DNA of 64,000 bases from Escherichia phage kvi. The stretch lies in the sequence record MN850615.1; one strand, given 5' to 3'. Of the stretch, positions 1 to 64,000 are shown piece by piece. Every line of letters starts with the position of its first letter. Within the stretch, counting starts at the first letter, position 1. The position numbers were made by a program, and so were the translations under genes. Under the pieces are notes generated by a model, which made no database searches, had not been told where the DNA came from, and was given only the letters and a program-made list of their open reading frames with translations.

Positions 1-96
1 ATTACCAGTAACTTTCATGCTACGACCGTGAACAACAACCACGTCACCGTAAATCACATTTTCGTCGTCGTATTTGGTAATAACCGTGACCGTCAT
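1..96 (-). CDS. hypothetical protein, N-terminal 32 codons only (gene runs off the window edge)
   Basis: ATG at 94-96 (minus) preceded by AGAGGG RBS; frame open to position 1. Confidence 0.3.
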   Translation of the reverse strand, partial: MTVTVITKYDDENVIYGDVVVVHGRSMKVTGN

Positions 97-107
97 AATG
101 TATTCCC

Positions 108-133
108 TCTAAGAAAGGCCGCGCAAAGCGGCC
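108..133 (-). terminator. rho-independent terminator-like hairpin
   Basis: GGCCGC-GCAAA-GCGGCC stem-loop (117-133) followed on minus strand by a U-rich tract. Confidence 0.4.
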
Positions 134-141
134 TATGTTGA

Positions 142-474
142 TTATTGTTCTACAGTATAACCGTTGTTTTCAAGCCATGCAATAACAATCTTTTCGCCAA
201 TTTCATCGAGCATTTCATCAGCGCCATATTCTTTAATGAAAGTCGATGGATCATTATTGCTTACTACGTGCTGGATCACAACATGTTCAGGAATTGCGTC
301 TAGTAGTTCGCTATGATCATACTCATTAACGATATCTTCAACACTAACATTATTAACCAAATCAACATCATCCATAGTCACAGTAACGCGACCGGACGGA
401 CGCAATGAATATTGGCTACTTTCAACTTCAACATGTGCACTTTCGCAAGTAACTTTCATATCAACCATAATCAA
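142..474 (-). CDS. hypothetical protein (110 aa), acidic
   Basis: minus-strand ORF directly downstream of rIIB; no recognisable motif. Confidence 0.45.
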   Translation of the reverse strand: MIMVDMKVTCESAHVEVESSQYSLRPSGRVTVTMDDVDLVNNVSVEDIVNEYDHSELLDAIPEHVVIQHVVSNNDPSTFIKEYGADEMLDEIGEKIVIAWLENNGYTVEQ

Positions 475-482
475 TTCCTCTG

Positions 483-1484
483 TTAGTAATGGCTAAAACC
501 TTCGGTCACATCTTCAACCACATAGTAACGATGACAGCGCATTTTGGCATTTGCATAATCTTTCGGGATACTTACAACGTGACGCGGATCAACTTTGCAT
601 TTAATGATTCGGCCTCGTCCACCGCCATAGTGCGGAATATAGTGTTTCGCTGCAACGTGGAGGCCATTAGAGCAAGTGCGATCATCATCTGGGTCCACGT
701 CTTTACGCTTCATTTTAACCGTGCGACCTGGGCTATTATCAAACGTATGCGTAAAGAAATCTTTATAATCAACATCAACACGTTTCCATGCATAGAAACA
801 ACCATCTTCCACGATCTCAATGTCGTTGTGCTCTAAGAAGTCAAATAGACGATCTACGGCCTTACGGCTAGGGTTTTTCTTGCACTTCTCAAAGAAGTTA
901 AGATAGTGCGTATATGGCTTATTCTCTTTAATCGACTCCACAACTCGACGAGTCAGATTATTATCAAGAACAATATTATGATAATACACAATACCATTTT
1001 CGATACGGAAAGCGCCGTGATAATATACTTCAACCGCTTTCTTAATGTCAATCAGCGTAATAGCTTTGATGAAATCATTATGTTTAATCGCTTCCAGTGC
1101 TTCCTTAAAGTTAACATGTGATGGATCAGCAGTATAAACAATGTCACCACATGTAATAGTAATAAACTTAGTTGAGGCTATGGCTACGATTTTTGAGGAA
1201 GTAGTTACGGGCTTTTTTGCGCGTTCACCGCCTTTTCCTTTACTGGTTTTACGGCGTGCTTTACGTTTTTCTAGTGCCTTGCGACCTTCCGCTACTGCGT
1301 CTTTCTGAATCAGTAATACACGGGAGGCAGTGCGACGAGATACACCAAATGCTGCCGCAAGTGCTTCGCGGGTAGTAAACTTACCTTCGCCCCACTGTTT
1401 AGCCAGTTTGATTTGTTTCGCAGAATCCAGACATTGAACGTTACGGTCAGAGACGGTGATTTTTGCTTTAGTCATAGTATTCAT
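483..1484 (-). CDS. rIIB: rIIB protein
   Basis: C-terminal half closely matches T4 rIIB as recalled (…RLFDFL…DIEI.EDG.FYAWK…FDNSPG…VKM…); adjacent to rIIA; start may be the second ATG at 1475. Confidence 0.85.
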   Translation of the reverse strand: MNTMTKAKITVSDRNVQCLDSAKQIKLAKQWGEGKFTTREALAAAFGVSRRTASRVLLIQKDAVAEGRKALEKRKARRKTSKGKGGERAKKPVTTSSKIVAIASTKFITITCGDIVYTADPSHVNFKEALEAIKHNDFIKAITLIDIKKAVEVYYHGAFRIENGIVYYHNIVLDNNLTRRVVESIKENKPYTHYLNFFEKCKKNPSRKAVDRLFDFLEHNDIEIVEDGCFYAWKRVDVDYKDFFTHTFDNSPGRTVKMKRKDVDPDDDRTCSNGLHVAAKHYIPHYGGGRGRIIKCKVDPRHVVSIPKDYANAKMRCHRYYVVEDVTEGFSHY

Positions 1485-1537
1485 TCCTCTATTAGTTGGG
1501 CGACTATTGCCGCCCGATTCACATCATTATACCAGAA

Positions 1538-1669
1538 TTATTTTGCTTCGACAACCTTGCGGATTGTGCGGTCTGATACATTATAGATTCGTGCCAGTTC
1601 GCCTTTAGTCAAACCGCGAGCGTATTGTTTACGGATGGTTTCTTTCTGGATGGCGGTCAGTTTAGTCAT
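1538..1669 (-). CDS. small helix-turn-helix protein (43 aa)
   Basis: MTKLTAIQKETIRKQYARGLTKGELARIYNVSDRTIRKVVEAK; GAGGTGATAT RBS; sits between rIIA and rIIB; below the 60-aa track cutoff. Confidence 0.45.
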   Translation of the reverse strand: MTKLTAIQKETIRKQYARGLTKGELARIYNVSDRTIRKVVEAK

Positions 1670-1680
1670 AATATCACCTC

Positions 1681-3789
1681 TTAAAATTTAACATTCTTAA
1701 CCAGTTTCATAAAGTCTTGTGCGCGTTTGTCATTATGCAGAATACGATACCAGTTATCGACAATATCATACAGTAACGGGCTATTCTCTTTAAACTTCGC
1801 ACAAACTGCTTTAATTCGTTCGTTTGCTACCGTGAATTTTTCATCACAAATCTTTTTAGTTTCTTCGTCCATAATCCAACGAGTACGAAGGAGTAACTTG
1901 GAAACCTCTTTATTATAATGACGACCGTACAGTCTGTCAATAAATTCTGGAACACAGCGTTCTAGTTCATCGTCATGAAACAACATAGTGATCACACCCA
2001 GATATTCGCCATACCCCAGATGATTGGTCTTAACCTTCTTAGCCAGACCAGCCAGCTTACCGCGAACAAATTCTAGCGCACATTCCAATTGTTCGTCAAC
2101 GAGATATTTTTGTGTCTCGTTTCGAGTAATAATATACTTTGTTACCCCGAAGTAGTCAAGCGCCGTGTGTAATGTATTTTCACTATGGATCGATTTACGA
2201 CTACGGCTTTCGAATGCATCACCTACGCGGAACATGTGCAAGCCTGATAACTCGCGAATCTCTGCCGCTTTCATGTGATGGCTGGTTTTATGCCAACTGT
2301 CACCAATCTTTTCCATGATATACACGTTAGGCAGCTTAGGAGTCGCTTCACGTTGTGTACGCTCGGTCTTCTCCGGTTTAACTGCTTTAGCACGCAGATC
2401 ATCGGCCTCAGAAACTTTAATCACGGTCATTTCAGAATCATCATAATACTGTTTGATGTACTCGAAAGTTTCCATATGTTTTTCGTTGCGCTGACGGAAC
2501 ACCAGTACCTTTTTATTGATGCCGTATTCCTGGACCATACCGTTAAGAGTCAGTGCGCGTAGTTTCGGTTTATCGGTATCATCAATAAGACACATAATAT
2601 CTTCTTTATGCATCCATACAAAATGCGTAATGTTGTATTGACTGCTAACGAAAGCAGGGCGCAATTTACTGATTGTGTGACGAGTACGATACAGAGTATA
2701 CACCTGACCTTCTACGTCATTAGGCGAATCTTTACCCGCATTCACAAACTTATTATAGATTGCTACCGGATCATCCCACTGCCCGATCTTACCCATCTTG
2801 CTAATAATATTGCGTTGAGTCGATGAATACTCGCTCATAAATTGCGCAAGTTTACGCTCTGTTTTAATGTTGGCGATCTTCTCTTTGACCTTTTCCAACA
2901 TCATTTCATTGATTTCTGCAATGCGTTTTTCGATGTTCGCTTTAGTCTCAATTGACAAGTGAACTTCTTCACGCGATGGCATCAGGTCCAGATCACCCAA
3001 CTCAAAATTAATGTAAATGGTCTGGTGCTGGCGGTTTACAGCTTCTAACCATGTTCCGCGAACATATTCATACGGGATCGGATACTGGATCTTACCCATG
3101 ATTGCATATACTACATAGGAATCGTTATCACGCCCATTACAAACATAATAATTATCAAAGCTAGGGAAATAATTAATTTCGATTGCATTGATATTAGGTT
3201 TGTGTTCCCCAAAATGACGCAGTACAAATTGCGCTTCTCGATGCCATGTCTGAATATCTTTTTCTTTCACCGGAATAGTGATTTTCAGACCATTGTCTTC
3301 ATAGGTCGGTTCGTCGAAAATCTGCACCATTTTCGGCATAGAGTTTTGCACAAATGCCGTAAAGCCATAAGCGCGACCATTGTAATAGTTTACGATTGTA
3401 AAGGTGTCAGTGTAGCTATAAGCAGATTTCGCACCTAAACCAAAAGACCCGATATAGTCATTAGTCTGGTCTTTTGTTGATTCAAAGTAAACCGTAAACA
3501 GTTGTTCTAATTCTTTCTTAGACGGAATACCAGTACCATAATCACGCACAGAGAAATACGGTTCGATTGCAGTCGGTAAATGAATATCAAACGGACGATC
3601 TAAGGTTCCGGCTTCTTTGTGAGTGTCGGTAGCATTGCACGAATACTCACGGACGCAAGCACGCTCACAATATTGATAAGTGTTCTTAGAAAGCACCATA
3701 AAAGCCTTGCTACTTGCTTTCAGTGAAAAATCAACCGCACCGCTCAGGTCACTGCCAAATACTTCTTCATTATCAATATGCATTTTCAT
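1681..3789 (-). CDS. rIIA: rIIA protein (GHKL/HATPase_c-like N-terminal domain)
   Basis: 702 aa; motifs VRDYGTGI and GSFGLGAKSAYSYTDTF typical of the rIIA ATPase fold; synteny with rIIB and gene 39; GAGGA RBS. Confidence 0.9.
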   Translation of the reverse strand: MKMHIDNEEVFGSDLSGAVDFSLKASSKAFMVLSKNTYQYCERACVREYSCNATDTHKEAGTLDRPFDIHLPTAIEPYFSVRDYGTGIPSKKELEQLFTVYFESTKDQTNDYIGSFGLGAKSAYSYTDTFTIVNYYNGRAYGFTAFVQNSMPKMVQIFDEPTYEDNGLKITIPVKEKDIQTWHREAQFVLRHFGEHKPNINAIEINYFPSFDNYYVCNGRDNDSYVVYAIMGKIQYPIPYEYVRGTWLEAVNRQHQTIYINFELGDLDLMPSREEVHLSIETKANIEKRIAEINEMMLEKVKEKIANIKTERKLAQFMSEYSSTQRNIISKMGKIGQWDDPVAIYNKFVNAGKDSPNDVEGQVYTLYRTRHTISKLRPAFVSSQYNITHFVWMHKEDIMCLIDDTDKPKLRALTLNGMVQEYGINKKVLVFRQRNEKHMETFEYIKQYYDDSEMTVIKVSEADDLRAKAVKPEKTERTQREATPKLPNVYIMEKIGDSWHKTSHHMKAAEIRELSGLHMFRVGDAFESRSRKSIHSENTLHTALDYFGVTKYIITRNETQKYLVDEQLECALEFVRGKLAGLAKKVKTNHLGYGEYLGVITMLFHDDELERCVPEFIDRLYGRHYNKEVSKLLLRTRWIMDEETKKICDEKFTVANERIKAVCAKFKENSPLLYDIVDNWYRILHNDKRAQDFMKLVKNVKF

Positions 3790-3803
3790 AATATAATCCT
3801 CAC

Positions 3804-4061
3804 TTAATTAAAATCTTCTTTGTCCATCTCTGCGTAGATTACATCCCACGCCCATAAATCAATAAACGCATTATATGTCACGGTGCAATCGTTGTCAATC
3901 ACTTCTTTCGCATATTTCTTGATGTTTTCGTAGGAAACTTGCGGGTCAATTTTGTGTTTACGAAGGTGCGCATATTCATATCTCAGACATTTCATAAACA
4001 GGTCCATCGATTTCTTTTCTCGATGACACTTGGCGATCATAAAATCAAAACTTCGACTCAT
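3804..4061 (-). CDS. hypothetical protein (85 aa; rIIA.1 position)
   Basis: minus-strand ORF immediately upstream of rIIA. Confidence 0.4.
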   Translation of the reverse strand: MSRSFDFMIAKCHREKKSMDLFMKCLRYEYAHLRKHKIDPQVSYENIKKYAKEVIDNDCTVTYNAFIDLWAWDVIYAEMDKEDFN

Positions 4062-4072
4062 TTTTCTACTCC

Positions 4073-4267
4073 TTATACATTTTCAATTACCCATTGCAGA
4101 TGGGCTTCTGCGTCAACCAGTTCAGCGCGGCTTTTCTCTAAGCACTTGCTGTATTCTTTACGTTCCCACTCGGCAATTTCGTTTTTCAGGACTTCTTCAT
4201 AGTAAGCAATTACGCCTTTCAGGTCTGAAACTTTACGGCTTGCCAATTCGATGTAATGGTTACGCAT
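4073..4267 (-). CDS. hypothetical protein (64 aa)
   Basis: minus-strand ORF, tight spacing to neighbours. Confidence 0.35.
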   Translation of the reverse strand: MRNHYIELASRKVSDLKGVIAYYEEVLKNEIAEWERKEYSKCLEKSRAELVDAEAHLQWVIENV

Positions 4268-4454
4268 TTTGATTCTCCTTTGTTACTAGATAACGAATTT
4301 GGTCTTGCATTGCGATCAGTTCCCAGCGTGCTACTTTCATCATGGAAACTGACTCTTTGAACATAATATTAGCTTTTTCCTTCTCCCCTGTCAAGTAGAT
4401 TTCTGCAATTTTTTCACAAAATTTTTGAGTTTCTTCATTCTTAAACGGTTTCAT
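4260..4454 (-). CDS. hypothetical protein (64 aa)
   Basis: ATG at 4454 with AAAAGG RBS downstream of a PeSL-type promoter; the track ORF begins at an upstream TTG. Confidence 0.4.
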   Translation of the reverse strand: MKPFKNEETQKFCEKIAEIYLTGEKEKANIMFKESVSMMKVARWELIAMQDQIRYLVTKENQNA

Positions 4455-4483
4455 ATAAGTCAACCTTTTGTTTTCGATGGGGA

Positions 4484-4512
4484 CATTATGATATATCCCC
4501 GATCCAGTGTCA
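4484..4512 (-). promoter_or_regulatory. sigma70-type early promoter (PeSL-like)
   Basis: minus strand TTGACA (4512-4507), 17-nt spacer, CATAAT (4489-4484); GGGGA/TCCCC inverted repeat spans the -10. Confidence 0.5.
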
Positions 4513-4520
4513 ACAGATTT

Positions 4521-4820
4521 TTAATCTTTTTTCAATGCATCCATTACTCGCTCTGCGATCAGTTCTCGTAAGCACTGATAACCATGATATTTGATGGCAA
4601 TGTCACGCAGATCATTAACCAGTTCCCGTACTTCATGGTCTTTCAGATCGTCTCTGTATTTCGATTTAACCGTGTCTTTAGGTGGATTGTGGATAACCTG
4701 AAAACCTTGTTCTGCAATCACTGCGGCTTCTCGCTGGCGTTCATGTTGTACTGTATTTTTGATCAGGTCTACTTCCATGAACTTTGTCATACTCATCATC
4801 ATGTTATTCTTTTTGCTCAT
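4521..4820 (-). CDS. hypothetical protein (99 aa)
   Basis: ATG at 4820 with GAGGA RBS; the track ORF extends further upstream to 4856. Confidence 0.45.
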   Translation of the reverse strand: MSKKNNMMMSMTKFMEVDLIKNTVQHERQREAAVIAEQGFQVIHNPPKDTVKSKYRDDLKDHEVRELVNDLRDIAIKYHGYQCLRELIAERVMDALKKD

Positions 4821-4854
4821 TATTAAATCCTCATAAACGAAAAGGGAGACTCCC

Positions 4855-4882
4855 ATTATAGAGAATCTCCCTTGTATGTCAA
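4855..4882 (-). promoter_or_regulatory. sigma70-type early promoter (PeSL-like)
   Basis: TTGACA (4882-4877), 16-nt spacer, TATAAT (4860-4855); flanked by GGGAG/CTCCC inverted repeat. Confidence 0.5.
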
Positions 4883-5442
4883 CTAAAATTTAAAGATGCA
4901 AACTCCCCGTGATGAATTTTTGCATATTCATCATATGCTCTAGCGGCTTCCTCCTGAGTAGCAAACGATCCTATGTATTTTCTGTATCCGTTTATCCTTA
5001 TTTGTGCTTGCCACGGTCTTTTGCTAGATCCTTTGCGATGAGTAACACCATTATATATGCTCGTGCACCCGTCAATTTTCTTTTTATTGTACATGTTTTG
5101 TTGTTGTGTTGCCTCCCGTAAATTTGGTGGATTGTTGTTTTCTGGATTCCCGTCTATGTGGTCTATTACCTTAACCTGTGTTCCATATTCAAGAAACCAG
5201 ACAATTCTATGTACAAGATATGTAGATGTTCTCTTTTTAACCTTATTGTAAACATCTATTGCCAAATGACCGTAATTTAACTTTTTTGTTTTTACTTTAT
5301 CACCGACTCGGTAGAAATATCCCTCTGGTAGACCATTAAAAGACGGACTATTTGTTTTGTGATATAGAACACCTTCCGTGTGTTCAAATCTGCGTTTTAA
5401 TTCCTCTTGAATTTCAGTATTCCAAAATTTCGCACTTTTCAT
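4879..5442 (-). CDS. free-standing HNH homing endonuclease with C-terminal AP2-type DNA-binding domain
   Basis: HNH motif (…HRIVW…IDHIDGNPENNNPPNLR…) and AP2-like C-terminus (…RPWQAQIRINGYRKYIGSFATQEEAARAYDEY…); start codon overlaps the gp39 stop. Confidence 0.8.
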   Translation of the reverse strand: MKSAKFWNTEIQEELKRRFEHTEGVLYHKTNSPSFNGLPEGYFYRVGDKVKTKKLNYGHLAIDVYNKVKKRTSTYLVHRIVWFLEYGTQVKVIDHIDGNPENNNPPNLREATQQQNMYNKKKIDGCTSIYNGVTHRKGSSKRPWQAQIRINGYRKYIGSFATQEEAARAYDEYAKIHHGEFASLNFS

Positions 5443-5443
5443 A

Positions 5444-7267
5444 TTATGACGCCATCCATGCCTTCCTCATGTCTGAATCTTCACTATAGAGCAAATCGAA
5501 TAGCTCTTTATAGTTTTCCGGTAACGTGATGATCTCCATGACAGGATCGTTGATCACGCGATGATAGTCTGATTCTGTGAGCGATGCTAAACCTTTGATA
5601 TATCGAATGTTGTAACCTTTGATATTATCTCGGTCGGTCTCAAAATCTTCTAGGTCATAATACCATCGAACATCATCACCTTTCTTTGGTTCCGCAATGA
5701 TAATAGGTGTTTTGATAAACCGGATTCGTCCATCTTCGAACAATTCAGGCCAACGAGCAAAGAAAGAGATCAGACTAGGTTTAATAGACCCGATCCCGTC
5801 AGTATCAGCGTCTGTCATAATCGCAATATTTTTGTATTGCATAACTTCCAATGCATCAACACCAAATTGCAAGCCAGTGATCGCCATGATGTTAAAAATT
5901 TCGGCGTTCTTAACGATCTTTGCCTCCGGTTGTTCCCACGTTGTAAGAGTTTTGCCTCGCAACGGGAAACCTCCATGTAAATCTGGATCACGTACAGAGA
6001 CCAGATAGTTGATCGCGGAATCACCTTCCGTCAAAAACAGGGTAGTTTCTGCGTCAGTTCCAATAAGGTTAGCTTTAACGTGTTTTGCTACCTTAGCCCG
6101 TTTCGCTGCTTTTGCTACCTTAGTCGCTGCCGCTTTATCTGCTGCCTCTTTGCGTGCCAGGACTACAGCAATAATAGGCATGATAATGTTTTCTTTCTTC
6201 GCAATGACTTTAGCCAGCTTTTTAAAATCAAGATCAATATGACGCTTGATATCACCAGTTGGATTAGTCAATCGTTCTTTTGTCTGTGAATCAAAACGAA
6301 GGTTAGGCAATTCACGAACAATAAGAATACAGGTCAATCCAGACTTAACCGCAGCTTTAGTAACATCAACCTTATGTTCTTTCTTGATTCGTTTTACAAT
6401 CTCTTCACAAAGATCATCTGTCACGTAGTCTACGTGTGTTCCCCCGTTTTTGGTAAACAGACCATTAGCAAAGGATACTGATTTAAAACCTTCTCCCTCG
6501 ACCGCAGGAACTAGGGCAAGTGAAAAGTTTTTATCTTCAATGACAAACGGATCATCATTGTATAGTTTAGCATAATCCTTGAACTTACTAACAATACGTT
6601 TACCATTAAACTTAAACGTGATCTTAGGAAAGATTACGCTCAATGATTGCAGACGATCATGAACAATATCTAAAACAGAGTTGTCCATCATATAACCTTC
6701 GAAGTGGTCGAAGTCTGGGCAAAATGTAACCTTTGTTCCCTTCAATTTTGATGGTTTCGATGACCATGTGATATTTTCAGCACCGTTTGTACATTGAACG
6801 GTCATTTCTGTTTCTCCGTCACAGGTCACACCAGTAAACCAATCGCTAAAGAAATTTGACAACGACGACCCCACACCGTTCATCCCTTGCGTTAATCGAT
6901 TGGTATCATCAAAGTTAGACCCTGCTTTTGTTCGTGTCCATGCGGCTACAGGTTGCGGAATCTGCGTGCCCTCTGGAGTAGTAACCATATGTTGAGGAAT
7001 ACCGCGACCATTGTCTGTTACCGTAACAATATTGTTTTGGATATCGACGCTAATCACATTGGCAAATTCAAAATTAGTGCGAATCGCCTCGTCTACAGAG
7101 TTGTCGATGATCTCATCAATGATTTTAACCAGTCCTGGAACATATGAAATTTTTGTCCATTTACCGAACAGGAAACGTTGGTGTTCTTCGTAAGTTGTTG
7201 ATCCTATATACATTCCTGCACGCTTAAGGACATGTTCACGATCAGATAAAATGCGAAACTCACTCAT
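5444..7267 (-). CDS. 39: DNA topoisomerase II large subunit, GyrB-like ATPase (T4 gp39 with the gp60 portion fused in one ORF)
   Basis: 607 aa; GHKL ATPase motifs (DNGRGIP, GMNGVGSS) and TOPRIM region (…TEGDSA…, …MTDADTDG…); one continuous ORF, unlike the split T4 39/60 arrangement. Confidence 0.93.
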   Translation of the reverse strand: MSEFRILSDREHVLKRAGMYIGSTTYEEHQRFLFGKWTKISYVPGLVKIIDEIIDNSVDEAIRTNFEFANVISVDIQNNIVTVTDNGRGIPQHMVTTPEGTQIPQPVAAWTRTKAGSNFDDTNRLTQGMNGVGSSLSNFFSDWFTGVTCDGETEMTVQCTNGAENITWSSKPSKLKGTKVTFCPDFDHFEGYMMDNSVLDIVHDRLQSLSVIFPKITFKFNGKRIVSKFKDYAKLYNDDPFVIEDKNFSLALVPAVEGEGFKSVSFANGLFTKNGGTHVDYVTDDLCEEIVKRIKKEHKVDVTKAAVKSGLTCILIVRELPNLRFDSQTKERLTNPTGDIKRHIDLDFKKLAKVIAKKENIIMPIIAVVLARKEAADKAAATKVAKAAKRAKVAKHVKANLIGTDAETTLFLTEGDSAINYLVSVRDPDLHGGFPLRGKTLTTWEQPEAKIVKNAEIFNIMAITGLQFGVDALEVMQYKNIAIMTDADTDGIGSIKPSLISFFARWPELFEDGRIRFIKTPIIIAEPKKGDDVRWYYDLEDFETDRDNIKGYNIRYIKGLASLTESDYHRVINDPVMEIITLPENYKELFDLLYSEDSDMRKAWMAS

Positions 7268-7370
7268 TATTAAACCTCTTCATAACATAACCATAACTTA
7301 CTGCAACCGCCACAAAGACGGCTGCAACAATCATATTAAAAATTGAGTGATTGTCAAGTATATGACTCAT
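7260..7370 (-). CDS. small hydrophobic peptide (36 aa)
   Basis: ATGA-type overlap with upstream stop and 8-nt overlap with the gp39 start suggest translational coupling; below track cutoff. Confidence 0.25.
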   Translation of the reverse strand: MSHILDNHSIFNMIVAAVFVAVAVSYGYVMKRFNNE

Positions 7371-7540
7371 GACACGCGCACATTTTTATCGTAATACCCG
7401 CCATTAATCCCGCGCGGGGCAGTTAATCCCTGTTTACATTCTTTACCGCATTCAGGGCATTCTGCCTTTTCACGCTCGGAAATTTTGCGGATTTTCTGAA
7501 ATTGACCGTGTTCTTCACAAGAATAATCGTATAATGGCAT
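7367..7540 (-). CDS. zinc-ribbon protein, FmdB-like (57 aa)
   Basis: MPLYDYSCEEHGQF…CPECGK…; ATG at 7540 with AGGGGA RBS; the track ORF is over-extended upstream. Confidence 0.55.
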   Translation of the reverse strand: MPLYDYSCEEHGQFQKIRKISEREKAECPECGKECKQGLTAPRGINGGYYDKNVRVS

Positions 7541-7541
7541 A

Positions 7542-8210
7542 TTATCCCCTTTGTTTCTTAACTGAATTTGGATCTGGATTTTCTGGTAGGTCTTCCAGAC
7601 CCATAGCATAACGTTGTGCATAGATTAGCATAAGAATATCGCGAGCGCAATCATGAATTGCATCATGTGCGATAAAACCATCTAGCGTACCCATTGGTAA
7701 CGGACACTCACACATCCCGCGATGCATCAATGTACGCTCAATGGCGGTGCGAACATCTCGGATGTTCCAGAATCGCACAGGTTCAAGATTGAACGTCTCT
7801 CGTGTATTGTGTGCATCGCGGATCATATCAACTAGTAACGGAATATCAAACGCATTACCGCGTGACCACAATACGGATTTAACCGGATCTACCCCTACGG
7901 CTTCACAGAATGCGTTAAAACGCGCTAAACCTTCTTTAGTTGATACTTCCGTACCATTTGTGATTAATTGCTTTCTCATGCCTTCTGAGGCGGTATTCTT
8001 CCACCATTCAACCACACCATGATCAAACACCCTTACACCTTTCTGGGAAGGAATATCAAATTTTACCAGAAAGGAATTGTCAACCAGTTCTTTAAATGTA
8101 GGTGGGTTGTGCGGATCTTCTTTAAATCCGATTGCCGCCATATTGATAACCGCCCCATCAGGCGGATAACCTAAACTTTCAAAGTCAATCATTAAATCCA
8201 CTGGAAGCAT
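7542..8210 (-). CDS. dexA: exonuclease A, DEDD/DnaQ-like 3'-5' exonuclease
   Basis: Exo I motif LMIDFESLG near the N-terminus; ATG at 8210 with GGAGGA RBS; T4-syntenic between 39 and dda. Confidence 0.7.
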   Translation of the reverse strand: MLPVDLMIDFESLGYPPDGAVINMAAIGFKEDPHNPPTFKELVDNSFLVKFDIPSQKGVRVFDHGVVEWWKNTASEGMRKQLITNGTEVSTKEGLARFNAFCEAVGVDPVKSVLWSRGNAFDIPLLVDMIRDAHNTRETFNLEPVRFWNIRDVRTAIERTLMHRGMCECPLPMGTLDGFIAHDAIHDCARDILMLIYAQRYAMGLEDLPENPDPNSVKKQRG

Positions 8211-8211
8211 T

Positions 8212-8454
8212 TTAAATATCCTCCGCGATATGCCGGAACAACTCCAGATCGTTTTTATCCAGAATGAAACCGCTACAATCAATAATCCCGTTACCGTAAT
8301 TATCGGTTAACAGTCGTTCCGTTGCCATGTATGCGCGTACTTTGTTGTTAAAATTCATTACATGTTGTGCATAGTCACAATGAATCTTTTGACGGTTCCA
8401 CGCGACAATTGATTGTAGATGTATTACATTAGCCACATTATTAATAACAACCAT
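8212..8454 (-). CDS. hypothetical protein (80 aa)
   Basis: start MVVINN… at 8454, coupled to the upstream small ORF through the repeated AGCGAGGGTTTTGATATGG junction. Confidence 0.4.
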   Translation of the reverse strand: MVVINNVANVIHLQSIVAWNRQKIHCDYAQHVMNFNNKVRAYMATERLLTDNYGNGIIDCSGFILDKNDLELFRHIAEDI

Positions 8455-8648
8455 ATCAAAACCCTCGCTTAGTGGAATGTTCTGACATTTTATTGATACA
8501 TACAGCTTGGTAGTCACGAGATTTTTTTGACGAATTAAGAGCTACGGCCAAAAAATCCTGTAACTGTTCGTTTGTCATTGTTGGCTTACACCGCGTATCT
8601 AAACTCTTCTTTCTTCTAGCTTCATTAGCCATATCAAAACCCTCGCTT
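8446..8648 (-). repeat. direct repeat of a ~60-bp gene-junction segment (two copies ~175 bp apart)
   Basis: ccatatcaaaaccctcgcttagtg(g/a)aat…cattttattgatacat(a/t)cagctt occurs at ~8452-8510 and ~8625-8690. Confidence 0.6.
8456..8632 (-). CDS. small protein (58 aa), tandem paralogue B
   Basis: C-terminus …AVCINKMSEHSTKRGF shared with the next ORF; identical stop/start junction. Confidence 0.3.
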   Translation of the reverse strand: MANEARRKKSLDTRCKPTMTNEQLQDFLAVALNSSKKSRDYQAVCINKMSEHSTKRGF

Positions 8649-8801
8649 AGTGAAATATTCGATCATTTTATTGATACATTCAGCTTCACTGTCGCCGGAT
8701 ACGTTCCATCCATAATGACCCCAACTAAAACACATGGTAACAGTTCCATTGTGACGGCGTACCGTCACTTCGTCAAATTCGGGGATACTTCGCATAATCA
8801 T
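8634..8801 (-). CDS. small protein (55 aa), tandem paralogue A
   Basis: C-terminus …AECINKMIEYFTKRGF; GAGGA RBS before ATG at 8801. Confidence 0.3.
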   Translation of the reverse strand: MIMRSIPEFDEVTVRRHNGTVTMCFSWGHYGWNVSGDSEAECINKMIEYFTKRGF

Positions 8802-8811
8802 AATAATTTCC

Positions 8812-10203
8812 TCAAATATAGTCTACTCGATACCTCGCACGGGTAACACCAACATATAATAACTGCATTGCCAATTCAAAGTCAACATTATCTGTACACA
8901 TGCAAGGGGTATACAGGAACACGCGGTCTACGCTGATTCCTTGTGACTTATGAATAGTGCAAGCTGGTAATGCTTTTACATTCAAGAACATACGCTTCAT
9001 CGTCCAGAAAGAATCCCAATCCGGTTTAAAATTCGGATTCTCTTTCTTCATTTCGCGATATTGTCCGGCGACCGTATTCAGATAGATAGAGAAAATGTTC
9101 TTCTGACGTTGTTCTGTCAGAATGTTGATTTCTACTAAATCTGGTTTATCTGTAGTTATTCCGACTGCATCTAAACCGACTTTCTGATTTAGGATTTCTT
9201 TGTCTTCGTCATCATCGACGCTTTCCACTTTCAGAGTATATCCTAAAACTGGTTGCGGATCTACCCCCGTGCAACGTAATGTAAATTCGCGCGGTATAAC
9301 CTCTTTAACTCGGATCATCTCACCATTGTTAAAAATAACATTGGGGATCTTCTTCCCGCGTTCATCTCGCAGATATTCGATCAATGGTTCCTGAGTAACC
9401 AGAATTTCATCTACAATCACTGGTTCATCGGTGTTATAAACGCGCTTACGTACAATTTCATTGAGTTTTTCGACGCTCTTGTTAGTGTAAGCCAGAATAC
9501 GGTTTTCTAGAAGGTCTTCCGGCGTTTTAACGGTTTCGAAATAATGCTTCATAAACTCCGGCAGAGTTGAGCTATGGAATACACCCTCGTTACCGCACTG
9601 CTTTTCGAATACCCATTTACCATTACGGACAGCGGTCGCCACATCAATTATTGGCGCATTAGATCGTTTAATCTCTGTAAGTTCTACATTCTGAAACCTT
9701 TCATCGGTGAAGAAAGGAGAGATCGACGTTGCGCCGCTCGGATCAACTGGTCGTAACTGGTACAGATCACCCACGGCAATAATAACAATTCGACCGTTGA
9801 TACTCTTCATGAGAATATCAAATAGTTTCTTATCGACCATACTCGCTTCATCAACAATGATGATCTGAACATCATCTAGCTTAGGAGTATCTTTTTGCTC
9901 AAATACTTGAGTATCTTCATAGTTGGTCGGGTTTAGTCGCAGTAGTGCATGTAAAGTAAATGCTTGACGACCTACCGCTTTACTCAAAACTTTTTTAGCC
10001 TGGTGGGTAGGCGTTGCCAAAACCACACCAGTTACACCACGGCGGACCATTTCCTGAACAATGAATTTCATCATTGCGGTTTTACCAGTACCCGCCGCAC
10101 CACGGACAGTTGTATGCTTCTTTTGTTCAATGCGTTTCATTAGAACATCAAAAGCATGTTTTTGCCCGTCTGTTAACATATCGAAAGTTAATACTCTGCT
10201 CAT
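8812..10203 (-). CDS. dda: Dda DNA helicase (SF1)
   Basis: 463 aa; colinear with T4 Dda as recalled (GAAGTGKT Walker A, …VKRSNAPIIDVATAVRNGKW…, …LLYVGVTRARYRVDYI). Confidence 0.93.
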   Translation of the reverse strand: MSRVLTFDMLTDGQKHAFDVLMKRIEQKKHTTVRGAAGTGKTAMMKFIVQEMVRRGVTGVVLATPTHQAKKVLSKAVGRQAFTLHALLRLNPTNYEDTQVFEQKDTPKLDDVQIIIVDEASMVDKKLFDILMKSINGRIVIIAVGDLYQLRPVDPSGATSISPFFTDERFQNVELTEIKRSNAPIIDVATAVRNGKWVFEKQCGNEGVFHSSTLPEFMKHYFETVKTPEDLLENRILAYTNKSVEKLNEIVRKRVYNTDEPVIVDEILVTQEPLIEYLRDERGKKIPNVIFNNGEMIRVKEVIPREFTLRCTGVDPQPVLGYTLKVESVDDDEDKEILNQKVGLDAVGITTDKPDLVEINILTEQRQKNIFSIYLNTVAGQYREMKKENPNFKPDWDSFWTMKRMFLNVKALPACTIHKSQGISVDRVFLYTPCMCTDNVDFELAMQLLYVGVTRARYRVDYI

Positions 10204-10517
10204 TATCCTAAAATCCTCACCTTGCGAACACAGATAGTATTGAGTTCTCGCCGTACCCGTTCTTTTTCATATTCAGGAATTTTATATTCGATACCATCCC
10301 GAACAATTTCAGAAGACCGGATTATGCCAAATTTTCGTTTAGGTACAACCTTGTATTTCGGTTCACCCGCCAATAGACTCTCACAATAATCTATCTGATC
10401 ACACATTGACGCTAACGCAGCATCATGTGTTTCGCAAGTTAGGACGCGACCTTTCGCGTCCACTGAGTATTGAAAGAATCCGTCTTTATCACGATAACAT
10501 ACAGCAAATACATGCAT
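10203..10517 (-). CDS. hypothetical protein (104 aa; dda.1 position)
   Basis: minus-strand ORF, ATGA overlap with dda. Confidence 0.45.
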   Translation of the reverse strand: MHVFAVCYRDKDGFFQYSVDAKGRVLTCETHDAALASMCDQIDYCESLLAGEPKYKVVPKRKFGIIRSSEIVRDGIEYKIPEYEKERVRRELNTICVRKVRILG

Positions 10518-11272
10518 TATAAACCTACCTTCGCTTTCATCAATTCAATCCACGACGCATCAATCGGAAGCCCGTATTTCACGCGTTCTTTTTGTGCTGG
10601 CGTTAAGTTCTCATACTTAGAAAGAGATTCAATCAAAACGCTGGTATATTTTAGCACGATTTCGGTATTGTTTGCAATAGCCTTAAGTTTTTCTTCTTTC
10701 TTGTTGATTTCGCTAAGGGCTTGCTTGAGATCTGCAATTTTCTGATAACGTTCTTCCATACGGAAGAGAGTATTTTTAATCGCTCGCTCGGCTGCCTCTG
10801 CTTTCTCCGGTTCGTTGTGCTTTTTGTGGCGCTCGATTGCTAATTTCTTTTCTTCGATTGCCATTTCCTGATTTTTGATGCGATTCTCGTTAAGTTCGAT
10901 CCACTCGATGTACTTCGCACGTAGGGCAATTTCATCATCAGAAAGTTTACCGTTAGTTCCTAGTTCCTGGATCTCTTTAAGAGATTCGATAGTGTGATTG
11001 CCACGGAAAGAATTGTATTTCAGTTTAACCGGAATTACATTGCCATCAACATATCCCAGATTGCAATCAATGCGCTCTAAGGAGAGTCCGTCATCACCTT
11101 CACCGAAAGCCTCACCTGAATAGGCACAATGAGTCTGGCGGTAAATGTTACGAACAGTGACTAAGCTCATAGAGAAGTCTTTGTTGCGACGTGAAGCACC
11201 AGCCATGATAGAGTTCAGCCGGAAAACAACCAACGCCAATTCTTCGTTAGATTTAAAAGCAAACAGTTTCAT
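10517..11272 (-). CDS. hypothetical protein (251 aa) with coiled-coil C-terminus; Srd-like by position and size only
   Basis: position after dda as for T4 srd; no sequence-level confirmation possible here. Confidence 0.45.
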   Translation of the reverse strand: MKLFAFKSNEELALVVFRLNSIMAGASRRNKDFSMSLVTVRNIYRQTHCAYSGEAFGEGDDGLSLERIDCNLGYVDGNVIPVKLKYNSFRGNHTIESLKEIQELGTNGKLSDDEIALRAKYIEWIELNENRIKNQEMAIEEKKLAIERHKKHNEPEKAEAAERAIKNTLFRMEERYQKIADLKQALSEINKKEEKLKAIANNTEIVLKYTSVLIESLSKYENLTPAQKERVKYGLPIDASWIELMKAKVGL

Positions 11273-11300
11273 AATTGATTCTCCTTAGTTGGCATGTGTG

Positions 11301-11330
11301 TATTATTGTCTATCTGGTTTGTGCTGTCAA
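11301..11330 (-). promoter_or_regulatory. sigma70-type early promoter
   Basis: TTGACA (11330-11325) with AT-rich -10 (AATAAT/ATAATA) 17-18 nt downstream. Confidence 0.4.
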
Positions 11331-11333
11331 CAC

Positions 11334-11837
11334 TTAAATTAAAGAAAATTTGTAAATCTCTATCAGATCGCCGTTACACGCGTAAACTTCCTCGATCTCA
11401 TCAAGGATCATGGTCGTCCCTGTCTTGTATATGCACTCGCGCTCATCTGCCAACATAGCATACAAAGACAGTCGAGTAGTCGGATTGTCATACTCTTTAG
11501 ACACCACTCGGTCAATAGCATGTTCGTAATAATTCATGCAAGGCTTGGTAGGTTTTATTGCAATAATCTTTCCTGTTGCATAAACATCGGTCGCAAAGTC
11601 CTCTGCTGTTGATTGCAGTGGCGTAAAGCTCATAGGACGCTCTACAACGAAAGAATCGCCTACAATTAAGGTATCCAGCTTACGACCTTCTCTTTTGCTC
11701 ACACCGCGATACAAGGCTTCATGATGCACTAACCGCTCAGTCTTTTCGATCAATCCATTAAGGATCGACATATCGATATTTTCTTTAGAGTTCATCACTT
11801 CATCAATGATGTTAAGTTCTTCTGGTGTAAATTGCAT
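11334..11837 (-). CDS. possible ADP-ribosyltransferase (ModA/ModB-like R-S-E motif)
   Basis: 167 aa; candidate catalytic triad …ALYRGV…, …SFTPLQST…, …ERECIYK…; T4-syntenic mod position; weak. Confidence 0.3.
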   Translation of the reverse strand: MQFTPEELNIIDEVMNSKENIDMSILNGLIEKTERLVHHEALYRGVSKREGRKLDTLIVGDSFVVERPMSFTPLQSTAEDFATDVYATGKIIAIKPTKPCMNYYEHAIDRVVSKEYDNPTTRLSLYAMLADERECIYKTGTTMILDEIEEVYACNGDLIEIYKFSLI

Positions 11838-11870
11838 AATAAAAAAGCCTCCAATCTTTCGACGGGAGGC
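11838..11870 (-). terminator. rho-independent terminator-like hairpin overlapping the RBS of the next gene
   Basis: GCCTCC…GGAGGC stem (11847-11870) followed on minus strand by UUUUUU; the GGAGG arm is also the likely RBS for the ATG at 11837. Confidence 0.4.
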
Positions 11871-11899
11871 ATAATAAAACCATTATAGAGTAGTGTCAA
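11871..11899 (-). promoter_or_regulatory. sigma70-type promoter immediately upstream of the terminator hairpin
   Basis: TTGACA (11899-11894), 17-nt spacer, TATTAT (11876-11871). Confidence 0.35.
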
Positions 11900-11906
11900 C
11901 TAATTT

Positions 11907-12431
11907 TTAGTAGCCTCGTTCTTGACGGGCGAAGTTTTCAGCATTTTTCAGATAGTACAGAATAAAGAGTTCTTGAGCGTCAATACCCAGCGGGATCATC
12001 TTTGACAGAATGAAGTGGATAGCGTCCACAAATTCAAATTTCACTTCAAGCTGATCTTCCGGTGACAGTTCAGAGAATTTACGCGCTCGCGCTTCCCCGT
12101 GGTTCTTTTTCCACATTTTCCAGATTGCACTTGCATCTTTACCATTGGACATTCCACCCAGCGATGTGTAAAGCTCTCGTGTTTCGTCTGCGATAGCGTC
12201 ATCCATCCGCTGCATCCAATCCAGCATTTCACCGCAAGTCTCTAGCTTAGTTGGATTTGGGACCCAATCAAATTTTTCGGATAGTGCAACCTGCAAACCA
12301 GTTTGCATTTCGAGCATCACCTGAAACGGATCTTTACCTTCTGCAATCGCGTGATGATATGCGGCGATAGCCGCGTTAATATCTTTTTCGTTAACCAGAC
12401 CAGCACAAGAATTAAATTCTGACATATTCAC
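11907..12431 (-). CDS. MazG-like nucleoside triphosphate pyrophosphohydrolase (T4 gp56 dCTPase position)
   Basis: 174 aa; acidic EExxE-like motifs (…ETRELYTSLG…, …EDQLEVKFEFVD…); sits just downstream of primase gene 61 as T4 gene 56 does. Confidence 0.5.
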   Translation of the reverse strand: MNMSEFNSCAGLVNEKDINAAIAAYHHAIAEGKDPFQVMLEMQTGLQVALSEKFDWVPNPTKLETCGEMLDWMQRMDDAIADETRELYTSLGGMSNGKDASAIWKMWKKNHGEARARKFSELSPEDQLEVKFEFVDAIHFILSKMIPLGIDAQELFILYYLKNAENFARQERGY

Positions 12432-12439
12432 CTCATTAA

Positions 12440-13468
12440 TTAAAATTTACAATATTTCATAAACCGCATTTTAGCCATCAGACCTTGTACGGTGTTCTCT
12501 TTGATATATTCCATGATCTGGTCGCGTGTAGCGCCCTCGTCCTGAATCATGGCGTTAACGTCTTTAGAATGCCACGGGCAACGGTCCCACAAAACAATCT
12601 TTTCCCCTGCATTGATAAACTTTTCCAGTCGGTGCATTGTATCGGCAGACCGTGGTTCCGCATCAAGTACAAACACTCGCTGATCAGGGAAAGGAATTTC
12701 ATCTAATCCCAAAGTACCGCCAGTAATTGCACACCCGTTATCAATAAACAATGAATCGATCGGACCTTCTAAGAAATACACTGGTTTACTCGGATCGGCG
12801 CGTTCAAGACCATAGACCTTACTCGCTAACTCATGAGTTTTAATCGTCATATATTTGGTCTTTCCGTAATCCTTTCTCAATGCTCGCCCCTGAATGGATT
12901 CTATCTTGTTCTCGCGGTTAAAGATAGGAATCACTAAACGCGGTTCAGGTTGTGGATTCTTGAAAGTATCAGCCTTAATGTGATTTGCTACCTTTTGCCA
13001 TTCTCTCGTGAAATACAGAAGATCCCATTTATCGTGAGGAATACAGCGATCACTGACATACTTTATTATAGGATGATTAGCCGGAAGAGTATCTAATCTC
13101 TCGCAGAAAGGCAATGTTTGCACTTTCTTAATCTCCGGCTTTTCTACCTTTTTCAGTGGCTTGAACGTGGTGTTCTTGTGGTCGCCTTGTTCCTTCCGTC
13201 GTTCTATAAGCCATTCCCTGAATAGGTCCGGCTTATACTGTTTGAGAAATTCACCTAACGGCTGATTGTAGTTACAGTTGAAACAGCCGCAACGCAAACT
13301 ATCCTTATAGGTATAGATACGGAATCGCGCTTGAGTATGATTTTTCTTTGAGTCACCGCAGATCGGACAACTACAGACCAGCGTAAATGAGCTAGTATGC
13401 AACCGTTTAAAATTTCGTTCGCCGTATATGGCTTTTTCCGCTATTTCATAATCTGCGTAGTAAATCAT
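12440..13468 (-). CDS. 61: DNA primase
   Basis: 342 aa (same as T4 gp61); N-terminal zinc ribbon (CPICGDS…CGCFNC) and TOPRIM-like core; synteny with gene 41. Confidence 0.9.
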   Translation of the reverse strand: MIYYADYEIAEKAIYGERNFKRLHTSSFTLVCSCPICGDSKKNHTQARFRIYTYKDSLRCGCFNCNYNQPLGEFLKQYKPDLFREWLIERRKEQGDHKNTTFKPLKKVEKPEIKKVQTLPFCERLDTLPANHPIIKYVSDRCIPHDKWDLLYFTREWQKVANHIKADTFKNPQPEPRLVIPIFNRENKIESIQGRALRKDYGKTKYMTIKTHELASKVYGLERADPSKPVYFLEGPIDSLFIDNGCAITGGTLGLDEIPFPDQRVFVLDAEPRSADTMHRLEKFINAGEKIVLWDRCPWHSKDVNAMIQDEGATRDQIMEYIKENTVQGLMAKMRFMKYCKF

Positions 13469-13477
13469 ATTAACCTC

Positions 13478-13681
13478 TTATAGCTCAAATTTCATGAAAG
13501 TTCCCACACTTTCATTTTCATTCTCTCCGTTCTCATCTAAGCCAAATTTGTAGACACTACCATCTGGCGATGTGTAAGAGAATACACGAAAACGGCCTAC
13601 CGAATCAAGTTCTGTAAATTCATATTCTTTTCCGGCTTCAAAAAGTGCATATGTGCTTTTAAGACATTTCATCGTAATCAT
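13478..13681 (-). CDS. hypothetical protein (67 aa)
   Basis: minus-strand ORF upstream of primase. Confidence 0.4.
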   Translation of the reverse strand: MITMKCLKSTYALFEAGKEYEFTELDSVGRFRVFSYTSPDGSVYKFGLDENGENENESVGTFMKFEL

Positions 13682-13821
13682 TTAAGCGCCACCGACAACA
13701 GAATGAGAACTACACCAACATACATTGTGATCTCGGATAACTTTTCTGTTTTTGTTTTGTGTCCAGATAATCCGAAAACAACAACACCGACAATAGCGGA
13801 CAGCAAGCCAACGATAAACAT
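13678..13821 (-). CDS. small membrane protein (47 aa)
   Basis: MFIVGLLSAIVGVVVFGLSGH…; ATGA overlap with downstream gene; weak RBS. Confidence 0.25.
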   Translation of the reverse strand: MFIVGLLSAIVGVVVFGLSGHKTKTEKLSEITMYVGVVLILLSVALK

Positions 13822-13828
13822 GATGATA

Positions 13829-14005
13829 CTAAGCACCGTCTTTCTCCTTTTTGCGTTTTTCTTTACCCGCTACACTAGGTCCACGATTGGTAATAGATCC
13901 GCTCGTTTCCCCTGCTGCGATCTTCTCAGGATTGCCGCCAGCATCGCCAGCGGTCATATCTTCTTTGAGTTTATTTTCTTCAACAAACTGTTTAAATCCA
14001 ATCAT
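13829..14005 (-). CDS. small basic protein (58 aa)
   Basis: ATGA overlap with the upstream gene stop; below track cutoff. Confidence 0.25.
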   Translation of the reverse strand: MIGFKQFVEENKLKEDMTAGDAGGNPEKIAAGETSGSITNRGPSVAGKEKRKKEKDGA

Positions 14006-14379
14006 AGAATAATCTCTTTCAGTAAGTCAACAATCTGGTCTTTCGTCAGTTTATCCTGATTCTCTACAATCTTGATAACACAAGCATTAACATCTTTTCG
14101 AGTCACGCGGGAGATCGTTTTAATACGATGAAACGGTTCGTAGAAATATACTGCTTCATTATAGAGCGCAGCAATTTTTCGACGCATTTGATCTTTATCT
14201 GACAAGAAAACAAGTGCTGTTTTATGACCTTCTACACCCGCCACGTTATATAGTTCAGCAACACCCCAGCGACCTTCCGGTTCAATCATTCCGGCGTGTT
14301 TACCGTCGATAAAAATAAGAATATCTCCGTTGAATGCGGTTTTGAATGCTACATCTTCCGGCGTAATCATATTTTTCAT
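14002..14379 (-). CDS. hypothetical protein (125 aa)
   Basis: minus-strand ORF in the 61-41 interval. Confidence 0.45.
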   Translation of the reverse strand: MKNMITPEDVAFKTAFNGDILIFIDGKHAGMIEPEGRWGVAELYNVAGVEGHKTALVFLSDKDQMRRKIAALYNEAVYFYEPFHRIKTISRVTRKDVNACVIKIVENQDKLTKDQIVDLLKEIIL

Positions 14380-14409
14380 AATATCGTCTCCTTAGAGTTT
14401 CATTATAGA

Positions 14410-15045
14410 TCAAGCGAATGTAGAAAGCAAACGTTTTGTTTCTTTCAGTTGTCGTTCAAGATCTTTGCGTTTCTCTTTAAGTTGCATTTTAGCATTATTT
14501 CGCTCTCTTGTAACCTCTTTATCAATGCTCTTATTCCAGTTATCAATATCAGAATAAGTTGGCATACCCAATTCTAGACCTAATGCGGTTGGATACAGGG
14601 TAACAGTCCATAAACCGCTAATCTTCTTAAATAGGTCGGGGTGTAGTGTACTATCTACATCTTCCGGTGTCAACTCTTTTTCTTCTTTCAGTGGTGGGAT
14701 CTCGTCATATGGTTCCAGTGCATTTACTTTAATATCAGATACCTCATCAAAGAATCCGCGTACATCCGCAGGAAATACACAAGCAATTTCCCAACCGTGA
14801 TCACGCAGAGAAGTAATATTTTTCACTCCCCCACCATGTGTGATGATTGATGTGACATTGCCATCAAGGTCCACCGAATTTACGAGAAATGGCTTATCGT
14901 CTGTCAGATCATTATAAAACTGTGCTTCGGCTGTAGTCATCTCCAGAAACAGATCTCGGATCGGACGACCATCAGGTGCGTTACCTTCCTTGAGAGTATA
15001 AAAGCGACTTACGATCCATTTTGGCGGTAAAGCATTAGCGATCAT
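14410..15045 (-). CDS. hypothetical protein (211 aa)
   Basis: minus-strand ORF in the 61-41 interval; basic coiled-coil-like C-terminus. Confidence 0.45.
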   Translation of the reverse strand: MIANALPPKWIVSRFYTLKEGNAPDGRPIRDLFLEMTTAEAQFYNDLTDDKPFLVNSVDLDGNVTSIITHGGGVKNITSLRDHGWEIACVFPADVRGFFDEVSDIKVNALEPYDEIPPLKEEKELTPEDVDSTLHPDLFKKISGLWTVTLYPTALGLELGMPTYSDIDNWNKSIDKEVTRERNNAKMQLKEKRKDLERQLKETKRLLSTFA

Positions 15046-15073
15046 GTTATATCTCCTATCAAATCATTCACCA

Positions 15074-15089
15074 GCGCCCCGTAGGGCGC
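15074..15089. other. GC-rich hairpin GCGCCC-CGTA-GGGCGC between gene 41 and the next gene
   Basis: perfect 6-bp stem with tetraloop; U-tract follows on the plus strand only; function unclear. Confidence 0.3.
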
Positions 15090-15095
15090 ATTTTA

Positions 15096-16508
15096 TTAGA
15101 AAGTCATGTTATTTGCTAGCTCGTCGAGTTTTTCTCGTTTCTCGGCTTGCTGTGCGCTTTGTGGTTTAACTTGTGCATTCTCCTGATCTGCGATCTGGTT
15201 TGGGACTTCATACCAACGCTGATTGCCTTTTTTCACACCAACGTTAAACCGTGAATAATAGTTCTTATCACCGTAACGAGACTTGATCTGCTTCATGAGT
15301 TGGACGCCCATTTTAGCCAGGTCTTCGGTTTCGATAACACCCAACATAAAGTCGGCAGTAGCCGGAAGACCTGCTGATTCAGCGGTATCACTCATGTTAA
15401 GGTCGGAAGCATCCCAACCAGCACGGGTAGTTTGTGCCGCAGTCCAACCAACAACATCCCACTTAACAAAAAATCCGCGAAGTTCTTCCGCAATCGCTTT
15501 AACGAGAGTGTAGCTATTCTCAGAGTATACACGCAAGCGAGACGATGCGCAAATCCCCAGATAGTCAACAATCACAACATCAGGTTTAAACTGTTTCTTG
15601 AGTCGCAATTCATTCATTAACGCCTCAAAGTGATTGGAGTTCGCGCCACCAGTCGGATACTGCTTGATCATCAATTTTCCAACCGGACGATCTCCGATCT
15701 TCTTATTCTTAACACGCTTCATACGTGCGGAATATTCCGCAAAAGAAACATTACCATTATCCAATTCATCTAATGTAATGTCAAGCAAGTTTGCGTCGAT
15801 ACGTTTGGCTACGACATGCTCTGCCATCTCCATTGAGATATACAATACATCATAACCACATTCCATATAATCCGCAGCAAGAGAACATAATCCAAGCGAT
15901 TTACCAACATTTACACCAGCAAGCAACACATTTAGCGTTTTTCTTTCCGCACCTCCTTTCGTGATTTTATTCAACATCGGCAGCTTAAACGGGATCTTAT
16001 TCGCCTTAGTCTGATATAGCAAGAATCGTTTTTCAAAGTCATTAAACCAGTCATGACCTACATCAGAATCAAACGTAATGGATAGTGCTTCCTGCATGAT
16101 CTCAGGAATAGCACCCTCACTCGGCAATTTCTTATTCTGTTTCTCTTTTGGTAGTTGTGCGTTCGCCTGAATCTCTAGCGCCCGTGACATTGCATTATAC
16201 ATGGCACGGTCACGAATAAATTTTTCGGTTTCCTTCATTAACCAATCAAGGTCTTCCGGTGTATTCTCAAGCGAATCAAGAAGAGTTTTAGCCCCTTCAT
16301 ATGTTGTCTGATTGCCTCTCTCCTTGTCTAAAGCAATCTGTAATGCAGTTGGCGTAGGAATGTTGGAATATTCGTCTACGTGCTTTTTAATCAGCTTATA
16401 AATCAGTTTTTCTTCGTCTTCGGTGAAGTAGTCCGCTTTAAGGTGAGGCCATACATTCGTAAAGAATGCGCCATTGTAAATCAACTGTGAAAAGATAGTT
16501 TTAATCAT
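15096..16508 (-). CDS. 41: replicative DNA helicase (DnaB-like)
   Basis: 470 aa; Walker A GVNVGKS and RecA-like core; adjacent to primase and uvsX as in T4. Confidence 0.92.
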   Translation of the reverse strand: MIKTIFSQLIYNGAFFTNVWPHLKADYFTEDEEKLIYKLIKKHVDEYSNIPTPTALQIALDKERGNQTTYEGAKTLLDSLENTPEDLDWLMKETEKFIRDRAMYNAMSRALEIQANAQLPKEKQNKKLPSEGAIPEIMQEALSITFDSDVGHDWFNDFEKRFLLYQTKANKIPFKLPMLNKITKGGAERKTLNVLLAGVNVGKSLGLCSLAADYMECGYDVLYISMEMAEHVVAKRIDANLLDITLDELDNGNVSFAEYSARMKRVKNKKIGDRPVGKLMIKQYPTGGANSNHFEALMNELRLKKQFKPDVVIVDYLGICASSRLRVYSENSYTLVKAIAEELRGFFVKWDVVGWTAAQTTRAGWDASDLNMSDTAESAGLPATADFMLGVIETEDLAKMGVQLMKQIKSRYGDKNYYSRFNVGVKKGNQRWYEVPNQIADQENAQVKPQSAQQAEKREKLDELANNMTF

Positions 16509-16822
16509 ACATAGCCCCCAACTACACGCATAACAAAGGTCTTGAGTTTATACCAGAAAGTTTCTTTTTTCAACTTTTCTTCTGCTTCTTTGATCTGCGC
16601 GGTTAACGCCTTAATGACGTGTGGATATACCACATCACGATCTGACGGCGTGGAGTAGTCGACCACAATACCTTTAGTGTCTGGATCGTATTCAACATTA
16701 TGAATATAGACAATATGATGTTCTCCCTCTTCATCAACAATTATCAGTTCCTGAATAACTGTCTTCATTGCTTCTTGAATCAAGCCGTGTGCTTCTTCTA
16801 AACTTGTTGGTTTCTTATCCAT
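16505..16822 (-). CDS. gp40-like protein (by synteny between 41 and uvsX)
   Basis: 105 aa with hydrophobic C-terminus; position matches T4 gene 40. Confidence 0.4.
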   Translation of the reverse strand: MDKKPTSLEEAHGLIQEAMKTVIQELIIVDEEGEHHIVYIHNVEYDPDTKGIVVDYSTPSDRDVVYPHVIKALTAQIKEAEEKLKKETFWYKLKTFVMRVVGGYV

Positions 16823-16844
16823 AATATAATCCTCTCTAGATATG

Positions 16845-16864
16845 AAAAAGGGGCACGTAGCCCC
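16845..16864 (-). terminator. rho-independent terminator after uvsX
   Basis: GGGGC-UACGU-GCCCC hairpin followed by UUUUUC on the minus strand. Confidence 0.55.
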
Positions 16865-16877
16865 TTTACTACCATTG

Positions 16878-17948
16878 TTATGCTAACATATCTTCGATTT
16901 CTTTGTCAACTGCTTCGTCGCTGATCACTTGCCCCAGCTTATAATGATCGTTGATTGCTTCGTTAAACTTATCGTTTGTCAGAAGTGGTTTCCAGAACTC
17001 AATGCTATTGGTTTCTTTAGCACGGAACTTGCGTTCTTCGGTTTCCATCTCTCCGGTCTCGGTATTTAGGATTGAACGAGAATACCAGCCGTTTGACGGT
17101 TTCACTACCCAGCCTAACTCTACAGCCAATTCCAGCAACCCGGAATAAGGATCGATACCACCGCTAAATGTTACGCTAATCGGGAACTTAGATTTTTCTT
17201 TAACGGTTCGTGATTTTTCCGCATTCAGGATAAAATCATAACCAGTAATTTCGGTTCCTTCTTTCTGCTGACGACGACCAATAATGAAAACTTCATTGGC
17301 TGAATACATCGCGCCCGTACCGCCGGACATAACGGTCTTACTAAACATTTCTTGCGTTTCGTAAGTGTGGTTAATAGCGATGCACGGGATATCATTCATA
17401 GTCAGATACGGCGTAACCATACGGAACAAGCCTTTAAGTGCTTTAGCTCGCGTCATATCCTGCGCTGATTTCTCATTAATCGCGTCTTCAACTTCTTTTT
17501 TGCTTGCTAAGTTACCGATTGAGTCAATAAAGATGATCACTTTATCTTCACGGGTAATTTGCTCAAGCTGGTTCATGATTTCAAATTTCAGTTCTTCGAT
17601 GTTCTTGATTGGAACATGCACCACGCGATCAGGATCTACACCCATAGATTCAAGATAAGCGGACGTAATACCAAACTCAGAATCAAAGAACAAGCACGCC
17701 GCATCAGGATTCTGTTTCATGTATGCACTAACGCAAGTTAATCCCATGTTTGATTTAAAGTGCTTAGACGGACCAGCAAAGAAAATCAGACCAGATTGAA
17801 AGCCTTTTTTAAGATCACCTGAAAACGCAATATTCAGCATCGGGATCTTAGTGCGAGTATTTGTTTTTTCGTTAAAGAAGCTGGATTTAGACAGTACCGC
17901 AGTAGTTTTCAGGGTAGAGTTCTTTTTCAGTTTTTCCAGTACAGACAT
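16878..17948 (-). CDS. uvsX: UvsX recombinase (RecA/Rad51 family)
   Basis: 356 aa; Walker A FAGPSKHFKS, RecA-like core; T4 synteny. Confidence 0.92.
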   Translation of the reverse strand: MSVLEKLKKNSTLKTTAVLSKSSFFNEKTNTRTKIPMLNIAFSGDLKKGFQSGLIFFAGPSKHFKSNMGLTCVSAYMKQNPDAACLFFDSEFGITSAYLESMGVDPDRVVHVPIKNIEELKFEIMNQLEQITREDKVIIFIDSIGNLASKKEVEDAINEKSAQDMTRAKALKGLFRMVTPYLTMNDIPCIAINHTYETQEMFSKTVMSGGTGAMYSANEVFIIGRRQQKEGTEITGYDFILNAEKSRTVKEKSKFPISVTFSGGIDPYSGLLELAVELGWVVKPSNGWYSRSILNTETGEMETEERKFRAKETNSIEFWKPLLTNDKFNEAINDHYKLGQVISDEAVDKEIEDMLA

Positions 17949-17959
17949 TATTAATACCT

Positions 17960-18187
17960 CTATTCAGTTAATCCGTAATACTTTAATTGCTTCATTGTTA
18001 TTCGATCTTTGTAGTGCTCTTGAATTAACTTTTTCATCGCATCAACATCGATCGTCACAAATACTTCGTTGCTGTGATTTCCGTGAACTTTCTTGAAATG
18101 CTCTATGCCTTCCTCACGTTCACGTTTAATCTTTTCAATGTCTCTCATCGTATATTTCTCACGTTGGCGGGTATCGTCACCCAACAC
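17960..18187 (-). CDS. hypothetical protein (75 aa)
   Basis: only ORF between uvsX and gene 43, where T4 carries beta-gt, 42 and imm; start uncertain. Confidence 0.35.
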   Translation of the reverse strand: MLGDDTRQREKYTMRDIEKIKREREEGIEHFKKVHGNHSNEVFVTIDVDAMKKLIQEHYKDRITMKQLKYYGLTE

Positions 18188-18192
18188 CCGCC

Positions 18193-18221
18193 ATTATACA
18201 CACTTTATCTTAAATGTCAAA
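18193..18221 (-). promoter_or_regulatory. sigma70-type promoter inside the 3' end of gene 43
   Basis: TTGACA (18221-18216), 17-nt spacer, TATAAT (18198-18193); followed by a GGCGGGT…ACCCGCC hairpin. Confidence 0.45.
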
Positions 18222-19686
18222 CAGGTCAGTCAGAGAAGCAACTTTCTCATATTGCAGCTTTGCAGCCGTGGTAATGTTCTCCAGTGGTTTGACGAAAGTC
18301 TTATTAAACAACAAAGGCCAGTCTAACCACTTTAACACCTCTGATTCAATTTCTGGAGGAATACGAGTACCGGACAACCAACCAAAACAGATTTCTCCAA
18401 ACGGATTTCGATCTTTCAGCGGTACAATCATAACCTTCTCGCCCTCACGAATTGGATCTAGTCCGAATTTTCGAGCATTACGATTATAACACAATACACT
18501 CTTAACCGCATACGGACAACCCTTAATCGGATACCCGTTTGAATCGCTGTATTTCTGTAGGTTGTTTGCAGATGATACCGCAGCAACCTCAAGATAATCA
18601 AGTTTTCTAAATTCTTGCTCAAAAATACCGTAGTATTCCTGCAATGACTCTTCACCTTCCTGCAACATACGGCGAATACATTCTTTCAGTGATTTCTGAC
18701 ATGCTTTAGGGGTGGAGCTACGTTGCGTTTCCAAGCCCATGATTTTTAGCTTAGGTTCAGCAAAGCGCGTTCCTTCCATATCCCAAACATTAAGAGCATA
18801 ACGCTTTTTGCCAGTCCAGAATCCACCGATACCCGCAGATTTCAACGGAGGACCAGCAATTGCCTCACGGTCCATAAACATCAAGTGCTCATAGTTGTTC
18901 ATGTACTCGCATAACTCGCGATATCCCTTGTCGATAATAGGTTCCATTCGATGTTTACCGAAATTATCAAGGAAGTCAACAAGTTTTTCGGTATCGTCGA
19001 AACGGTCTTCCCCGCCAACCTTATCAACAACATTGTTAACCAGCACATAAACGGAGTCAGTATCACAATAACGAACATATGCAAAATCGGTTGTTCCGCA
19101 AAGCTCGTTTAAGTATTCGTTAATCTTACGCTCAATCCACTGAATTGCAAGCTGACCAAACAAGGTGATCGCACTAGCGTTACGGAGATCATAAAAACGG
19201 AATTTAGGATTCCCCAACGCACCATAAAGGGAGTTGATCAAAACTTTTCGAGAAAGCTGGTTTGTATTGCACAAGATCGACTCGTCTTTACATTCTTCCA
19301 GCAATTTCTCTAAGGCATCTTTACTTAATTCAGAAAGCATCGATTTAAACGCTTCATCAAAGTCGTGACGTACTTCAACGCTATAGCTAATGGTTCCCCC
19401 ATAAACATGATTTTCATCGTGTAGAATCGCTTTACAGAGTTCAGCATTGCGATCACATGCCAACATCATGTTTTTGTACTGCTTACGCTGATCGAATACC
19501 TTTTTAATCTCAATCGGTACGATACCGTGAATATCTTTTCTATACATCCATCCGTTAGGAGAGCAAGAATACTCATCACTCGGACGTGGTGCAGTTTTAT
19601 TGATATACTCGTGCATCGGTGCAGCATCAAAAGATCCGGCGATTGTTTCCGGCGAAATGTTAACCTGACGGATGATTGATGGATAC
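18210..19686 (-). CDS. 43: DNA polymerase gp43, exon 2 (palm/thumb, C-terminal ~490 aa)
   Basis: frame opens directly after a stop with YPSIIRQVNISPETI…HEYINKTAPRPSDEYSCSPNGWMY…; contains KILINSLYGALGN and YCDTDS polymerase motifs; no start codon of its own. Confidence 0.9.
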
Positions 19687-19826
19687 CATTATGTTCAGCG
19701 CGGTTCGCTACTCCCGCGCCCGTTCTCTTACGAACTGCTACATGTCACCATGTAGATCAGACTATATCACATTCTCATAGAGAATCCTGCCATTTCGAAT
19801 CGCTTGATTCTACTCTACTCGGTTCG

Positions 19827-20651
19827 TTACCCTTTCGATAGTCGTTGAACAACTGCATCTTTAAGCTCATTTTGATCAAACGGTGTTCTCTTACAGTACC
19901 CGCTATAATTCTTAGCAAAAGGTTTCTTCTTACCAAAGATCTCTTTTCCTGAATTATGTGATTCAACAAGAAAATTCACCATTTCATCAAATGTGAAACT
20001 TGCAAATTTAGCATAAGTTTCATTACGTTTTGACATTATTTTACTCATAACTTCCGGTCGTTTAGACGCTGAATTTTCGCGTTTCTCGCCAGTATTAAAT
20101 GATACCAACTCACCGGAAACATATCTAGGATCATCACAACTAACTCTAAACCGATTTCCTTCCTTATCCTTAACGATAACAGTATTCTTTAGCTTTTCTG
20201 CCATAGAATCAAGACCTTTTCGTATAGTGTCCTCATCAGCCCCGAAATATTTCTTTCCGCTCATATCGGTTCTGGCTTTTCCGGTCTTGTTTTCGGATAT
20301 TTTCAGTCTAACTTCCTCTCGCTTGGCTGGGTTATTGTCTCCAGCGAATGCATCTTTGGTTAACGCCTTCACTTTATCGTCATAAGATCCTCTAGAGATG
20401 AAAGCATATGCTCTCTTGCATTCACCGTTATTGAATATTAAGCACAATAACCGATGCGCCTCGACGTGGTCTTCAAACTTAAGCCTAACAAGATTCCATT
20501 TATCTAACCGATATTCAGGGAACATTGACTTCGGGCATATATGATGCACCTCGGAATATTCTTCACCCTGATACGGATTAGACACCAGTTTAATGTAGTC
20601 GTTTAATGCTTCCTCGTTATGTATTTCGTACTTTCTTAAAATGTCTTTCAT
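19827..20651 (-). CDS. intron-encoded HNH homing endonuclease
   Basis: 274 aa from ATG at 20651 (GGAGG RBS); HNH motif …EVHHICPKS…WNLVRLKFEDHVEAH…. Confidence 0.75.
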   Translation of the reverse strand: MKDILRKYEIHNEEALNDYIKLVSNPYQGEEYSEVHHICPKSMFPEYRLDKWNLVRLKFEDHVEAHRLLCLIFNNGECKRAYAFISRGSYDDKVKALTKDAFAGDNNPAKREEVRLKISENKTGKARTDMSGKKYFGADEDTIRKGLDSMAEKLKNTVIVKDKEGNRFRVSCDDPRYVSGELVSFNTGEKRENSASKRPEVMSKIMSKRNETYAKFASFTFDEMVNFLVESHNSGKEIFGKKKPFAKNYSGYCKRTPFDQNELKDAVVQRLSKG

Positions 20652-20676
20652 CTCGCGCCTCCAATGTATATCAATA

Positions 20677-20684
20677 TTTATATA
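20677..20684 (-). promoter_or_regulatory. T4 late-promoter motif TATAAATA upstream of the intron endonuclease ORF
   Basis: exact TATAAATA on minus strand ~25 nt upstream of the endonuclease ATG. Confidence 0.4.
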
Positions 20685-20800
20685 CATTATAAGACACGTT
20701 AGCTCAAAATGCAACTGCTGCTGATTGTCTCCTTAGAGATTTCCCAGCAATTAAGCAGGTTATTCGATCACTGTCACCAGTGAAAGCCCCATATCAGTTT

Positions 20801-22002
20801 AGGGAAGTAAGGTCAAAGCTCATCATCCAACGGTAAGCATTCGGCACAGGTTCTTTTACGAATGCGCCTGGATACGTCTGCTTAGGCTGTATCTTATTTT
20901 CCGGTACTACTTTACCCTCAGCTTTCAGAGATCCGAAGATAATAGCATCCCATACTTTCATCGGGTTATAAACATGGTTAAATTTAATCTTTGCATAGAA
21001 ACATAGACTATACACCAGATCGATAAATCCACGCTTTTTATCAATCGCCAGCACACGATCAACGTCGCCGATGTTATAATCGATGTAAAGTTGATGGTTG
21101 TCATCACGCAATTTCTTTAACGGACCATCATAATCAACCTTACCGATTCCTGTCTCATATTCAGCAACATAATCTAACGCATATGTTGGTTGAGTCGTAA
21201 AGCTAAATTTCTTGTATAGGTCAATATAATCAAGGCTTTCGATCCCCATGATCGTAAATGCTTCACGCTCGTTGCCAAAATCATCCTGTGAGATTCGGGA
21301 TTTAATCTTACCGCACGGGCTTAGACGGTTAGCGGTTCTACTTCCGAACTTATTACTGATACGTTTAATGATATATGGAATATCGAATGTTTCTGTGTTC
21401 CAGCCAGTGAAACCAACGGGTCGGTTTTCCTCAAAGAATCGGATGTATTCTAACAGCAATTCATCTTCTGTGTCATAGACGTTATAAACAACGCGCTCTA
21501 CAATATCAGGTCGAAGAATAGACTTGCTAGATTCCCAGATTTCACCGTTTTTTCCTTTCAAATCAAATACAAAGAAACGATCATGTACGGAATCATAATG
21601 CGTAATTGCATCGATAGGATATTTCGCTTCTTCTGGTTTAGGAAATTCTGGGGCAGTGACCTCGATATCAACCCATGCTACACGGATTTTATTTCGGTCA
21701 TATCGAATCTCTCCTTTATACGTATCAGACAGATAGGAGATGATAAAATCATCCATCCCTAGCGCCTCTTGCCCCATTTCTCCCATCTTTTTACGCCATT
21801 TGTTGGCCTCGTTCATAGAGGGGAATTTTTTAGCAATGCAAGGCTTGCCATAGATATCTTTATAATTCGTAACCATACCAGGCGCGGCATGATGAAATAA
21901 AGTTGGCGTATATTCAACGTAACGCTCTTGTTCTTGTCCAGCATCATCAATATAACGCTCGTAGATCTTATCACCTACTCGCTCACATGACAGAAAATAC
22001 AT
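20801..22002 (-). CDS. 43: DNA polymerase gp43, exon 1 (N-terminal and 3'-5' exonuclease domains, ends in motif A)
   Basis: start MYFLSCERVGDKIYERYID… at 22002 (AAGGAG RBS), matching the T4 gp43 N-terminus as recalled; exo I motif VDIEV; ORF stops one codon after …SFDLTSL. Confidence 0.9.
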
Positions 22003-22034
22003 AATATAAACTCCTTCACTTACGAAAGACACTC

Positions 22035-22063
22035 ATTATAGGGGAATCGACTTAGTTTGTCAA
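22035..22063 (-). promoter_or_regulatory. sigma70-type early promoter for gene 43 (PeSL-like)
   Basis: TTGACA (22063-22058), 17-nt spacer, TATAAT (22040-22035); imperfect palindrome over the -35. Confidence 0.5.
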
Positions 22064-22084
22064 TACCCCTATCCCATCAGTATC

Positions 22085-22447
22085 TTATCGCCCGATCTGA
22101 TATTTCTCGATCAGCGTCCACTCTTCTTTCTGTTTGAAAGACAATACACGGAAATTATTAACTTCGGTAGTTTCAAAATCACTATCAATCAGGGTACACA
22201 GATTCCACTGCGCCAGAAGTTTTGCAATGTTATTACGGCGTAATTCATCTTCCCACGTCATTTTAACACTACGACCATCTAATTTCAACAACTCCTTGAA
22301 ATGAACGATGTAATAGCGCCCTTTCTTCTGGAGAATATGACAAGACTGATACAGTGTCTTGTCTCGATTGTTGGCAATGCCGCAGCGGGTTAAAGTTTCC
22401 TTAATTTTAAGGAAGTTTTCAGGACTAATCAAATTAATTTCAATCAT
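22085..22447 (-). CDS. regA: RegA translational repressor
   Basis: 120 aa; near-colinear with T4 RegA as recalled (…KETLTR.GIANN.DK.LYQSCHILQKKG.YYIVHFKE…NNFRV.SFKQK…). Confidence 0.95.
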   Translation of the reverse strand: MIEINLISPENFLKIKETLTRCGIANNRDKTLYQSCHILQKKGRYYIVHFKELLKLDGRSVKMTWEDELRRNNIAKLLAQWNLCTLIDSDFETTEVNNFRVLSFKQKEEWTLIEKYQIGR

Positions 22448-22448
22448 T

Positions 22449-23027
22449 TTACCACCTTTCTATAATCTTTTTAAGTCGTTTCCTTTCTGTCTGATTCTTA
22501 GTAACACCCGCCAAAAGTTCATCGGTCGCATACGGTTTAATGTGCTTCAATAACTTGTCCATATATCCCTTTTCATTAGCCAAATCGAGATAAAACCGGG
22601 CGTCATCCATATTTACACAATATGCTTTCGCCACTGCCATTAAAACCAATTTTTGGTCCAATTCTTCTGTTAGTTTAGCCCATTTACCGTATCGTTTCCC
22701 CTTAGAAATACTCTGTAAGAGATAATCAAAATGCATTTGATCTGGGAGGCCATGACCGATTAAATTCATCACATACGCGCTATATAGGCAATCTGCGTGC
22801 TGGGAAAGAGCGGTGTTAATCCATCTCTGGTTATATGCAGAATTGTTTCCCACATTAACGCGCTGTTTATCTAAGGTGATATGATCCATCAGAGCAAATA
22901 ATGCATTGTCGGTTTTCTCGGTGAATGTATCCGCTAATTCAGACACCTTTTCCCAATCACGAGAGCGCCATGCAATTTCATGCTCGTTTAATTGTGTATC
23001 ATCTTCACCGAAAAATTGACCTAACAT
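22449..23027 (-). CDS. 62: clamp loader small subunit
   Basis: 192 aa ORF between regA and gene 44, size and position as T4 gp62. Confidence 0.8.
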   Translation of the reverse strand: MLGQFFGEDDTQLNEHEIAWRSRDWEKVSELADTFTEKTDNALFALMDHITLDKQRVNVGNNSAYNQRWINTALSQHADCLYSAYVMNLIGHGLPDQMHFDYLLQSISKGKRYGKWAKLTEELDQKLVLMAVAKAYCVNMDDARFYLDLANEKGYMDKLLKHIKPYATDELLAGVTKNQTERKRLKKIIERW

Positions 23028-24001
23028 TATACGAACTCCAATTCAACCATTAATTGCATTAACAAAAAGACAATGTGAATCTCTTTATCAGCCGCGTGTG
23101 CAAACATCTGATTATTTTCACCGATAATCTCGGTCAGACGTATAATCGACGCTGGCTTAACTTGAGTATACAACTCATTATAAAGTTTCTTGACAAATTG
23201 AGCGTATGTATTGGTATATCGCGGTGCAAGTTTACGCACATTAGCAAACTGTTTAGTTTTAAGTGCTTCCACCACATCGGTTACTTCGGTATTGCTACTT
23301 TCTATAACCATGCTCAATACGCCAGCATCAATTTTACCATGTTTAGCGTAGCGGTCCAAAAGTTTCATTACGCGTCGGAAGTCTGGGAAGTTCTGCTTAA
23401 CCAGTTCCGCTAATACGCGCATTTCTTCGACTGGCACACCTTCTTTATCAAGAATTGCTTTACACCGGACGATCATTTCTTTCATCATGCGAAGCTGATC
23501 ATCTTTAGTCGGAGATCCAAACGTGATTGGATCAAATCGAGATCGTAACGCTGGGATAATACCTTCTAGATCGTTTGCTGTGATAATGAATGTTACATTG
23601 TTTGAGTATGCCTCAGAGAAACTACGCAAGTGTCTTTGAGCATCAGCTAGCCCCGCTCGGTCATACTCATCGATAATAACAACTTTGCCTTTTTCTCGTT
23701 TTTCTTCATCGAGTGATACACTCTGCGCAAAGCGTGTAATCTCATCTCGGATAAAATCAATCTTACAATCTGCGCCGTTAACAAACAGATAATCAACACC
23801 CACATCTTCGCAAAGCGCCTTAGCAACGGTTGTTTTACCAGTACCCGGCGATGGGCTATGCAGAATCATTGAAGGGATTCGGCCTTGCTTAACAATCTGC
23901 GCGAAGATCTTTTTATCTGCTTCCGGCAGAATACATTCAGAAATTGATTTCGGACGGTATTTCTGTTCCCACTGAAACTCATTTTCATTAACACTCAGCA
24001 T
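23027..24001 (-). CDS. 44: clamp loader large subunit (AAA+ ATPase)
   Basis: start MLSVNENEFQWEQKYRP at 24001 (GAGGTGA RBS); Walker A SPSPGTGKTT; closely colinear with T4 gp44 as recalled. Confidence 0.95.
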   Translation of the reverse strand: MLSVNENEFQWEQKYRPKSISECILPEADKKIFAQIVKQGRIPSMILHSPSPGTGKTTVAKALCEDVGVDYLFVNGADCKIDFIRDEITRFAQSVSLDEEKREKGKVVIIDEYDRAGLADAQRHLRSFSEAYSNNVTFIITANDLEGIIPALRSRFDPITFGSPTKDDQLRMMKEMIVRCKAILDKEGVPVEEMRVLAELVKQNFPDFRRVMKLLDRYAKHGKIDAGVLSMVIESSNTEVTDVVEALKTKQFANVRKLAPRYTNTYAQFVKKLYNELYTQVKPASIIRLTEIIGENNQMFAHAADKEIHIVFLLMQLMVELEFV

Positions 24002-24028
24002 ATAATCACCTCTCACAAATTACATCAT

Positions 24029-24054
24029 TAAAACGGGGAGTATTTATACTCCCC
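24029..24054 (-). terminator. terminator-like hairpin between genes 45 and 44, embedding a TATAAATA motif
   Basis: GGGGAGUA-UAAA-UACUCCCC (8-bp stem) followed by GUUUUAAU on minus strand; the loop and stem contain TATAAATA. Confidence 0.45.
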
Positions 24055-24066
24055 ACAAACATTATA

Positions 24067-24756
24067 TTAGTCGGTGTAGCTGGAGTCAAGGTCACACGCG
24101 ATCATATAAGATACGGTTTCACTTGCCAGCCATACAGCCTTACGGCGAGTGAAGCTCAGTTTGTAATCGCCGAAGTCAGTAGCAACCAGTTTCATGTTAT
24201 CTTTACGAATAAAGAAATGGAAGTCTGCGGTTCCGGTATATTCGCCCATATCAAGACAAAACATCTCATTAGGATTATTTTTGTCAATCTCTTCCCAACC
24301 TTTGATCATCAGACGACCATCAATCGGAAGAAATTCAAGGCGATCCACTTTAAGCTGATTGCTCATTTTCATAAGCTGTTTCAGATCGTCGTTGCTCAGT
24401 TCGTAATCTACATCGCTTGCAGGTGGAGTAACTCGGCCTTTCGGTGATACGATAGCAGCAGCACTAGCACCAGGGTAATTAATTTTCAGACGATCATTAG
24501 ACACACGAATGTTTCCGGTGCGGTCATCAACCGTAATATCTGCTTCATCGCCTACCAGATTCAGAATACCCAGGAAAGAGTTAAGATCATAGATCCCGAT
24601 TTCGTGTTCCAGTTCTTGATTCAGAGTCGCTTCACCATATACAACGTTTGTCATGTTTTTGGTGATTAGGACGTTTCCTTTTTTCAGGATGATACCTGGG
24701 TTAATAGCGGAAAAGTTTTTCATGGTAGCAATGGTTTCTTTAGTCAGTTTCATCAA
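24067..24756 (-). CDS. 45: sliding clamp
   Basis: 229 aa; colinear with T4 gp45 as recalled (…ATINPGIILKKG…, …EHEIGIYDLNSFLGILNLV…). Confidence 0.95.
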   Translation of the reverse strand: MMKLTKETIATMKNFSAINPGIILKKGNVLITKNMTNVVYGEATLNQELEHEIGIYDLNSFLGILNLVGDEADITVDDRTGNIRVSNDRLKINYPGASAAAIVSPKGRVTPPASDVDYELSNDDLKQLMKMSNQLKVDRLEFLPIDGRLMIKGWEEIDKNNPNEMFCLDMGEYTGTADFHFFIRKDNMKLVATDFGDYKLSFTRRKAVWLASETVSYMIACDLDSSYTD

Positions 24757-24783
24757 ATCACCTTTATCATGTTAATCAATTAA

Positions 24784-25182
24784 TTACGGGTTTACTTCGT
24801 GCTCATTTTGAATCTTTAGCATTCTTTCGATAAATTTTTTCTCGGCTTCCTTGTCGGATGAGTGAGTATACTTCAATCCAATGTAAGCTGTCAAGTATTG
24901 TTGCAGAGCATAGACAGTAACAGGATTCTTTGCGGTCTTTTTGCCGTCGAGATATACCAGATCACCACGAACATCAAACGCAAGTTTACGACGAATCACA
25001 TCATCAACAAATTTATCTAGAACAAAATACCACTCAATACACTCTATCCCGTGACGGTAGTTCATTACATCATTATCTTTGATATAGTCAAACGGAATAT
25101 GACATAATTTACTATTTTGTAGGATGAATAGCATTTGTTCTTTTAAGCTCATACGTTTCATTCTATCACTTCCCATCAGCAA
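24784..25182 (-). CDS. RpbA-like protein (by synteny immediately upstream of gene 45)
   Basis: 132 aa ORF at the T4 rpbA position; no sequence-level confirmation. Confidence 0.45.
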   Translation of the reverse strand: MLMGSDRMKRMSLKEQMLFILQNSKLCHIPFDYIKDNDVMNYRHGIECIEWYFVLDKFVDDVIRRKLAFDVRGDLVYLDGKKTAKNPVTVYALQQYLTAYIGLKYTHSSDKEAEKKFIERMLKIQNEHEVNP

Positions 25183-25558
25183 TTGCGATTAGACGAGTTA
25201 CTACTACGCTAGCGGCTTCAATCAGCAGTTCATCAGTATCAATCTGATAACCCTTTTCGAGAATATCTTTACCTCGAATAGTTTTAGCGCCTTTAGCAAT
25301 TGAATCATCGTAATACTTGCGCATTGCCGCGATCCATTCTTTTTGCACCATATCATCAATATGCGCGTACAGTTCAAAGCGTGCTTGCTGCGGGATAACC
25401 TTCATTTTAGCTTTCTCGCTTTCCGGCATTTGTAGTACCCACGCTTTACGGATCTTGTTCATTGCTCGGTCAAATTCGAGACTGGTTTTCTTGTTCTGAA
25501 TGTCTGCTACAGTAATTTTAGCCAGGTTTGCGGAAGTAGTCATAATATTAATCTCCAA
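25166..25558 (-). CDS. hypothetical protein (130 aa; 45.1 position)
   Basis: minus-strand ORF; start may be an internal Met. Confidence 0.4.
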   Translation of the reverse strand: MEINIMTTSANLAKITVADIQNKKTSLEFDRAMNKIRKAWVLQMPESEKAKMKVIPQQARFELYAHIDDMVQKEWIAAMRKYYDDSIAKGAKTIRGKDILEKGYQIDTDELLIEAASVVVTRLIAIADGK

Positions 25559-25573
25559 AATAAAATCAGTATA

Positions 25574-25804
25574 TCACGTTCTAAAGTTTGTTGCAACCCC
25601 AGCATCAGGGTAATCAAGTTTATCAAAGTTTGGGACCAGCATAAACTCATGATGACGACAAGACAACATTTTTGTTATGTCTTCATCGCTGTATATGCTG
25701 TTTTTCATATCCCCCATACTAACTACATATTCTTCACCGGAATATAGATTGATTAAGGTATACAATTCTAACTCCGGCTGCGTTACTCTGTCAAATGTTA
25801 ACAT
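25574..25804 (-). CDS. hypothetical protein (76 aa; 45.2 position)
   Basis: minus-strand ORF overlapping the gene 46 stop by a few codons. Confidence 0.4.
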   Translation of the reverse strand: MLTFDRVTQPELELYTLINLYSGEEYVVSMGDMKNSIYSDEDITKMLSCRHHEFMLVPNFDKLDYPDAGVATNFRT

Positions 25805-27488
25805 TCATTTCAGTGAATCGCCCACGTTTAACCATCTTGAGATGACGGCTAAAATCATCAGGGTTATGGTCACGATGGCTGATAATATACACGTTATCAT
25901 CTAACTTGTCAATGATGGAATCAAGTGCTTTTACGCCTTGAACGTCCGTAGCCCCATCATAAATTTCGTCGAGTACCAACAAAGAAATGTTAGTACCAGA
26001 TACTTTACCAGCAACATCACGCCATGTAAAGAGCATCGCAAGGTCAATACGTGCTTTTTCGCCTTGACTGAACGATGTATACGAAAACGATTCACGCCCC
26101 CGTGATTTGATTGTTTCGTTAAACTCTTCATCTAGCGTAAAGATATAATCCGCTTCCATGATATCAAGATAATACGCAATCCGATCATTGAAATATGGAA
26201 TATATTTCTTGACGATAGACGCCTTAACACCGGAATCCTTCAACATTTCTGTTACAAATCCACGGTGATATTTTTCAAGAACTAGCTTTGATTTTTCATT
26301 AGTAATCTCTACCAGTTCGTGTTCCAGTTTAGCAAGTTCTTCGGAATTGTCAACCCTTTCTTTTTGTAATTCCTGAATTGCTTTCTGGATCTGTTTAGCC
26401 CGACCTACAGATGCCGTTAAATTCGCTCTCTGTGACTCTATAGCGCGTTTAATTTCCAAGACCTTAGTTTGTGCTGTCTGGAAAGAATTGGCTTTCTCTG
26501 CGTATTCTACGCGTTTCTCGTCAATAAGAGACAGTTTATGTTCGGCTTGTGCTTTTTGTTCGCGTACAGCCTGATCATTACCCTGAATGATCGGTTGTGT
26601 GCACGTAGGACAGATCCCGCCTTTCTCGTGCATATGGATAACACGGTCAAAGTTCTGGATCTGCGCACCAATCTGTGCGATAGCAGTATTAATTTTAGCC
26701 AATGCTGCGCTAGGATCTTCCGGCATAACAACAGACAATAGCTCATCGGTCAAGCGCGTTTCTTCGGCTTTAAACGCTTTAGCTGATTCTACTTCTTTCT
26801 CGTACATATTCTGCAAACGCTGTAGATTCTCGGCACTCGCCTTGCTAGCGTCTTCTATGTACTTTTTATGAGTGTTGATTTGTTGCTGAACGTGATTAGC
26901 TTTCATTTCCTGCATTTGGATATTCTGGGTAATCTCGCGCACATACGCTTTATTCAGTTTATCCATTTCGCCTAGCGTAGCAATATCAAGCAAATCCTCG
27001 ACCAGTTTACGGCGACCCGCTGCCGGAAGACTCATAAACGGAACATAACCAGCAGTTCCTAAAACAACGATCTGTTTAAAGCTGGCTAGGTTCATTCCTA
27101 TGATACCTTCAAAATATTCCTGAAAGTCTTTGGTGCTTGCGCTCTCGTCGATCTTTTGACCGTCGCGATGCACTTCGAATACTTCCGGTTTTTGACCACG
27201 TTTGATATAAAACTCTTTCCCGTCCAGTTCAAACCAGACTTCGACTAACAGTTTCTTTTTGTTGACGCTGTTAATCAATTGGCCTTTCTTGATACTACGA
27301 AACGGTTTACCGAACAACACAAAGCAAAGCGCCTCGATCATTGTTGATTTACCAGCACCGTTAACACCAGTGATTAGTGTCTTTTTGAATCCGTCTAGCT
27401 GAATCTCTACAGGTTCAGCACCCACGCTCATTATATTTTGATAGCGCAAGGTTTTAAAATTTAACTTTGCCATTAATCCACTCCGCAA
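25791..27488 (-). CDS. 46: recombination endonuclease subunit, SbcC/Rad50-like ATPase
   Basis: 565 aa; Walker A GVNGAGKST, long coiled coil with CxxC hook (CPTC), C-terminal signature/Walker B. Confidence 0.93.
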   Translation of the reverse strand: MRSGLMAKLNFKTLRYQNIMSVGAEPVEIQLDGFKKTLITGVNGAGKSTMIEALCFVLFGKPFRSIKKGQLINSVNKKKLLVEVWFELDGKEFYIKRGQKPEVFEVHRDGQKIDESASTKDFQEYFEGIIGMNLASFKQIVVLGTAGYVPFMSLPAAGRRKLVEDLLDIATLGEMDKLNKAYVREITQNIQMQEMKANHVQQQINTHKKYIEDASKASAENLQRLQNMYEKEVESAKAFKAEETRLTDELLSVVMPEDPSAALAKINTAIAQIGAQIQNFDRVIHMHEKGGICPTCTQPIIQGNDQAVREQKAQAEHKLSLIDEKRVEYAEKANSFQTAQTKVLEIKRAIESQRANLTASVGRAKQIQKAIQELQKERVDNSEELAKLEHELVEITNEKSKLVLEKYHRGFVTEMLKDSGVKASIVKKYIPYFNDRIAYYLDIMEADYIFTLDEEFNETIKSRGRESFSYTSFSQGEKARIDLAMLFTWRDVAGKVSGTNISLLVLDEIYDGATDVQGVKALDSIIDKLDDNVYIISHRDHNPDDFSRHLKMVKRGRFTEMNVNI

Positions 27489-27717
27489 TCACACATTCCA
27501 TAATATTAAATGCTAACACATCTTCATCAATGTTGTAAACACTTGCCGCCTTCACTTTAACTAATGTGTCTCTGCGATCTGGCAACATGATCACATAATC
27601 CAGTGTCGCAGGATCATATGTCATAAAGGGATCAACATAAATCCCTTTATTCAATGCCAGATATTCGCGAAGACCTTCTATAACCCTGTGTCTAAGGTAG
27701 GTCATCGATAGAATCAT
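27454..27717 (-). CDS. hypothetical protein (87 aa)
   Basis: minus-strand ORF in the 46-47 interval. Confidence 0.4.
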   Translation of the reverse strand: MILSMTYLRHRVIEGLREYLALNKGIYVDPFMTYDPATLDYVIMLPDRRDTLVKVKAASVYNIDEDVLAFNIMECVIAEWINGKVKF

Positions 27718-28310
27718 TTTAGTTTATGTTCCTCTAAAAATTCTTCAATTTCACCTTGCAGGTCTTCCGCTTGCTGTTCCAGAATATCGCGAAATTCACC
27801 TACAGTCAAGCGGTAATCACATTTCACCAGTCGATGCGGGAGAATATACCCTTTATACATTGTCTCTGACGCTTCCAGGAATACCCCACTATGCATGACA
27901 GAGATCCAACCTGTTAACGTCAATGGAGTATTCGGAAAATAATACTTGCTGGATTGTTTCCACTGTACGAAAGCACCATATACAATCGGATTATATTCAC
28001 CAACCACACTCTTAATAATGGATTCTACTTTGTCTTTTACAAAGTCGCCAATGTCCATAGTTACCATCAAATCCTGTGGATGAATCACTTTAAGGTAACG
28101 ACGATAACCGTCATCATACCACATCTTAACCACTGGCTGACCCCACATTTTAGCAATACTCGCTTTCAGATAGCCATAGATCGGATTCTTGCAATGTGAT
28201 TGTTTTAGTGTGTATGTGTGCACCAATTTAATAAAATGTTCCATTACCAACAAATCAGAATCAGCCGCGACCATAGTCGTATTCATAATATGTTCCTCGT
28301 TCAATCTCAT
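27714..28310 (-). CDS. hypothetical protein (198 aa)
   Basis: minus-strand ORF in the 46-47 interval. Confidence 0.45.
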   Translation of the reverse strand: MRLNEEHIMNTTMVAADSDLLVMEHFIKLVHTYTLKQSHCKNPIYGYLKASIAKMWGQPVVKMWYDDGYRRYLKVIHPQDLMVTMDIGDFVKDKVESIIKSVVGEYNPIVYGAFVQWKQSSKYYFPNTPLTLTGWISVMHSGVFLEASETMYKGYILPHRLVKCDYRLTVGEFRDILEQQAEDLQGEIEEFLEEHKLK

Positions 28311-28578
28311 ATTGTTTCAGGTCTTCTAAAAGTTCATCCACTGCTTGTTTCAGTACATGACGCAGCGTAAAGTAATAGCTTTCATCAAATTCTATTTCCG
28401 CGCGAGGAATAGAGCGAAACTTACACTTAACGGTAGTATCAGTGAGTCGCTTTTCGACCATCATCCGAACTTCTTCATGCTCTTTGGAATACCATACATC
28501 AACGGAGATCCCCTTACGTCGAGCAAACATAGGCAATGCCTCATTAAATTCCATTACCTTTTGTGCAAGTGTTTTCAT
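28261..28578 (-). CDS. hypothetical protein (105 aa)
   Basis: minus-strand ORF; 5' end overlaps the neighbour, start uncertain. Confidence 0.4.
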   Translation of the reverse strand: MKTLAQKVMEFNEALPMFARRKGISVDVWYSKEHEEVRMMVEKRLTDTTVKCKFRSIPRAEIEFDESYYFTLRHVLKQAVDELLEDLKQYEIERGTYYEYDYGRG

Positions 28579-28838
28579 CGTACAGACCCCATAGATCCAC
28601 GCGCAATAACATTCTGGGTAATATCAGCAACCTTACGGGATACGATGTTTGTTAGCCCCTCTTTGGTGATATTTTCACGATCAAATGGGATTTCGTCATG
28701 AGTCCACAAACCATAGTTAGATCGAAATGATAGCATATACTGACCATCTCGCACAACCTCAAATACATGGATCTTAGTGAATTTCGATAAACCTTCGTTG
28801 ATTTCTTTCAATGCATTAGTAATCATAACAACCTCCAA
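28575..28838 (-). CDS. hypothetical protein (87 aa)
   Basis: minus-strand ORF downstream of a PeSL-type promoter. Confidence 0.4.
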   Translation of the reverse strand: MEVVMITNALKEINEGLSKFTKIHVFEVVRDGQYMLSFRSNYGLWTHDEIPFDRENITKEGLTNIVSRKVADITQNVIARGSMGSVR

Positions 28839-28851
28839 TCAATTTTTAGAG

Positions 28852-28880
28852 AGTATAACGGGGATTTCTCCCCGCGTCAA
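28852..28880 (-). promoter_or_regulatory. sigma70-type promoter (PeSL-like, weaker match)
   Basis: TTGACG (28880-28875), 17-nt spacer, TATACT (28857-28852); GGGGA…TCCCC inverted repeat. Confidence 0.35.
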
Positions 28881-29906
28881 CTAACTTTTTGCGCTATTTA
28901 CCTCGGCTAAAAGTTCATCAGAAATACGCTTGACCGCCGCAAGTTCTTCCGGTTCTAGGTTTTGTTCTTCCAGATATTCATATACCATCTGAATAGTGCT
29001 TTTAACTTCAATAACACCTGTTTCCTGTGATGCGCTACTCTCCAGTTTATGGACCACTTTTAGCTTGTGTACAACGGCCTCTAACGCGCTTTCTAACTTA
29101 GTTAACCCATTATCAGCAACCGTTGCAATAAGACGCACACTAAGCCCCTTAAAGCGTTCTACATCGATTTTATCATCTGACGGGTAAGTGATACGCACAT
29201 GATAAGTTTTGTCATTCTGGATAAACTCTTTTTTGTGTGTATCGGTATCGAATACCCAAAACCCACGCGGATCGTTTTCGTCACCCGCCGTTAGTGTGTA
29301 TGGTGTACCGATATACGTTACATTACCGCCATCGCTGATAGTATGAAAATGACCGGAAAACACTTCACGGTATTTCTTGAGGAAGTCCGCGCTATAACCT
29401 TCGGATTTTAGCCCTTTATAGAAATAGTAACCGGACAATTCCCAATGGCCTACACAATATTCGCTGAATGAGTTTTGAATAAACTCTAAAATCTCTGATT
29501 TATTGTCATCACAAAACCACGGGAACAGATCAAATGATACACCATCAAAGGTAACTGTTTCCGGTTTATCGATAACCTTAATGCAATCATACTGGCTTAA
29601 CACTTCACGCGGTGCGTTAGGCTGGATCTTGTTTCGTTTAAACATATCATGGTTCCCGACCGTGATATAACAAGTAATTCCAGCCTCTTCCAGTAATGGG
29701 ATGACCTTAGTACGGTTAAATTTCATGGTTTCATGGGTAATTGCTTTTCGGCAATCAAACCAATCCCCTGTTTGAATCCATGTCTTAATATTATGCTCTT
29801 TGGAGTATTCAACCGCCTTCTTGATGGTATCAAGAATATACTCATGCACCCACGGATCATCGCCACCGATACCAGTATGCAGATCACCTAAAAGCAAAAT
29901 TTTCAT
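28881..29906 (-). CDS. 47: recombination endonuclease subunit, Mre11/SbcD-like phosphoesterase
   Basis: 341 aa; calcineurin-like motifs (LLGDLHTG…, GNHD); partner of gp46. Confidence 0.93.
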   Translation of the reverse strand: MKILLLGDLHTGIGGDDPWVHEYILDTIKKAVEYSKEHNIKTWIQTGDWFDCRKAITHETMKFNRTKVIPLLEEAGITCYITVGNHDMFKRNKIQPNAPREVLSQYDCIKVIDKPETVTFDGVSFDLFPWFCDDNKSEILEFIQNSFSEYCVGHWELSGYYFYKGLKSEGYSADFLKKYREVFSGHFHTISDGGNVTYIGTPYTLTAGDENDPRGFWVFDTDTHKKEFIQNDKTYHVRITYPSDDKIDVERFKGLSVRLIATVADNGLTKLESALEAVVHKLKVVHKLESSASQETGVIEVKSTIQMVYEYLEEQNLEPEELAAVKRISDELLAEVNSAKS

Positions 29907-29949
29907 AGTCTCTTCCTCTCTTCGTTTTCGATGCTCTCACTATATCACA

Positions 29950-29975
29950 GAAAAATAAAAAGGGAAACCCCTTTC
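29950..29975 (-). terminator. weak terminator-like hairpin upstream of gene 47
   Basis: AAAGGG…CCCUUU palindrome followed by UUUAUUUUU on minus strand; short GC core. Confidence 0.25.
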
Positions 29976-29996
29976 AGAGTCTCCCTTATAAAGCCA

Positions 29997-30284
29997 TTAC
30001 AGCATACTTAATACCGTTTGCCGTGTACTAATCCACATAGCAGAAAGCAGTTCTGGCGTGTGTGGCTGTTTGTAGATATCACGTAACTTTCCGATAGCGT
30101 AGATATACGCATCACGGTTATCATCGATGATAGCTTGTTCAGCCCACCGCTTAAGGCGTGCAATCTCTCGCGAGTTCTTACGCAAGATCTTTTCCGCTTT
30201 CTTAGCGGCTTTAGCCTCTAGTTCTGCTTGTACTTTGTCTACTTCATTCACTGCAATCTGGTCATGCTGTTCATTGCAAGTCAT
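29997..30284 (-). CDS. hypothetical protein (95 aa)
   Basis: occupies the interval where T4 has alpha-gt; no glycosyltransferase features. Confidence 0.4.
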   Translation of the reverse strand: MTCNEQHDQIAVNEVDKVQAELEAKAAKKAEKILRKNSREIARLKRWAEQAIIDDNRDAYIYAIGKLRDIYKQPHTPELLSAMWISTRQTVLSML

Positions 30285-30285
30285 A

Positions 30286-30519
30286 TTATTTTACCTCTGG
30301 GATATAATCAATTATTAAAGAAAATTCATCTTCTGATACATTATAGCTATGTGAGATTGTACCCGTAAAGACCTCAAGATCCGGTGATTTGATATTGCAC
30401 GGATCGATAATCACCGGAACGCCGCAATCTCTCAAAAATAATTTGGCGAAATACGGCACAAGGTCAGTTTCAAACTCTGCTTCTTCCAGCAAACGGGAAA
30501 TGTTAATTTTCAATCTCAT
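30286..30519 (-). CDS. hypothetical protein (77 aa)
   Basis: minus-strand ORF; overlaps the gp55 stop. Confidence 0.4.
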
Positions 30520-31036
30520 AAAATTGGTCCAAGCTAGGCAATTCCTCGGTCAATACATCTTCAACCTTTGGCGCTTTCGGTTTATTGACCGATTCCTCGT
30601 AGTTGTTGATTTTATCGTAAATGTCCTGTATGAATGCCTCATCAGCAATCTGGCACATATCAGCGTCGCGTTCGTCATATACATGATGCACAAAATATTT
30701 GTATTTTGCGGCTGTCGCTGTTCTCTCTTTTTTAATGCGCTGTACAAAAGCATTAAAGCACGCTTGCGTGATGTAAGCATGAGGATTTTTATACTTTGTC
30801 TCGTCAAAATTAATCAAACCCTTGACCGCCGCTTCGATTCCGTCGTCGATCATTTCTTCGCGCCATGTTTGACTATAACCAGAAAAGTTAAAACGACGTG
30901 ATAGATTTTTAGAGATTTGCATAATTGCTAGGCCGATTTGATCGCTCATTGGAACTTGCCGACCTTCTGCTGCAATTTGTTGTTTCCAACGGCAAATTTC
31001 TTCGTAAAGCTCTTTATTGTTTACATAATCAGACAC
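30503..31036 (-). CDS. 55: late-transcription sigma factor
   Basis: 177 aa; closely colinear with T4 gp55 as recalled (…[30 protein letters not shown]…); GTG start with GAGGG RBS. Confidence 0.95.
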
Positions 31037-31076
31037 TTCGCACCCTCGCTATTATTTAGGAAATAACCCTTTCGGG

Positions 31077-32546
31077 CTATTCCCCATTGCCATTATACTT
31101 TCTTTGCTTAGTTATCCACACTCTAACCATCTCTACAGATTCGCCGTCAGACGGATCAAGAGTTTTTCCTTTTTTCTTCATGCGGTACTTAAATCCGTTA
31201 AATCTTGCATTCTCTTGCTCGTTAAAGTCGAACATCTTTTTAAATGATTTTCGCCCTTTACGCTCACCACATTCTAGCGGAATCATTCGGTCTGTTATTA
31301 CATTGGCATTAGGTAGAAACGTTTTTAGATAATCCACCAACGCCCAATCAGGAACATATAGATTAACATTCTCCTTGCTCTCGTTGTCTCTCAGGTTACA
31401 ACGCAAACATAATTGAAATGCTGGTTCCAGATAATCAGACACATGACGCGCTTTCAAAAACTCGTTTGTCGGGAGATCACAACTATTAGCAAGACCTTTT
31501 AAAATATCAATCTCCCATCGTTGAGGGTTAAAGCTGAACATCACAGCAACATTTTTATGATGAATGTAAGAGTTAAGACCATAAGATCCGTAAGGTATCC
31601 GCTCACCAATACCATTTGTACACGCTTCTCGGTCCCGATTCACGGTATAAATGAAGTCATCGCCACATTCATTTTTAACCATATCAACAAGACGTTCAAA
31701 GGTATTGTTTGTTTCTGACTGGTGACGCGACCATCGTTCAGAGTCCGTCATAAGGATGATATTAACTCTATCTGTATTTTTATACTCTTTGAAATATAGT
31801 CTGGATTCTAGCGCACTCGGAACAAAATCGCAATTTGCATAGTATCGTAGATACTTCCCACTATATGTATCAAAGAGATTTGCACATGCTATCGTAACCT
31901 TTTTAAAGTCTCCCCACGTACCGTGTTTGTTATCGTTCAAGAAAACAATTTTCGACCCATTCTTCCGGTGTCCTTCGTTATGTTTTACCATAACGTTGAT
32001 TTTCTTCTCTAATAACGCCTCATAAAGCCCTCTAAGAGAAGAATCGATCATATCAGTACCATCCTTCGCACTTTCTATCTTTTCTTTGATAGCGGCCTTC
32101 TCAGAGTCTTTTAGAACTAAGTTCTGTAGGCATTCCGATTCGTCGGCGATTGGTTCGCAATGCTTCGTGATAAGTTCAAGATTAGACTTAAACGGATACT
32201 CATTAAATTCAACCAGTTGAGGAACTTCATCAATGTAAAGAGCATAATCACCAAACATTTTTGAACGTTCCATATTAGATAACGCTGTATGTGTAATGAA
32301 TATCACATCAGCACCGTCTTTAACTGATTGCATTATCGACGCTTGCACTGTCTTAAGGCTTCTTAGTCTTGTGCTATCAATCAAGACAGCACGACCGCCC
32401 ATTCTTTTAAACTTATTGTAAGATTGTTCACTTAAAACACGAGATGGCGAAGCAATAACCGCTTTTTCTTTTGTCTCTAGGACGTGGGAAAGTATAGCAT
32501 CAGTTTTCCCCGCCGCTGGCAATGCGATTAATGTTTCAATCTTCAT
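31077..32546 (-). CDS. P-loop NTPase of unknown function (Walker A/B), possible helicase-like ATPase
   Basis: 489 aa; Walker A LPAAGKTDA, Walker B ALYIDEV; no counterpart I recognise at this T4 position. Confidence 0.5.
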   Translation of the reverse strand: MKIETLIALPAAGKTDAILSHVLETKEKAVIASPSRVLSEQSYNKFKRMGGRAVLIDSTRLRSLKTVQASIMQSVKDGADVIFITHTALSNMERSKMFGDYALYIDEVPQLVEFNEYPFKSNLELITKHCEPIADESECLQNLVLKDSEKAAIKEKIESAKDGTDMIDSSLRGLYEALLEKKINVMVKHNEGHRKNGSKIVFLNDNKHGTWGDFKKVTIACANLFDTYSGKYLRYYANCDFVPSALESRLYFKEYKNTDRVNIILMTDSERWSRHQSETNNTFERLVDMVKNECGDDFIYTVNRDREACTNGIGERIPYGSYGLNSYIHHKNVAVMFSFNPQRWEIDILKGLANSCDLPTNEFLKARHVSDYLEPAFQLCLRCNLRDNESKENVNLYVPDWALVDYLKTFLPNANVITDRMIPLECGERKGRKSFKKMFDFNEQENARFNGFKYRMKKKGKTLDPSDGESVEMVRVWITKQRKYNGNGE

Positions 32547-32833
32547 TAGAAACCCTTACGTCGTGCTTTCTGGCATTTCTTGATCATTTTATCAGAAATT
32601 TCGCGCTTAGGTGCAATCTCTTTCACACCGAAAGCACTAATGCCAAATTCAGAGAGAATATATTCAACCAACAATTCACGCACACGCGCTTTACCGATAT
32701 TCACGCCGTTATTTTTCAGATATGTCTGGCCTTCGACTTGCATCAGATCTAAATCCGCGTCGGTAATATTGATTTCTTCCATGCGCCCAAATCGAGAATA
32801 AACCATGTGTGCGATTGCATTGTGTACTAACAT
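32546..32833 (-). CDS. hypothetical protein (95 aa)
   Basis: ATG at 32833 with GAGGAA RBS; the track ORF begins at an upstream TTG. Confidence 0.4.
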   Translation of the reverse strand: MLVHNAIAHMVYSRFGRMEEINITDADLDLMQVEGQTYLKNNGVNIGKARVRELLVEYILSEFGISAFGVKEIAPKREISDKMIKKCQKARRKGF

Positions 32834-32854
32834 AATATATTCCTCACTCAAGAA

Positions 32855-33013
32855 TTACTTAATGATACTTACTTTACCAGATCCGTGACAATGAGCGCAA
32901 CACCCATCACCACGCAATCCTGTTCCGTTACAGTGTTTACACTTCTTCAACGGTAAAGCCATTATAGCAAATAAAGCAATAATGAACACCGAAACTAAAT
33001 TCTCAATAATCAT
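32855..33013 (-). CDS. small membrane protein with C-terminal CxxC…CxxC zinc-ribbon (52 aa)
   Basis: MIIENLVSVFIIALFAIMALPLKKCKHCNGTG…CCAHCHGSGK; start overlaps the nrdH-like stop. Confidence 0.3.
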   Translation of the reverse strand: MIIENLVSVFIIALFAIMALPLKKCKHCNGTGLRGDGCCAHCHGSGKVSIIK

Positions 33014-33272
33014 AAATCGCCCTCAGTTCTTTATAGCCTCCAATGTGCTCGTTGTCAATGAATATCTGGGGGTATACAAACCGGAGGCTCTTTGAGTTTA
33101 GCCTCCCCGCCAGTTCTTCAATCATATCACGGTCGGGAATAATGTCAACCCCGACCTGCTTGAATACTGGTTTAAGTGTATACGGAATACCCAGATCATC
33201 CAGTAGCTTCATTGCACTAATACAACCATAACAATGATAAGCCTCTTTCGGTATACCGTATATCTCGATCAT
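33003..33272 (-). CDS. nrdH: glutaredoxin-like protein (NrdH-type redoxin)
   Basis: 89 aa thioredoxin-fold with CYGC active site and …PQIFI…IGGY… tail; T4-syntenic with nrdG/nrdD. Confidence 0.6.
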   Translation of the reverse strand: MIEIYGIPKEAYHCYGCISAMKLLDDLGIPYTLKPVFKQVGVDIIPDRDMIEELAGRLNSKSLRFVYPQIFIDNEHIGGYKELRAIYDY

Positions 33273-33769
33273 TTCTCAGCCTTTAATCTTTCTAGTTCTT
33301 CTTCCAGTTCCTTGATCCGTTGGTCACGTTCAAAGTCACGCTGTAACTTAGTGGCGAATACTCGTTTAAACTGATTGTAATCATCGATTTTAAACACTTC
33401 TTCTTCGCCATAGCGACGCACAGAAACTTCGTAGTTATTGAAGAATTGTTGCATCATTGCTTCGGATGATAGCTCTGCTGATACCACTTTAAAATATTGA
33501 TCTTCTGTAGGCGAAAACCAATTACAAGCATAAAGATAAACCTTTTCATTGTCTGGACACTGGTAAGCCTTACCATCGATTTCAATCACAGAAACATACT
33601 CAGGTATACTAGATGAATCAATAGCTAAGACTTTAAACGCACGGTCCCCGATAAACTCGGAGATCACACGATTCGCATCACTGGTTGCAAATGCTTTACG
33701 CGCTTGTTCGTTTTTCCACTGATAGGTCATACCAACAACAAACATATTACCAACCTCGCTCTTTACCAA
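33269..33769 (-). CDS. hypothetical protein (166 aa), paralogue family 1
   Basis: N-terminal G(K/M)TY(T/Q)WK motif shared with the three following ORFs. Confidence 0.45.
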   Translation of the reverse strand: MVKSEVGNMFVVGMTYQWKNEQARKAFATSDANRVISEFIGDRAFKVLAIDSSSIPEYVSVIEIDGKAYQCPDNEKVYLYACNWFSPTEDQYFKVVSAELSSEAMMQQFFNNYEVSVRRYGEEEVFKIDDYNQFKRVFATKLQRDFERDQRIKELEEELERLKAEK

Positions 33770-34571
33770 TCAAAAATTCAACTTCACGACGTTTAATGTC
33801 TTCTTGAAGGTCTTTAATCTTCTGGCGATCTTGCATGATTTCATCCATCTTGTCAAGTGCCGCAATGAAATCATCGAAACGTTCAAAGGTTTTACCTTCA
33901 TTTGCTTCGCCAAATTTAACCATTGTCAGGCCGTAACGACTACTAAACAGACGTTTCAACTGTCCAACGATCTTAGAATCAGTGGTTATAACTTCCAATT
34001 CTTCTACTTCACGAAAGAATTTTCTATCAGAATCAATAAACCAGCTAGTTCCTTTATGGTCTCTATCTTCGGTTGCGCTCATTAGAGTATGGTCTTTACC
34101 ATCAATTTCAATTACATCAATTTGCCCACATGGACGAACATTTTTAACAGTAAAAGGTCTATAATTTATTGCTCGTGCAATAACATAATTAAGGTTAGAT
34201 ACGTTTTCAGCATAATGGCAGAAGTCGGTCATAGCATTCACATCTTTCCAAGTATAAGTTTTACCAACTTCCCATTTCTGGGGAACTTCTTCAACTTCAC
34301 GAAAGAATTTTCTATCAAATGGACTAAAGAAATATGTTGCAGTCCAAATGTCTTTTCCTGTAGCAGTTTTCGCCGTATGATAAACACCGTCTAGCTCTAT
34401 TGCATTAATCCAACCGTTACCCTCGATCTCGATGATGGTAAATGGCTTGTCACCAATAGCTGCACTAATATCGCTGTTAAGTGGAGAAAGAACACCTTCT
34501 CCGTTAGTAATAAACTCAGTTTTAGCGTTTTCATCTTTCCAGGTGTAAGTTTTACCAATTTCCCATTTCAT
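33747..34571 (-). CDS. hypothetical protein (274 aa) with internal tandem duplication, paralogue family 1
   Basis: two ~95-aa repeats each beginning KWE(I/V)GKTYTWKD and ending FDRKFFREVEE. Confidence 0.5.
   Translation of the reverse strand: MKWEIGKTYTWKDENAKTEFITNGEGVLSPLNSDISAAIGDKPFTIIEIEGNGWINAIELDGVYHTAKTATGKDIWTATYFFSPFDRKFFREVEEVPQKWEVGKTYTWKDVNAMTDFCHYAENVSNLNYVIARAINYRPFTVKNVRPCGQIDVIEIDGKDHTLMSATEDRDHKGTSWFIDSDRKFFREVEELEVITTDSKIVGQLKRLFSSRYGLTMVKFGEANEGKTFERFDDFIAALDKMDEIMQDRQKIKDLQEDIKRREVEFLIGKERGW
34001..34316 (-). repeat. intragenic direct repeat (~30 bp, 1 mismatch) marking a domain duplication
   Basis: tcttc(t/a)acttcacgaaagaattttctatca at 34001-34030 and 34287-34316. Confidence 0.7.
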
Positions 34572-34583
34572 AATATATTCCCC

Positions 34584-35084
34584 TTAACCGATTTTATCAA
34601 GTTCGTTTAATGCTTTCTCTGCTTCCTGTATAGCTTGCACTCTTTCCGGCATTTTGTCAAGAAAATCTTTCAACTCTTCAAAACTGGAGATATGACGCAA
34701 GGCATTAGCACCGATAGCCGCATGTGATTTGCATTCAAAGCGAATTTTATAATTATCCATCGCCAATTTGAGAAGGTCTATTAGATCATATTCATGACCA
34801 GGCAATAAAACTTCTTTGAAGCACGCTCGGTCGCCATCGGAAAACCATATATTATCACCAACATCGATAGAACTAATATAATCCCCTTCGTGATTATAGA
34901 TTGAACGTACATTACCCCAACGGTCTACCGTAGCGACAGTAAATGGTTTATCTAGATATGTAAACACACCATCAATATTAGGTTTTTGTTCGTAACGCCA
35001 ACAATCACGCAAAATGCGCTTTTCGTCCTCACCAACCAACTTATATGTCTTCCCTTCTTCCCATTTCATAATATCATCTCTCAT
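34584..35084 (-). CDS. hypothetical protein (166 aa), paralogue family 1
   Basis: N-terminal KWEEGKTYK motif; coiled-coil-like C-terminus. Confidence 0.45.
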   Translation of the reverse strand: MRDDIMKWEEGKTYKLVGEDEKRILRDCWRYEQKPNIDGVFTYLDKPFTVATVDRWGNVRSIYNHEGDYISSIDVGDNIWFSDGDRACFKEVLLPGHEYDLIDLLKLAMDNYKIRFECKSHAAIGANALRHISSFEELKDFLDKMPERVQAIQEAEKALNELDKIG

Positions 35085-35610
35085 TTTTGATACGTGATTC
35101 TAATTGGATCATACGGTCGCGCGTTTGCTTGTATTCGCGGATAGCACCGATCCGGCTAGGCATACCATCCAGTACGCTCTTAATACCTTCTATGGTAGTA
35201 ATTTTGGCAATGCTATTATGTAACCCCATCTTATCGATCAACTGAATGTCGTAGGCTTCCATAAGCAGACCCAGACGTTCTAAAGTTAGGTCTTCTTCTT
35301 TTTCTTCCGATTCTGGAATCTTAGGTTCAATAGTAACTTCGGTAAAGAAACGACGCTCACCCGACCAAAACCACACACCGGAACAGCCAATAGGGGATTC
35401 TTTTAACGTCATAGAGTCGAAATTACTATTATTGGTAGTAATTTCTCTAACATCACCATCATCGTCAAGGTCTTCTACCCTAAACGGGCGACCAGCCAAC
35501 AAGTCAACAATACATCTGTTAATAGACGACGAAAATTTAGTCAGTTCGGCTTTCGACGCTTCGCATTCAATCTTGTAAGTTTTACCAACTTCCCATTCCA
35601 TAATAATCAC
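35074..35610 (-). CDS. hypothetical protein (178 aa), paralogue family 1
   Basis: N-terminal EWEVGKTYK motif. Confidence 0.45.
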   Translation of the reverse strand: MIIMEWEVGKTYKIECEASKAELTKFSSSINRCIVDLLAGRPFRVEDLDDDGDVREITTNNSNFDSMTLKESPIGCSGVWFWSGERRFFTEVTIEPKIPESEEKEEDLTLERLGLLMEAYDIQLIDKMGLHNSIAKITTIEGIKSVLDGMPSRIGAIREYKQTRDRMIQLESRIKNER

Positions 35611-35611
35611 C

Positions 35612-36121
35612 TCAAATAATTTTCACTGGAATACTATTAACAATCTTGTATTGTACTTGATTGTCAGACCCCCGCCACGGCTTCTTCGTTGGCATATCTT
35701 TAATATAACGCCCATCGATGAACATGTCAACTGATTCTACAATTTTTCTTTGCTCATCATTCAATTGGTCAAGGGTATAACCAGACCATAGCCAAATATC
35801 TTTATTTGGCATCCATGATTTTACTTCATCGATGATCCGCTGTACACCCTTTAAATTGCGTTTATACAATGGATCGCCACCTAAGAATGTTAGCCCCTGA
35901 ATAAAATCAGGTCTAAGCAGATCCAGAATCAATCCCATTGTATCATCGGTGAATGGTTCCCCGTTCTTAGGATTGAGTAGGCTAGCATTAAAGCAACCAT
36001 CACATGCGTGTGAACATCCGGTAACGTAAAGGGAGACTCTCACTCCCTCACCGTTCACCATATCACAATCTTTAATATCGGCATAGCGTAGCTTGCCGTA
36101 TGTATCAGAACTCATATTCAA
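35612..36121 (-). CDS. nrdG: anaerobic ribonucleotide reductase activating protein (radical SAM)
   Basis: 169 aa; CxxxCxxC cluster (CSHACDGC); adjacent to nrdD. Confidence 0.9.
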   Translation of the reverse strand: MNMSSDTYGKLRYADIKDCDMVNGEGVRVSLYVTGCSHACDGCFNASLLNPKNGEPFTDDTMGLILDLLRPDFIQGLTFLGGDPLYKRNLKGVQRIIDEVKSWMPNKDIWLWSGYTLDQLNDEQRKIVESVDMFIDGRYIKDMPTKKPWRGSDNQVQYKIVNSIPVKII

Positions 36122-36257
36122 TTACCCCGAACTCGTTTACAATCTGCGCTTTATAGTAACCACCGCGAGATGCTAATAGATAAGCTGGGCTTAGGTATTC
36201 GTATTCACGGATTTCTACTTGTGCGTTTTCAGTTTCCCAAATCAGTAAAGTCCACAT
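36105..36257 (-). CDS. small hypothetical protein (50 aa)
   Basis: ATG at 36257 preceded by the conserved leader and GGAGAAUCAAAU RBS; track ORF over-extended into the promoter. Confidence 0.35.
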   Translation of the reverse strand: MWTLLIWETENAQVEIREYEYLSPAYLLASRGGYYKAQIVNEFGVIEYEF

Positions 36258-36299
36258 ATTTGATTCTCCTGTAAAGTTGTATCTCGTCTTGATGAATAT

Positions 36300-36328
36300 A
36301 GTATAGGGGATCGCGAGATCCCCGTCAA
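36300..36328 (-). promoter_or_regulatory. sigma70-type promoter (PeSL-like)
   Basis: TTGACG (36328-36323), 17-nt spacer, TATACT (36305-36300); GGGGGATC…GATCCCC palindrome. Confidence 0.4.
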
Positions 36329-36332
36329 GCAT

Positions 36333-36881
36333 TTATTTTAAATTTTTTCGAATGTATTCAGACCATTCCTTCCCTGTCATTTCGGACCCATTCTGGAAAC
36401 TGAAATATTCATACGGCATCGAGTCAAGATAAAACAGGATCATACATCGCGCCATATAATACCAATCACGATTAAAGTAAACTACGTTATCGCCAGTACC
36501 ATCAGCACCTTTATCATAACCATCGCGGGTACGGGCGACCCATTGAATAGTATCATTTTTCTCACGGATCGTAACAGGTTCCCAATATCCAGCACATCCA
36601 GCATGACCACACGAACAAGTCAGGAAATATTGACCTTTTGCTTTGTTGTCATCCCATTCACGATGGATTGGTTCGATCTCGTGAAACAGTGCTAAGCAAT
36701 CATGATTATGCAACACTGGCTTACCATCAATCAATGCATGGAATGTATACAAACGACCAGTAGACAAATAGCTATCCTCACGCTCAACCAGTTCAATAGC
36801 AATCTTTTTAGCTCGTTCTTTGTGTCGTTGTGCTTTACGCTTACGGTTTAATGATTTCATATTCACCTCACACATTATCAA
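36333..36881 (-). CDS. hypothetical protein (182 aa)
   Basis: minus-strand ORF between nrdD and nrdG (T4 has mobD here); Cys cluster CSCGHAGC. Confidence 0.45.
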   Translation of the reverse strand: MIMCEVNMKSLNRKRKAQRHKERAKKIAIELVEREDSYLSTGRLYTFHALIDGKPVLHNHDCLALFHEIEPIHREWDDNKAKGQYFLTCSCGHAGCAGYWEPVTIREKNDTIQWVARTRDGYDKGADGTGDNVVYFNRDWYYMARCMILFYLDSMPYEYFSFQNGSEMTGKEWSEYIRKNLK

Positions 36882-37423
36882 AGGTCGCGATATAGTACAT
36901 TATGAAAATGAGAACTTGCATTACCAATATTGTAGATAATAAATTCTTCATCCGGCGCTTGCGCTACAAATTGAGTATGAGCAACCGCCACAACCTTAAA
37001 AATACGATCCGTGATCTTGTGTTTAATTTCGGCTCCTACTTCCATAGGAACATATTCATGTGTTTCTGTTTCAGTCGCAAAACAGCCATCTTCTTCATAA
37101 GCACGAACAAATCGATCGCAATCAGTACGCTTAACAAATTCAAGAGTATACAATTCTCGTGAATTGTCGGTATAGACTAATACAGAATTATTCTGATAGC
37201 GAATCACATACAGGTTATTATCATCGTCAATTACGCAAAAGCTACGGATTTGTGTTCCTTCGCCTTTACTCCAGCAGATATTAACCACAGTTCCTCTAAT
37301 AAAAAAACTTTCCTTTAAATTAAAACTAGCCAATGTGCTAGCGTGCATTTTAACAACAACACCATCGCCAATTTCCAGTTTACGAAGTTTAACTTCTTTG
37401 TTCAGTACACAAAACATCATCAT
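36878..37423 (-). CDS. hypothetical protein (181 aa)
   Basis: minus-strand ORF downstream of promoter and nrdD terminator. Confidence 0.45.
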   Translation of the reverse strand: MMMFCVLNKEVKLRKLEIGDGVVVKMHASTLASFNLKESFFIRGTVVNICWSKGEGTQIRSFCVIDDDNNLYVIRYQNNSVLVYTDNSRELYTLEFVKRTDCDRFVRAYEEDGCFATETETHEYVPMEVGAEIKHKITDRIFKVVAVAHTQFVAQAPDEEFIIYNIGNASSHFHNVLYRDL

Positions 37424-37452
37424 GTTGTCCTCTCGTTGTTTTCGATGTGAGC

Positions 37453-37480
37453 ATTATACATTAGCTAATCATGTTGTCAA
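37453..37480 (-). promoter_or_regulatory. sigma70-type early promoter (PeSL-like)
   Basis: TTGACA (37480-37475), 16-nt spacer, TATAAT (37458-37453). Confidence 0.5.
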
Positions 37481-37486
37481 CACCCC

Positions 37487-37518
37487 AAAACGAAAAAGCC
37501 GACCCTTTCGGATCGGCT
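37487..37518 (-). terminator. rho-independent terminator after nrdD
   Basis: AGCCGAUCC-GAAA-GGGUCGGCU hairpin followed by UUUUUCGUUUU on minus strand. Confidence 0.7.
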
Positions 37519-37523
37519 GAAAT

Positions 37524-39386
37524 TTACATGTGCTTAACGCGGTTTACCATCTCGGAGTGTTTCCCGTGGTTAAATGGACGCAGATCAACAGATCCAAGAT
37601 ATCCACTAACGCGACGGATAACATTCATCTTTTCCAGATTGTCATTGCCGCAATCAGGACAAACAAAACCAGACTCGGTTGCTCTCATTTCCTTAGTAGA
37701 TCCGCATACATGACATACATCAGAAGGAGTATTAACACCGAAGTAGTGCAATTTATCCATTGCATAGTCTACTACAGTTTCAAGACCTTTCAGGTTGTTT
37801 TTCATGTCTGGGAACTCAACATAAGAGATCATGCCACCGGACGCCAGCCAGTGATAATCTTTCTCAAAGTCGATTTTCTCAAATGGAGTGACTTTCCGGT
37901 CTACGTCAAGGTGGAATGAGTTGGTGTACCAGTCTTTATCGGTAGCACCCTTAACAATACCAAATTTCTCTCTGTCCAGTCGATTAAATCGATAGCAAAG
38001 ACTCTCGGCTGGCGTACCGTAAAGACTAAACCCAAGTCCGGTTTCGTCCTTCCATTTTTCAGTATAATGACGCAAGATCTTAAGAATATGTTTACCGTAT
38101 CGCTGCGCATCTTCCGAATCAAACGGATGAACACCAAACAGGACGCTCAATACCTCATGTAAACCAATATATCCAAGAGAGATACTAGCGCGACCATCTT
38201 TCAGCACTTCCAAAATTTCATCGTTTTGATGAATACGGAAAAATGCACCTTCTGTATACAGCACCGGAGCAACATTGGCTTTAGCCCCTTTTAAAGCGTC
38301 TACGCGACTCATGAGCGCATCAAAGCAAATAGGCATACGATTAGCTAGCTCTTGTTCGAATAGCTCAATTCTGCGCATTACAGACGCTTTACCAGCACGA
38401 CGAGCGGCAATAAGGGCAATACGCGGAAGATTCAGAGTCACAACACCTAAGTTATTACGTCCGTCTAATACTTCTTCGCCTTTCTCATTATGCCACACAC
38501 CCAGGAAGCTACGACAACCCATCGGGCTAACCGGAACACTAGATCCAGTGATACTACGGTTATTCTTCGCAGAGATATAATCAGGGTAAAGACGCTTACT
38601 AGAACATTCCAATGCAAGTTGCTTAATGTCGTAGTTCGGATCTTCCGGTTTAAGGTTTAATCCTTCTTCTAAGAACATCACCAGCTTAGGAAACACCGGA
38701 GTGATACCATCTTTACCTAAACCTTTAGTTCGAACGTTCAGGATCGCTTTCTGAATCAGTTTTTCTTCCCAGCTAGTACCCATACCAAAGGTTAAAGTCA
38801 CAAAAGGAGTTTGACCGTTGGTGGAGAACAAAGTGTTGATTTCATATTCCAACGCTTGATACCCGTCTAACGTTTCTTTTTCTGTCTTCTCTTGTGCATA
38901 GAGAGTATCAGCTTTGATTCCGTAGGTTTCGGCATCAGCAAGGTGTTTATGATATGTTTTCTTAACATACGGTGCTAACACCTGATCAATGTTTGCAATT
39001 GTGGTCCCGCCATATTGATGACTTGCCACCTGTGCGATAATTTGAGCGGTTACAGCACAAGCAACGCCGATTGATTTCGGACTTTCGATTTGTGCGCTAC
39101 CCAATTTAAAACCATTCTCTAGCATGTCTTTAAGATTAACAAGACAGCAGTTAGTAAACGGCATAGCGGGTGCATAATCCATATCATGATAATGAATATC
39201 ACCGTCTACATGCGCTTTATAGATGTGCTCAGGTAACACGGTTTTAGCAATCTGTTTAGACACAGCACCAGCAATCAGATCTCGACGTGTCGGGAATGTT
39301 CGCGCGTCTTTGTTCGCGTTCTCTTTGCTTACTTCGTTTTCTTTACCCGTTGCGATCTCTGTAATGTCTTTGATTAGTTTTTCCAT
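37524..39386 (-). CDS. nrdD: anaerobic ribonucleoside-triphosphate reductase
   Basis: 620 aa; C-terminal glycyl-radical motif RVSGYLG and CxxC zinc site (CHVCGS…CPDCG); uninterrupted ORF. Confidence 0.95.
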   Translation of the reverse strand: MEKLIKDITEIATGKENEVSKENANKDARTFPTRRDLIAGAVSKQIAKTVLPEHIYKAHVDGDIHYHDMDYAPAMPFTNCCLVNLKDMLENGFKLGSAQIESPKSIGVACAVTAQIIAQVASHQYGGTTIANIDQVLAPYVKKTYHKHLADAETYGIKADTLYAQEKTEKETLDGYQALEYEINTLFSTNGQTPFVTLTFGMGTSWEEKLIQKAILNVRTKGLGKDGITPVFPKLVMFLEEGLNLKPEDPNYDIKQLALECSSKRLYPDYISAKNNRSITGSSVPVSPMGCRSFLGVWHNEKGEEVLDGRNNLGVVTLNLPRIALIAARRAGKASVMRRIELFEQELANRMPICFDALMSRVDALKGAKANVAPVLYTEGAFFRIHQNDEILEVLKDGRASISLGYIGLHEVLSVLFGVHPFDSEDAQRYGKHILKILRHYTEKWKDETGLGFSLYGTPAESLCYRFNRLDREKFGIVKGATDKDWYTNSFHLDVDRKVTPFEKIDFEKDYHWLASGGMISYVEFPDMKNNLKGLETVVDYAMDKLHYFGVNTPSDVCHVCGSTKEMRATESGFVCPDCGNDNLEKMNVIRRVSGYLGSVDLRPFNHGKHSEMVNRVKHM

Positions 39387-39399
39387 TGTATCACCTATT

Positions 39400-39420
39400 A
39401 AAAAGCGGGATTTCTCCCGC
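39400..39420 (-). terminator. rho-independent terminator upstream of nrdD
   Basis: GCGGGA-GAAA-UCCCGC hairpin followed by UUUUU on minus strand. Confidence 0.55.
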
Positions 39421-39430
39421 TCGTTGATAG

Positions 39431-39925
39431 TTATTTTACCAGTTCTGCTAATTCTTTTTCTTTAGCTTCTAGTTCAGCTTTAAGCTGTTTAATCTCTTGT
39501 CGCTTCTTATTAGCGGCTTCTTGCTTACTATTTCGGATAACCTGATCTAGATACAACTCCCAATCCTGAATATTTTTGATAATGTAACCGTCAACATTAA
39601 TTGGTCGGAGATTCAGTACAGCTTCCAGTTTAGTTGCAAAAACTTTAATTGCTGGTGTGAAGTATTCATACTCGTTATCTTCAAACCAATAACCTAGACT
39701 TGCATTCTCAATACGAAGATGAAGTTTAAGATCAAGGTCTTTATCATCGGTATATAGGTCTTTTACACACCCCATAGAATTAACAACAACTTTAAAACGA
39801 ATTTTATCTACACCACCAAACACATCTTCAAGAATATCAGCAATTGAGCTATTAGCGCAAGATTGGTCGCTGAATGCGTCAAGATTTTCTTTAGTTACAG
39901 TATACCAAACATCTTGTACCCACAT
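39431..39925 (-). CDS. hypothetical protein (164 aa)
   Basis: minus-strand ORF with GAGGA RBS downstream of a PeSL promoter. Confidence 0.45.
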   Translation of the reverse strand: MWVQDVWYTVTKENLDAFSDQSCANSSIADILEDVFGGVDKIRFKVVVNSMGCVKDLYTDDKDLDLKLHLRIENASLGYWFEDNEYEYFTPAIKVFATKLEAVLNLRPINVDGYIIKNIQDWELYLDQVIRNSKQEAANKKRQEIKQLKAELEAKEKELAELVK

Positions 39926-39955
39926 AATATAATCCTCTCGTTGTTAAGTGGGAGT

Positions 39956-39983
39956 ATTATAGCATACTCCCTTCGCATGTCAA
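39956..39983 (-). promoter_or_regulatory. sigma70-type early promoter (PeSL)
   Basis: TTGACA (39983-39978), 16-nt spacer, TATAAT (39961-39956); GGGAGTA…TACTCCC inverted repeat over the -10. Confidence 0.55.
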
Positions 39984-41158
39984 ACACTAACTTTTTTCTT
40001 TACTGCTTTCACCTTCTGGCGAATTGCTCGAATCTCTTCGATCTCTTTTTCAGTCTCTTTAACAATTTCTTTGCGATTCTGAATATCTGTATCGAGATTA
40101 TCATCAAGTTTAGGCAGCATGTCAATCAAGAACTTTTTAAGGTCTTTCAGGTTTCGAATAACAGCACCTTCGCCCATTACCGCAACACCCACACCATCCG
40201 GCAGATCACCAAACAGCTTAACCAGTTCAGACAGATGATCATGATCTTCTAGTGCTTCTTCCGGTTCAGATGGCAGTTCAACAAAGTTATAACGTTCATC
40301 ATTGCTGATCAAGTGATACCAGCAAAGCCCGAAAGATTTCGGTGTATATTCTACACCATCAATTTCAACCGCGTCAACACTTCCATAATCATCTACTTTA
40401 GTTACCTTAAATCCTTGTCCCAGCTTTTGAACAATTTCAACAACATGACTTGATACAGTTTCAGCGGTAAACCAATATGGCAAATTATGCTGATTTGGCT
40501 TGTAGCGTTCACCTACTTTAAATCTCTGACCATCCGCTTGCATAGCATGAAATTGTTGTTTCGTGATTTCCGCGAAGTATTCAAATTCGCTACCGTCAAA
40601 CAAGCAATTCCATTGATCACAAAAACGATCTGCCTTAACGGTTTCACCTTTCGCGGTGATCATGGTAGCTGATCCGTGCAATTCTTCTTCAACTAAAAAG
40701 CCATATTCGACAAAATCAACAAGTTTCATGGCTTCTTTGTGCTCTGGGTCATGCTCTCCCCAGAATCGCTTAAATTCTTGCAAACCTTCTGGGGTAAACG
40801 AATAACATTTACCTTTTTCAAAGTAAGTCGGCATTGCATCCTCTTTCTTGTTCATCGCTTCGTATGCCTCTTTTGAGATACGTTTAAAGTATTTGCGCTC
40901 ATTGTGCATAATCATAGTAGACCAATAATAAACGATATCCTCAGCGGAATAAACTACATCTCCAGCTTCAATAGTAATAACATGACCGTGGTCATCTTTT
41001 TCTAATACTTTAAAGCCCTTTTCTACGATTTCAGCAACCCGAATATGACCACGGCGCGAAGCATCGGTCAGAATAATTGAATAGCGAGAAAAGTCTAGAA
41101 ACTCATCTTTACCGCCTTCACGGAATGCATAGTAATGACCTTCAAAGAATTTAGCCAT
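39980..41158 (-). CDS. hypothetical multi-repeat protein (392 aa), paralogue family 2
   Basis: three internal modules GF(K/L)V…G.V……ERKYF shared with the next two ORFs. Confidence 0.5.
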   Translation of the reverse strand: MAKFFEGHYYAFREGGKDEFLDFSRYSIILTDASRRGHIRVAEIVEKGFKVLEKDDHGHVITIEAGDVVYSAEDIVYYWSTMIMHNERKYFKRISKEAYEAMNKKEDAMPTYFEKGKCYSFTPEGLQEFKRFWGEHDPEHKEAMKLVDFVEYGFLVEEELHGSATMITAKGETVKADRFCDQWNCLFDGSEFEYFAEITKQQFHAMQADGQRFKVGERYKPNQHNLPYWFTAETVSSHVVEIVQKLGQGFKVTKVDDYGSVDAVEIDGVEYTPKSFGLCWYHLISNDERYNFVELPSEPEEALEDHDHLSELVKLFGDLPDGVGVAVMGEGAVIRNLKDLKKFLIDMLPKLDDNLDTDIQNRKEIVKETEKEIEEIRAIRQKVKAVKKKVSV

Positions 41159-41189
41159 AATATAATCCTCTCGTTGTTTAGACGGGAGT

Positions 41190-41218
41190 ATCTTACTACT
41201 CCCGTTTCATCATGTCAA
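41190..41218 (-). promoter_or_regulatory. sigma70-type early promoter (PeSL)
   Basis: TTGACA (41218-41213), 17-nt spacer, TAAGAT (41195-41190); GGGAGTA…TACTCCC inverted repeat. Confidence 0.5.
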
Positions 41219-41799
41219 GCGTTAAATGACTTTTGGATCTCTTTCAGTTCAGCTACTTTATCGGCGCTGAATTTAGCGTAGGCATCATGTCGAATAATTT
41301 CACTTTCAAGAAAGGTTTCCAGCCGAGATCTATTTTCAATAAGGAACTCTTTCAGGTCTTCCGCGTTCTTGATAAAGATTTTATTGTCGGTAATGTCATC
41401 TTCAATCGCAAAGGAGATAGAGCGAACTTTACCAAACAAGTTAATCAGATCTTCCAGCGATTCTTCATTCTTAACTGGTTTCATTTCTTCAAACTGCTTT
41501 TTAGTGATGCGTTTAAAGTATTTGCGCTCGTTTGCAGCAATCAGAACAGATGCACCTTCATACCCATGAGTTTCTACCAGATACACACGCCCCATCGCAT
41601 CAACAGTGAGAACTTTAAAGCCGTTACAAAGCACGTCATACAAGAACTTATTATGTTGCGGACATCGTTTGATAAATTCTGCGGCTGTTTCTGCATTACG
41701 GAAAGTGTAATAACGACCTCGTTCAAAAACAGCATCATTTGAAGACTTAGCCGGATACAATTTATACGTTTTCTGTACCATAATATAATCCTCTATCAT
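41215..41799 (-). CDS. hypothetical protein (194 aa), paralogue family 2
   Basis: module …NGFKVLTVDAMGRVYLVE…ERKYFKRITKKQFEEM…. Confidence 0.45.
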   Translation of the reverse strand: MIEDYIMVQKTYKLYPAKSSNDAVFERGRYYTFRNAETAAEFIKRCPQHNKFLYDVLCNGFKVLTVDAMGRVYLVETHGYEGASVLIAANERKYFKRITKKQFEEMKPVKNEESLEDLINLFGKVRSISFAIEDDITDNKIFIKNAEDLKEFLIENRSRLETFLESEIIRHDAYAKFSADKVAELKEIQKSFNA

Positions 41800-42128
41800 T
41801 TCACTAATTGAACAGCACGGAACAGAATGCGCTCACACGGAAGCAGCATAAATTCCCAACGCGGATCAAAGTCTTTAGCGGTGTATGTTTTCCCATCAAC
41901 CGAGATTTCACTTACATAACCAACAGGTGACACTTTAAGAACAGTAAACCCATTCTTGATGACTTCGTAAGTATCTTTCACCCCTTCGTATTCATCATCT
42001 AAGAAGTCTTTATGTGCTTGCTCAGATTTAAAAACATAGGCCACACCGGATTTAAACATCTTACGCATTGTTGATTCTCCTTCTTGATTAGATGGGAGTA
42101 TTTTACTACTCCCATTTCTTATTGTCAA
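41796..42128 (-). CDS. hypothetical protein (110 aa), paralogue family 2
   Basis: module …NGFTVLKVSPVGYVSEISVDGKTYT…. Confidence 0.4.
   Translation of the reverse strand: MTIRNGSSKILPSNQEGESTMRKMFKSGVAYVFKSEQAHKDFLDDEYEGVKDTYEVIKNGFTVLKVSPVGYVSEISVDGKTYTAKDFDPRWEFMLLPCERILFRAVQLVK
42099..42127 (-). promoter_or_regulatory. sigma70-type early promoter (PeSL)
   Basis: TTGACA (42127-42122), 17-nt spacer, TAAAAT (42104-42099); GGGAGTA…TACTCCC inverted repeat. Confidence 0.5.
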
Positions 42129-42131
42129 CTA

Positions 42132-42605
42132 CTATCTTAATCTTTGTATGAATTGTTTCTTATACTTCTTCGTGATCTCTTCTCTTGTATCCGCGTCACA
42201 GTAATCGAAACCTTCTGCGTCCATAATAGCAACCATCTCCGCTCGTGTCAAGCGTGAAAATCGTTTTACTTTATCAACAGCATATTGAGGATGTAAATGA
42301 TTGTTGGTGTAGTCTCCTTTGATGTAATTAACATAGTTTGTAGCCCAAACAACGAAATCAGCACCTAAAGCACCAACACCAAACCGTTTAAAGTCTCCGG
42401 TCAACGATCCTTCTAGGCGGTTGCAACACGAATGAAGCAATCCCCTTACGCGGCCTTGCCCTTTCCCATCTAGATCATGATCATGGTCAAGATGGTTTTT
42501 GCTCATATCCTCAAAAAGTGGCAATTGACAAAGGGGGCAAATGCCCCCCTGTTTTTCGAATAGTTCTTGTTTGTACTCTTTAGCACTCTTAGCAGTCAGT
42601 AACAT
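42132..42605 (-). CDS. 49: endonuclease VII (Holliday junction resolvase)
   Basis: 157 aa from ATG at 42605 (GGAGGGTGA RBS), same length as T4 EndoVII; motifs …CPLCQ…HLDHDH…RGLL…CN…. Confidence 0.9.
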   Translation of the reverse strand: MLLTAKSAKEYKQELFEKQGGICPLCQLPLFEDMSKNHLDHDHDLDGKGQGRVRGLLHSCCNRLEGSLTGDFKRFGVGALGADFVVWATNYVNYIKGDYTNNHLHPQYAVDKVKRFSRLTRAEMVAIMDAEGFDYCDADTREEITKKYKKQFIQRLR

Positions 42606-42629
42606 AAATTCACCCTCCAAAGAAGGTAT

Positions 42630-42923
42630 TTAACCATTAATCTTGTTTTTGACTACAAAGGATCTGAACTCATCAAAACCACCTATATAATCACCATTAT
42701 AGAAAATCTGCGGCATGGTGGCAATAACTTCTACCCCTGCGCGATCCTGAATGTCGGCAATGATAGAATCAATCTTTACCGGACGACCGTTTTCGTCTAC
42801 ACCATCATTAACCGGAATGTAGATGTAAGGGATCTTACGCGATTCACAAAGGCGCTTTGCATTCTGGCAATACTTACAGTTGTAACCTTCAAAACCAAAA
42901 ATTTCTACCATATTATACCTCAA
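42630..42923 (-). CDS. nrdC: thioredoxin/glutaredoxin NrdC
   Basis: CKYCQNAKRL active-site region and …MPQIF…IGGFDEF… tail match T4 NrdC as recalled. Confidence 0.8.
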   Translation of the reverse strand: MRYNMVEIFGFEGYNCKYCQNAKRLCESRKIPYIYIPVNDGVDENGRPVKIDSIIADIQDRAGVEVIATMPQIFYNGDYIGGFDEFRSFVVKNKING

Positions 42924-43732
42924 TCTACGTTAGTTACATAAACTTCTTGCGTATCAGAAGACTTGCCACCTGAACGATCTAGGCAATAGGTCTTATTCAA
43001 CAGGACGCAGTTTAGATCATTCCGCTTGATAAAGTCAAGAAGATGATCATTTACCTTTCCCTTATGATGCGTGACATTACTGATACCAAACTGAAAACCA
43101 CGCGCCATAATAGATTCTACCCACTGATAGAATTTAATCTCTTCCTCGTCACTCCAGAACTTATTATATTCCGCAGAAGTGATAAGATACGGCGGGTCCA
43201 AATAAACGAAATCACCTGGCAAGATCTCGATCTCGTCATAGCGACCAGACGTAAAACTGATTCGACCGTCTTTGTTTTCTTCCTTAAAATTCAGGACACG
43301 CTCTACCGCGTTTTCGTTAAAAGTCCGGCGACCAAAATTAGCATTAAATTCGCCCTTCCGGTTATGGCGGTTAATGTTGCTAAAACTATGCTGAATCAAC
43401 ACAAACAGCGATAGCGGATCTGGATTCTCGTTATACTTCTTACGGAATGTCATGTAAGCGTCTTTATCTTCGCGAGACAAACCATTTTCGGCAATAATCC
43501 GCTTGATCGTAGAAACCGGATCAGGACACTCGTCAATGGCCTTGTAAGCGTCAATTAATTGGTGATCATAGTCATTAGCCAGCACATCCCCTTCGACGTA
43601 CAGAGACACGCTCAAGCCGCCACAAAAGGCATCAACAAAGCGGTTATAGTGCTTAGGGAAATACTTACTAACACCTGGTAATAGCTTTTCCTTATTGCCA
43701 GTATAGGGAATTAAACCTAATGCTTTCTTCAT
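42920..43732 (-). CDS. dam: DNA adenine methyltransferase (Dam, N6-adenine)
   Basis: 270 aa; …NRFVD.FCGGLSVSL… SAM-binding region and DPPY catalytic motif; colinear with T4 Dam as recalled. Confidence 0.93.
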   Translation of the reverse strand: MKKALGLIPYTGNKEKLLPGVSKYFPKHYNRFVDAFCGGLSVSLYVEGDVLANDYDHQLIDAYKAIDECPDPVSTIKRIIAENGLSREDKDAYMTFRKKYNENPDPLSLFVLIQHSFSNINRHNRKGEFNANFGRRTFNENAVERVLNFKEENKDGRISFTSGRYDEIEILPGDFVYLDPPYLITSAEYNKFWSDEEEIKFYQWVESIMARGFQFGISNVTHHKGKVNDHLLDFIKRNDLNCVLLNKTYCLDRSGGKSSDTQEVYVTNVD

Positions 43733-44163
43733 TATCCCTTCCTCAAATAAGTTCTCTCAATCTCTACCAGTTCGAAAAAATCTTGCCAGTCGCAAGGAAA
43801 ATTGCAGTTTCCGAAATGATCCTCTTTGTAAAGTTCTTTACCGGATGGCAGCTTAATATCTGTTACGCTGTAGTATCCGCAACAATCGCAATCACCCTCT
43901 GTATATTCTGTTTTAGTAGGAATATCCATCATTGCCAGATACAAAGGTACATCGTCTTGCTCAAAGTTCATGTAACCTTCATGGTCGAATGAAACAAAGT
44001 TATCATCGCCACCGAAAGGGATATAATGGTCATAATCGGTTACAGGTTGACCGTGTAATTCCCATTCTACATTTTTAACATTACCACTAAACTTTATACC
44101 CATAATTTCAACAAGAAAATGAGTATCGTCAATGTAAATCTTACTAGGGGTTGGATAAACCAT
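43732..44163 (-). CDS. hypothetical protein (143 aa), Cys-rich
   Basis: minus-strand ORF, ATGA overlap with dam. Confidence 0.45.
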   Translation of the reverse strand: MVYPTPSKIYIDDTHFLVEIMGIKFSGNVKNVEWELHGQPVTDYDHYIPFGGDDNFVSFDHEGYMNFEQDDVPLYLAMMDIPTKTEYTEGDCDCCGYYSVTDIKLPSGKELYKEDHFGNCNFPCDWQDFFELVEIERTYLRKG

Positions 44164-44173
44164 TATATAATCC

Positions 44174-44470
44174 TCATATCTCAGAGAATAGAATCTCTGT
44201 TAGCTTCACTGACTGCTCTCTGAATGTTAGCGTATACTCGAAAGGAAAGTCAACACCTAATTTCAGAAGAGAATAGCCTACCGCCTCTTTATGCTTATCG
44301 GTTAGGGCGATCCTAACCAATTCCCGTTGAATCTCTTTAGGAGGTGAATGGATAGTAACACGGGTATCATGCAATGTCCAGTCACCATTTCGAATTAAGA
44401 TTAACGGTTTATCATCATTGAAGATCACCGACCCCTTTCCGGTCGGTGAATGTTTTATATTAATCATCAA
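44174..44470 (-). CDS. hypothetical protein (98 aa)
   Basis: minus-strand ORF in tight array. Confidence 0.4.
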   Translation of the reverse strand: MMINIKHSPTGKGSVIFNDDKPLILIRNGDWTLHDTRVTIHSPPKEIQRELVRIALTDKHKEAVGYSLLKLGVDFPFEYTLTFREQSVKLTEILFSEI

Positions 44471-44681
44471 ATTCTAAGAAATATTCTGGAACGATATAAC
44501 CGTTAAAGTCATTGCACTTATAAAAATGTGGTGCATTTAATGCTGGATGAGCATTAGTAAAGAGTTTACCCTCTAGAAACAGAATGTAATTAATCGGTCT
44601 AATACCGACAGAATCAGGGTCTAAACCTTTTTCTTTCAGTTCAGCCAGCGTTAAAACTCGTCCAGATCTTAACTTAGCCAT
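44460..44681 (-). CDS. hypothetical protein (73 aa)
   Basis: minus-strand ORF in tight array. Confidence 0.4.
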   Translation of the reverse strand: MAKLRSGRVLTLAELKEKGLDPDSVGIRPINYILFLEGKLFTNAHPALNAPHFYKCNDFNGYIVPEYFLEFDD

Positions 44682-44967
44682 GATTTACCCCCAATTCATC
44701 AAGATTATGTCGCAGCATTTCAGAGTATTTTTCTACTTCCTTAATCTTAGTGTGGATCTCCACGATCTCATCCACACTATCAGAAATTTTAATGGCATTC
44801 GCGAGCGTGCTTTTACCCGCTTTCACAGTCTCTTTCATTTCAACCAACATGTCCGCGTGTTTCAATAGTAATTCTTCACGTCGAACATAAGCGGCGGTCA
44901 AAGCCTCATCAGCGATTTCTAAAGCATTTTCAGCGACACCAACAACCATTTTACGAGTAGACAGCAT
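44674..44967 (-). CDS. hypothetical protein (97 aa)
   Basis: minus-strand ORF in tight array. Confidence 0.4.
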   Translation of the reverse strand: MLSTRKMVVGVAENALEIADEALTAAYVRREELLLKHADMLVEMKETVKAGKSTLANAIKISDSVDEIVEIHTKIKEVEKYSEMLRHNLDELGVNHG

Positions 44968-44981
44968 AAATTCACCTCACA

Positions 44982-45290
44982 TTATTTCACGTTAACGCCG
45001 TCATCAATCCAGCCGACGCTATTTGGTTTAACAGTTTTACCATAGGATGCATACTTAATCAAGCATGGTTTAACATCATTATCAAATCTTCCTAAACGTA
45101 CCCCAAGATCAGGAATATCCATGTATGCGGCTTTATATCCCCATGTACAATATTCAGCATCAATCTCGACCGGGCGGCCTTTAAAAGCATATACTACACC
45201 GTGACGGTCAACGATAACATAGCAATAGCCAGCCGGAAGATACACAGTTTCGCCGTAAACTTTAACTGGAGTAGCAGAAGAGATAAACAT
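44982..45290 (-). CDS. hypothetical protein (102 aa)
   Basis: ATG at 45290 with GAGGA RBS; the track ORF extends into the promoter. Confidence 0.4.
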   Translation of the reverse strand: MFISSATPVKVYGETVYLPAGYCYVIVDRHGVVYAFKGRPVEIDAEYCTWGYKAAYMDIPDLGVRLGRFDNDVKPCLIKYASYGKTVKPNSVGWIDDGVNVK

Positions 45291-45324
45291 AATATAATCC
45301 TCACATCGTTCATTTGATGCGGTC

Positions 45325-45353
45325 ATTATATGATAACCGCATTTTCATGTCAA
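45325..45353 (-). promoter_or_regulatory. sigma70-type early promoter
   Basis: TTGACA (45353-45348), 17-nt spacer, TATAAT (45330-45325). Confidence 0.5.
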
Positions 45354-45359
45354 CAGTTT

Positions 45360-45668
45360 TTAAAAATCTTCTTCCGGTTTATATCGACCGTCATCGACTG
45401 GTTTTGGACTGAATCCTTTATGCGTGCACGGCTTCGCTTCCGGTTTACCAGCAATCATCAAACCAAAACATTTCATTCCCTTATAACACATAACAATATC
45501 AACCACGGTCCACGTTATAGGCCATACGATTGCAGCAATACAAAATGCTCCTGTATCGACCTCTTTGGTGTCCTTGTCGAATCTGGCGTACAAGCAGAAT
45601 ACTAGATACGAGATCATTGCACCAGTAGTCCAGATATAAAGCACATTAACAATATCTTGTGTTGTCAC
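45360..45668 (-). CDS. membrane protein (~102 aa)
   Basis: strong AAGGAGG RBS 5 nt before a GTG at 45668; hydrophobic segments; the track's upstream ATG lacks an RBS. Confidence 0.35.
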   Translation of the reverse strand: MTTQDIVNVLYIWTTGAMISYLVFCLYARFDKDTKEVDTGAFCIAAIVWPITWTVVDIVMCYKGMKCFGLMIAGKPEAKPCTHKGFSPKPVDDGRYKPEEDF

Positions 45669-45678
45669 ATTATCCTCC

Positions 45679-45957
45679 TTACATGTCTTGCAGTGCATAA
45701 AAGCATTTTTCTTCATAGTCATAGAAAATGTCAAAGTATGCTTTTTCCACATACTCGCCATTAATCCAAGAGGCAGTAACAATCAGAGTGGTCCAGTTAG
45801 ATCCGCTCTCAACGGTAAAGGTTTTAATACCCAGCTTCGCTGCCAAGTCGAACGCAAACCGGACGCAACCACGGCAGGAAGTGATATTGGAAGTTTTGAT
45901 TTTAAAGCCACCGCGAGTTTTAGAAATTTCTACTTTAGCGAAAGACAGGTTGCTCAT
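45679..45957 (-). CDS. hypothetical protein (92 aa)
   Basis: ATG at 45957 preceded by the conserved leader …CGAAACACACUUUCUUAAGGAGAAUCAAA. Confidence 0.4.
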   Translation of the reverse strand: MSNLSFAKVEISKTRGGFKIKTSNITSCRGCVRFAFDLAAKLGIKTFTVESGSNWTTLIVTASWINGEYVEKAYFDIFYDYEEKCFYALQDM

Positions 45958-45999
45958 TTTGATTCTCCTTAAGAAAGTGTGTTTCGTTTTGATGTGTGT

Positions 46000-46028
46000 A
46001 GTATAGGGGATCACCGATCCCCTGTCAA
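46000..46028 (-). promoter_or_regulatory. sigma70-type promoter (PeSL)
   Basis: TTGACA (46028-46023), 17-nt spacer, TATACT (46005-46000); GGGGATC…GATCCCC palindrome. Confidence 0.45.
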
Positions 46029-46036
46029 CAACTTTT

Positions 46037-46300
46037 TTATGATTTTAGTGAATTAACCACTACATCAAAATGATGTACAGAGTACACCTTATTAAACACA
46101 TATTCATCGTGTTTAGGAATAGCCCCTAATCGCTCTATTTCGCTCGCTGACACGATAAACCGTTTATCAGGTGCATTTACCTTATATGCTTCAACAACGC
46201 ACGGAAAACGCGTTTTAGAGAGTTCGGGATAGTTTTCTGACTCCATCAGGACAATGAATACCCTATTACATTGATTGTAGAATCCGGTTTTTGATTTCAT
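46037..46300 (-). CDS. hypothetical protein (~87 aa; start uncertain)
   Basis: track ORF 46037..46366 overlaps the upstream ORF by ~100 nt in another frame; internal ATG at 46300 chosen. Confidence 0.3.
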   Translation of the reverse strand: MKSKTGFYNQCNRVFIVLMESENYPELSKTRFPCVVEAYKVNAPDKRFIVSASEIERLGAIPKHDEYVFNKVYSVHHFDVVVNSLKS

Positions 46301-46607
46301 CAAGTTTTCTTCTCTGTGAAATTCGTGCAATCTTCCTTTCATGATTTCGTTGGTTCTTGTCTTCACAGTTTACCCACTCAACAAGGTCTTTACCTAACTC
46401 GAAAGCCCATTCTCGGTCCTGTTTTACGTTTTGTAGGTATGGACTTTCCGACACTCGACGAAGTGATCTTGTCGCAACAAGAATGATCCCAGGAATGTTC
46501 GGATGTTCCTTTCCATATACAATAGGACGCGAGTCACTATCAATACCCTGTAAGAAGGTGTATCCTGAATAACTTAGGATCATATACATTTTCATTTCAT
46601 CCATCAC
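46266..46607 (-). CDS. hypothetical protein (113 aa)
   Basis: ATG at 46607 with GAGGAAA RBS. Confidence 0.4.
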   Translation of the reverse strand: MMDEMKMYMILSYSGYTFLQGIDSDSRPIVYGKEHPNIPGIILVATRSLRRVSESPYLQNVKQDREWAFELGKDLVEWVNCEDKNQRNHERKIARISQRRKLDEIKNRILQSM

Positions 46608-46717
46608 AGTTTCCTCAACCAGTTATTAAAGCGAGTAAACAATGATGATTTTCGTGCTTCTTTTACTTTATGTGCACGAAAACCACCAAAACACCATTCA
46701 TAATCATCACTGAAACA

Positions 46718-46861
46718 TTATTCAACAGGAACACCCGCATTTCGTAGTTCTCTGGTCGTTATCATGAATCCTTGACATAAGGGGCGACCTTCAACAATGA
46801 TAGGAAGTTTAACTTTTTCCATGAAAGTATACCCAGCACGGTCAATAATTTCAATTTTCAT
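46718..46861 (-). CDS. small hypothetical protein (47 aa)
   Basis: start overlaps the upstream gene stop; followed by a long hairpin (46648-46680). Confidence 0.2.
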   Translation of the reverse strand: MKIEIIDRAGYTFMEKVKLPIIVEGRPLCQGFMITTRELRNAGVPVE

Positions 46862-47105
46862 TTACATTATCTCCATAGATCTTTCCAGCAATATCAATTT
46901 CACCAGCGCGAACATCTAGGATAAGATGTGGTAGGTGTATGCAGTTTTCCCACCCTACGCGCTTCATTTCTTCTACGGTAACGTAAGCCCACCCGTTCGC
47001 TGTAATAAAGTCTACTTCAACCTTGAGAGGAAAGCAAGACTTTTCTATGTCTTCGAATCCGATAATGTGTTTTGTCGTTGAATATGGAATATATCCGGTG
47101 ATCAT
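46851..47105 (-). CDS. hypothetical protein (84 aa)
   Basis: minus-strand ORF in tight array. Confidence 0.4.
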   Translation of the reverse strand: MITGYIPYSTTKHIIGFEDIEKSCFPLKVEVDFITANGWAYVTVEEMKRVGWENCIHLPHLILDVRAGEIDIAGKIYGDNVNEN

Positions 47106-47563
47106 TTTGTGATCTCCTTATACTCAACACACCATAAGCGGGTAGCCCATGATAAACGCTCATAACGCTGGCAGAAATCGGACCATAGATATTGTGTACC
47201 GTCTTGCATGGTTGAAATATGCGTTTTCTCTCCAACTTTCACGAAAGAAGTATTCGATTTTGTTATCTCGACCGGAGTATATCCGAAAGCTGGTTCCAAG
47301 TCAACATCTGAACTAAATGCTAATTTAACAGAATTTGTTTTTCTGACCGCTGTCCGGTTTCCTTCTGGGTATAGCACAGCAGGTTTAGCGCCTAAGCGGA
47401 TAAACTCAGTGTTTTTAATAAACAGAATATCATGATAACCGTCATATCCCGACACTTCCATAGTAACAGGAAAATCGATATGTGCTAAACCCGGTAGATC
47501 TCGCATATCATGAAATGTAGTCATAATCTTTTTCATCCTGTATTCCTCACTCTTCTGTTTCAT
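47102..47563 (-). CDS. hypothetical protein (153 aa)
   Basis: minus-strand ORF in tight array. Confidence 0.45.
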   Translation of the reverse strand: MKQKSEEYRMKKIMTTFHDMRDLPGLAHIDFPVTMEVSGYDGYHDILFIKNTEFIRLGAKPAVLYPEGNRTAVRKTNSVKLAFSSDVDLEPAFGYTPVEITKSNTSFVKVGEKTHISTMQDGTQYLWSDFCQRYERLSWATRLWCVEYKEITK

Positions 47564-47783
47564 TTCTTTTATATGGTACTATAACAGGATTAATACAGCA
47601 AGCACCAATTACGTTATGAGCACCACAATTTAAGCATTTATAATCATGGAACTTATTAAGGAATCGCCCGAACTCATAACCGACTAACGCCGCGTGTACT
47701 TGAGTCTCGATCTCATCCATATCAGCCAATGTTTTAACCTTCATAATATAATCCTCAAATACTGGTTTTGCGAAGATGGTCAT
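47547..47783 (-). CDS. hypothetical protein (78 aa), Cys-containing
   Basis: minus-strand ORF; …CLNCGAHNVIGACC…. Confidence 0.4.
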   Translation of the reverse strand: MTIFAKPVFEDYIMKVKTLADMDEIETQVHAALVGYEFGRFLNKFHDYKCLNCGAHNVIGACCINPVIVPYKRNETEE

Positions 47784-48045
47784 TACATGCTTTTAATGCA
47801 TCAGTCGAGGTGTCATAGCGAGTATTATCATAGCACCAATAACCATCTGTCAACTGATAAATTAATCCATCCTTTTTAGCGTCGATGAAAGACAATTCTT
47901 TGAAAGTTTCTACTTTCTTTGCTGATACTCCACGGTCACGGCGTTTATAGAGTTTAGCTAAAATGCGTTCAGCTTGTTCCTCTTTATCGCCAGACAGATC
48001 CCAGATGATGTTTCTGATATGCTTGATTAATTGTTCAGTGGTCAT
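47755..48045 (-). CDS. hypothetical protein (96 aa)
   Basis: minus-strand ORF downstream of a PeSL promoter. Confidence 0.4.
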   Translation of the reverse strand: MTTEQLIKHIRNIIWDLSGDKEEQAERILAKLYKRRDRGVSAKKVETFKELSFIDAKKDGLIYQLTDGYWCYDNTRYDTSTDALKACNDHLRKTSI

Positions 48046-48074
48046 ATTTGATTCTCCTTAGTTGGTATGGTTAT

Positions 48075-48103
48075 CATTATACGGGGATTTCTCCCCGTGT
48101 CAA
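48075..48103 (-). promoter_or_regulatory. sigma70-type promoter (PeSL)
   Basis: TTGACA (48103-48098) with AT-rich -10 region (TATAATG) 15-17 nt downstream; GGGGA…TCCCC inverted repeat. Confidence 0.4.
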
Positions 48104-48106
48104 CAA

Positions 48107-48328
48107 TTAAATGATCTCTGCTTCACCGTTAAGGAAGAAAGACCATGTTTTGTTAGGATAACGAAGCGCCCACGATTCAGCAGTTTTAACACCAGCTTCG
48201 AACAATTGACGGCTGGTTACTTTAGCCATACCATCTTCGATGGCAACGTTTTCAATAATCATCGGGTACTTAGCGCCACGCATGAAACCGAAGCCAGCGG
48301 AAGATTTGATAATTTTAACAGTTGCCAT
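48107..48328 (-). CDS. hypothetical protein (73 aa)
   Basis: ATG at 48328 preceded by the conserved leader and GGAGAAUCAAAA RBS. Confidence 0.4.
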   Translation of the reverse strand: MATVKIIKSSAGFGFMRGAKYPMIIENVAIEDGMAKVTSRQLFEAGVKTAESWALRYPNKTWSFFLNGEAEII

Positions 48329-48366
48329 TTTTGATTCTCCTAGAAAGTGTCGTGTTTCGATGGGTG

Positions 48367-48395
48367 TATTATGCAATAACACCGGATCGCTGTCA
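48367..48395 (-). promoter_or_regulatory. sigma70-type promoter (PeSL)
   Basis: TTGACA (48395-48390), 17-nt spacer, CATAAT (48372-48367). Confidence 0.5.
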
Positions 48396-48413
48396 ACACT
48401 TTCTAAGAAAAAT

Positions 48414-48698
48414 TTAAACTAATCGAATATAACCAAGAATTTCAGCACCTTTAGCCAGTCCTAAAACTTCCCATTCAAGGTCGCCGTAGTCATAATTTGC
48501 AACCATCAACTGACCATTTTTCATGCAGCAATCATGAGAGAAAATTTGCCCCGCATAAACTACGATAGTAATAAACTTTCCTGATTCTGGCGGTGTGGAA
48601 GACAAAGCGACCATATGACCATTCAGCTTAGTAACCAGTGATGGAACAATAAAATTCGGGCTTACCTTAATACCGTTAAATTCGTTTGTGTCTTTCAT
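48414..48698 (-). CDS. hypothetical protein (94 aa)
   Basis: minus-strand ORF in tight array. Confidence 0.4.
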   Translation of the reverse strand: MKDTNEFNGIKVSPNFIVPSLVTKLNGHMVALSSTPPESGKFITIVVYAGQIFSHDCCMKNGQLMVANYDYGDLEWEVLGLAKGAEILGYIRLV

Positions 48699-49045
48699 GC
48701 CAGACCTCGCAAAACACTAATAGCATAATCATGCTGGTTATTCATAATATCGATTGCATTGTGATAACGAGCTAAACCATCAAGGATAAATTCTTGTTTA
48801 TCCTGTTTCAGTTTGGTATCACGCGCAGCCATAAGAGCATCAAGAACAGGTCCAAAGTGATTATCTAATTCATCTTCGGTTGCAATGTTTCCTATTGCCT
48901 CGTCGATCCGTGATTCTAATGCTTGCTTTTCGTTGATCACTTGCTGGGTATATTCCAACACATCAAGGATATCGCGGGTAACGTCGCCATGATAAGGTAT
49001 TCCCGCATGAAGATGATCAATTAGTCGTTGAATGTCAATGTTCAT
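48695..49045 (-). CDS. hypothetical protein (116 aa)
   Basis: minus-strand ORF in tight array. Confidence 0.45.
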   Translation of the reverse strand: MNIDIQRLIDHLHAGIPYHGDVTRDILDVLEYTQQVINEKQALESRIDEAIGNIATEDELDNHFGPVLDALMAARDTKLKQDKQEFILDGLARYHNAIDIMNNQHDYAISVLRGLA

Positions 49046-49380
49046 TTGTAACCCTCCTCTGAAAGCACATCCCAGATCGTTGAGTCAAGGTGCATTAAAT
49101 TCCACATAATAGAGTCATAACTACCGAAGCCAGAAGTAAAAATTACATCACACTGGCGATAGGTCTTATGAAAATCGGTGGCTGTCTCTGCATCAATAGG
49201 CATATCGTCACCGGAAAGCACCAGACATTTAAGAATCATAACTCTGTTAGCCGTTGGCGCTTGCTTAGTCTTTTCAGCATATTTTTCGATGATCCGTTTT
49301 GCCTTTTCTTCTTTGATACGTCCAGACCAAATCCGGTTTCGGTATTGATTCATAATAATTTCAATCACATCATTTTGCAT
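49042..49380 (-). CDS. hypothetical protein (112 aa)
   Basis: minus-strand ORF in tight array. Confidence 0.45.
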   Translation of the reverse strand: MQNDVIEIIMNQYRNRIWSGRIKEEKAKRIIEKYAEKTKQAPTANRVMILKCLVLSGDDMPIDAETATDFHKTYRQCDVIFTSGFGSYDSIMWNLMHLDSTIWDVLSEEGYK

Positions 49381-49579
49381 TCTTCACGGTCTCCATAATG
49401 GTTTTGTAAGCCAGTTTAAGATGATCACCGAAAAACTTTGCGGTGTCACCCTTCGGATCGCGGAGCATGGTTTCTACGATCTCATCGGCAGCAACAATTT
49501 CTCCTTTCTTTGCTGCATGTTCTACCATATACTTCAAAGTTTCTTCGGAAGCAAGTGCTGCGGCTACTGGATTAATCAT
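49370..49579 (-). CDS. hypothetical protein (69 aa)
   Basis: minus-strand ORF preceded by the conserved leader. Confidence 0.4.
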   Translation of the reverse strand: MINPVAAALASEETLKYMVEHAAKKGEIVAADEIVETMLRDPKGDTAKFFGDHLKLAYKTIMETVKNAK

Positions 49580-49608
49580 TTTGATTCTCCTTTGTTGTCG
49601 ATGTGTGC

Positions 49609-49637
49609 ATTATGCTATACCCTATTCCGGTTGTCAA
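49609..49637 (-). promoter_or_regulatory. sigma70-type promoter (PeSL)
   Basis: TTGACA (49637-49632), 17-nt spacer, CATAAT (49614-49609). Confidence 0.5.
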
Positions 49638-49642
49638 CACCT

Positions 49643-49677
49643 AAAAACGAAAAAGCCACCCTTTCGGATGGCTTTTG
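49643..49677. terminator. bidirectional rho-independent terminator
   Basis: AGCCACC-CUUUCGG-AUGGCU hairpin (49654-49673) with an A-tract on one side and a T-tract on the other, so a U-run follows in either orientation. Confidence 0.6.
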
Positions 49678-49906
49678 ATTATATTTTATTCACGTCCATT
49701 TGTATAGTAGTGTTTGAATCGACCTTTGCTAAACTAGTTAAACATAGTAACCAATTCACCATCCCTTTCCAATGATAACCCTTCCTCGTCTTAGACGGGT
49801 CTTCCGATTCGGTAGTAATTGAACACGCGAAAGTATGAGGAAGCCAAATAGTTGTGTTAATGCTAGTATTCTTTTACTTCTGGTATGCATCCCACGGTGA
49901 CTAACA

Positions 49907-50305
49907 TTAAGCCAGTCGAGTGAGTTTATAAATTGTTTTAAAGCATAGAGCTTTGATATCGTCTAAAACGCTCTGTAACGAGCTATCAACATCATTATAA
50001 ATCTCACTAGCCATTTGCGTTAACTCTTGCAAATAGGCAATTTCGCTAATCTCCTTGCGAACGACCAACGTTGGCTGATAACGACCAGTGATCCCAATAT
50101 TGGTTTCAGTGAAATCATCAACCAATTCTTGCATTTCAAGATAGAACTCTTCTAGAGCCTTATGTTTTGCATAAGATCCAGGACCAGTTACCCCAAAATG
50201 CGCAGAATGCATATAAGTAACACTCATCAGACATTCACCGATAAAGCGGTCAACTTTATTATCTTTTCCCTCTTCGGACGTCTTTCGAAAATCACTGAAT
50301 TTCAT
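49907..50305 (-). CDS. hypothetical protein (132 aa)
   Basis: ATG at 50305 (MKFSDFRK…); track ORF extends upstream into the neighbouring gene. Confidence 0.4.
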   Translation of the reverse strand: MKFSDFRKTSEEGKDNKVDRFIGECLMSVTYMHSAHFGVTGPGSYAKHKALEEFYLEMQELVDDFTETNIGITGRYQPTLVVRKEISEIAYLQELTQMASEIYNDVDSSLQSVLDDIKALCFKTIYKLTRLA

Positions 50306-50594
50306 GTTCTCGATTCTCCATATTATGCAACATAACAAACTGTTGTGCGGCATATTCCCCCATAATAAAACACTGCTTAGAATCCATACATTTACTACGA
50401 GCATACATCTTCATAATATGGGCATGAAATTTCTGGCTGGTTTCAATAGAAGGAGATATTTTGTTTACATATACTATCATTGCACCGTCGAAATAATCAG
50501 TAAAGTCACCAGTTGGATCATATTGATCAGCACTGACACTTCCGACCGCAGTCAAGCATATTGCCGCTGTTAGAGTTTTACGAATAAATGACAT
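50292..50594 (-). CDS. secreted/periplasmic protein (100 aa) with N-terminal signal peptide
   Basis: MSFIRKTLTAAICLTAVGSVSA signal-like N-terminus; TATAAATA motif ~30 nt upstream. Confidence 0.45.
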   Translation of the reverse strand: MSFIRKTLTAAICLTAVGSVSADQYDPTGDFTDYFDGAMIVYVNKISPSIETSQKFHAHIMKMYARSKCMDSKQCFIMGEYAAQQFVMLHNMENREHEIQ

Positions 50595-50627
50595 AAGTCA
50601 TTCCCCCAGATTGAAAATATTCAGTTA

Positions 50628-50635
50628 TATTTATA
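50628..50635 (-). promoter_or_regulatory. T4 late-promoter motif TATAAATA
   Basis: exact TATAAATA on minus strand inside the loop of a 9-bp stem (CCCCAGAUU/AAUCUGGGG), ~34 nt upstream of the ATG at 50594. Confidence 0.4.
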
Positions 50636-50662
50636 ATCTGGGGCTTTATTTATGATTAACTC

Positions 50663-51259
50663 TTATTTGGTAGTACCGTCAATAAAATGTTTACGACACA
50701 CAGAAACATATTTATCCTCTGCGCCGACTTCTATTTGAGCACCATCGCGAATAACATTACCCTCTTTATCTACACGAAGGACCATTGTTGCTTTCTTGCC
50801 ACAATGACAAATACCCTTCATTTCGACCAGTTTATCAGCAAATGCCATTAATGCCGCAGATCCTTCAAATAGATTGCCCTGAAAGTCAGTGCGAAGGCCA
50901 TAGCACAGTACAGGGATATTTGCATCATCAACAAGCGCACACAAGCCTAAAACATGCTCTTTAGTCATAAATTGGGCTTCGTCTACAAAAACTGCATCTG
51001 GACGCCATCGATCCGGTCTACGCTTACCTAACGATTCACGATAAACCAAGTCGAAAAGATCATCCGATTTAGTGAAGGTGATCGCTGGAGCACTTAGACC
51101 AATTCGGGAAACGACTTCACTTTCTGAATCTCGATTATCAATCGCTGGCTTAAGAATTAATACTCGCATATCACGTTCTGTATAGTTATAAGCACTTTGT
51201 AACAGGGAAGTTGATTTGCCAGCGTTCATAGATGCATAGTAGAAATATAATTGCGCCAT
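50663..51259 (-). CDS. tk: thymidine kinase
   Basis: 198 aa; Walker A ASMNAGKSTSLLQ, …VFVDEAQF…, zinc-binding C…CHCGKKAT…C; colinear with T4 Tk as recalled. Confidence 0.95.
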   Translation of the reverse strand: MAQLYFYYASMNAGKSTSLLQSAYNYTERDMRVLILKPAIDNRDSESEVVSRIGLSAPAITFTKSDDLFDLVYRESLGKRRPDRWRPDAVFVDEAQFMTKEHVLGLCALVDDANIPVLCYGLRTDFQGNLFEGSAALMAFADKLVEMKGICHCGKKATMVLRVDKEGNVIRDGAQIEVGAEDKYVSVCRKHFIDGTTK

Positions 51260-51552
51260 TAATTAATCTCCAAAAATCCAGCAAGACCTAAACCAATATA
51301 AGTCCAGATACAAAGGAAAAAGAAGCAAACACCCATAGCAAAGATAAATCCGCGTAGTGTCTTTGGATAACCTACCCAATATTCCCGACCATTTTCTAAC
51401 CGGATCAGTTTATTTCCTTGAGAGTCCATATCAATTACAACATGTTTATTTCTGGATTGTAACAGATATTGCTTGACAATCTCAATACCCGCCATAATAA
51501 CAATAACGAAATTAAAAGTCCACATAACAAGGTTAATGATAGTCTCAAGCAT
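51259..51552 (-). CDS. membrane protein (97 aa)
   Basis: two predicted transmembrane segments. Confidence 0.45.
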   Translation of the reverse strand: MLETIINLVMWTFNFVIVIMAGIEIVKQYLLQSRNKHVVIDMDSQGNKLIRLENGREYWVGYPKTLRGFIFAMGVCFFFLCIWTYIGLGLAGFLEIN

Positions 51553-51787
51553 TTTCTATCACCTCCACCCAATCAGGCGTTTCCTGAAATACTCCTTCGC
51601 CTTCGTGGTGGATGCATCCTTTATTGCTACAATACATCCACCAATCCCACATTCCCCACGGTAAACGCTGCATATCGTCGTTACAGCAAGTGAAGACAAT
51701 AGGCCAACCACATCTAACACATCGGCAGTTTTCCTTCATGTGAGCGGTATTAGGATTCTTCATAGATGACTCCAATATAATCGACAT
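51545..51787 (-). CDS. Cys/Trp-rich small protein (80 aa)
   Basis: …CRCVRCGWPIVFTCCN…GCIHHEG…; start uncertain. Confidence 0.4.
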   Translation of the reverse strand: MSIILESSMKNPNTAHMKENCRCVRCGWPIVFTCCNDDMQRLPWGMWDWWMYCSNKGCIHHEGEGVFQETPDWVEVIENA

Positions 51788-51990
51788 TTACATTTAGGGC
51801 AATGCGGTTCTTTAATATAATACCCGTCTGTCTTTGGAACACTAACAGGAGCGGTTTTTATATTGTATTCCGTGAAACAACGAAAACAAGTTACGTTTTC
51901 CACAGACTGACGTTTCACCCAATCACCGGAATAGAGGTCATTTTTATTTGTCATATTCCACCACCACAATGTTAATGTCTGGAGTAGCAA
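51760..51990 (-). CDS. zinc-ribbon-like small protein (76 aa)
   Basis: …CFRCF…CPKCKC…. Confidence 0.4.
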   Translation of the reverse strand: MLLQTLTLWWWNMTNKNDLYSGDWVKRQSVENVTCFRCFTEYNIKTAPVSVPKTDGYYIKEPHCPKCKCRLYWSHL

Positions 51991-52399
51991 TATTAATGAT
52001 CTCTTCTACACATTCCCACTCAAGGCCACCGATACCGCAACCGATTTTAGGAATATAGAAAGGCTGTATAGCACCTTCAAAAACATCATTGAGAGTCTCA
52101 AATCCTTTCAGGATAGCACCATATTCAGCATTTGGACCCGGTCGGAATTGGGTATAGAGATTCACCCCGCACCAGTTATAACCATTAACTCGATGAGTCC
52201 AGACACTAAACCCACCCAGCTTTTCGACCTTACCGCGAGAAGTTTGCTTGTCAATCTCTAACGCTTGCGGGAACTCTTTCGCGATCTTCGCAGCAATACC
52301 AGCGCCCATAGTATGAAAACAATTACAACCATGAATTAAATGACCGTTTCCTTGTTTAAACAGGGCGATGAGATCGCCCTTTACAGTATCAATAATCAT
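51944..52399 (-). CDS. macro domain protein (ADP-ribose binding/hydrolase family)
   Basis: 151 aa; …HGCNCFHTMGAGIAAKIAKEFP… matches the macro-domain GxNxxxxMGxGIAxxF signature. Confidence 0.75.
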   Translation of the reverse strand: MIIDTVKGDLIALFKQGNGHLIHGCNCFHTMGAGIAAKIAKEFPQALEIDKQTSRGKVEKLGGFSVWTHRVNGYNWCGVNLYTQFRPGPNAEYGAILKGFETLNDVFEGAIQPFYIPKIGCGIGGLEWECVEEIINIATPDINIVVVEYDK

Positions 52400-52414
52400 A
52401 ATATAAACCTCTCA

Positions 52415-52774
52415 TTAGTCACGGGAAGACAACCCAGCCATAAAACGGCTTAACAGTGTGTCGCGATAAGCAAAGCATAATTGCTTATCAGGAGCAGTAT
52501 CACACAAGTTGCGTTTTGTTTTAGCAAAGCTGGCAATACTCAGATCCCATGCTCGATTTTTTCGTTTTTCGTCTCGACCTTGTTTGTATGCTTCATCAAG
52601 TTCGAGCGCGATAAAATCACTACACATGTTATCATCATCACAGAAGGTTTTAATGATCTTTTTGTTGATCTCAAATCCTTTGTATTCGAACTTTGGATAA
52701 GGGCGCTCATTACTAGCAAGCGCACCAGCCGAGAACATCATAGCAATCATAGCAACTATTGTCAACTTTTTCAT
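52415..52774 (-). CDS. secreted protein (119 aa) with signal peptide
   Basis: MKKLTIVAMIAMMFSAGALASN… followed by Cys pairs. Confidence 0.45.
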   Translation of the reverse strand: MKKLTIVAMIAMMFSAGALASNERPYPKFEYKGFEINKKIIKTFCDDDNMCSDFIALELDEAYKQGRDEKRKNRAWDLSIASFAKTKRNLCDTAPDKQLCFAYRDTLLSRFMAGLSSRD

Positions 52775-52781
52775 ATATTCC

Positions 52782-53372
52782 TCAATAGCGTTTAGTTTTA
52801 AGAATGCCTTTACTCTTTAGATGGTTAGCCTTTTTTAGTACGTCATCAGCATAGCCTAACCCAGCTTTATAGTTCCATCCAGCATTGTAAGAAGCTAGCG
52901 CGAGTCGGATATTACCGTTTCTAACATCCAGCCAGTATGCTAACTCATCCATCGCGTAGAATGCAGAAACCTCGCGATTCATGATAAAGTTGATAGTCTG
53001 GCGATCACTCATTTTAACACCGCGCTTTGCATTTTTCGCTTTCACCGTTTTAAGGTAATTTTGAAATAATCCATAAGCATGATGATTTTTCTTTGGTGCT
53101 AAGTTTGCACCCGCGCTTGATTCTTGCCATGCGATACCCGCCAGGATGTGACCTAAACCCTTTCCGTTATAGCGAATATTCGGATGGTCCTTTTTCAACT
53201 TACCGCTTTTCTCGAATTGTTCGCCGTATTGATAGGCGAAATGTAAATTATCTAGTTGGTGTGCTGTAAAGTTGTCTATCGGCGCTTTTTTGATCGGTGC
53301 GCTAGTCGATGCGTGTGTAGCACCAACGGCTAGTGACAGACTCAATACTATCGCTTTTAGAACTTTTAACAT
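52782..53372 (-). CDS. soluble lytic transglycosylase (SLT domain) with signal peptide
   Basis: 196 aa; signal-like N-terminus; …GIAWQESSAGAN… catalytic Glu motif and …ASYNAGWN…. Confidence 0.7.
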   Translation of the reverse strand: MLKVLKAIVLSLSLAVGATHASTSAPIKKAPIDNFTAHQLDNLHFAYQYGEQFEKSGKLKKDHPNIRYNGKGLGHILAGIAWQESSAGANLAPKKNHHAYGLFQNYLKTVKAKNAKRGVKMSDRQTINFIMNREVSAFYAMDELAYWLDVRNGNIRLALASYNAGWNYKAGLGYADDVLKKANHLKSKGILKTKRY

Positions 53373-53406
53373 TAATTTCTCCTGTTTGGCTTAACTTTCT
53401 GATTCC

Positions 53407-53435
53407 ATAATATAGCCATATCACCAGAAAGTCAA
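53407..53435 (-). promoter_or_regulatory. sigma70-type promoter
   Basis: TTGACT (53435-53430), 17-nt spacer, TATTAT (53412-53407). Confidence 0.35.
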
Positions 53436-53457
53436 GCATTATTTTAACCAATCTCCA

Positions 53458-53880
53458 TTATTGGTCAACTTTCAAAACAACAGCCGACATTTTACCCGCC
53501 AGTCGTTTTGGATTCTCTATAATCATTCGGCAGCATAGACCGTGATATGGCTTACCGTCTTCAATTAGGTCTACTGTCATCCCGATCCACATGTTACCGT
53601 CAGTAATTTCTAATCGATTAGGTCGGTCTTCCATTTTCAGGAAGTCGAAGATCTCCGGCAAACGAGTTTCTACCTTATTGAATAGTTCCATTGTCTTATG
53701 TTCATCGATATGACGATCGGTTAGACGGTCGATCATATGCGGACTAAAGCGAATGAAAATATACTCACCGTAACCATTATTCAAGCACTTTTCTTTGATT
53801 TGTGCGTTAGTCTTACGCATTTCAGTTTCGAAGAATCTGCGCAGCTTGCTACGGCGAACATGTACGTTAATTGTTTCCAT
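53458..53880 (-). CDS. regB: RegB-like sequence-specific endoribonuclease
   Basis: 140 aa from ATG at 53880 (AAAGGA RBS); resembles T4 RegB in size and motifs (…RRSKLRR…, …RLEITDGNMWIG…) and lies next to tk; recall-based. Confidence 0.5.
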   Translation of the reverse strand: METINVHVRRSKLRRFFETEMRKTNAQIKEKCLNNGYGEYIFIRFSPHMIDRLTDRHIDEHKTMELFNKVETRLPEIFDFLKMEDRPNRLEITDGNMWIGMTVDLIEDGKPYHGLCCRMIIENPKRLAGKMSAVVLKVDQ

Positions 53881-53884
53881 TTTA

Positions 53885-54220
53885 TTATCCTTTCTTAAAC
53901 AAATTGCGAAGCCAGTATACAAACGGGATTTCTTTAAACTTGAATTTCTCTATAGTTAATTCTTTAGTAGCAAGATGAATACCATAAGCATCATGTGTCA
54001 CGATATGCCATTTTCTATAGTCCAAATGTGAACAACCGTCTGGATCTAGGTTAATAAGAGTTTCTCGCTCACTAGGATTATTTTTCCACAATTTTGTAAT
54101 AGGATCGCACATAATTCGACCTAGCGTACCATGAATAATCTCACAACGGTAAAGTTTTCCAGCAGTGAGATAGGCGCACCCGTCATAGTCGGTATAAACA
54201 AACACTTCTTTAACACTCAT
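53885..54220 (-). CDS. small protein (111 aa), tandem paralogue family 3
   Basis: ATG at 54220 (GGAG RBS, conserved leader); shared motif DGCSHLD…W. Confidence 0.4.
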   Translation of the reverse strand: MSVKEVFVYTDYDGCAYLTAGKLYRCEIIHGTLGRIMCDPITKLWKNNPSERETLINLDPDGCSHLDYRKWHIVTHDAYGIHLATKELTIEKFKFKEIPFVYWLRNLFKKG

Positions 54221-54248
54221 TTTAATACTCCTTTGTTTCGATGGGGGT

Positions 54249-54277
54249 ATATTACTACCCCCGTTTTGTTGTGTCAA
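54249..54277 (-). promoter_or_regulatory. sigma70-type promoter (PeSL)
   Basis: TTGACA (54277-54272), 17-nt spacer, TAATAT (54254-54249); GGGGGTA…TACCCCC inverted repeat. Confidence 0.5.
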
Positions 54278-54538
54278 CTACTTTTTCAAGATTTTTTTAA
54301 TTGCGTTCCAAAGACCTTTATTCTCAGGTTGTTTTGGTTCTTCGATTAGTGTCCATGTTCGACCGTCTAAGTGTGCACAATTTTTAAGACAAATAAAAAT
54401 CTGGTGTCCCTTATCATCACGGATATAACCACTATTCGCAAATCTTTCATGTGGTGTATATTCATACAGTGTATTTGGTGTAATATACTTGCGGTTACTA
54501 TAAGGTGTCATCACATACATCATGGTACTAACTCCCAT
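54278..54538 (-). CDS. small protein (86 aa), tandem paralogue family 3
   Basis: shared motif …GYIRDD.G…NCAHLDGRTW…. Confidence 0.4.
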   Translation of the reverse strand: MGVSTMMYVMTPYSNRKYITPNTLYEYTPHERFANSGYIRDDKGHQIFICLKNCAHLDGRTWTLIEEPKQPENKGLWNAIKKILKK

Positions 54539-54714
54539 TTATCACCGCGAAGATGAGAACATCCACCATCAAGAAGTATCGTAATACGATAACCTATATC
54601 ATCTTTGATGTAACCGATTGTCGGTGGATTTTCGTCGTCTCGTGTCGGGGTAAAATCATACATCTTTCCGGGCGTAATATCTTGTCCTTTATTGCTATTG
54701 GTATAAACTTTCAT
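54520..54714 (-). CDS. small protein (64 aa), tandem paralogue family 3
   Basis: shared motif …GYIKDD.G…GGCSHLRGDKW…. Confidence 0.4.
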   Translation of the reverse strand: MKVYTNSNKGQDITPGKMYDFTPTRDDENPPTIGYIKDDIGYRITILLDGGCSHLRGDKWELVP

Positions 54715-54735
54715 TTTCTTAATCTCCTATATTAA

Positions 54736-55434
54736 CTAACCACGGGTATAGTGTTCCAGAACAACTGTCAGATGAATATATTCTAATAGATCTTTCCAAA
54801 AGTCAACATCTGGTTCTTCCGGCATACCGTTTTTCTTTGCCTCTTCACGCGCGAGTTTAACACGCTCGTAGAGATCTTTCAATTCTTCCCGCACATTATC
54901 AAAGGTTCTTTCTCCTAACTTACACGCTAAAATAGAAGAACGTCGCGCGAGCGGGAATTGTAAATCACCTGTCTGATAGATTTCAAGTAGCTGATAACCA
55001 ACACGCAGAGCATGAGAAAGATCTTTCCAGTTACTGAAATACTTTTCAGATTTGGCTACCTGCTTTTTGAGATAGCCAGACAAACCCCACATACCAACAT
55101 GATAGAATTTATCGCGATGTGTTCGGATGTATTCCCATTCTCTGGAGGATTCAACCAACATGTTACTAGGCGCGTGCACCATGTCAATAGCGCCGATATC
55201 GCCTTTACATGCCAGGTTGATAAACCGTTTTAGACTGAACATATTAACGTCAATATCGTCTTTGGTGTTCTTGATACCTTGACCGCTAGTGCTTTGATCA
55301 TAGTGTTCTTTCATCGATCCTAAGATAATTTCTTTCGCAGTCGGAACAAAGATACCACGATAATCTTTATCGGAGTTTTCAGTATCAAGGCCGTATAAGT
55401 GAGATCCGAAAACCATTTTAACCATTGTATGCAT
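54736..55434 (-). CDS. polymerase-beta superfamily nucleotidyltransferase of unknown function
   Basis: 232 aa; N-terminal FGSHLYGLDTENSDKDYRGIF fits the hG[GS]…[DE]h[DE]h nucleotidyltransferase signature. Confidence 0.6.
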   Translation of the reverse strand: MHTMVKMVFGSHLYGLDTENSDKDYRGIFVPTAKEIILGSMKEHYDQSTSGQGIKNTKDDIDVNMFSLKRFINLACKGDIGAIDMVHAPSNMLVESSREWEYIRTHRDKFYHVGMWGLSGYLKKQVAKSEKYFSNWKDLSHALRVGYQLLEIYQTGDLQFPLARRSSILACKLGERTFDNVREELKDLYERVKLAREEAKKNGMPEEPDVDFWKDLLEYIHLTVVLEHYTRG

Positions 55435-55482
55435 AATTAAACCCTCAGTTGATTAAGAGATTGCATCATATCATCATAAAAC

Positions 55483-55510
55483 GAAAAAGCCAACCCTTTT
55501 CGGATTGGCT
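55483..55510 (-). terminator. rho-independent terminator after the GrcA-like gene
   Basis: AGCCAAUCC-GAAAA-GGGUUGGCU hairpin followed by UUUUUCGUUUU on minus strand. Confidence 0.65.
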
Positions 55511-55520
55511 TGATGAAAAA

Positions 55521-62635: not shown

Positions 62636-63106
62636 TTACAGTTTGGTCGTCCACTCCAGGTCTAGATCTTCGACATACTCATGAGATCGGACAATCTCTA
62701 AATCGAACTCTAGGTCAGTGCCAAATTTACGCGCACCAACATCATAAGAAAGCGTGATATGCGGTACATATTCAGGATAATCCCACGTCGCACCTAAAGC
62801 AGTGCCGATATCGTGTCTGAATTGCATGTAGTCGCTTTCAAATGCCAGCACAAGCGCATTAGTACCGGATTGAGTTTCAAACACTTTAAGATGGCATAGA
62901 GAGCCTAAAAACTTTTCACCCTCTTCTGGTATAAACGGAACATAGACACGAGAATATAAGATAGTGCTATGCAGTTTATCACGAGGAACGGCATTAGGCA
63001 GATCGTAGAACTCCTGCAATTTTTCAATGCGGTCTAGTGTATCCTCAGTGAATTTAACAGCCGCATATGTACCTTTAACGGATTCTCTAAACGGGGTCAT
63101 AATCAA
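62636..63106 (-). CDS. 2H-family phosphoesterase (LigT-like), Acb1/gene 57B-like by fold and synteny
   Basis: 156 aa; two H-x-T/S-x motifs (…KLHSTILYS… and …VPHITLSYD…); lies next to 57A-like and gene 1 as T4 57B does. Confidence 0.6.
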   Translation of the reverse strand: MIMTPFRESVKGTYAAVKFTEDTLDRIEKLQEFYDLPNAVPRDKLHSTILYSRVYVPFIPEEGEKFLGSLCHLKVFETQSGTNALVLAFESDYMQFRHDIGTALGATWDYPEYVPHITLSYDVGARKFGTDLEFDLEIVRSHEYVEDLDLEWTTKL

Positions 63107-63369
63107 GCCTCCGTGATCAGTTCTACTTCCTCTTCTGCTTCTTCTGCGGCTTCGTCTTTAGGGAGAAGTGCTTTCACTTCTTCGACAATAGCATCAAGGG
63201 AAACAGTGCCGTTTTCGTCTGGCTGAATACCCAGAATGCGTACCAGTTCCATCAATACACGCTCACGATCTTTCAGTTGGCCTTCTAAGAATGCGGCCTT
63301 TTCTTGAGTGTCAAACAGACGTACTTTCAGGACATTAATCATTTGTTCATGCTGATTGGACATATTCAC
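63103..63369 (-). CDS. 57A-like small coiled-coil protein (by synteny)
   Basis: 88 aa acidic coiled-coil ORF between the 57B-like gene and gene 1. Confidence 0.45.
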   Translation of the reverse strand: MNMSNQHEQMINVLKVRLFDTQEKAAFLEGQLKDRERVLMELVRILGIQPDENGTVSLDAIVEEVKALLPKDEAAEEAEEEVELITEA

Positions 63370-63395
63370 ATCTCCTACTTGTTGATAACTTTTTA

Positions 63396-64000
63396 TTAAA
63401 TGTTCGCGAGAATCTCGCTTTCAAATTCTTCTAATGTGCCATTATTTATGATAACTGTTTCACCGTCAATAGGCAAAATTCCTTTTTCGGTGGAGTGAGT
63501 CGATACAATACCAGTATCACGCTGAATATGCAACACCTTAGCACCCATAGCACGCATAAGAGCAATTTCAATAGGCTGACGCACATCAACCACTACAAAA
63601 TACCCTTCTTCATTTTTTCGCTTCATAAACTCATTCACGAAGAGATTACACCAATAAAGCGGATTGATCAAGTTAACCATTATATCAGTACCGAGAGTGG
63701 TTAACATGAGACGAATAGACCAGACGTTATTATGTTTTTCGCCAATCTCATTAACGACCTTGTAAATCTCAGCCAGACGATCACAAGTAAAGGAACTACC
63801 GCCATACTTCGAATCTAGCATAAGCAGACACTGAATAAACCACTTATGCGCGGTATAGGTATCAATACCTAGATCGGCTTCTCTGTCACGCCCTAACCCG
63901 TCAAAGTCAAGATAAGTCAGACCTAAGTCTGGTTGACATTCGCACAATATTTCTTTGATCGGTGCTGCCAGTTGATAACTATGTCCATCAATGATTAACG
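63396..64000 (-). CDS. 1: deoxynucleoside monophosphate kinase, C-terminal part (start lies beyond the window end)
   Basis: frame open to position 64000; …YQLAAPIKEIL…, …WSIRLMLTTLGTDIMVNLINPLYW…, …YFVVVDVRQPIEIALMRAMGAKVLHIQR… match T4 gp1 as recalled. Confidence 0.8.
   Translation of the reverse strand, partial: LIIDGHSYQLAAPIKEILCECQPDLGLTYLDFDGLGRDREADLGIDTYTAHKWFIQCLLMLDSKYGGSSFTCDRLAEIYKVVNEIGEKHNNVWSIRLMLTTLGTDIMVNLINPLYWCNLFVNEFMKRKNEEGYFVVVDVRQPIEIALMRAMGAKVLHIQRDTGIVSTHSTEKGILPIDGETVIINNGTLEEFESEILANI

Follow-up and report, generated by a model that had tools for sequence, protein, structure and literature searches.

A stand-alone macrodomain protein of a Krischvirus as the syntenic ortholog of T4 Tk.4 (AdfM) and a probable anti-DarTG2 factor

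Introduction

Macrodomains of the TARG1/DarG class are known for action on Asp/Glu-ester or thymidine linkages (PMC9411070). HIDEN-SEQ of phage T4 on DarTG2 gave tk.4 as its only hit, with insertions depleted specifically in the presence of DarTG2; the gene is required only on hosts with DarTG2 and was renamed adfM (bioRxiv 10.1101/2025.11.20.689424, 2025 preprint). A clean tk.4 knockout was sensitised to the one DarTG2 system used in that preprint, in which enzymatic removal by Tk.4 is worded as 'it seems likely' (bioRxiv 10.1101/2025.11.20.689424). T4 devoid of adfA and adfN is still DarTG2-resistant (PMC11825919). For the AdfM of phage PhiKZ, it was biochemically shown that the protein hydrolyses DarT2-made ADP-ribose on DNA (PMC13309987). 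SCO6735 of Streptomyces coelicolor cleaves ADP-ribose off thymidines in DNA and gives protection against DarT, while its Q85A variant is dead; Q85 corresponds to DarG K80 and TARG1 K84 (PMC9411070). On the side of the transferases, T4 ModB, whose R73 is catalytic, makes arginine N-glycosidic ADP-ribose, a mark that ARH1 takes off but hydroxylamine leaves intact (PMC10468400).

Here, a stretch of 64,000 nucleotides from Escherichia phage kvi (MN850615.1), referred to as the window, was analysed. The phage is a Krischvirus, an RB49-like relative of T4. A sequence-only reading of the window had pointed to a macrodomain ORF next to two Cys-rich ORFs, and had proposed a possible ADP-ribosylation writer/eraser pair with a distant ModA-like ORF, which could tune or reverse host-protein ADP-ribosylation or counter host ADP-ribosylating defences. 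I found that the last of these functions agrees with the genetics of T4 tk.4/adfM on DarTG2 hosts, while the pairing is not supported.

The tk-regB gene cluster

The macrodomain ORF, the two Cys-rich ORFs, and the ModB-like ORF all lie on the minus strand in the ORF map of the window. The features discussed are as follows, with the evidence for each.

50663..51259, minus strand: tk, thymidine kinase, downstream synteny anchor (Pfam TK, E 9.6e-52; annotation)
51259..51552, minus strand: hydrophobic small protein of 97 aa at the tk.1 position, putative membrane protein (phrog_16027, E 9.2e-62; W115 annotation)
51545..51763, minus strand: PF23895 Cys/His-rich peptide, 72 aa (Pfam; phrog_2306; W115 annotation of 219 nt)
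51760..51954, minus strand: PF23903 zinc-ribbon peptide, 64 aa (Pfam; phrog_4864; W115 annotation of 195 nt)
51944..52399, minus strand: macrodomain gene, 151 aa (Pfam Macro; phrog_335; T4 Tk.4 orthology; synteny)
52415..52774, minus strand: vs, valyl-tRNA synthetase modifier, upstream neighbour of the macrodomain gene and synteny anchor (phrog_1256, E 2.9e-33; annotation)
52782..53372, minus strand: vs.1-like protein with an SLT lytic transglycosylase domain, synteny anchor (Pfam SLT, E 6.6e-6; phrog_600)
53458..53922, minus strand: regB endoribonuclease, synteny anchor (Pfam REGB_T4, E 3.2e-48; W115 annotation of 423 nt)
11334..11837, minus strand: ModB-type R-S-ExE mono-ADP-ribosyltransferase, 167 aa (identity to RB49 ModB; phrog_832; motif columns; fold)

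T4, phage W115, and the window share the gene order tk … tk.4-vs-vs.1-regB. For regB, the annotated relatives use a later ATG that gives 140 aa. The junction sequences show that 15 nt separate the end of vs from the start of the macrodomain gene, which is preceded by a GAGAGG Shine-Dalgarno (SD) sequence, that the two Cys-rich genes 3′ of the macrodomain gene are translationally coupled, and that the gene of the 97-aa protein shares 8 nt with the gene upstream of it and 1 nt with tk. The 85-nt gap between regB and vs.1 (53373-53457) is the sole intergenic gap of the cluster with promoter-like sites, which are consensus matches only; the promoter/terminator scan as a whole gave 20 such matches versus 13.5 ± 4.2 in shuffled sequences, that is, no enrichment.

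The macrodomain protein and its active site

The macrodomain signature noticed at the outset, HGCNCFHTMGAGIAAKIA, corresponds to residues 23-40 of the 151-aa protein, and the assignment was borne out by profiles and fold alike. The protein matches Pfam Macro (PF01661) over profile positions 1-118 of 118 with 28.7 bits (cut-off 22, E 1.4e-6) and phrog_335 with E 7.9e-63. Its AF2 model (pLDDT 95) has a macrodomain fold according to Foldseek, with TM 0.75-0.81 to TARG1/DarG; the matches include TARG1 (E 3.4e-10), Poa1p, DarG (TM 0.76-0.80), BT1257, and SCO6735 (TM 0.72). It is a stand-alone macrodomain of the TARG1/DarG/SCO6735 class.

The key residues are N26, the 31-MGAGIA-36 loop, Q84, and the 117-PKIGCGIGG-125 loop. 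In an alignment of 64 diverse homologs, N26 is fully invariant, M31-G32-A33-G34 and G120-x-G122 vary little or not at all, and a Gln occupies the Q84 position in 63 of the 64 members. N26 aligns with N22 of Thermus aquaticus DarG and Q84 with its K80. The aligned DarG fragment was the Mycobacterium tuberculosis chain 5M3I, which agrees with T. aquaticus DarG in the motif and in the K80 equivalence.

A profile built from an alignment containing the DarG fragment was left out of consideration, since its strong DarG scores are circular. The DarG-free family profile, run against PDB sequences, hit BT1257 (2.5e-15), TARG1 (2e-14), SCO6735 (5.7e-14), and DarG (3e-13 and 7e-11), with DarG ranked above none of the other three. 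The sequence and fold scores thus fail to separate DarG from TARG1, Poa1p, or BT1257, so that the protein may act on another ADP-ribose substrate.

Across phages, 2,735 records have a homolog of the macrodomain gene, among them those of Pseudomonas, Vibrio, and Acinetobacter phages. For some phages of Acinetobacter and Vibrio, this homolog adjoins genes for NAMPT or ribose-phosphate pyrophosphokinase.

Orthology with T4 tk.4 and a proposed anti-DarTG2 role

The macrodomain protein shares 44% identity with T4 Tk.4 over 153 columns, which is the full length (E 3e-45). The two proteins are similar in size (151 versus 155 aa), lie between vs and the tk cassette, and have the same invariant residues, the LYTQ motif included. 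The downstream genes differ: T4 has two DUF7438 genes and a DUF7202 gene where the window has PF23903, PF23895, and the small membrane protein. Judging from sequence and gene order, the gene is the Krischvirus syntenic ortholog of T4 tk.4 (adfM). The gene and the anti-DarTG2 role of its T4 ortholog are thus already known. A literature search for RB49 together with DarTG phenotypes found no paper linking the two, and the query 'AdfM' returned mostly unrelated acronyms.

The best explanation of 51944-52399 is probably an anti-DarTG2 macrodomain of the Tk.4/AdfM type that removes DarT2-made thymidine-ADP-ribose from phage DNA. The function of the Krischvirus protein itself is likely to be the one suggested by T4 Tk.4, PhiKZ AdfM, and SCO6735, although specificity may have drifted at 44% identity to Tk.4. 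In the proposed mechanism, the protein would be made early in infection as an 'orphan antitoxin-like' stand-alone macrodomain. In a host with DarTG2, DarT2 would ADP-ribosylate thymidines of single-stranded phage DNA and block replication. The macrodomain would bind the ADP-ribose through N26 and the MGAGIA and IGCGIGG loops and hydrolyse the ribose-thymine bond, restoring the DNA, and would do so without the C-terminal DarT-binding domain of DarG. Because Gln84 stands where DarG has Lys80, catalysis would most likely be of the SCO6735 type, in which the Gln positions the substrate and an activated water, rather than the Lys-based chemistry of DarG and TARG1. The assignment as AdfM would predict that RB49-like phages are resistant to DarTG2, which bears on host-range prediction and on the choice of therapy phages.

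Comparison with DarG, chimallivirus AdfM, and SCO6735

DarG was the sole match of the protein in NCBIfam (2.8e-13, macro part only) and in PADLOC (PDLC02990, 1.4e-14, profile positions 3-141 of 329). However, membership in the DarG family was rejected. The score against NF048014 is 49.9 bits versus a cut-off of 250 and covers only positions 2-141 of 338; the catalytic Lys of the PTK motif (K80 in T. aquaticus) is replaced by Gln84; and there is no adjacent darT, the neighbours being vs and the zinc-ribbon peptide. PADLOC gave no match for the neighbours of the macrodomain gene that were tested. What the protein has in common with DarG (NF048014; PDB 5M31, 5M3E, 5M3I) is the macrodomain class, the Asn (N22 in DarG, N26 here), both glycine loops, and presumably the substrate, thymidine-linked ADP-ribose on ssDNA. 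In contrast to DarG, it has no C-terminal DarT-binding domain, no Lys80, and no darT neighbour. Presumably, the protein works like the macrodomain of DarG but is no DarG.

The chimallivirus AdfM (PhiKZ gp104, PMC13309987) is likewise a phage-encoded stand-alone macrodomain that counters DarTG2. Its identity to the window protein is only 22-26%, and it is of the Lys type (FPTK, K78) as is DarG. A further difference is its import into the phage nucleus (PMC13309987). It is a separate lineage that shares the name by chance.

SCO6735 (PDB 5E3B) is also a stand-alone macrodomain with a Gln at the Lys position. The equivalence of its Q85 with Q84 of the window protein is transitive, through the DarG alignments and PMC9411070, and is not taken from a direct alignment. 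It differs in being bacterial and chromosomal, and is remote (profile E 5.7e-14; 21% identity in the structural alignment). The window protein is of the Gln type as SCO6735 is, and is likely to hydrolyse thymidine-ADP-ribose, as predicted by this comparison. That the T4-type family lacks the catalytic lysine of DarG and has the SCO6735-type glutamine instead is not in the papers cited here, and this replacement makes Q84 and N26 informative on the mechanism. T4-type AdfM proteins, the window protein included, may constitute a distinct lineage of Gln-type DNA de-ADP-ribosylases that is mechanistically SCO6735-like and may stand evolutionarily apart from the Lys-type DarG and chimallivirus AdfM. 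Their ancestors might have been stand-alone macrodomains of bacteria rather than a captured DarG antitoxin.

Alternative functions of the macrodomain protein

The protein may instead be a small-molecule hydrolase that does not act on DNA, namely a phosphatase of ADP-ribose-1′′-phosphate, a deacetylase of O-acetyl-ADP-ribose, or an enzyme that degrades immune signals based on ADP-ribose. One of the best neighbours in both structure and sequence is Poa1p, an ADP-ribose-1′′-phosphate phosphatase, the genes next to the Acinetobacter and Vibrio phage homologs mentioned above would fit such a role, and a comparative survey proposes low-molecular-weight ADP-ribose derivatives as the main substrates of phage macrodomains (PMC9503650). 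The name 'phosphatase' (A1pp motif), under which T4 Tk.4 and PHROG 335 are annotated, also speaks for it but is a motif-based transfer. On the other hand, loss of the gene in T4 sensitises the phage specifically to DarTG2, the system of a DNA-modifying toxin (bioRxiv 10.1101/2025.11.20.689424), and SCO6735, the closest biochemically studied relative of the Gln type, is a DNA thymidine-ADP-ribose hydrolase (PMC9411070). I consider a small-molecule substrate unlikely.

It is also conceivable that the protein is a decoy that binds ADP-ribosylated DNA or inhibits DarT2 directly, without hydrolysis. The replacement of Lys80 by Gln84 throughout the T4-type family (63/64) could be read in this way, and the dead variants SCO6735 Q85A, DarG K80A, and TARG1 K84A retain their inhibition of DarT in vitro (PMC9411070). 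However, the Gln-bearing SCO6735, whose turn-over rate is described as high next to those of TARG1 and DarG, needs its Gln (PMC9411070). Across the 64 homologs, there is little or no variation at Q84, at N26, and in the two glycine loops, which is what an active site would show, and the DarT-binding domain of DarG is missing from the window protein. A purely non-catalytic role seems quite improbable, and hydrolysis of thymidine-ADP-ribose remains the preferred reading.

The ModB-like ADP-ribosyltransferase

The product of 11334-11837 is 100% identical to the annotated RB49 ModB and matches phrog_832 with E 1e-20. It reaches T4-like Mod proteins by tblastn with E values of 1e-10 to 6e-4, and all of its database homologs belong to the precomputed family PF26816. 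The local Pfam copy gave no match for it, nor for T4 ModA/ModB, and a PDB sequence search with it found nothing. The R-S-E triad suspected in the sequence-only reading was recovered in the alignments as R44-G45, S70-F-T, and E132-R-E134, which are invariant in T4 ModB (R73/G74), ModA, and nine further homologs. The fold is consistent with this: the AF2 model (pLDDT 87.9, pTM 0.81) found only R-S-E ADP-ribosyltransferases (ARTs) among its top 50 Foldseek matches, Certhrax included (E 1.6e-7, TMq about 0.6), so that the 167-aa protein does have the NAD-binding fold expected of it. By its sequence and modelled structure, it is a true ModA/ModB-type R-S-ExE ADP-ribosyltransferase.

The gene sits between srd (10517-11272) and gene 56 (11907-12431). 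With T4 ModB and ModA it shares the R-S-ExE motif, the ART fold, and the position adjoining srd. It is shorter (167 aa versus 207 for ModB and 200 for ModA), lacks the N-terminal ~31 residues, and is only ~25-33% identical, so its targets cannot be assumed to be theirs. One Mod paralog was detected in RB49-like records, while T4 has two. ModB-like genes were found by tblastn in 490 phage records, with enterobacterial hosts only among the names listed.

The transferase would ADP-ribosylate host proteins on arginine independently of the macrodomain protein. The reading that the macrodomain reverses or tunes this modification has some points in its favour. The candidate writer and the candidate eraser are both real and both in one phage, and the T4 counterparts of the two gene clusters are prereplicative genes. 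SCO6735 is active on a protein as well, namely auto-modified PARP1 (PMC9411070). However, an ART and a macrodomain in one phage do not by themselves make a writer/eraser circuit. About 40 kb separates the two genes, which belong to different clusters, and a ModB mark on arginine is removed by an ARH-type enzyme, while the macrodomain protein is of the TARG1/DarG/SCO6735 class. Where a structural neighbour of the ART in the PDB comes with an immunity partner, the two are described as an ART-ARH pair and not as a macrodomain pair. The record counts are unequal by ~5 times (2,735 versus 490) and the host ranges differ, which is suggestive only, as tblastn under-detects divergent ARTs. The T4 tk.4 insertions were depleted specifically in the presence of DarTG2 (bioRxiv 10.1101/2025.11.20.689424). 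Taken together, the writer/eraser pair is highly improbable.

Zinc-binding peptides downstream of the macrodomain gene

The two Cys-rich ORFs were first delimited as 51545-51787 and 51760-51990. Both are real, conserved genes, co-oriented and overlapping as described, but their start codons were probably placed too far upstream. The 51545-51787 ORF matches PF23895 (Phage_zn_bind; E 1e-33, 115.6 bits versus a cut-off of 27) and phrog_2306 (E 4.7e-34), and the 51760-51990 ORF, of 76 aa, matches PF23903 (Phage_zn_bind_2; E 1.8e-23, 82.6 bits versus a cut-off of 27) and phrog_4864 (E 5e-34). The upstream starts are doubtful because both ORFs match their profiles only from residue 13 onward, and because of the W115 annotation, the SD sequences, and the overlap geometry. 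For the PF23903 peptide, the favoured start is the ATG at 51954, giving 64 aa and an 11-nt overlap with the end of the macrodomain gene, and the TTG at 51990 is unlikely. For the PF23895 peptide, it is the ATG at 51763, giving 72 aa; a GGAG lies 6 nt before this ATG, which overlaps the preceding gene in an ATGA, whereas the alternative in-frame ATG at 51787 has no SD sequence. The PF23903 peptide has the motif C23xxC26 … C52xxC55xC57, and the Cys/His-rich PF23895 peptide has seven Cys residues.

The implied link between these peptides and the macrodomain was not sustained. The same slots in T4 hold unrelated genes (DUF7438 twice and DUF7202), the PF23903 gene of Vequintavirus lies two genes downstream of the macrodomain gene, and that of the jumbo phage GAP32 follows an Acb1-like gene, not a macrodomain gene. 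Both peptides are far rarer among phages than the macrodomain gene, with PF23895 in 785 phage records and PF23903 in 233, Vequintavirus and jumbo phages included. The peptides are members of a variable cassette and co-translated neighbours of the macrodomain gene, and a macrodomain-specific link is weak. In a jumbo phage, the PF23903 gene is also found beside Acb1, Sir2, Nudix, and NAD-salvage genes, and its peptide might be an uncharacterised accessory counter-defence factor; this reading and, separately, that of a distinct Gln-type AdfM lineage are tentative and on balance rather less likely than not.

A T4 tk.4/adfM ortholog in a Krischvirus

The window derives from an RB49-like phage of the T4 family (Straboviridae), a Krischvirus. 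Around its macrodomain gene, 3.4 kb are 97.5-98.7% identical to the best 15 Krischvirus genomes among the matches listed. The gene order was read from profile searches and the annotation of phage W115. Every gene of this region lies on the minus strand.

Genes around the macrodomain gene, in order of transcription
53458-53922, minus strand, regB
52782-53372, minus strand, vs.1-like SLT protein
52415-52774, minus strand, vs, directly upstream of the macrodomain gene
51944-52399, minus strand, macrodomain protein
51760-51954, minus strand, PF23903 zinc-ribbon peptide
51545-51763, minus strand, PF23895 Cys/His-rich peptide
51259-51552, minus strand, small membrane protein
50663-51259, minus strand, thymidine kinase (tk)

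The T4 frame is the same: regB, vs.1, vs, tk.4, tk.3, tk.2, tk.1, and tk. The junction sequences revealed overlaps of 11, 4, 8, and 1 nt, which chain the macrodomain, PF23903, PF23895, membrane protein, and tk genes, as well as Shine-Dalgarno motifs. The regB ORF (TTG start) has 154 residues versus 140 annotated in W115, and an rI.-1-like ORF (49907-50404) has 165 versus 132; the true starts of both are probably internal ATGs.

The macro-domain signature recognized in the sequence-only reading (residues 23-40) was borne out. The ORF scores 28.7 bits against a Pfam Macro cut-off of 22 and matches PHROG 335 (E 7.9e-63). An AlphaFold2 model built from 64 homologs (mean pLDDT 95) superposes on TARG1, Poa1p, DarG, BT1257, and SCO6735 with TM-scores of 0.72-0.81. 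T4 Tk.4 is 44% identical over the full length (E 3e-45) and occupies the same genomic slot. As judged from sequence and position, the protein is the ortholog of T4 Tk.4.

It is known that T4 lacking adfA and adfN is still resistant to DarTG2 (PMC11825919), a toxin-antitoxin defence whose toxin DarT2 ADP-ribosylates thymidines in DNA. This gap is closed by a transposon-sequencing screen of T4 in cells that express DarTG2, in which tk.4 was the sole significant hit. A clean tk.4 deletion makes T4 DarTG2-sensitive, and the gene was renamed adfM (anti-DarT factor macrodomain); enzymatic removal of ADP-ribose from DNA by T4 AdfM was inferred by the authors, not demonstrated (bioRxiv 10.1101/2025.11.20.689424). 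In independent work, PhiKZ gp104, a chimallivirus macrodomain likewise called AdfM, strips DarT2-made ADP-ribose off DNA (PMC13309987). The macrodomain gene of the window, as the tk.4/adfM ortholog, is a known phage counter-defence gene. Of the three roles proposed from the sequence, it is the last, counteraction of host defences that act by ADP-ribosylation, that fits. The family is well known, since 2,735 phage records, spread over many host genera, contain homologs, and these already carry the names 'Tk.4', 'macro domain protein', or 'phosphatase'.

T4 RefSeq (NC_000866.4) still calls tk.4 'phosphatase'. This name, as well as 'molybdopterin-guanine dinucleotide biosynthesis protein MobD' for mobD.4 (60 aa) and 'Mrh transcription modulator' for modA.3, looks like a spurious transfer (two T4 segments, 1853-2035 and 3890-4360). 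In the HIDEN-SEQ preprint, T4 vs is the gene depleted most in minimal versus rich medium (bioRxiv 10.1101/2025.11.20.689424). The vs/macrodomain cluster joins a nutrient-conditional gene with a defence-conditional gene.

In the unrelated Acinetobacter phage vB_AbaM_B09_Aci01-1 and Vibrio phages Gary and AG74, a Tk.4-like gene adjoins genes for nicotinamide phosphoribosyltransferase or ribose-phosphate pyrophosphokinase, which are parts of phage NAD+-reconstitution pathways. Thus, in some phage lineages the macrodomain may belong to an NAD/ADP-ribose recycling module.

A glutamine at the catalytic lysine position

NCBIfam and PADLOC searches each gave DarG, the DarTG2 antitoxin, as the single match, restricted to its macrodomain half; the NCBIfam score is far under the curated cut-off. 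With a DarG-free family profile, DarG was no closer than TARG1, BT1257, or SCO6735. In all alignments, Gln84 (motif LYTQF) lies opposite the catalytic lysine K80 of Thermus aquaticus DarG (motif PTKKHW). The same Gln is present in T4 Tk.4 and in 63 of the 64 family members. In contrast, chimallivirus AdfM (22-26% identity to the window protein) retains the Lys (FPTK). In function the window protein would resemble the DarG macrodomain, but the half-length match and Gln84 in place of K80 set it apart from DarG proper.

SCO6735 has Gln85 where DarG has K80 and TARG1 has K84. It cleaves thymidine-linked ADP-ribose on DNA, its Q85A variant is inactive, and an activated-water mechanism is likely (PMC9411070). 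By this precedent, the TARG1/DarG/SCO6735 class is where the T4-type AdfM family fits best, as a Gln-type member. The most likely activity of the macrodomain is the removal, by Gln-type catalysis, of the ADP-ribose that DarT2 places on thymidines of phage DNA.

Pelagimonas phthalicica (SOAP01000002.1, locus 6001-6459) encodes a Gln-type macrodomain of 152 aa that shares 44% identity with the window protein. This stand-alone chromosomal gene has housekeeping-like neighbours (peroxiredoxin, M23 peptidase, and Trp halogenase), with no DarT, phage, or prophage gene nearby. The setting is similar to that of SCO6735.

A separate ModB-like enzyme

The ORF at 11334-11837 (minus strand, 167 aa), suspected from the sequence of having an R-S-E triad, is indeed an ADP-ribosyltransferase (ART). 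It is 100% identical to annotated RB49 ModB, and its R44-G45, S70, and E132-x-E134 recur unchanged in T4 ModB and ModA; mutation of R73, the T4 ModB residue at the R44 position, inactivates that enzyme (PMC10468400). Its model (pLDDT 87.9) matches only R-S-E-class ARTs, among them Certhrax, C3, VIP2, CDTa, and iota toxin; similarity to an NAD-binding fold, whose absence would have counted against the assignment, is thus present. RB49-like phages have this one N-terminally shorter Mod paralog directly between srd and gene 56 (10517-12431), while T4 has modA, modB, about 10 further small genes, soc, and segF there.

Is this enzyme the writer for which the macrodomain is the eraser? No support was found for such a functional pair. 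The two genes are about 40 kb apart. ModB attaches ADP-ribose to arginine, a linkage that ARH1 removes but that withstands hydroxylamine, which cleaves Asp/Glu-linked marks (PMC10468400). Among the PDB neighbours of the ART, the toxin/immunity pair with a partner named in its description is ART-ARH. In phage records, the macrodomain gene outnumbers ModB-like genes about fivefold, and it reaches phages of hosts for which no ModB-like gene was detected; since tblastn under-detects divergent ARTs, this is no more than suggestive. Moreover, T4 tk.4 read counts fell specifically under DarTG2 (bioRxiv 10.1101/2025.11.20.689424). ModB, a known enzyme of host takeover, stands apart from the macrodomain.

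Zinc peptides in a variable cassette

The two Cys-rich ORFs beside the macrodomain gene are real genes (PF23895, E 1e-33; PF23903, E 1.8e-23), while the starts first assigned to them are probably too far upstream. In both long ORFs the profile match starts at residue 13, relatives are annotated with short forms, and the Shine-Dalgarno motifs and overlaps at the junctions agree with these; ATG 51954 (PF23903) and ATG 51763 (PF23895) are the probable starts. Homologs occur in 785 (PF23895) and 233 (PF23903) phage records. In T4, tk.1-tk.3 belong to other families (DUF7438 twice and DUF7202), and no similarity to the three small proteins of the window was found. The zinc peptides are conserved genes within a variable cassette.

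Vequintavirus has a macrodomain gene 70% identical to that of the window, with PF23903 two genes downstream. In the jumbo Cronobacter phage GAP32 (JN882285.1, 918-7909), a PF23903 homolog lies within a dense NAD/ADP-ribose and counter-defence island: NMNAT/ADP-ribose pyrophosphatase, NAMPT, Acb1-like (PF23474, E 5.7e-16), PF23903 peptide, Sir2-like (overlapping by 4 nt), and NUDIX. A specific link of the zinc peptides to the macrodomain was rejected, since T4 has unrelated genes there and PF23903 follows the Acb1-like gene in GAP32. The GAP32 island hints that PF23903 goes with counter-defence enzymes in general; guilt by association ties the zinc peptides weakly to counter-defence and NAD-metabolism genes.

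Three unannotated 137-143 kb records labelled as Campylobacter jejuni phages (A147, D#, and A140; MG065644.1, MG065647.1, and MG065674.1) have macrodomain and PF23903 genes about 67-78% identical to those of the window, the same as in rV5-like Vequintavirus phages of E. coli. This identity suggests mislabelled or contaminating Vequintavirus sequences.

Follow-up and report, generated by a model that had tools for sequence, protein, structure and literature searches.

What do three small tandem paralogues and an adjoining nucleotidyltransferase do between regB and the lysozyme gene of an RB49-like phage, and do they act together? A first-pass annotation of this DNA had proposed that they form one counter-defence or nucleotide-signalling module. 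Here we analyse the locus in a 64,000-nucleotide stretch of Escherichia phage kvi (sequence record MN850615.1; hereafter referred to as the window), an RB49-like Krischvirus sequence with DNA identity of 97–99%. Our preferred reading, to which we assign a probability of about 0.6, is that the locus contains two separate things, a predicted RNA-repair enzyme of the RlaP family (NrdC.11) and an array of small SH3-like, non-catalytic binders, which are neighbours by chance in Krischvirus.

Organization of the locus

The block lies on the minus strand and comprises nrdC.11 (232 amino acids), three small genes of 64, 81 or 86, and 111 amino acids (termed p64, p81/p86 and p111, respectively) and then regB. 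The ORF positions of the first-pass annotation were confirmed, with all four ORFs on the minus strand. The annotated relative GEC-3S was used for comparison of gene starts, promoter and terminator. The order of genes here (regB, three small genes, nrdC.11, vs.6 (GrcA-like), vs.8 and endolysin), set against that of T4 (regB, vs.3, vs.4, vs.5, vs.6, vs.7, vs.8, denV ... e), bears out the placement of the locus in the T4 regB-to-lysozyme interval; that this T4 interval includes vs.4/Acb2 also agrees with the literature, in which T4 Vs.4 is Acb2. T4 vs.3, vs.4 and vs.5, likewise three small early genes, occupy the same map position between regB and vs.6, but a sequence relationship of their products to the small proteins of the window was undetectable by hhalign. 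Probabilities were 0.1–1% (1.0%, E = 0.052, for a 100-sequence family profile against T4 Vs.4), and the small proteins were rejected as relatives of Vs.3, Vs.4/Acb2 or Vs.5. The downstream neighbour, the regB endoribonuclease gene (53458–53880, minus strand; Pfam REGB_T4, E = 2.2e-48; annotated in RB49), is co-transcribed with p111 and is context, outside the paralogue array. A scan of positions 53000–56200 against Rfam (E ≤ 0.1) gave no match, and a literature search on the RB49 protein and locus identifiers found no record.

PeSL elements consist of a consensus sigma-70 early promoter and a G-tract/C-tract stem-loop and are repeated in hyperplastic regions (PMC2839356). An element of this definition was located by pattern scan at 54243–54277 (minus strand), directly before p111: TTGACA and TAATAT are separated by a 17-nt spacer, a GGGGGTA/TACCCCC stem-loop overlaps the −10 box, and GEC-3S carries an annotated promoter here. 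This PeSL is the promoter for p111–regB and the 5′ boundary of a hypervariable segment. Two of the small genes had been placed behind PeSL promoters; the interval contains only this one, and the closest copy among the eight or nine PeSL-type elements in the window, all on the minus strand, is at 62110–62138. Neither p64 nor p81 has its own promoter; they start 21 nt and −4 nt, respectively, behind the preceding gene. Upstream of nrdC.11 (55465–55511, minus strand), the pattern scan identified a terminator-like hairpin (AAGCCAATCC...GGGTTGGCTT, with a T run after it), the equivalent of which is an annotated terminator in GEC-3S, and, overlapping it, a promoter-like site (TTGGCT, 17-nt spacer, TG-TATGAT; a pattern match alone). 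Transcription of nrdC.11–p64–p81 probably starts at this putative promoter, with p64 and p81 probably being read through from nrdC.11 and p81 translationally coupled to p64, and p111 and regB would be read from the PeSL early promoter. We infer early timing for the small genes.

A predicted RlaP-family nucleotidyltransferase

The 232-residue protein (54736–55434, minus strand; ribosome-binding site GAGG) contains FGSHLYGLDTENSDKDYRGIF and matches Pfam RlaP (PF10127; 54.1 bits against a cut-off of 23, E = 2.3e-14, profile positions 24–198 of 249) and phrog_388 (E = 2e-79). It is 100% identical to RB49 NrdC.11, the gene being named nrdC.11 in both RB49 and Phi1, and aligns with T4 NrdC.11 over residues 1–222 (BLASTP, E = 6e-51) with a 100-residue gap at the T4 insertion. 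T4 NrdC.11 thus carries an insertion of about 100 residues that the window protein lacks, hence the canonical family size of the latter. Orthologues in the sister lineage also carry the PF10127 mark. The catalytic G-S...D-x-D...D motif is retained: G10, S11, D22 and D24 are invariant in five aligned phage homologues, including those of T4, Bacillus and Mycobacterium phages, and position 62 is Asp in four of the five and Glu in the mycobacteriophage homologue. The RlaP family has three conserved Asp residues (preprint PMC12776372), and the window protein shares both the catalytic signature and the C-terminal helical region of PfRlaP, PaRlaP and T4 NrdC.11. Judged from its sequence, the protein is the orthologue of T4 NrdC.11 and a member of the RlaP family. 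Its earlier description as a pol-beta-type nucleotidyltransferase holds, in the form of an RlaP with a Pol-beta signature and a predicted Pol-beta fold. The earlier view that neither family could be assigned no longer stands for the nucleotidyltransferase, and stands for the small proteins, both PHROGs of which are of 'unknown function'. A CD-NTase, cGAS or DncV-like signalling enzyme was rejected: the Pfam match is to RlaP only, and the sole match among PADLOC profiles was a chance-level one to CARF (E = 0.031, 10.9 bits).

Bacterial RlaPs add one or two NMPs to RNA 3′-OH ends in tRNA repair and do not act on DNA or protein; this activity has been demonstrated only for PfRlaP and PaRlaP, two Pseudomonas enzymes, and T4 NrdC.11 has been named as a member of the same family (PMC12776372). 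By inference, Krischvirus NrdC.11 would tail RNA 3′ ends. In bacterial RtcB–RlaP–RtcA operons an RNA ligase adjoins, a neighbourhood from which the family takes its name although membership does not strictly depend on it, whereas the neighbours of nrdC.11 in the window are vs.6 (GrcA-like) and the small paralogues, with no adjoining RNA ligase or repair genes. RB49 encodes pseT and rnlA about 75 kb from nrdC.11. NrdC.11 probably acts in trans with the phage polynucleotide kinase (pseT) and RNA ligase 1 (rnlA), and would help to restore tRNAs shortened by one nucleotide by host anticodon nucleases. Its role would then be RNA-repair counter-defence rather than nucleotide signalling, and a counter-defence role via tRNA repair is plausible. 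The gene has moved relative to T4, from the nrdC–mobD region to the regB–vs.6 interval. For annotation, the gain is a nucleotidyltransferase label that can be read as NrdC.11/RlaP, a putative RNA 3′-end-tailing enzyme with a likely role in tRNA repair.

Three small paralogues

p64 (RB49p097; 54520–54714, minus strand) consists of the core domain alone and is a minimal family member (phrog_6261, E = 1.3e-28), with a pI of 5.1. p81/p86 (RB49p096; 54278–54538, minus strand) adds a basic tail to the core (phrog_15978, E = 8.6e-61), and p111 (RB49p095; 53885–54220, minus strand) is the most diverged paralogue (phrog_6261, E = 1.1e-37). All three match phrog_6261 and/or phrog_15978 with E values between 1e-37 and 6e-6. 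In direct BLASTP comparison, p86 is 40% identical to p64 over 63 residues (E = 6e-12), and p111 aligns with p64 at E = 6e-4 to 1e-3. An independent family HMM, built from 93 members all from outside Krischvirus, found exactly three matches among 1,024 ORFs of the window: p81/p86 (E = 6e-25), p64 (E = 2e-21) and p111 (E = 7e-15). By these comparisons, the paralogy is well above chance. Further paralogues were found neither in the window (BLASTP and family HMM) nor in the 48–68 kb region of T4.

Each small gene has its own ribosome-binding site, as had been noted, with GGAG 7–9 nt before the start. For p64, GGAG lies 9 nt upstream of a start that is 21 nt past the nrdC.11 stop. The middle gene had been given as an 86-residue ORF; this ORF is present, but the true start is probably the ATG at 54523, yielding 81 residues, because GGAG lies 8 nt upstream, the start overlaps the p64 stop as ATGA, homologues have 80–81 residues and GEC-3S is annotated with 81. 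The C-terminal tail of p81 comprises 20 residues and is basic and helical-looking by sequence (...KGLWNAIKKILKK). p111 has AGGAG 7 nt upstream of its ATG and is 111 residues long; an alternative TTG start giving 130 residues would fall inside the promoter. Its variable loop contains an insertion, its DD.G turn has been lost, and its 38-residue C-terminal extension ends in ...KFKFKEIPFVYWLRNLFKKG. The core motif reported earlier as common to all three is so in its C-x-H-L...W part, whereas GYI.DD.G occurs in p64 and p81 only, p111 having ...LWKNNPSE... in its place. p81 (pI 9.3) and full-length p111 (pI 8.3) are basic, so that contacts with nucleic acid or membrane via their tails are possible, whereas most of the family is acidic.

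A widespread phage family with a predicted SH3-like fold

At E ≤ 1e-3, the family has 357 representative clusters, and most of the proteins are stand-alone and 58–70 residues long. Giant matches of 963–3,500 residues (P0021, P0022, P0090, P0137 and P0145), with 6–16 partial stretches each and a repeat-rich look, align only to profile positions of roughly 4–40. We took them to be spurious, which reduces the true family somewhat, to about 350 clusters. Tandem-repeat fusions of the small domain also occur (P0020, P0025 and P0028). Distant and fused members likewise match phrog_6261 or phrog_15978, and the two PHROGs are one superfamily with a common fold and motif. The fusion partners matched no Pfam family and only PHROGs of unknown function, and thus provide no functional hint. 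In unrelated phages, family members are set among small early or accessory ORFs. The family has no conserved stretch of 7–10 residues; a related-locus search returned three viral loci, none of them from genome contigs with the P0016 query.

The family motif, Y-[IL]-T-x-G-K-x-Y ... C-[AS]-H-L ... W, is present in the window proteins. Across 100 diverse members, Y19 and W60 are invariant, and conservation reaches at least 90% at T14, K17, I36, D39, C52 and H54; the motif residues other than I36 and D39 are found in all three window proteins, p111 departing at both of these positions. The AlphaFold model of p64 (pLDDT 95.7, pTM 0.80) is an SH3-like barrel of five strands and a 3-10 helix. An earlier run with a 9-sequence alignment reached a pLDDT of 66 and was left out of the fold search. 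All BFVD structural matches to the model are uncharacterised phage proteins, and matches to SH3-like small beta-barrels have Z scores below 5 and sequence identity of 6–14%, so that the fold class alone is shared. Foldseek against the PDB gave nothing below E = 0.46, the best hits of a sequence-profile search of the PDB (RNA polymerase subunit N, E = 0.07, followed by dipeptidyl peptidase 4) were noise, and neither the small proteins nor 100 family members had a significant match in Pfam, NCBIfam or PADLOC. For p111, FosA (13–19 bits against cut-offs of 180–305) and glyoxalase I (Foldseek matches spanning 29 columns) were rejected; the source of both is a short 'DPDG' beta-turn motif, and we regard them as chance matches.

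The small proteins are diverged copies of one widespread, uncharacterised phage family with a predicted SH3-like fold. They are probably early protein-binding accessory factors, which most likely bind a host or phage protein stoichiometrically and without catalysis. When the SH3 topology is taken as the frame, Y12, T14, G16, K17, Y19, C52 and H54, all conserved, would fall in the RT loop, at the start of strand 2 and in the 3-10 helix, and by analogy may form the ligand-binding face used by SH3 domains. For RB49-like therapeutic phages, this assigns three proteins so far called hypothetical to a single family (roughly 350 clusters) with a predicted SH3-like fold, and it joins two PHROGs.

Evolution of the array

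A sister lineage has the order RlaP–64–80–100–RegB, with flanking genes about 90% identical, and its comparison with the window supports the earlier description of the interval as variable. Amino acid identity is 37–75% for the small genes, 87–93% for the flanks and 92–100% for nrdC.11. The dN/dS ratios of the small genes (0.18–0.30 at dS 0.7–2.7) indicate real genes under purifying selection, with dN 3–10 times that of flanking genes. In p111, the core is only 37–40% identical between the lineages and the tail is identical, the core having been replaced between the PeSL and the 3′ tail. All three small genes are kept in 58 Krischvirus isolates and in the sister lineage. In one metagenomic scaffold, p64 and p81 are possibly fused.

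This arrangement resembles the PeSL and ORFan cassettes described in RB49-like phages (Arbiol et al. 2010, PMC2839356): the small genes look like ORFans and are located in a hyperplastic region, with the PeSL at the 5′ edge of the replaced segment. It differs from them in that only one of the three small genes has its own PeSL, in that the array grew by tandem duplication and divergence and not by cassette exchange alone, and in that the genes are not true orphans, given their relatives in other phages. The tandem array probably arose from one gene, and the copies would have diversified through the variable loop and the C-terminal tails (none in p64, the basic 20-residue tail in p81 and the 38-residue extension in p111).

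Relationship between NrdC.11 and the small proteins

If the nucleotidyltransferase and the small proteins were one module, as first proposed, the barrels could serve NrdC.11 as subunits that confer specificity, bind RNA or regulate it, for instance by selecting the damaged tRNA ends to be tailed. nrdC.11, p64 and p81 are contiguous and co-oriented, with the 21-nt gap and ATGA overlap; their order is common to the sister lineage, where the tight packing is kept, compatible with a functional link; and small beta-barrels such as Sm, KOW and Tudor domains are often RNA binders. However, the linkage is not conserved outside the Krischvirus lineage: no RlaP was found in 11 non-Krischvirus contexts of the family, up to about 6 kb on each side; among 1,620 phage records with an NrdC.11 homologue, the array was seen only in 58 Krischvirus records; and T4, where nrdC.11 lies between nrdC.10 and mobD, has no family member around nrdC.11 or regB. 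The median pI across the family alignment is 4.7, which disfavours RNA binding, and the small genes evolve 3–10 times faster than nrdC.11, a pattern unexpected for obligate partners. A link would be invisible to comparative genomics because all genomes with nrdC.11–p64–p81 are of one lineage; overall, we regard a joint module as unlikely. A two-part module is unsupported, and we see no pointer to a new mechanism. We consider it highly unlikely that the locus is a signalling module, in which CBASS, Thoeris or Pycsar signals are sequestered or degraded in the manner of Acb2/Vs.4 or a decoy nucleotide is made, even though the map position is equivalent to that of T4 vs.3–vs.5, Acb2 included, and early, dispensable genes are typical of anti-defence loci. 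Known signal sponges form oligomeric assemblies, of which a single small SH3-like barrel, as modelled, gives no sign; hhalign probabilities against Vs.3, Vs.4 and Vs.5 do not exceed 1%; and the enzyme is an RlaP, a family that tails RNA 3′ ends (PMC12776372), without a meaningful PADLOC match. Of the earlier proposal, counter-defence remains plausible, whereas signalling is disfavoured, the enzyme being an RlaP and not a CD-NTase and Vs.4 being unrelated.

The at least 90% conservation of each of D39, C52 and H54 raises the question of whether the small proteins bind metal or are miniature enzymes. Each domain has one Cys and one His only, C52 is replaced by Ser in 10% of members and H54 by Tyr, Phe, Trp or Arg in 9%, in separate sequences, and all three residues occur together in only 75%. 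C52 and H54 are thus lost independently of one another, about 20% of members being affected, which speaks against a Cys-His site that is obligatory for catalysis or metal binding; as p111 also lacks the DD.G turn and the fold resembles binding domains and not enzymes, we judge such a function quite improbable. Least probable of all is that the three ORFs lack a function and are ORFan cargo that PeSL-mediated recombination has passively carried along and duplicated. The hyperplastic region at the PeSL, the replaced p111 core and the possible p64/p81 fusion would fit such a history, but the purifying selection, the retention of all three genes in 58 isolates and the sister lineage, the motif conserved across the family and the high-confidence predicted fold speak against it.

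Possible effector roles of the small proteins

The T4 regions nrdC.11–mobD.3 and vs.3–denV are dispensable in the laboratory (PMC9825161). By analogy, a counter-defence role of the small proteins is plausible given early expression, fast evolution and the dispensability of the equivalent T4 region. More tentatively, and with low probability, the small barrels might be new, widespread early effectors that bind and neutralise, or are sensed by, variable host immunity proteins, or hitherto unrecognised partner subunits that guide NrdC.11/RlaP to particular damaged tRNAs. If the effector reading is true, the three copies in Krischvirus would represent an arms-race expansion by which the target range is widened. 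Because it is early, fast-evolving, duplicated and spread across unrelated phages, the family could reasonably be included in screens for anti-defence or host-takeover functions. Gp54 of Bas11 (PDB 9axb), an SH3-like phage protein, is sensed by host immunity, and the small proteins could by analogy be sensed similarly. It has fold class alone in common with them, without sequence homology, and comprises six strands, compared with five in the model of the window family.

Gene content of the regB–endolysin interval

The 2.2-kb interval is matched at 97–99% identity by 58 Krischvirus genomes (RB49, Phi1, JSE, GEC-3S and others). In the RB49 annotation the minus-strand order is regB, RB49p095, RB49p096, RB49p097, nrdC.11, vs.6, a 41-aa ORF, vs.8 and endolysin; the window has the same ORFs, and Pfam confirmed RegB, a GrcA-like glycyl-radical protein (Vs.6) and an M15 peptidase endolysin. 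The first-pass annotation, which had placed the locus in the T4 regB-to-lysin interval, is thus borne out by the RB49 annotation, the window ORFs, Pfam and the T4 order. Its three small ORFs, p64 (54520–54714), p81 (first called as p86, 54278–54538) and p111 (53885–54220), and its 232-aa nucleotidyltransferase (54736–55434), all on the minus strand, were found where it had located them.

The nucleotidyltransferase is NrdC.11/RlaP

The nucleotidyltransferase, previously left without a known function, is assigned as RlaP/NrdC.11 by Pfam (RlaP, PF10127; 54 bits, cut-off 23), PHROGs (phrog_388; E = 2e-79) and alignment with T4 NrdC.11 (E = 6e-51). When the Krischvirus protein was aligned with its T4, sister Krischvirus, Bacillus phage and Mycobacterium phage homologues, G10, S11, D22 and D24 were invariant and position 62 was acidic, which is the Pol-beta catalytic signature. 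The Krischvirus protein is of canonical family size. By contrast, T4 NrdC.11 (7436–8446 of the T4 locus L008) contains an insertion of ~100 aa at about residues 130–240, which is absent from the Krischvirus, Bacillus-phage and Mycobacterium-phage homologues, all of canonical Pfam length. Homologues are carried by 1,620 phage records. The protein is unrelated to cGAS-like signalling enzymes.

Two Pseudomonas RlaPs were characterized in a December 2025 preprint that lists T4 NrdC.11 in the family (PMC12776372). Both enzymes extend RNA 3′-OH ends by one or two NMPs, preferring nicked-tRNA mimics and Mn2+ and using neither DNA nor protein, and through them a tRNA missing one anticodon-loop nucleotide before ligation can regain aminoacylation (PMC12776372). 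With pseT (polynucleotide kinase/phosphatase) and rnlA (RNA ligase 1) encoded elsewhere in the RB49 genome, RlaP has a T4-type tRNA repair pathway that it could supply. The likely role of nrdC.11 is RNA repair against host anticodon nucleases.

A family of small proteins with a predicted SH3-like fold

The paralogy of the small ORFs is real: p86 and p111 match p64 by BLASTP (E = 6e-12 and about 1e-3, respectively), all three match phrog_6261 and/or phrog_15978, and an HMM built from 93 non-Krischvirus members retrieved these three and no others from the 1,024 window ORFs (E = 6e-25, 2e-21 and 7e-15). Of the motif said to unite them, the C-x-H-L...W half is present in all three, whereas the GYI.DD.G half is absent from p111. 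Each gene has its own ribosome-binding site, as claimed, with GGAG 7–9 nt ahead of the start. For the middle gene, the ATG at 54523 is the most likely start, giving 81 aa: it follows a GGAG by 8 nt, shares ATGA with the p64 stop, and agrees with the 80–81-aa length of the homologues. The copies differ in their C-terminal additions (none in p64, a 20-aa basic tail in p81 and a 38-aa extension in p111).

When 1.84 billion representatives were searched in full with HMMER, 357 clusters passed E ≤ 1e-3, almost all of them stand-alone proteins of 58–70 aa with the pattern MKVKTDY.G..Y[IL]T.GK.YE...I.DD.G..I.L..CAHL.G..WE.VE. A few giant, repeat-rich-looking hits matched over partial stretches only and were taken as spurious. 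Across the family alignment, Y19 and W60 are invariant, T14, K17, I36, D39, C52 and H54 are conserved in at least 90% of members, and the median pI is 4.7. Fusion partners of the barrel domain are phage domains of unknown function, and some proteins contain two or three barrel copies. Four members (P0108, P0130, P0133 and P0162) have a common C-terminal domain (motif TWGEMT.AEKGALLLA..EGK.IE...YRIKPEP) that matches phrog_13152, also of unknown function.

The family has no curated model in Pfam, NCBIfam or PADLOC, and sequence search matched no solved structure. Structure prediction, the check suggested for these proteins, gave a confident AlphaFold model from a 100-sequence alignment (pLDDT 95.7, pTM 0.80). 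The model has five strands, with a 3-10 helix ahead of the last. SH3 domains bind ligands with a face formed by the RT loop, the start of strand 2 and the 3-10 helix. From the topology we infer that Y12, T14, G16, K17 and Y19 would map to the RT loop and strand 2 start, C52 and H54 to the 3-10 helix, and the length-variable loop of the family to the n-Src loop.

Expression and divergence of the array

Two of the small genes had been placed behind PeSL elements, a class of early promoter combined with a stem-loop (PMC2839356). Only one PeSL is present in the interval, ahead of p111 (54243–54277, minus strand; TTGACA, 17-nt spacer, TAATAT and a GGGGGTA/TACCCCC stem-loop), and a promoter is annotated at the equivalent position in GEC-3S. 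p64 and p81 lack separate promoters and are probably on a transcript from a terminator plus promoter-like site, recognized by pattern match, upstream of nrdC.11 (55465–55511). The GGAG cores of the three small genes (54724–54727, 54532–54535 and 54228–54231) correspond to the RegB cleavage motif, and the regB gene (53458–53880) is the next one downstream, so RegB may shut these genes off early; the corresponding sites of nrdC.11 (GAGG) and regB (AGGA) are not GGAG.

Between the window and a sister Krischvirus-like lineage, flanking proteins are 87–93% identical (NrdC.11 92%, RegB 91%, Vs.1 93%), and the array proteins 75% (p64), 57–64% (p81) and 37–40% (p111). With dN/dS of 0.18–0.30, the small genes are real and under purifying selection; their dN is 3–10 times that of their neighbours. 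In a sliding comparison with the sister contig L010, nucleotide identity falls to 0.33–0.57 in the p111 core. The upstream limit of this segment is the PeSL; its downstream limit is the final ~60 nt of p111 (53885–53940), which are 95% identical to L010 and encode an identical 18–20-aa tail, KFKFKEIPFVYWLRNLFK. This pattern agrees with the segment replacement through PeSLs that has been described in RB49 and Phi1 (PMC2839356); the conserved 3′ end would represent a recombination junction or else an element under constraint immediately ahead of regB. On a metagenomic scaffold (L023, ERZ16268176; 45–296), an 83-aa protein, P0005, joins the N-terminal half of p64 to the C-terminal half of p81, its gene directly followed by a p111 homologue and regB. 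This may be a two-copy array formed by unequal paralogue recombination or an assembly collapse.

Two neighbouring, probably independent accessory functions

The small proteins and the nucleotidyltransferase had been proposed to form one module, yet no linkage between them was detected in the contexts compared outside Krischvirus. RlaP, sought in Pfam tables of called genes or by tblastn within at most about 6 kb on either side, was near family members in none of 11 contexts (Klebsiella Jedunavirus, Vibrio phage helene, three IMG/VR contigs and six metagenomic phage contigs). In T4, nrdC.11 lies between nrdC.10 and mobD, and no family member was found in either the nrdC.11 or the regB–e region. 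The sister lineage keeps the order RlaP-64-80-100-RegB, which is not independent evidence because it belongs to the same lineage as Krischvirus. The evidence thus argues against a joint module, or at least against a detectable one. Kinship with T4 Vs.3, Vs.4/Acb2 and Vs.5 was also rejected; these occupy the same map position as the small paralogues but are unrelated.

We regard the gene and family identities as near certain. Our preferred reading (probability about 0.6) is a composite in which two accessory functions, independent of each other, lie side by side in one phage lineage: an RlaP enzyme that would tail RNA ends, serving tRNA repair, and duplicated, diversifying, early, non-catalytic SH3-like proteins that, we infer, would bind some target. 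Under laboratory conditions T4 tolerates loss of the regions equivalent to the array and nrdC.11 (PMC9825161), which is consistent with accessory, host-dependent roles. It is possible, though rather unlikely, that the family acts against host defences or triggers them, or supplies RlaP specificity subunits.

That the small proteins are partner subunits of NrdC.11 would suit their conserved order in Krischvirus and its sister lineage, and is improbable given the 11 contexts without RlaP. The conserved C52 and H54 could suggest a metal site or mini-enzyme; C52 is replaced by Ser in 10% of members and H54 by Tyr, Phe, Trp or Arg in 9%, in different sequences, which argues against an obligatory Cys-His site and leaves this explanation very improbable. 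A sponge or decoy for a nucleotide signal, at the map position of Acb2 and beside an enzyme unlike cGAS, is about as improbable, and functionless cargo, set against purifying selection, is the least probable explanation.

The small genes have been hypothetical proteins in GenBank since the RB49 deposit, both PHROGs exist, and the nucleotidyltransferase family is known, with recent biochemistry. New here are the joining of phrog_6261 and phrog_15978 into one family of about 350 clusters, its confident predicted fold, the demonstration of tandem paralogy and of fast, PeSL-bounded evolution, and the negative outcome of the joint-module test.

Other features of the region

Vs.6 (55521–55937) belongs to the GrcA-like autonomous glycyl-radical cofactors (Pfam Gly_radical), and the endolysin (56621–57010) is of the M15 peptidase type rather than a T4-type lysozyme. 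The 41-aa ORF RB49p100 (55948–56073) lies between vs.6 and vs.8, in a ~115-nt stretch (about 55959–56078) missing from L010. In one sister-lineage contig, L011, vs.6 and the RlaP gene are separated by an inserted HNH/NUMOD4 homing endonuclease gene (4031–4624); the insertion is not in the window, L010 or L012. Just upstream of the endolysin gene, the minus strand at 57039–58040 holds five or six small, very hydrophobic ORFs (54–88 aa), hypothetical in the RB49 annotation, that resemble small membrane proteins. Further PeSL-like elements, in which a TTGAC[AG] promoter carries a G4...C4 stem-loop within its spacer or −10 region, lie on the minus strand at 62110–62138, 60299–60327, 48076–48103, 46000–46028, 36298–36328, 28850–28880 and 4483–4513; the window has eight or nine on this strand and none on the plus strand, and the copy at 62110–62138 is nearly identical to that of p111.

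Follow-up and report, generated by a model that had tools for sequence, protein, structure and literature searches.

T4 Acb1, the product of gene 57B, is the founding anti-CBASS nuclease, described by Hobbs et al. in 2022 (PMC9117128); the initial annotation of the locus studied here was correct in stating that the T4 gene at the 57B position is an experimentally defined Acb1. The family, as represented by the T4 and Erwinia phage FBB1 enzymes, cleaves adenosine-containing cyclic di- and trinucleotides without a metal. Its substrates include 3'3'-cGAMP, cUA, cAAA and cAAG but not cGG or cA4, and nine further homologues all cleaved both 3'3'-cGAMP and cAAA (PMC9117128). In T4, Acb1 activity appears ~15 min into infection, and deleting acb1 causes a >300-fold plating defect on CBASS hosts (PMC9117128). 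T4 Acb1 also degrades 2'3'-c-di-AMP, and so triggers Panoptes (bioRxiv 10.1101/2025.08.21.671373). The catalytic tetrad of the T4 enzyme is H44/T46/H113/T115; Y12, W74, F107 and W147 stack against the bases, E141 contacts the adenine N6, and residues 145-152 form a C-terminal lid (PMC9117128). The RefSeq record of T4 57B is still labelled 'RNA ligase', so that annotation lags behind the 2022 characterisation.

We analysed a window of 64,000 nucleotides from Escherichia phage kvi (MN850615.1), near one end of which lies a gene at the position that 57B occupies in T4. We take this gene, with a probability of roughly 0.93, to be the orthologue of T4 57B/acb1 in Krischvirus (RB49-type phages), encoding a small metal-independent 2H phosphodiesterase. 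The open reading frame ending at 62636 that had been picked out in the initial annotation is real; it lies on the minus strand and its stop codon is TAA (62638-62636). Its proposed length of 156 aa is probably not right. That version starts at an in-frame TTG at 63106, upstream of an ATG at 63100, and the Shine-Dalgarno sequence GGAGG (63112-63108, minus strand, within the 3' end of gene 57A) is 7 nt from the ATG versus 1 nt from the TTG. RB49 and its relatives are annotated with the ATG start, giving 154 aa. Because of this spacing and these annotations, we place acb1 at 62636-63100 (minus strand; 154 aa plus stop), and the sequence makes the ATG the most likely true start. The open reading frame list, identity to the RB49 protein, and Pfam, PDB and T4 matches all apply to this coding sequence.

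The protein was also expected to carry the two H-x-T/S-x motifs of 2H phosphoesterases, and a motif scan of the 154-aa sequence found exactly two H-x-[TS]-x motifs. In ATG numbering, these are H44-S-T46-I (codons 44-47, 62960..62971, minus strand) and H114-I-T116-L (codons 114-117, 62750..62761, minus strand). The two-motif pattern alone is weak evidence and not significant, since at least two H-x-[TS] motifs also turn up in 13.8% of shuffled versions of the protein; the significance rests on profile and structure matches.

These matches are strong. The Pfam Acb1 profile PF23474, whose curated cutoff is 27 bits, matched residues 9-152 with 174.4 bits (E 1.5e-51), and the match covered profile positions 1-143 of 144. 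All 64 homologues retrieved from a collection of 5.8 billion proteins carry PF23474. Alignment with T4 Acb1 (57B, NP_049750.1), which the initial annotation had put forward as a check, gave 47% identity over the full length (E 3e-47), the T4 protein being 152 aa long compared with 154 aa here. Among solved structures, the sequence search found only that of Erwinia phage FBB1 Acb1 (E 1.8e-43), available as the apo form (PDB 7T26) and as the 3'3'-cGAMP complex (7T27). Searches of NCBIfam and PADLOC with the Acb1 protein gave no matches, as expected because neither library covers phage anti-defence proteins.

An AlphaFold2 model of Krischvirus Acb1, built with 62 of the 64 homologue sequences as input, had a pLDDT of 91.6 and a pTM of 0.84. 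Its best Foldseek match was 7T26, with a TM score of 0.86 by query and 0.97 by target, an rmsd of 0.9 Å and 52% identity, followed by 7T27; FBB1 Acb1 is thus the closest solved structure, although it comes from a phage of another host genus. After Acb1 ranked a Burkholderia phage phosphodiesterase (TM ~0.7) and then E. coli LigT (TM ~0.5). The former is the 2H phosphodiesterase of phage BCSR5 (9Q2G/9Q2Y), which has the 2H fold, a TM score of 0.62-0.72 and 16-18% identity, and is apparently the '2H PDE-9' of a recent preprint (bioRxiv 10.1101/2025.08.21.671373). If so, it reportedly cleaves 3'3'-cGAMP, but has its lid at the N-terminus rather than the C-terminus and spares 2'3'-c-di-AMP (same preprint). 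The profile, the FBB1 structure, the T4 alignment, the fold, the functional residues and the synteny described below all back the original proposal that the gene in the 57B position encodes a 2H phosphoesterase of the Acb1 type.

The residues that define Acb1 function are conserved. None of the 62 aligned family members departs from H44, T46, H114 or T116; H44 and T46 correspond to H44 and T46 of the T4 and FBB1 enzymes, and H114 and T116 to T4 H113 and T115. The residues aligned with the ligand contacts of T4 Acb1 are Y12, F74, Y108, W150 and E144. Tyrosine occupies alignment column 12 in 61 of the 62 sequences, glutamate column 144 in 56 and tryptophan column 150 in 47, while every one has F or W at position 74 and F, Y, W or H at position 108. 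The locus therefore resembles T4 in its HxT/HxT tetrad, Y12, adenine-reading glutamate and lid tryptophan, as well as in its place after gene 1 and 57A. It differs in having F74 and Y108 where T4 has W74 and F107, and in the extra residues F132-D133. F74 and the tyrosine at 108 are variants shared with the crystallised FBB1 enzyme. The C-terminal segment E144-L154 (62639..62671, minus strand) contains the equivalents of T4 E141 (E144) and T4 W147 (W150) and a conserved LxW motif, L148-E-W150. Residues 151-154 have low pLDDT in the model, which would fit a flexible lid. The two-residue insertion F132-D133, before the last strand, is the sole length difference from T4 and FBB1 Acb1, and extra residues at this position are also present in many other Acb1 family members.

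We infer the substrate range, product, expression timing and in vivo anti-CBASS effect of Krischvirus Acb1 by analogy with the characterised enzymes. CBASS cyclic di- and trinucleotides with at least one adenosine (3'3'-cGAMP, cUA, cAAA, cAAG) would be bound in a U-shaped pocket, with their bases stacked by Y12, F74, Y108 and W150 and the adenine N6 read by E144, and the C-terminal lid would shut over the ligand. The H44/T46/H114/T116 tetrad would then promote metal-free attack of the adenosine 2'-OH on the 3'-5' bond, and the reaction would proceed through a 2',3'-cyclic phosphate intermediate to a linear 3'-phosphate product. With the messenger destroyed, CBASS effectors would stay inactive and the infected cell would be spared abortive death.

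The substrate range could nevertheless differ from that of T4 Acb1, because identity is just 47% to the T4 enzyme and ~52% to that of FBB1. Such an Acb1-family enzyme with a shifted range might spare 2'3'-c-di-AMP and so fail to trigger Panoptes, or might favour cyclic trinucleotides, for example cA3, including type III CRISPR signals. Besides the 53% of residues that differ from T4 Acb1, this reading can draw on F74 and Y108, which match FBB1 but differ from the W and F of T4, and on the F132-D133 insertion relative to both enzymes. There is also precedent for tuning of specificity by the enzyme core in related phage 2H phosphodiesterases: PDE-9 avoids 2'3'-c-di-AMP and with it Panoptes, and in related 2H phosphodiesterases specificity and products vary even inside one structural group (bioRxiv 10.1101/2025.08.21.671373). 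If true, RB49-type phages would have a pattern of immune evasion and liability unlike that of T-even phages. However, we regard a shifted range as unlikely. The ligand-contact residues are all either conserved or identical to the variant in FBB1 Acb1, an enzyme that binds 3'3'-cGAMP in the crystal; nine of nine extra homologues examined by Hobbs et al. cleaved 3'3'-cGAMP and cAAA (PMC9117128); and the extra residues at 132-133 are common to many other family members.

It is much less likely still that the protein is a housekeeping-type 2H enzyme, i.e., a LigT-like 2',3'-cyclic phosphodiesterase or 2'-5' RNA ligase acting on RNA ends, for instance in tRNA repair. E. coli LigT and the 2'-5' RNA ligases (PF02834, PF13563) belong to the same 2H superfamily and have two HxT/S motifs, PHROG 755 and RefSeq give the family the label 'RNA ligase', and LigT structures are among the Foldseek matches. 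LigT is, however, larger and lacks the C-terminal lid of Acb1, and its Foldseek matches had TM scores of 0.46-0.58, 10-13% identity and rmsd values of 4.5-7.7 Å, as against 0.97 and 52% for Acb1. The corresponding Pfam matches, 2_5_RNA_ligase2 (E 0.0011) and LigT_PEase (E 0.057), were both below threshold, at 19.4 bits versus a cutoff of 27 and 14.1 versus 23.3, respectively; the best homology is thus to Acb1, whereas best homology to LigT or RNA ligases only was the outcome that the initial annotation had named as telling against its proposal. The 'RNA ligase' label is a legacy superfamily name, one that T4 57B bears even though it is an experimentally defined Acb1. Given the sub-cutoff Pfam scores and a structural likeness at the superfamily level only, we rejected the LigT/RNA-ligase identity. 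We likewise rejected, as the most improbable reading of all, an inactive remnant of a gene that is decaying without function in the phage lineage. In one Krischvirus record, that of phage Cognac (MZ504877.1, 221-684), acb1 does lack one nucleotide of a T5 run near codon 63, a deletion that splits it into open reading frames of 64 aa and 82 aa. Either this isolate has naturally lost Acb1 or the deletion is a sequencing error in the homopolymer, and differences in homopolymer length are typical of such errors. In the phage kvi gene, by contrast, the frame is intact and the catalytic residues are all present, and divergence from RB49 is exclusively synonymous, as set out below.

Over a 2-kb region around acb1, identity is 96-99% to 58 phage records, every one of them from Krischvirus (RB49, Phi1, JSE and relatives), with phage FL20 the best nucleotide match (99.2%). 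Each of the 58 contains acb1, with 96-99.8% DNA identity, and in 55 of the 58 the encoded protein is ≥99% identical. The gene is under purifying selection: the protein is 100% identical to RB49 gp57B (AAQ15381.1; UniProt Q7Y455), and all seven nucleotide differences from the RB49 gene are synonymous. The UniRef cluster containing the exact sequence is named 'Anti-CBASS protein Acb1 n=16 Tax=Krischvirus'. The Krischvirus gene is therefore an already known Acb1 orthologue, and its assignment is routine. In phage vB_EcoM_G2494 the protein carries a single substitution, D129N. This RB49-type phage is included in the lysate screen of Hobbs et al., as given in Supplementary Table 1 of that paper (PMC9117128). 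Our literature search found no paper pairing RB49 or Krischvirus with Acb1 or CBASS in its main text. None of the 58 Krischvirus records calls the gene Acb1; the names used are 'hypothetical protein', 'gp57B' and 'RNA ligase'.

Hence the importance of the result lies mainly in correct annotation, in that the 'hypothetical protein' and 'RNA ligase' labels of most GenBank and RefSeq records should become Acb1. RB49-type coliphages are common members of phage-therapy collections, and since they carry an Acb1 counter-defence gene, they should withstand many CBASS systems. If the analogy with T4 Acb1 holds, decoy-nucleotide systems such as Panoptes may in turn act against them.

The upstream genomic setting of acb1 also matches that in T4. 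The neighbours named in the initial annotation, a 57A-like gene and gene 1, are both upstream on the same strand. Gene 57A, for a tail fibre chaperone, lies at 63103..63363 (minus strand; Pfam GP57, 27.7 bits; phrog_1002, E 1.8e-26; RB49 annotation). The 3' part of gene 1, for a dNMP kinase, lies at 63396..64000 (minus strand; Pfam DNMK, E 1.2e-53) and runs past the window end; in RB49, gene 1 is annotated as 657 nt. The minus-strand order gene 1, 57A, 57B is the order in both T4 and RB49. The stop codon of 57A (TGA, 63105-63103) ends 2 nt upstream of the acb1 ATG, which leaves no room for a promoter directly before acb1, so that acb1 is probably transcribed together with 57A and coupled to it in translation. 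A promoter scan found a single σ70-like match upstream on the minus strand, a 10/12 site inside gene 1 (63469..63441). A search for the late-promoter sequence TATAAATA found none near acb1, the nearest being at 60799-60806. The transcript would run from gene 1 through 57A into 57B and end at a stem-loop just after 57B.

That stem-loop is part of a PeSL. PeSLs ("promoter-early stem-loop" elements) consist of a stem-loop, an AT-rich tract, a σ70-like promoter and a Shine-Dalgarno sequence, and are located between the stop codon of one gene and the start codon of the next (PMC2839356). The only PeSL near acb1 spans about 62534-62635 on the minus strand, downstream of 57B. A terminator scan identified its stem-loop as an intrinsic terminator (ACCCCGAAA/TTTCGGGGT, followed by T7GT5) at 62609..62629 (minus strand). 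The stem has 9 pairs and starts 6 nt past the acb1 stop codon, with a fold energy of -12.8 kcal/mol (z = -3.25), and phage G2494 is among several related records that annotate the stem-loop as a terminator. A T-rich tract separates it from a σ70-like promoter with an 11/12 match (TTGACA/17 nt/CATAAT, 62563..62591, minus strand; boxes at 62591-62586 and 62568-62563) that points into the next gene. The Shine-Dalgarno sequence AGGAGA (62536-62531) and then a run of ATG follow. The initial annotation had set the gene between a PeSL promoter and a strong terminator. The terminator stands, but the PeSL is downstream and supplies no upstream promoter: judging from the arrangement of the sequence, the strong terminator is the PeSL stem-loop itself, and the PeSL promoter would drive the next gene rather than 57B. 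With the sole PeSL downstream and no TATAAATA nearby, an upstream PeSL or late promoter for 57B was rejected. Related PeSL copies (repeat family D1) lie at 59585-59645 and 60547-60607. PeSL cassettes are typical of the hyperplastic regions of RB49-type phages, and the one after the acb1 stop codon marks where the conserved 1-57A-57B block gives way to a variable region of small open reading frames.

The first of these, downstream of the PeSL promoter, encodes 124 aa (62145-62519, minus strand) and is a homologue of RB49ORF125c and a member of phrog_15253, of unknown function. It is unrelated to the anti-restriction gene ipI, whose slot downstream of 57B in T4 it fills from behind the PeSL cassette. 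Its Pfam Gp30.7 match was below threshold (E 0.004), and searches of PDB and PADLOC gave no meaningful matches. Further downstream, ~0.7 kb from acb1, is a dmd homologue (61707-61910, minus strand; Pfam Dmd, E 7.8e-15). Dmd is an antitoxin with which phages counter the toxins RnlA and LsoA. With dmd this close to acb1, the stretch looks like a small anti-defence neighbourhood, and the position of the 124-aa open reading frame beside both genes makes it a candidate anti-defence gene. Beyond lie five small, strongly hydrophobic open reading frames of 72, 64, 79, 36 and 80 aa with short overlaps (60798-61762, minus strand); four were checked against Pfam without a match, and all five look like predicted membrane peptides. 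A 61-aa open reading frame (60336-60521, minus strand) has a full-length match to the conserved Pfam family DUF7421, whose function is unknown (E 3.8e-40).
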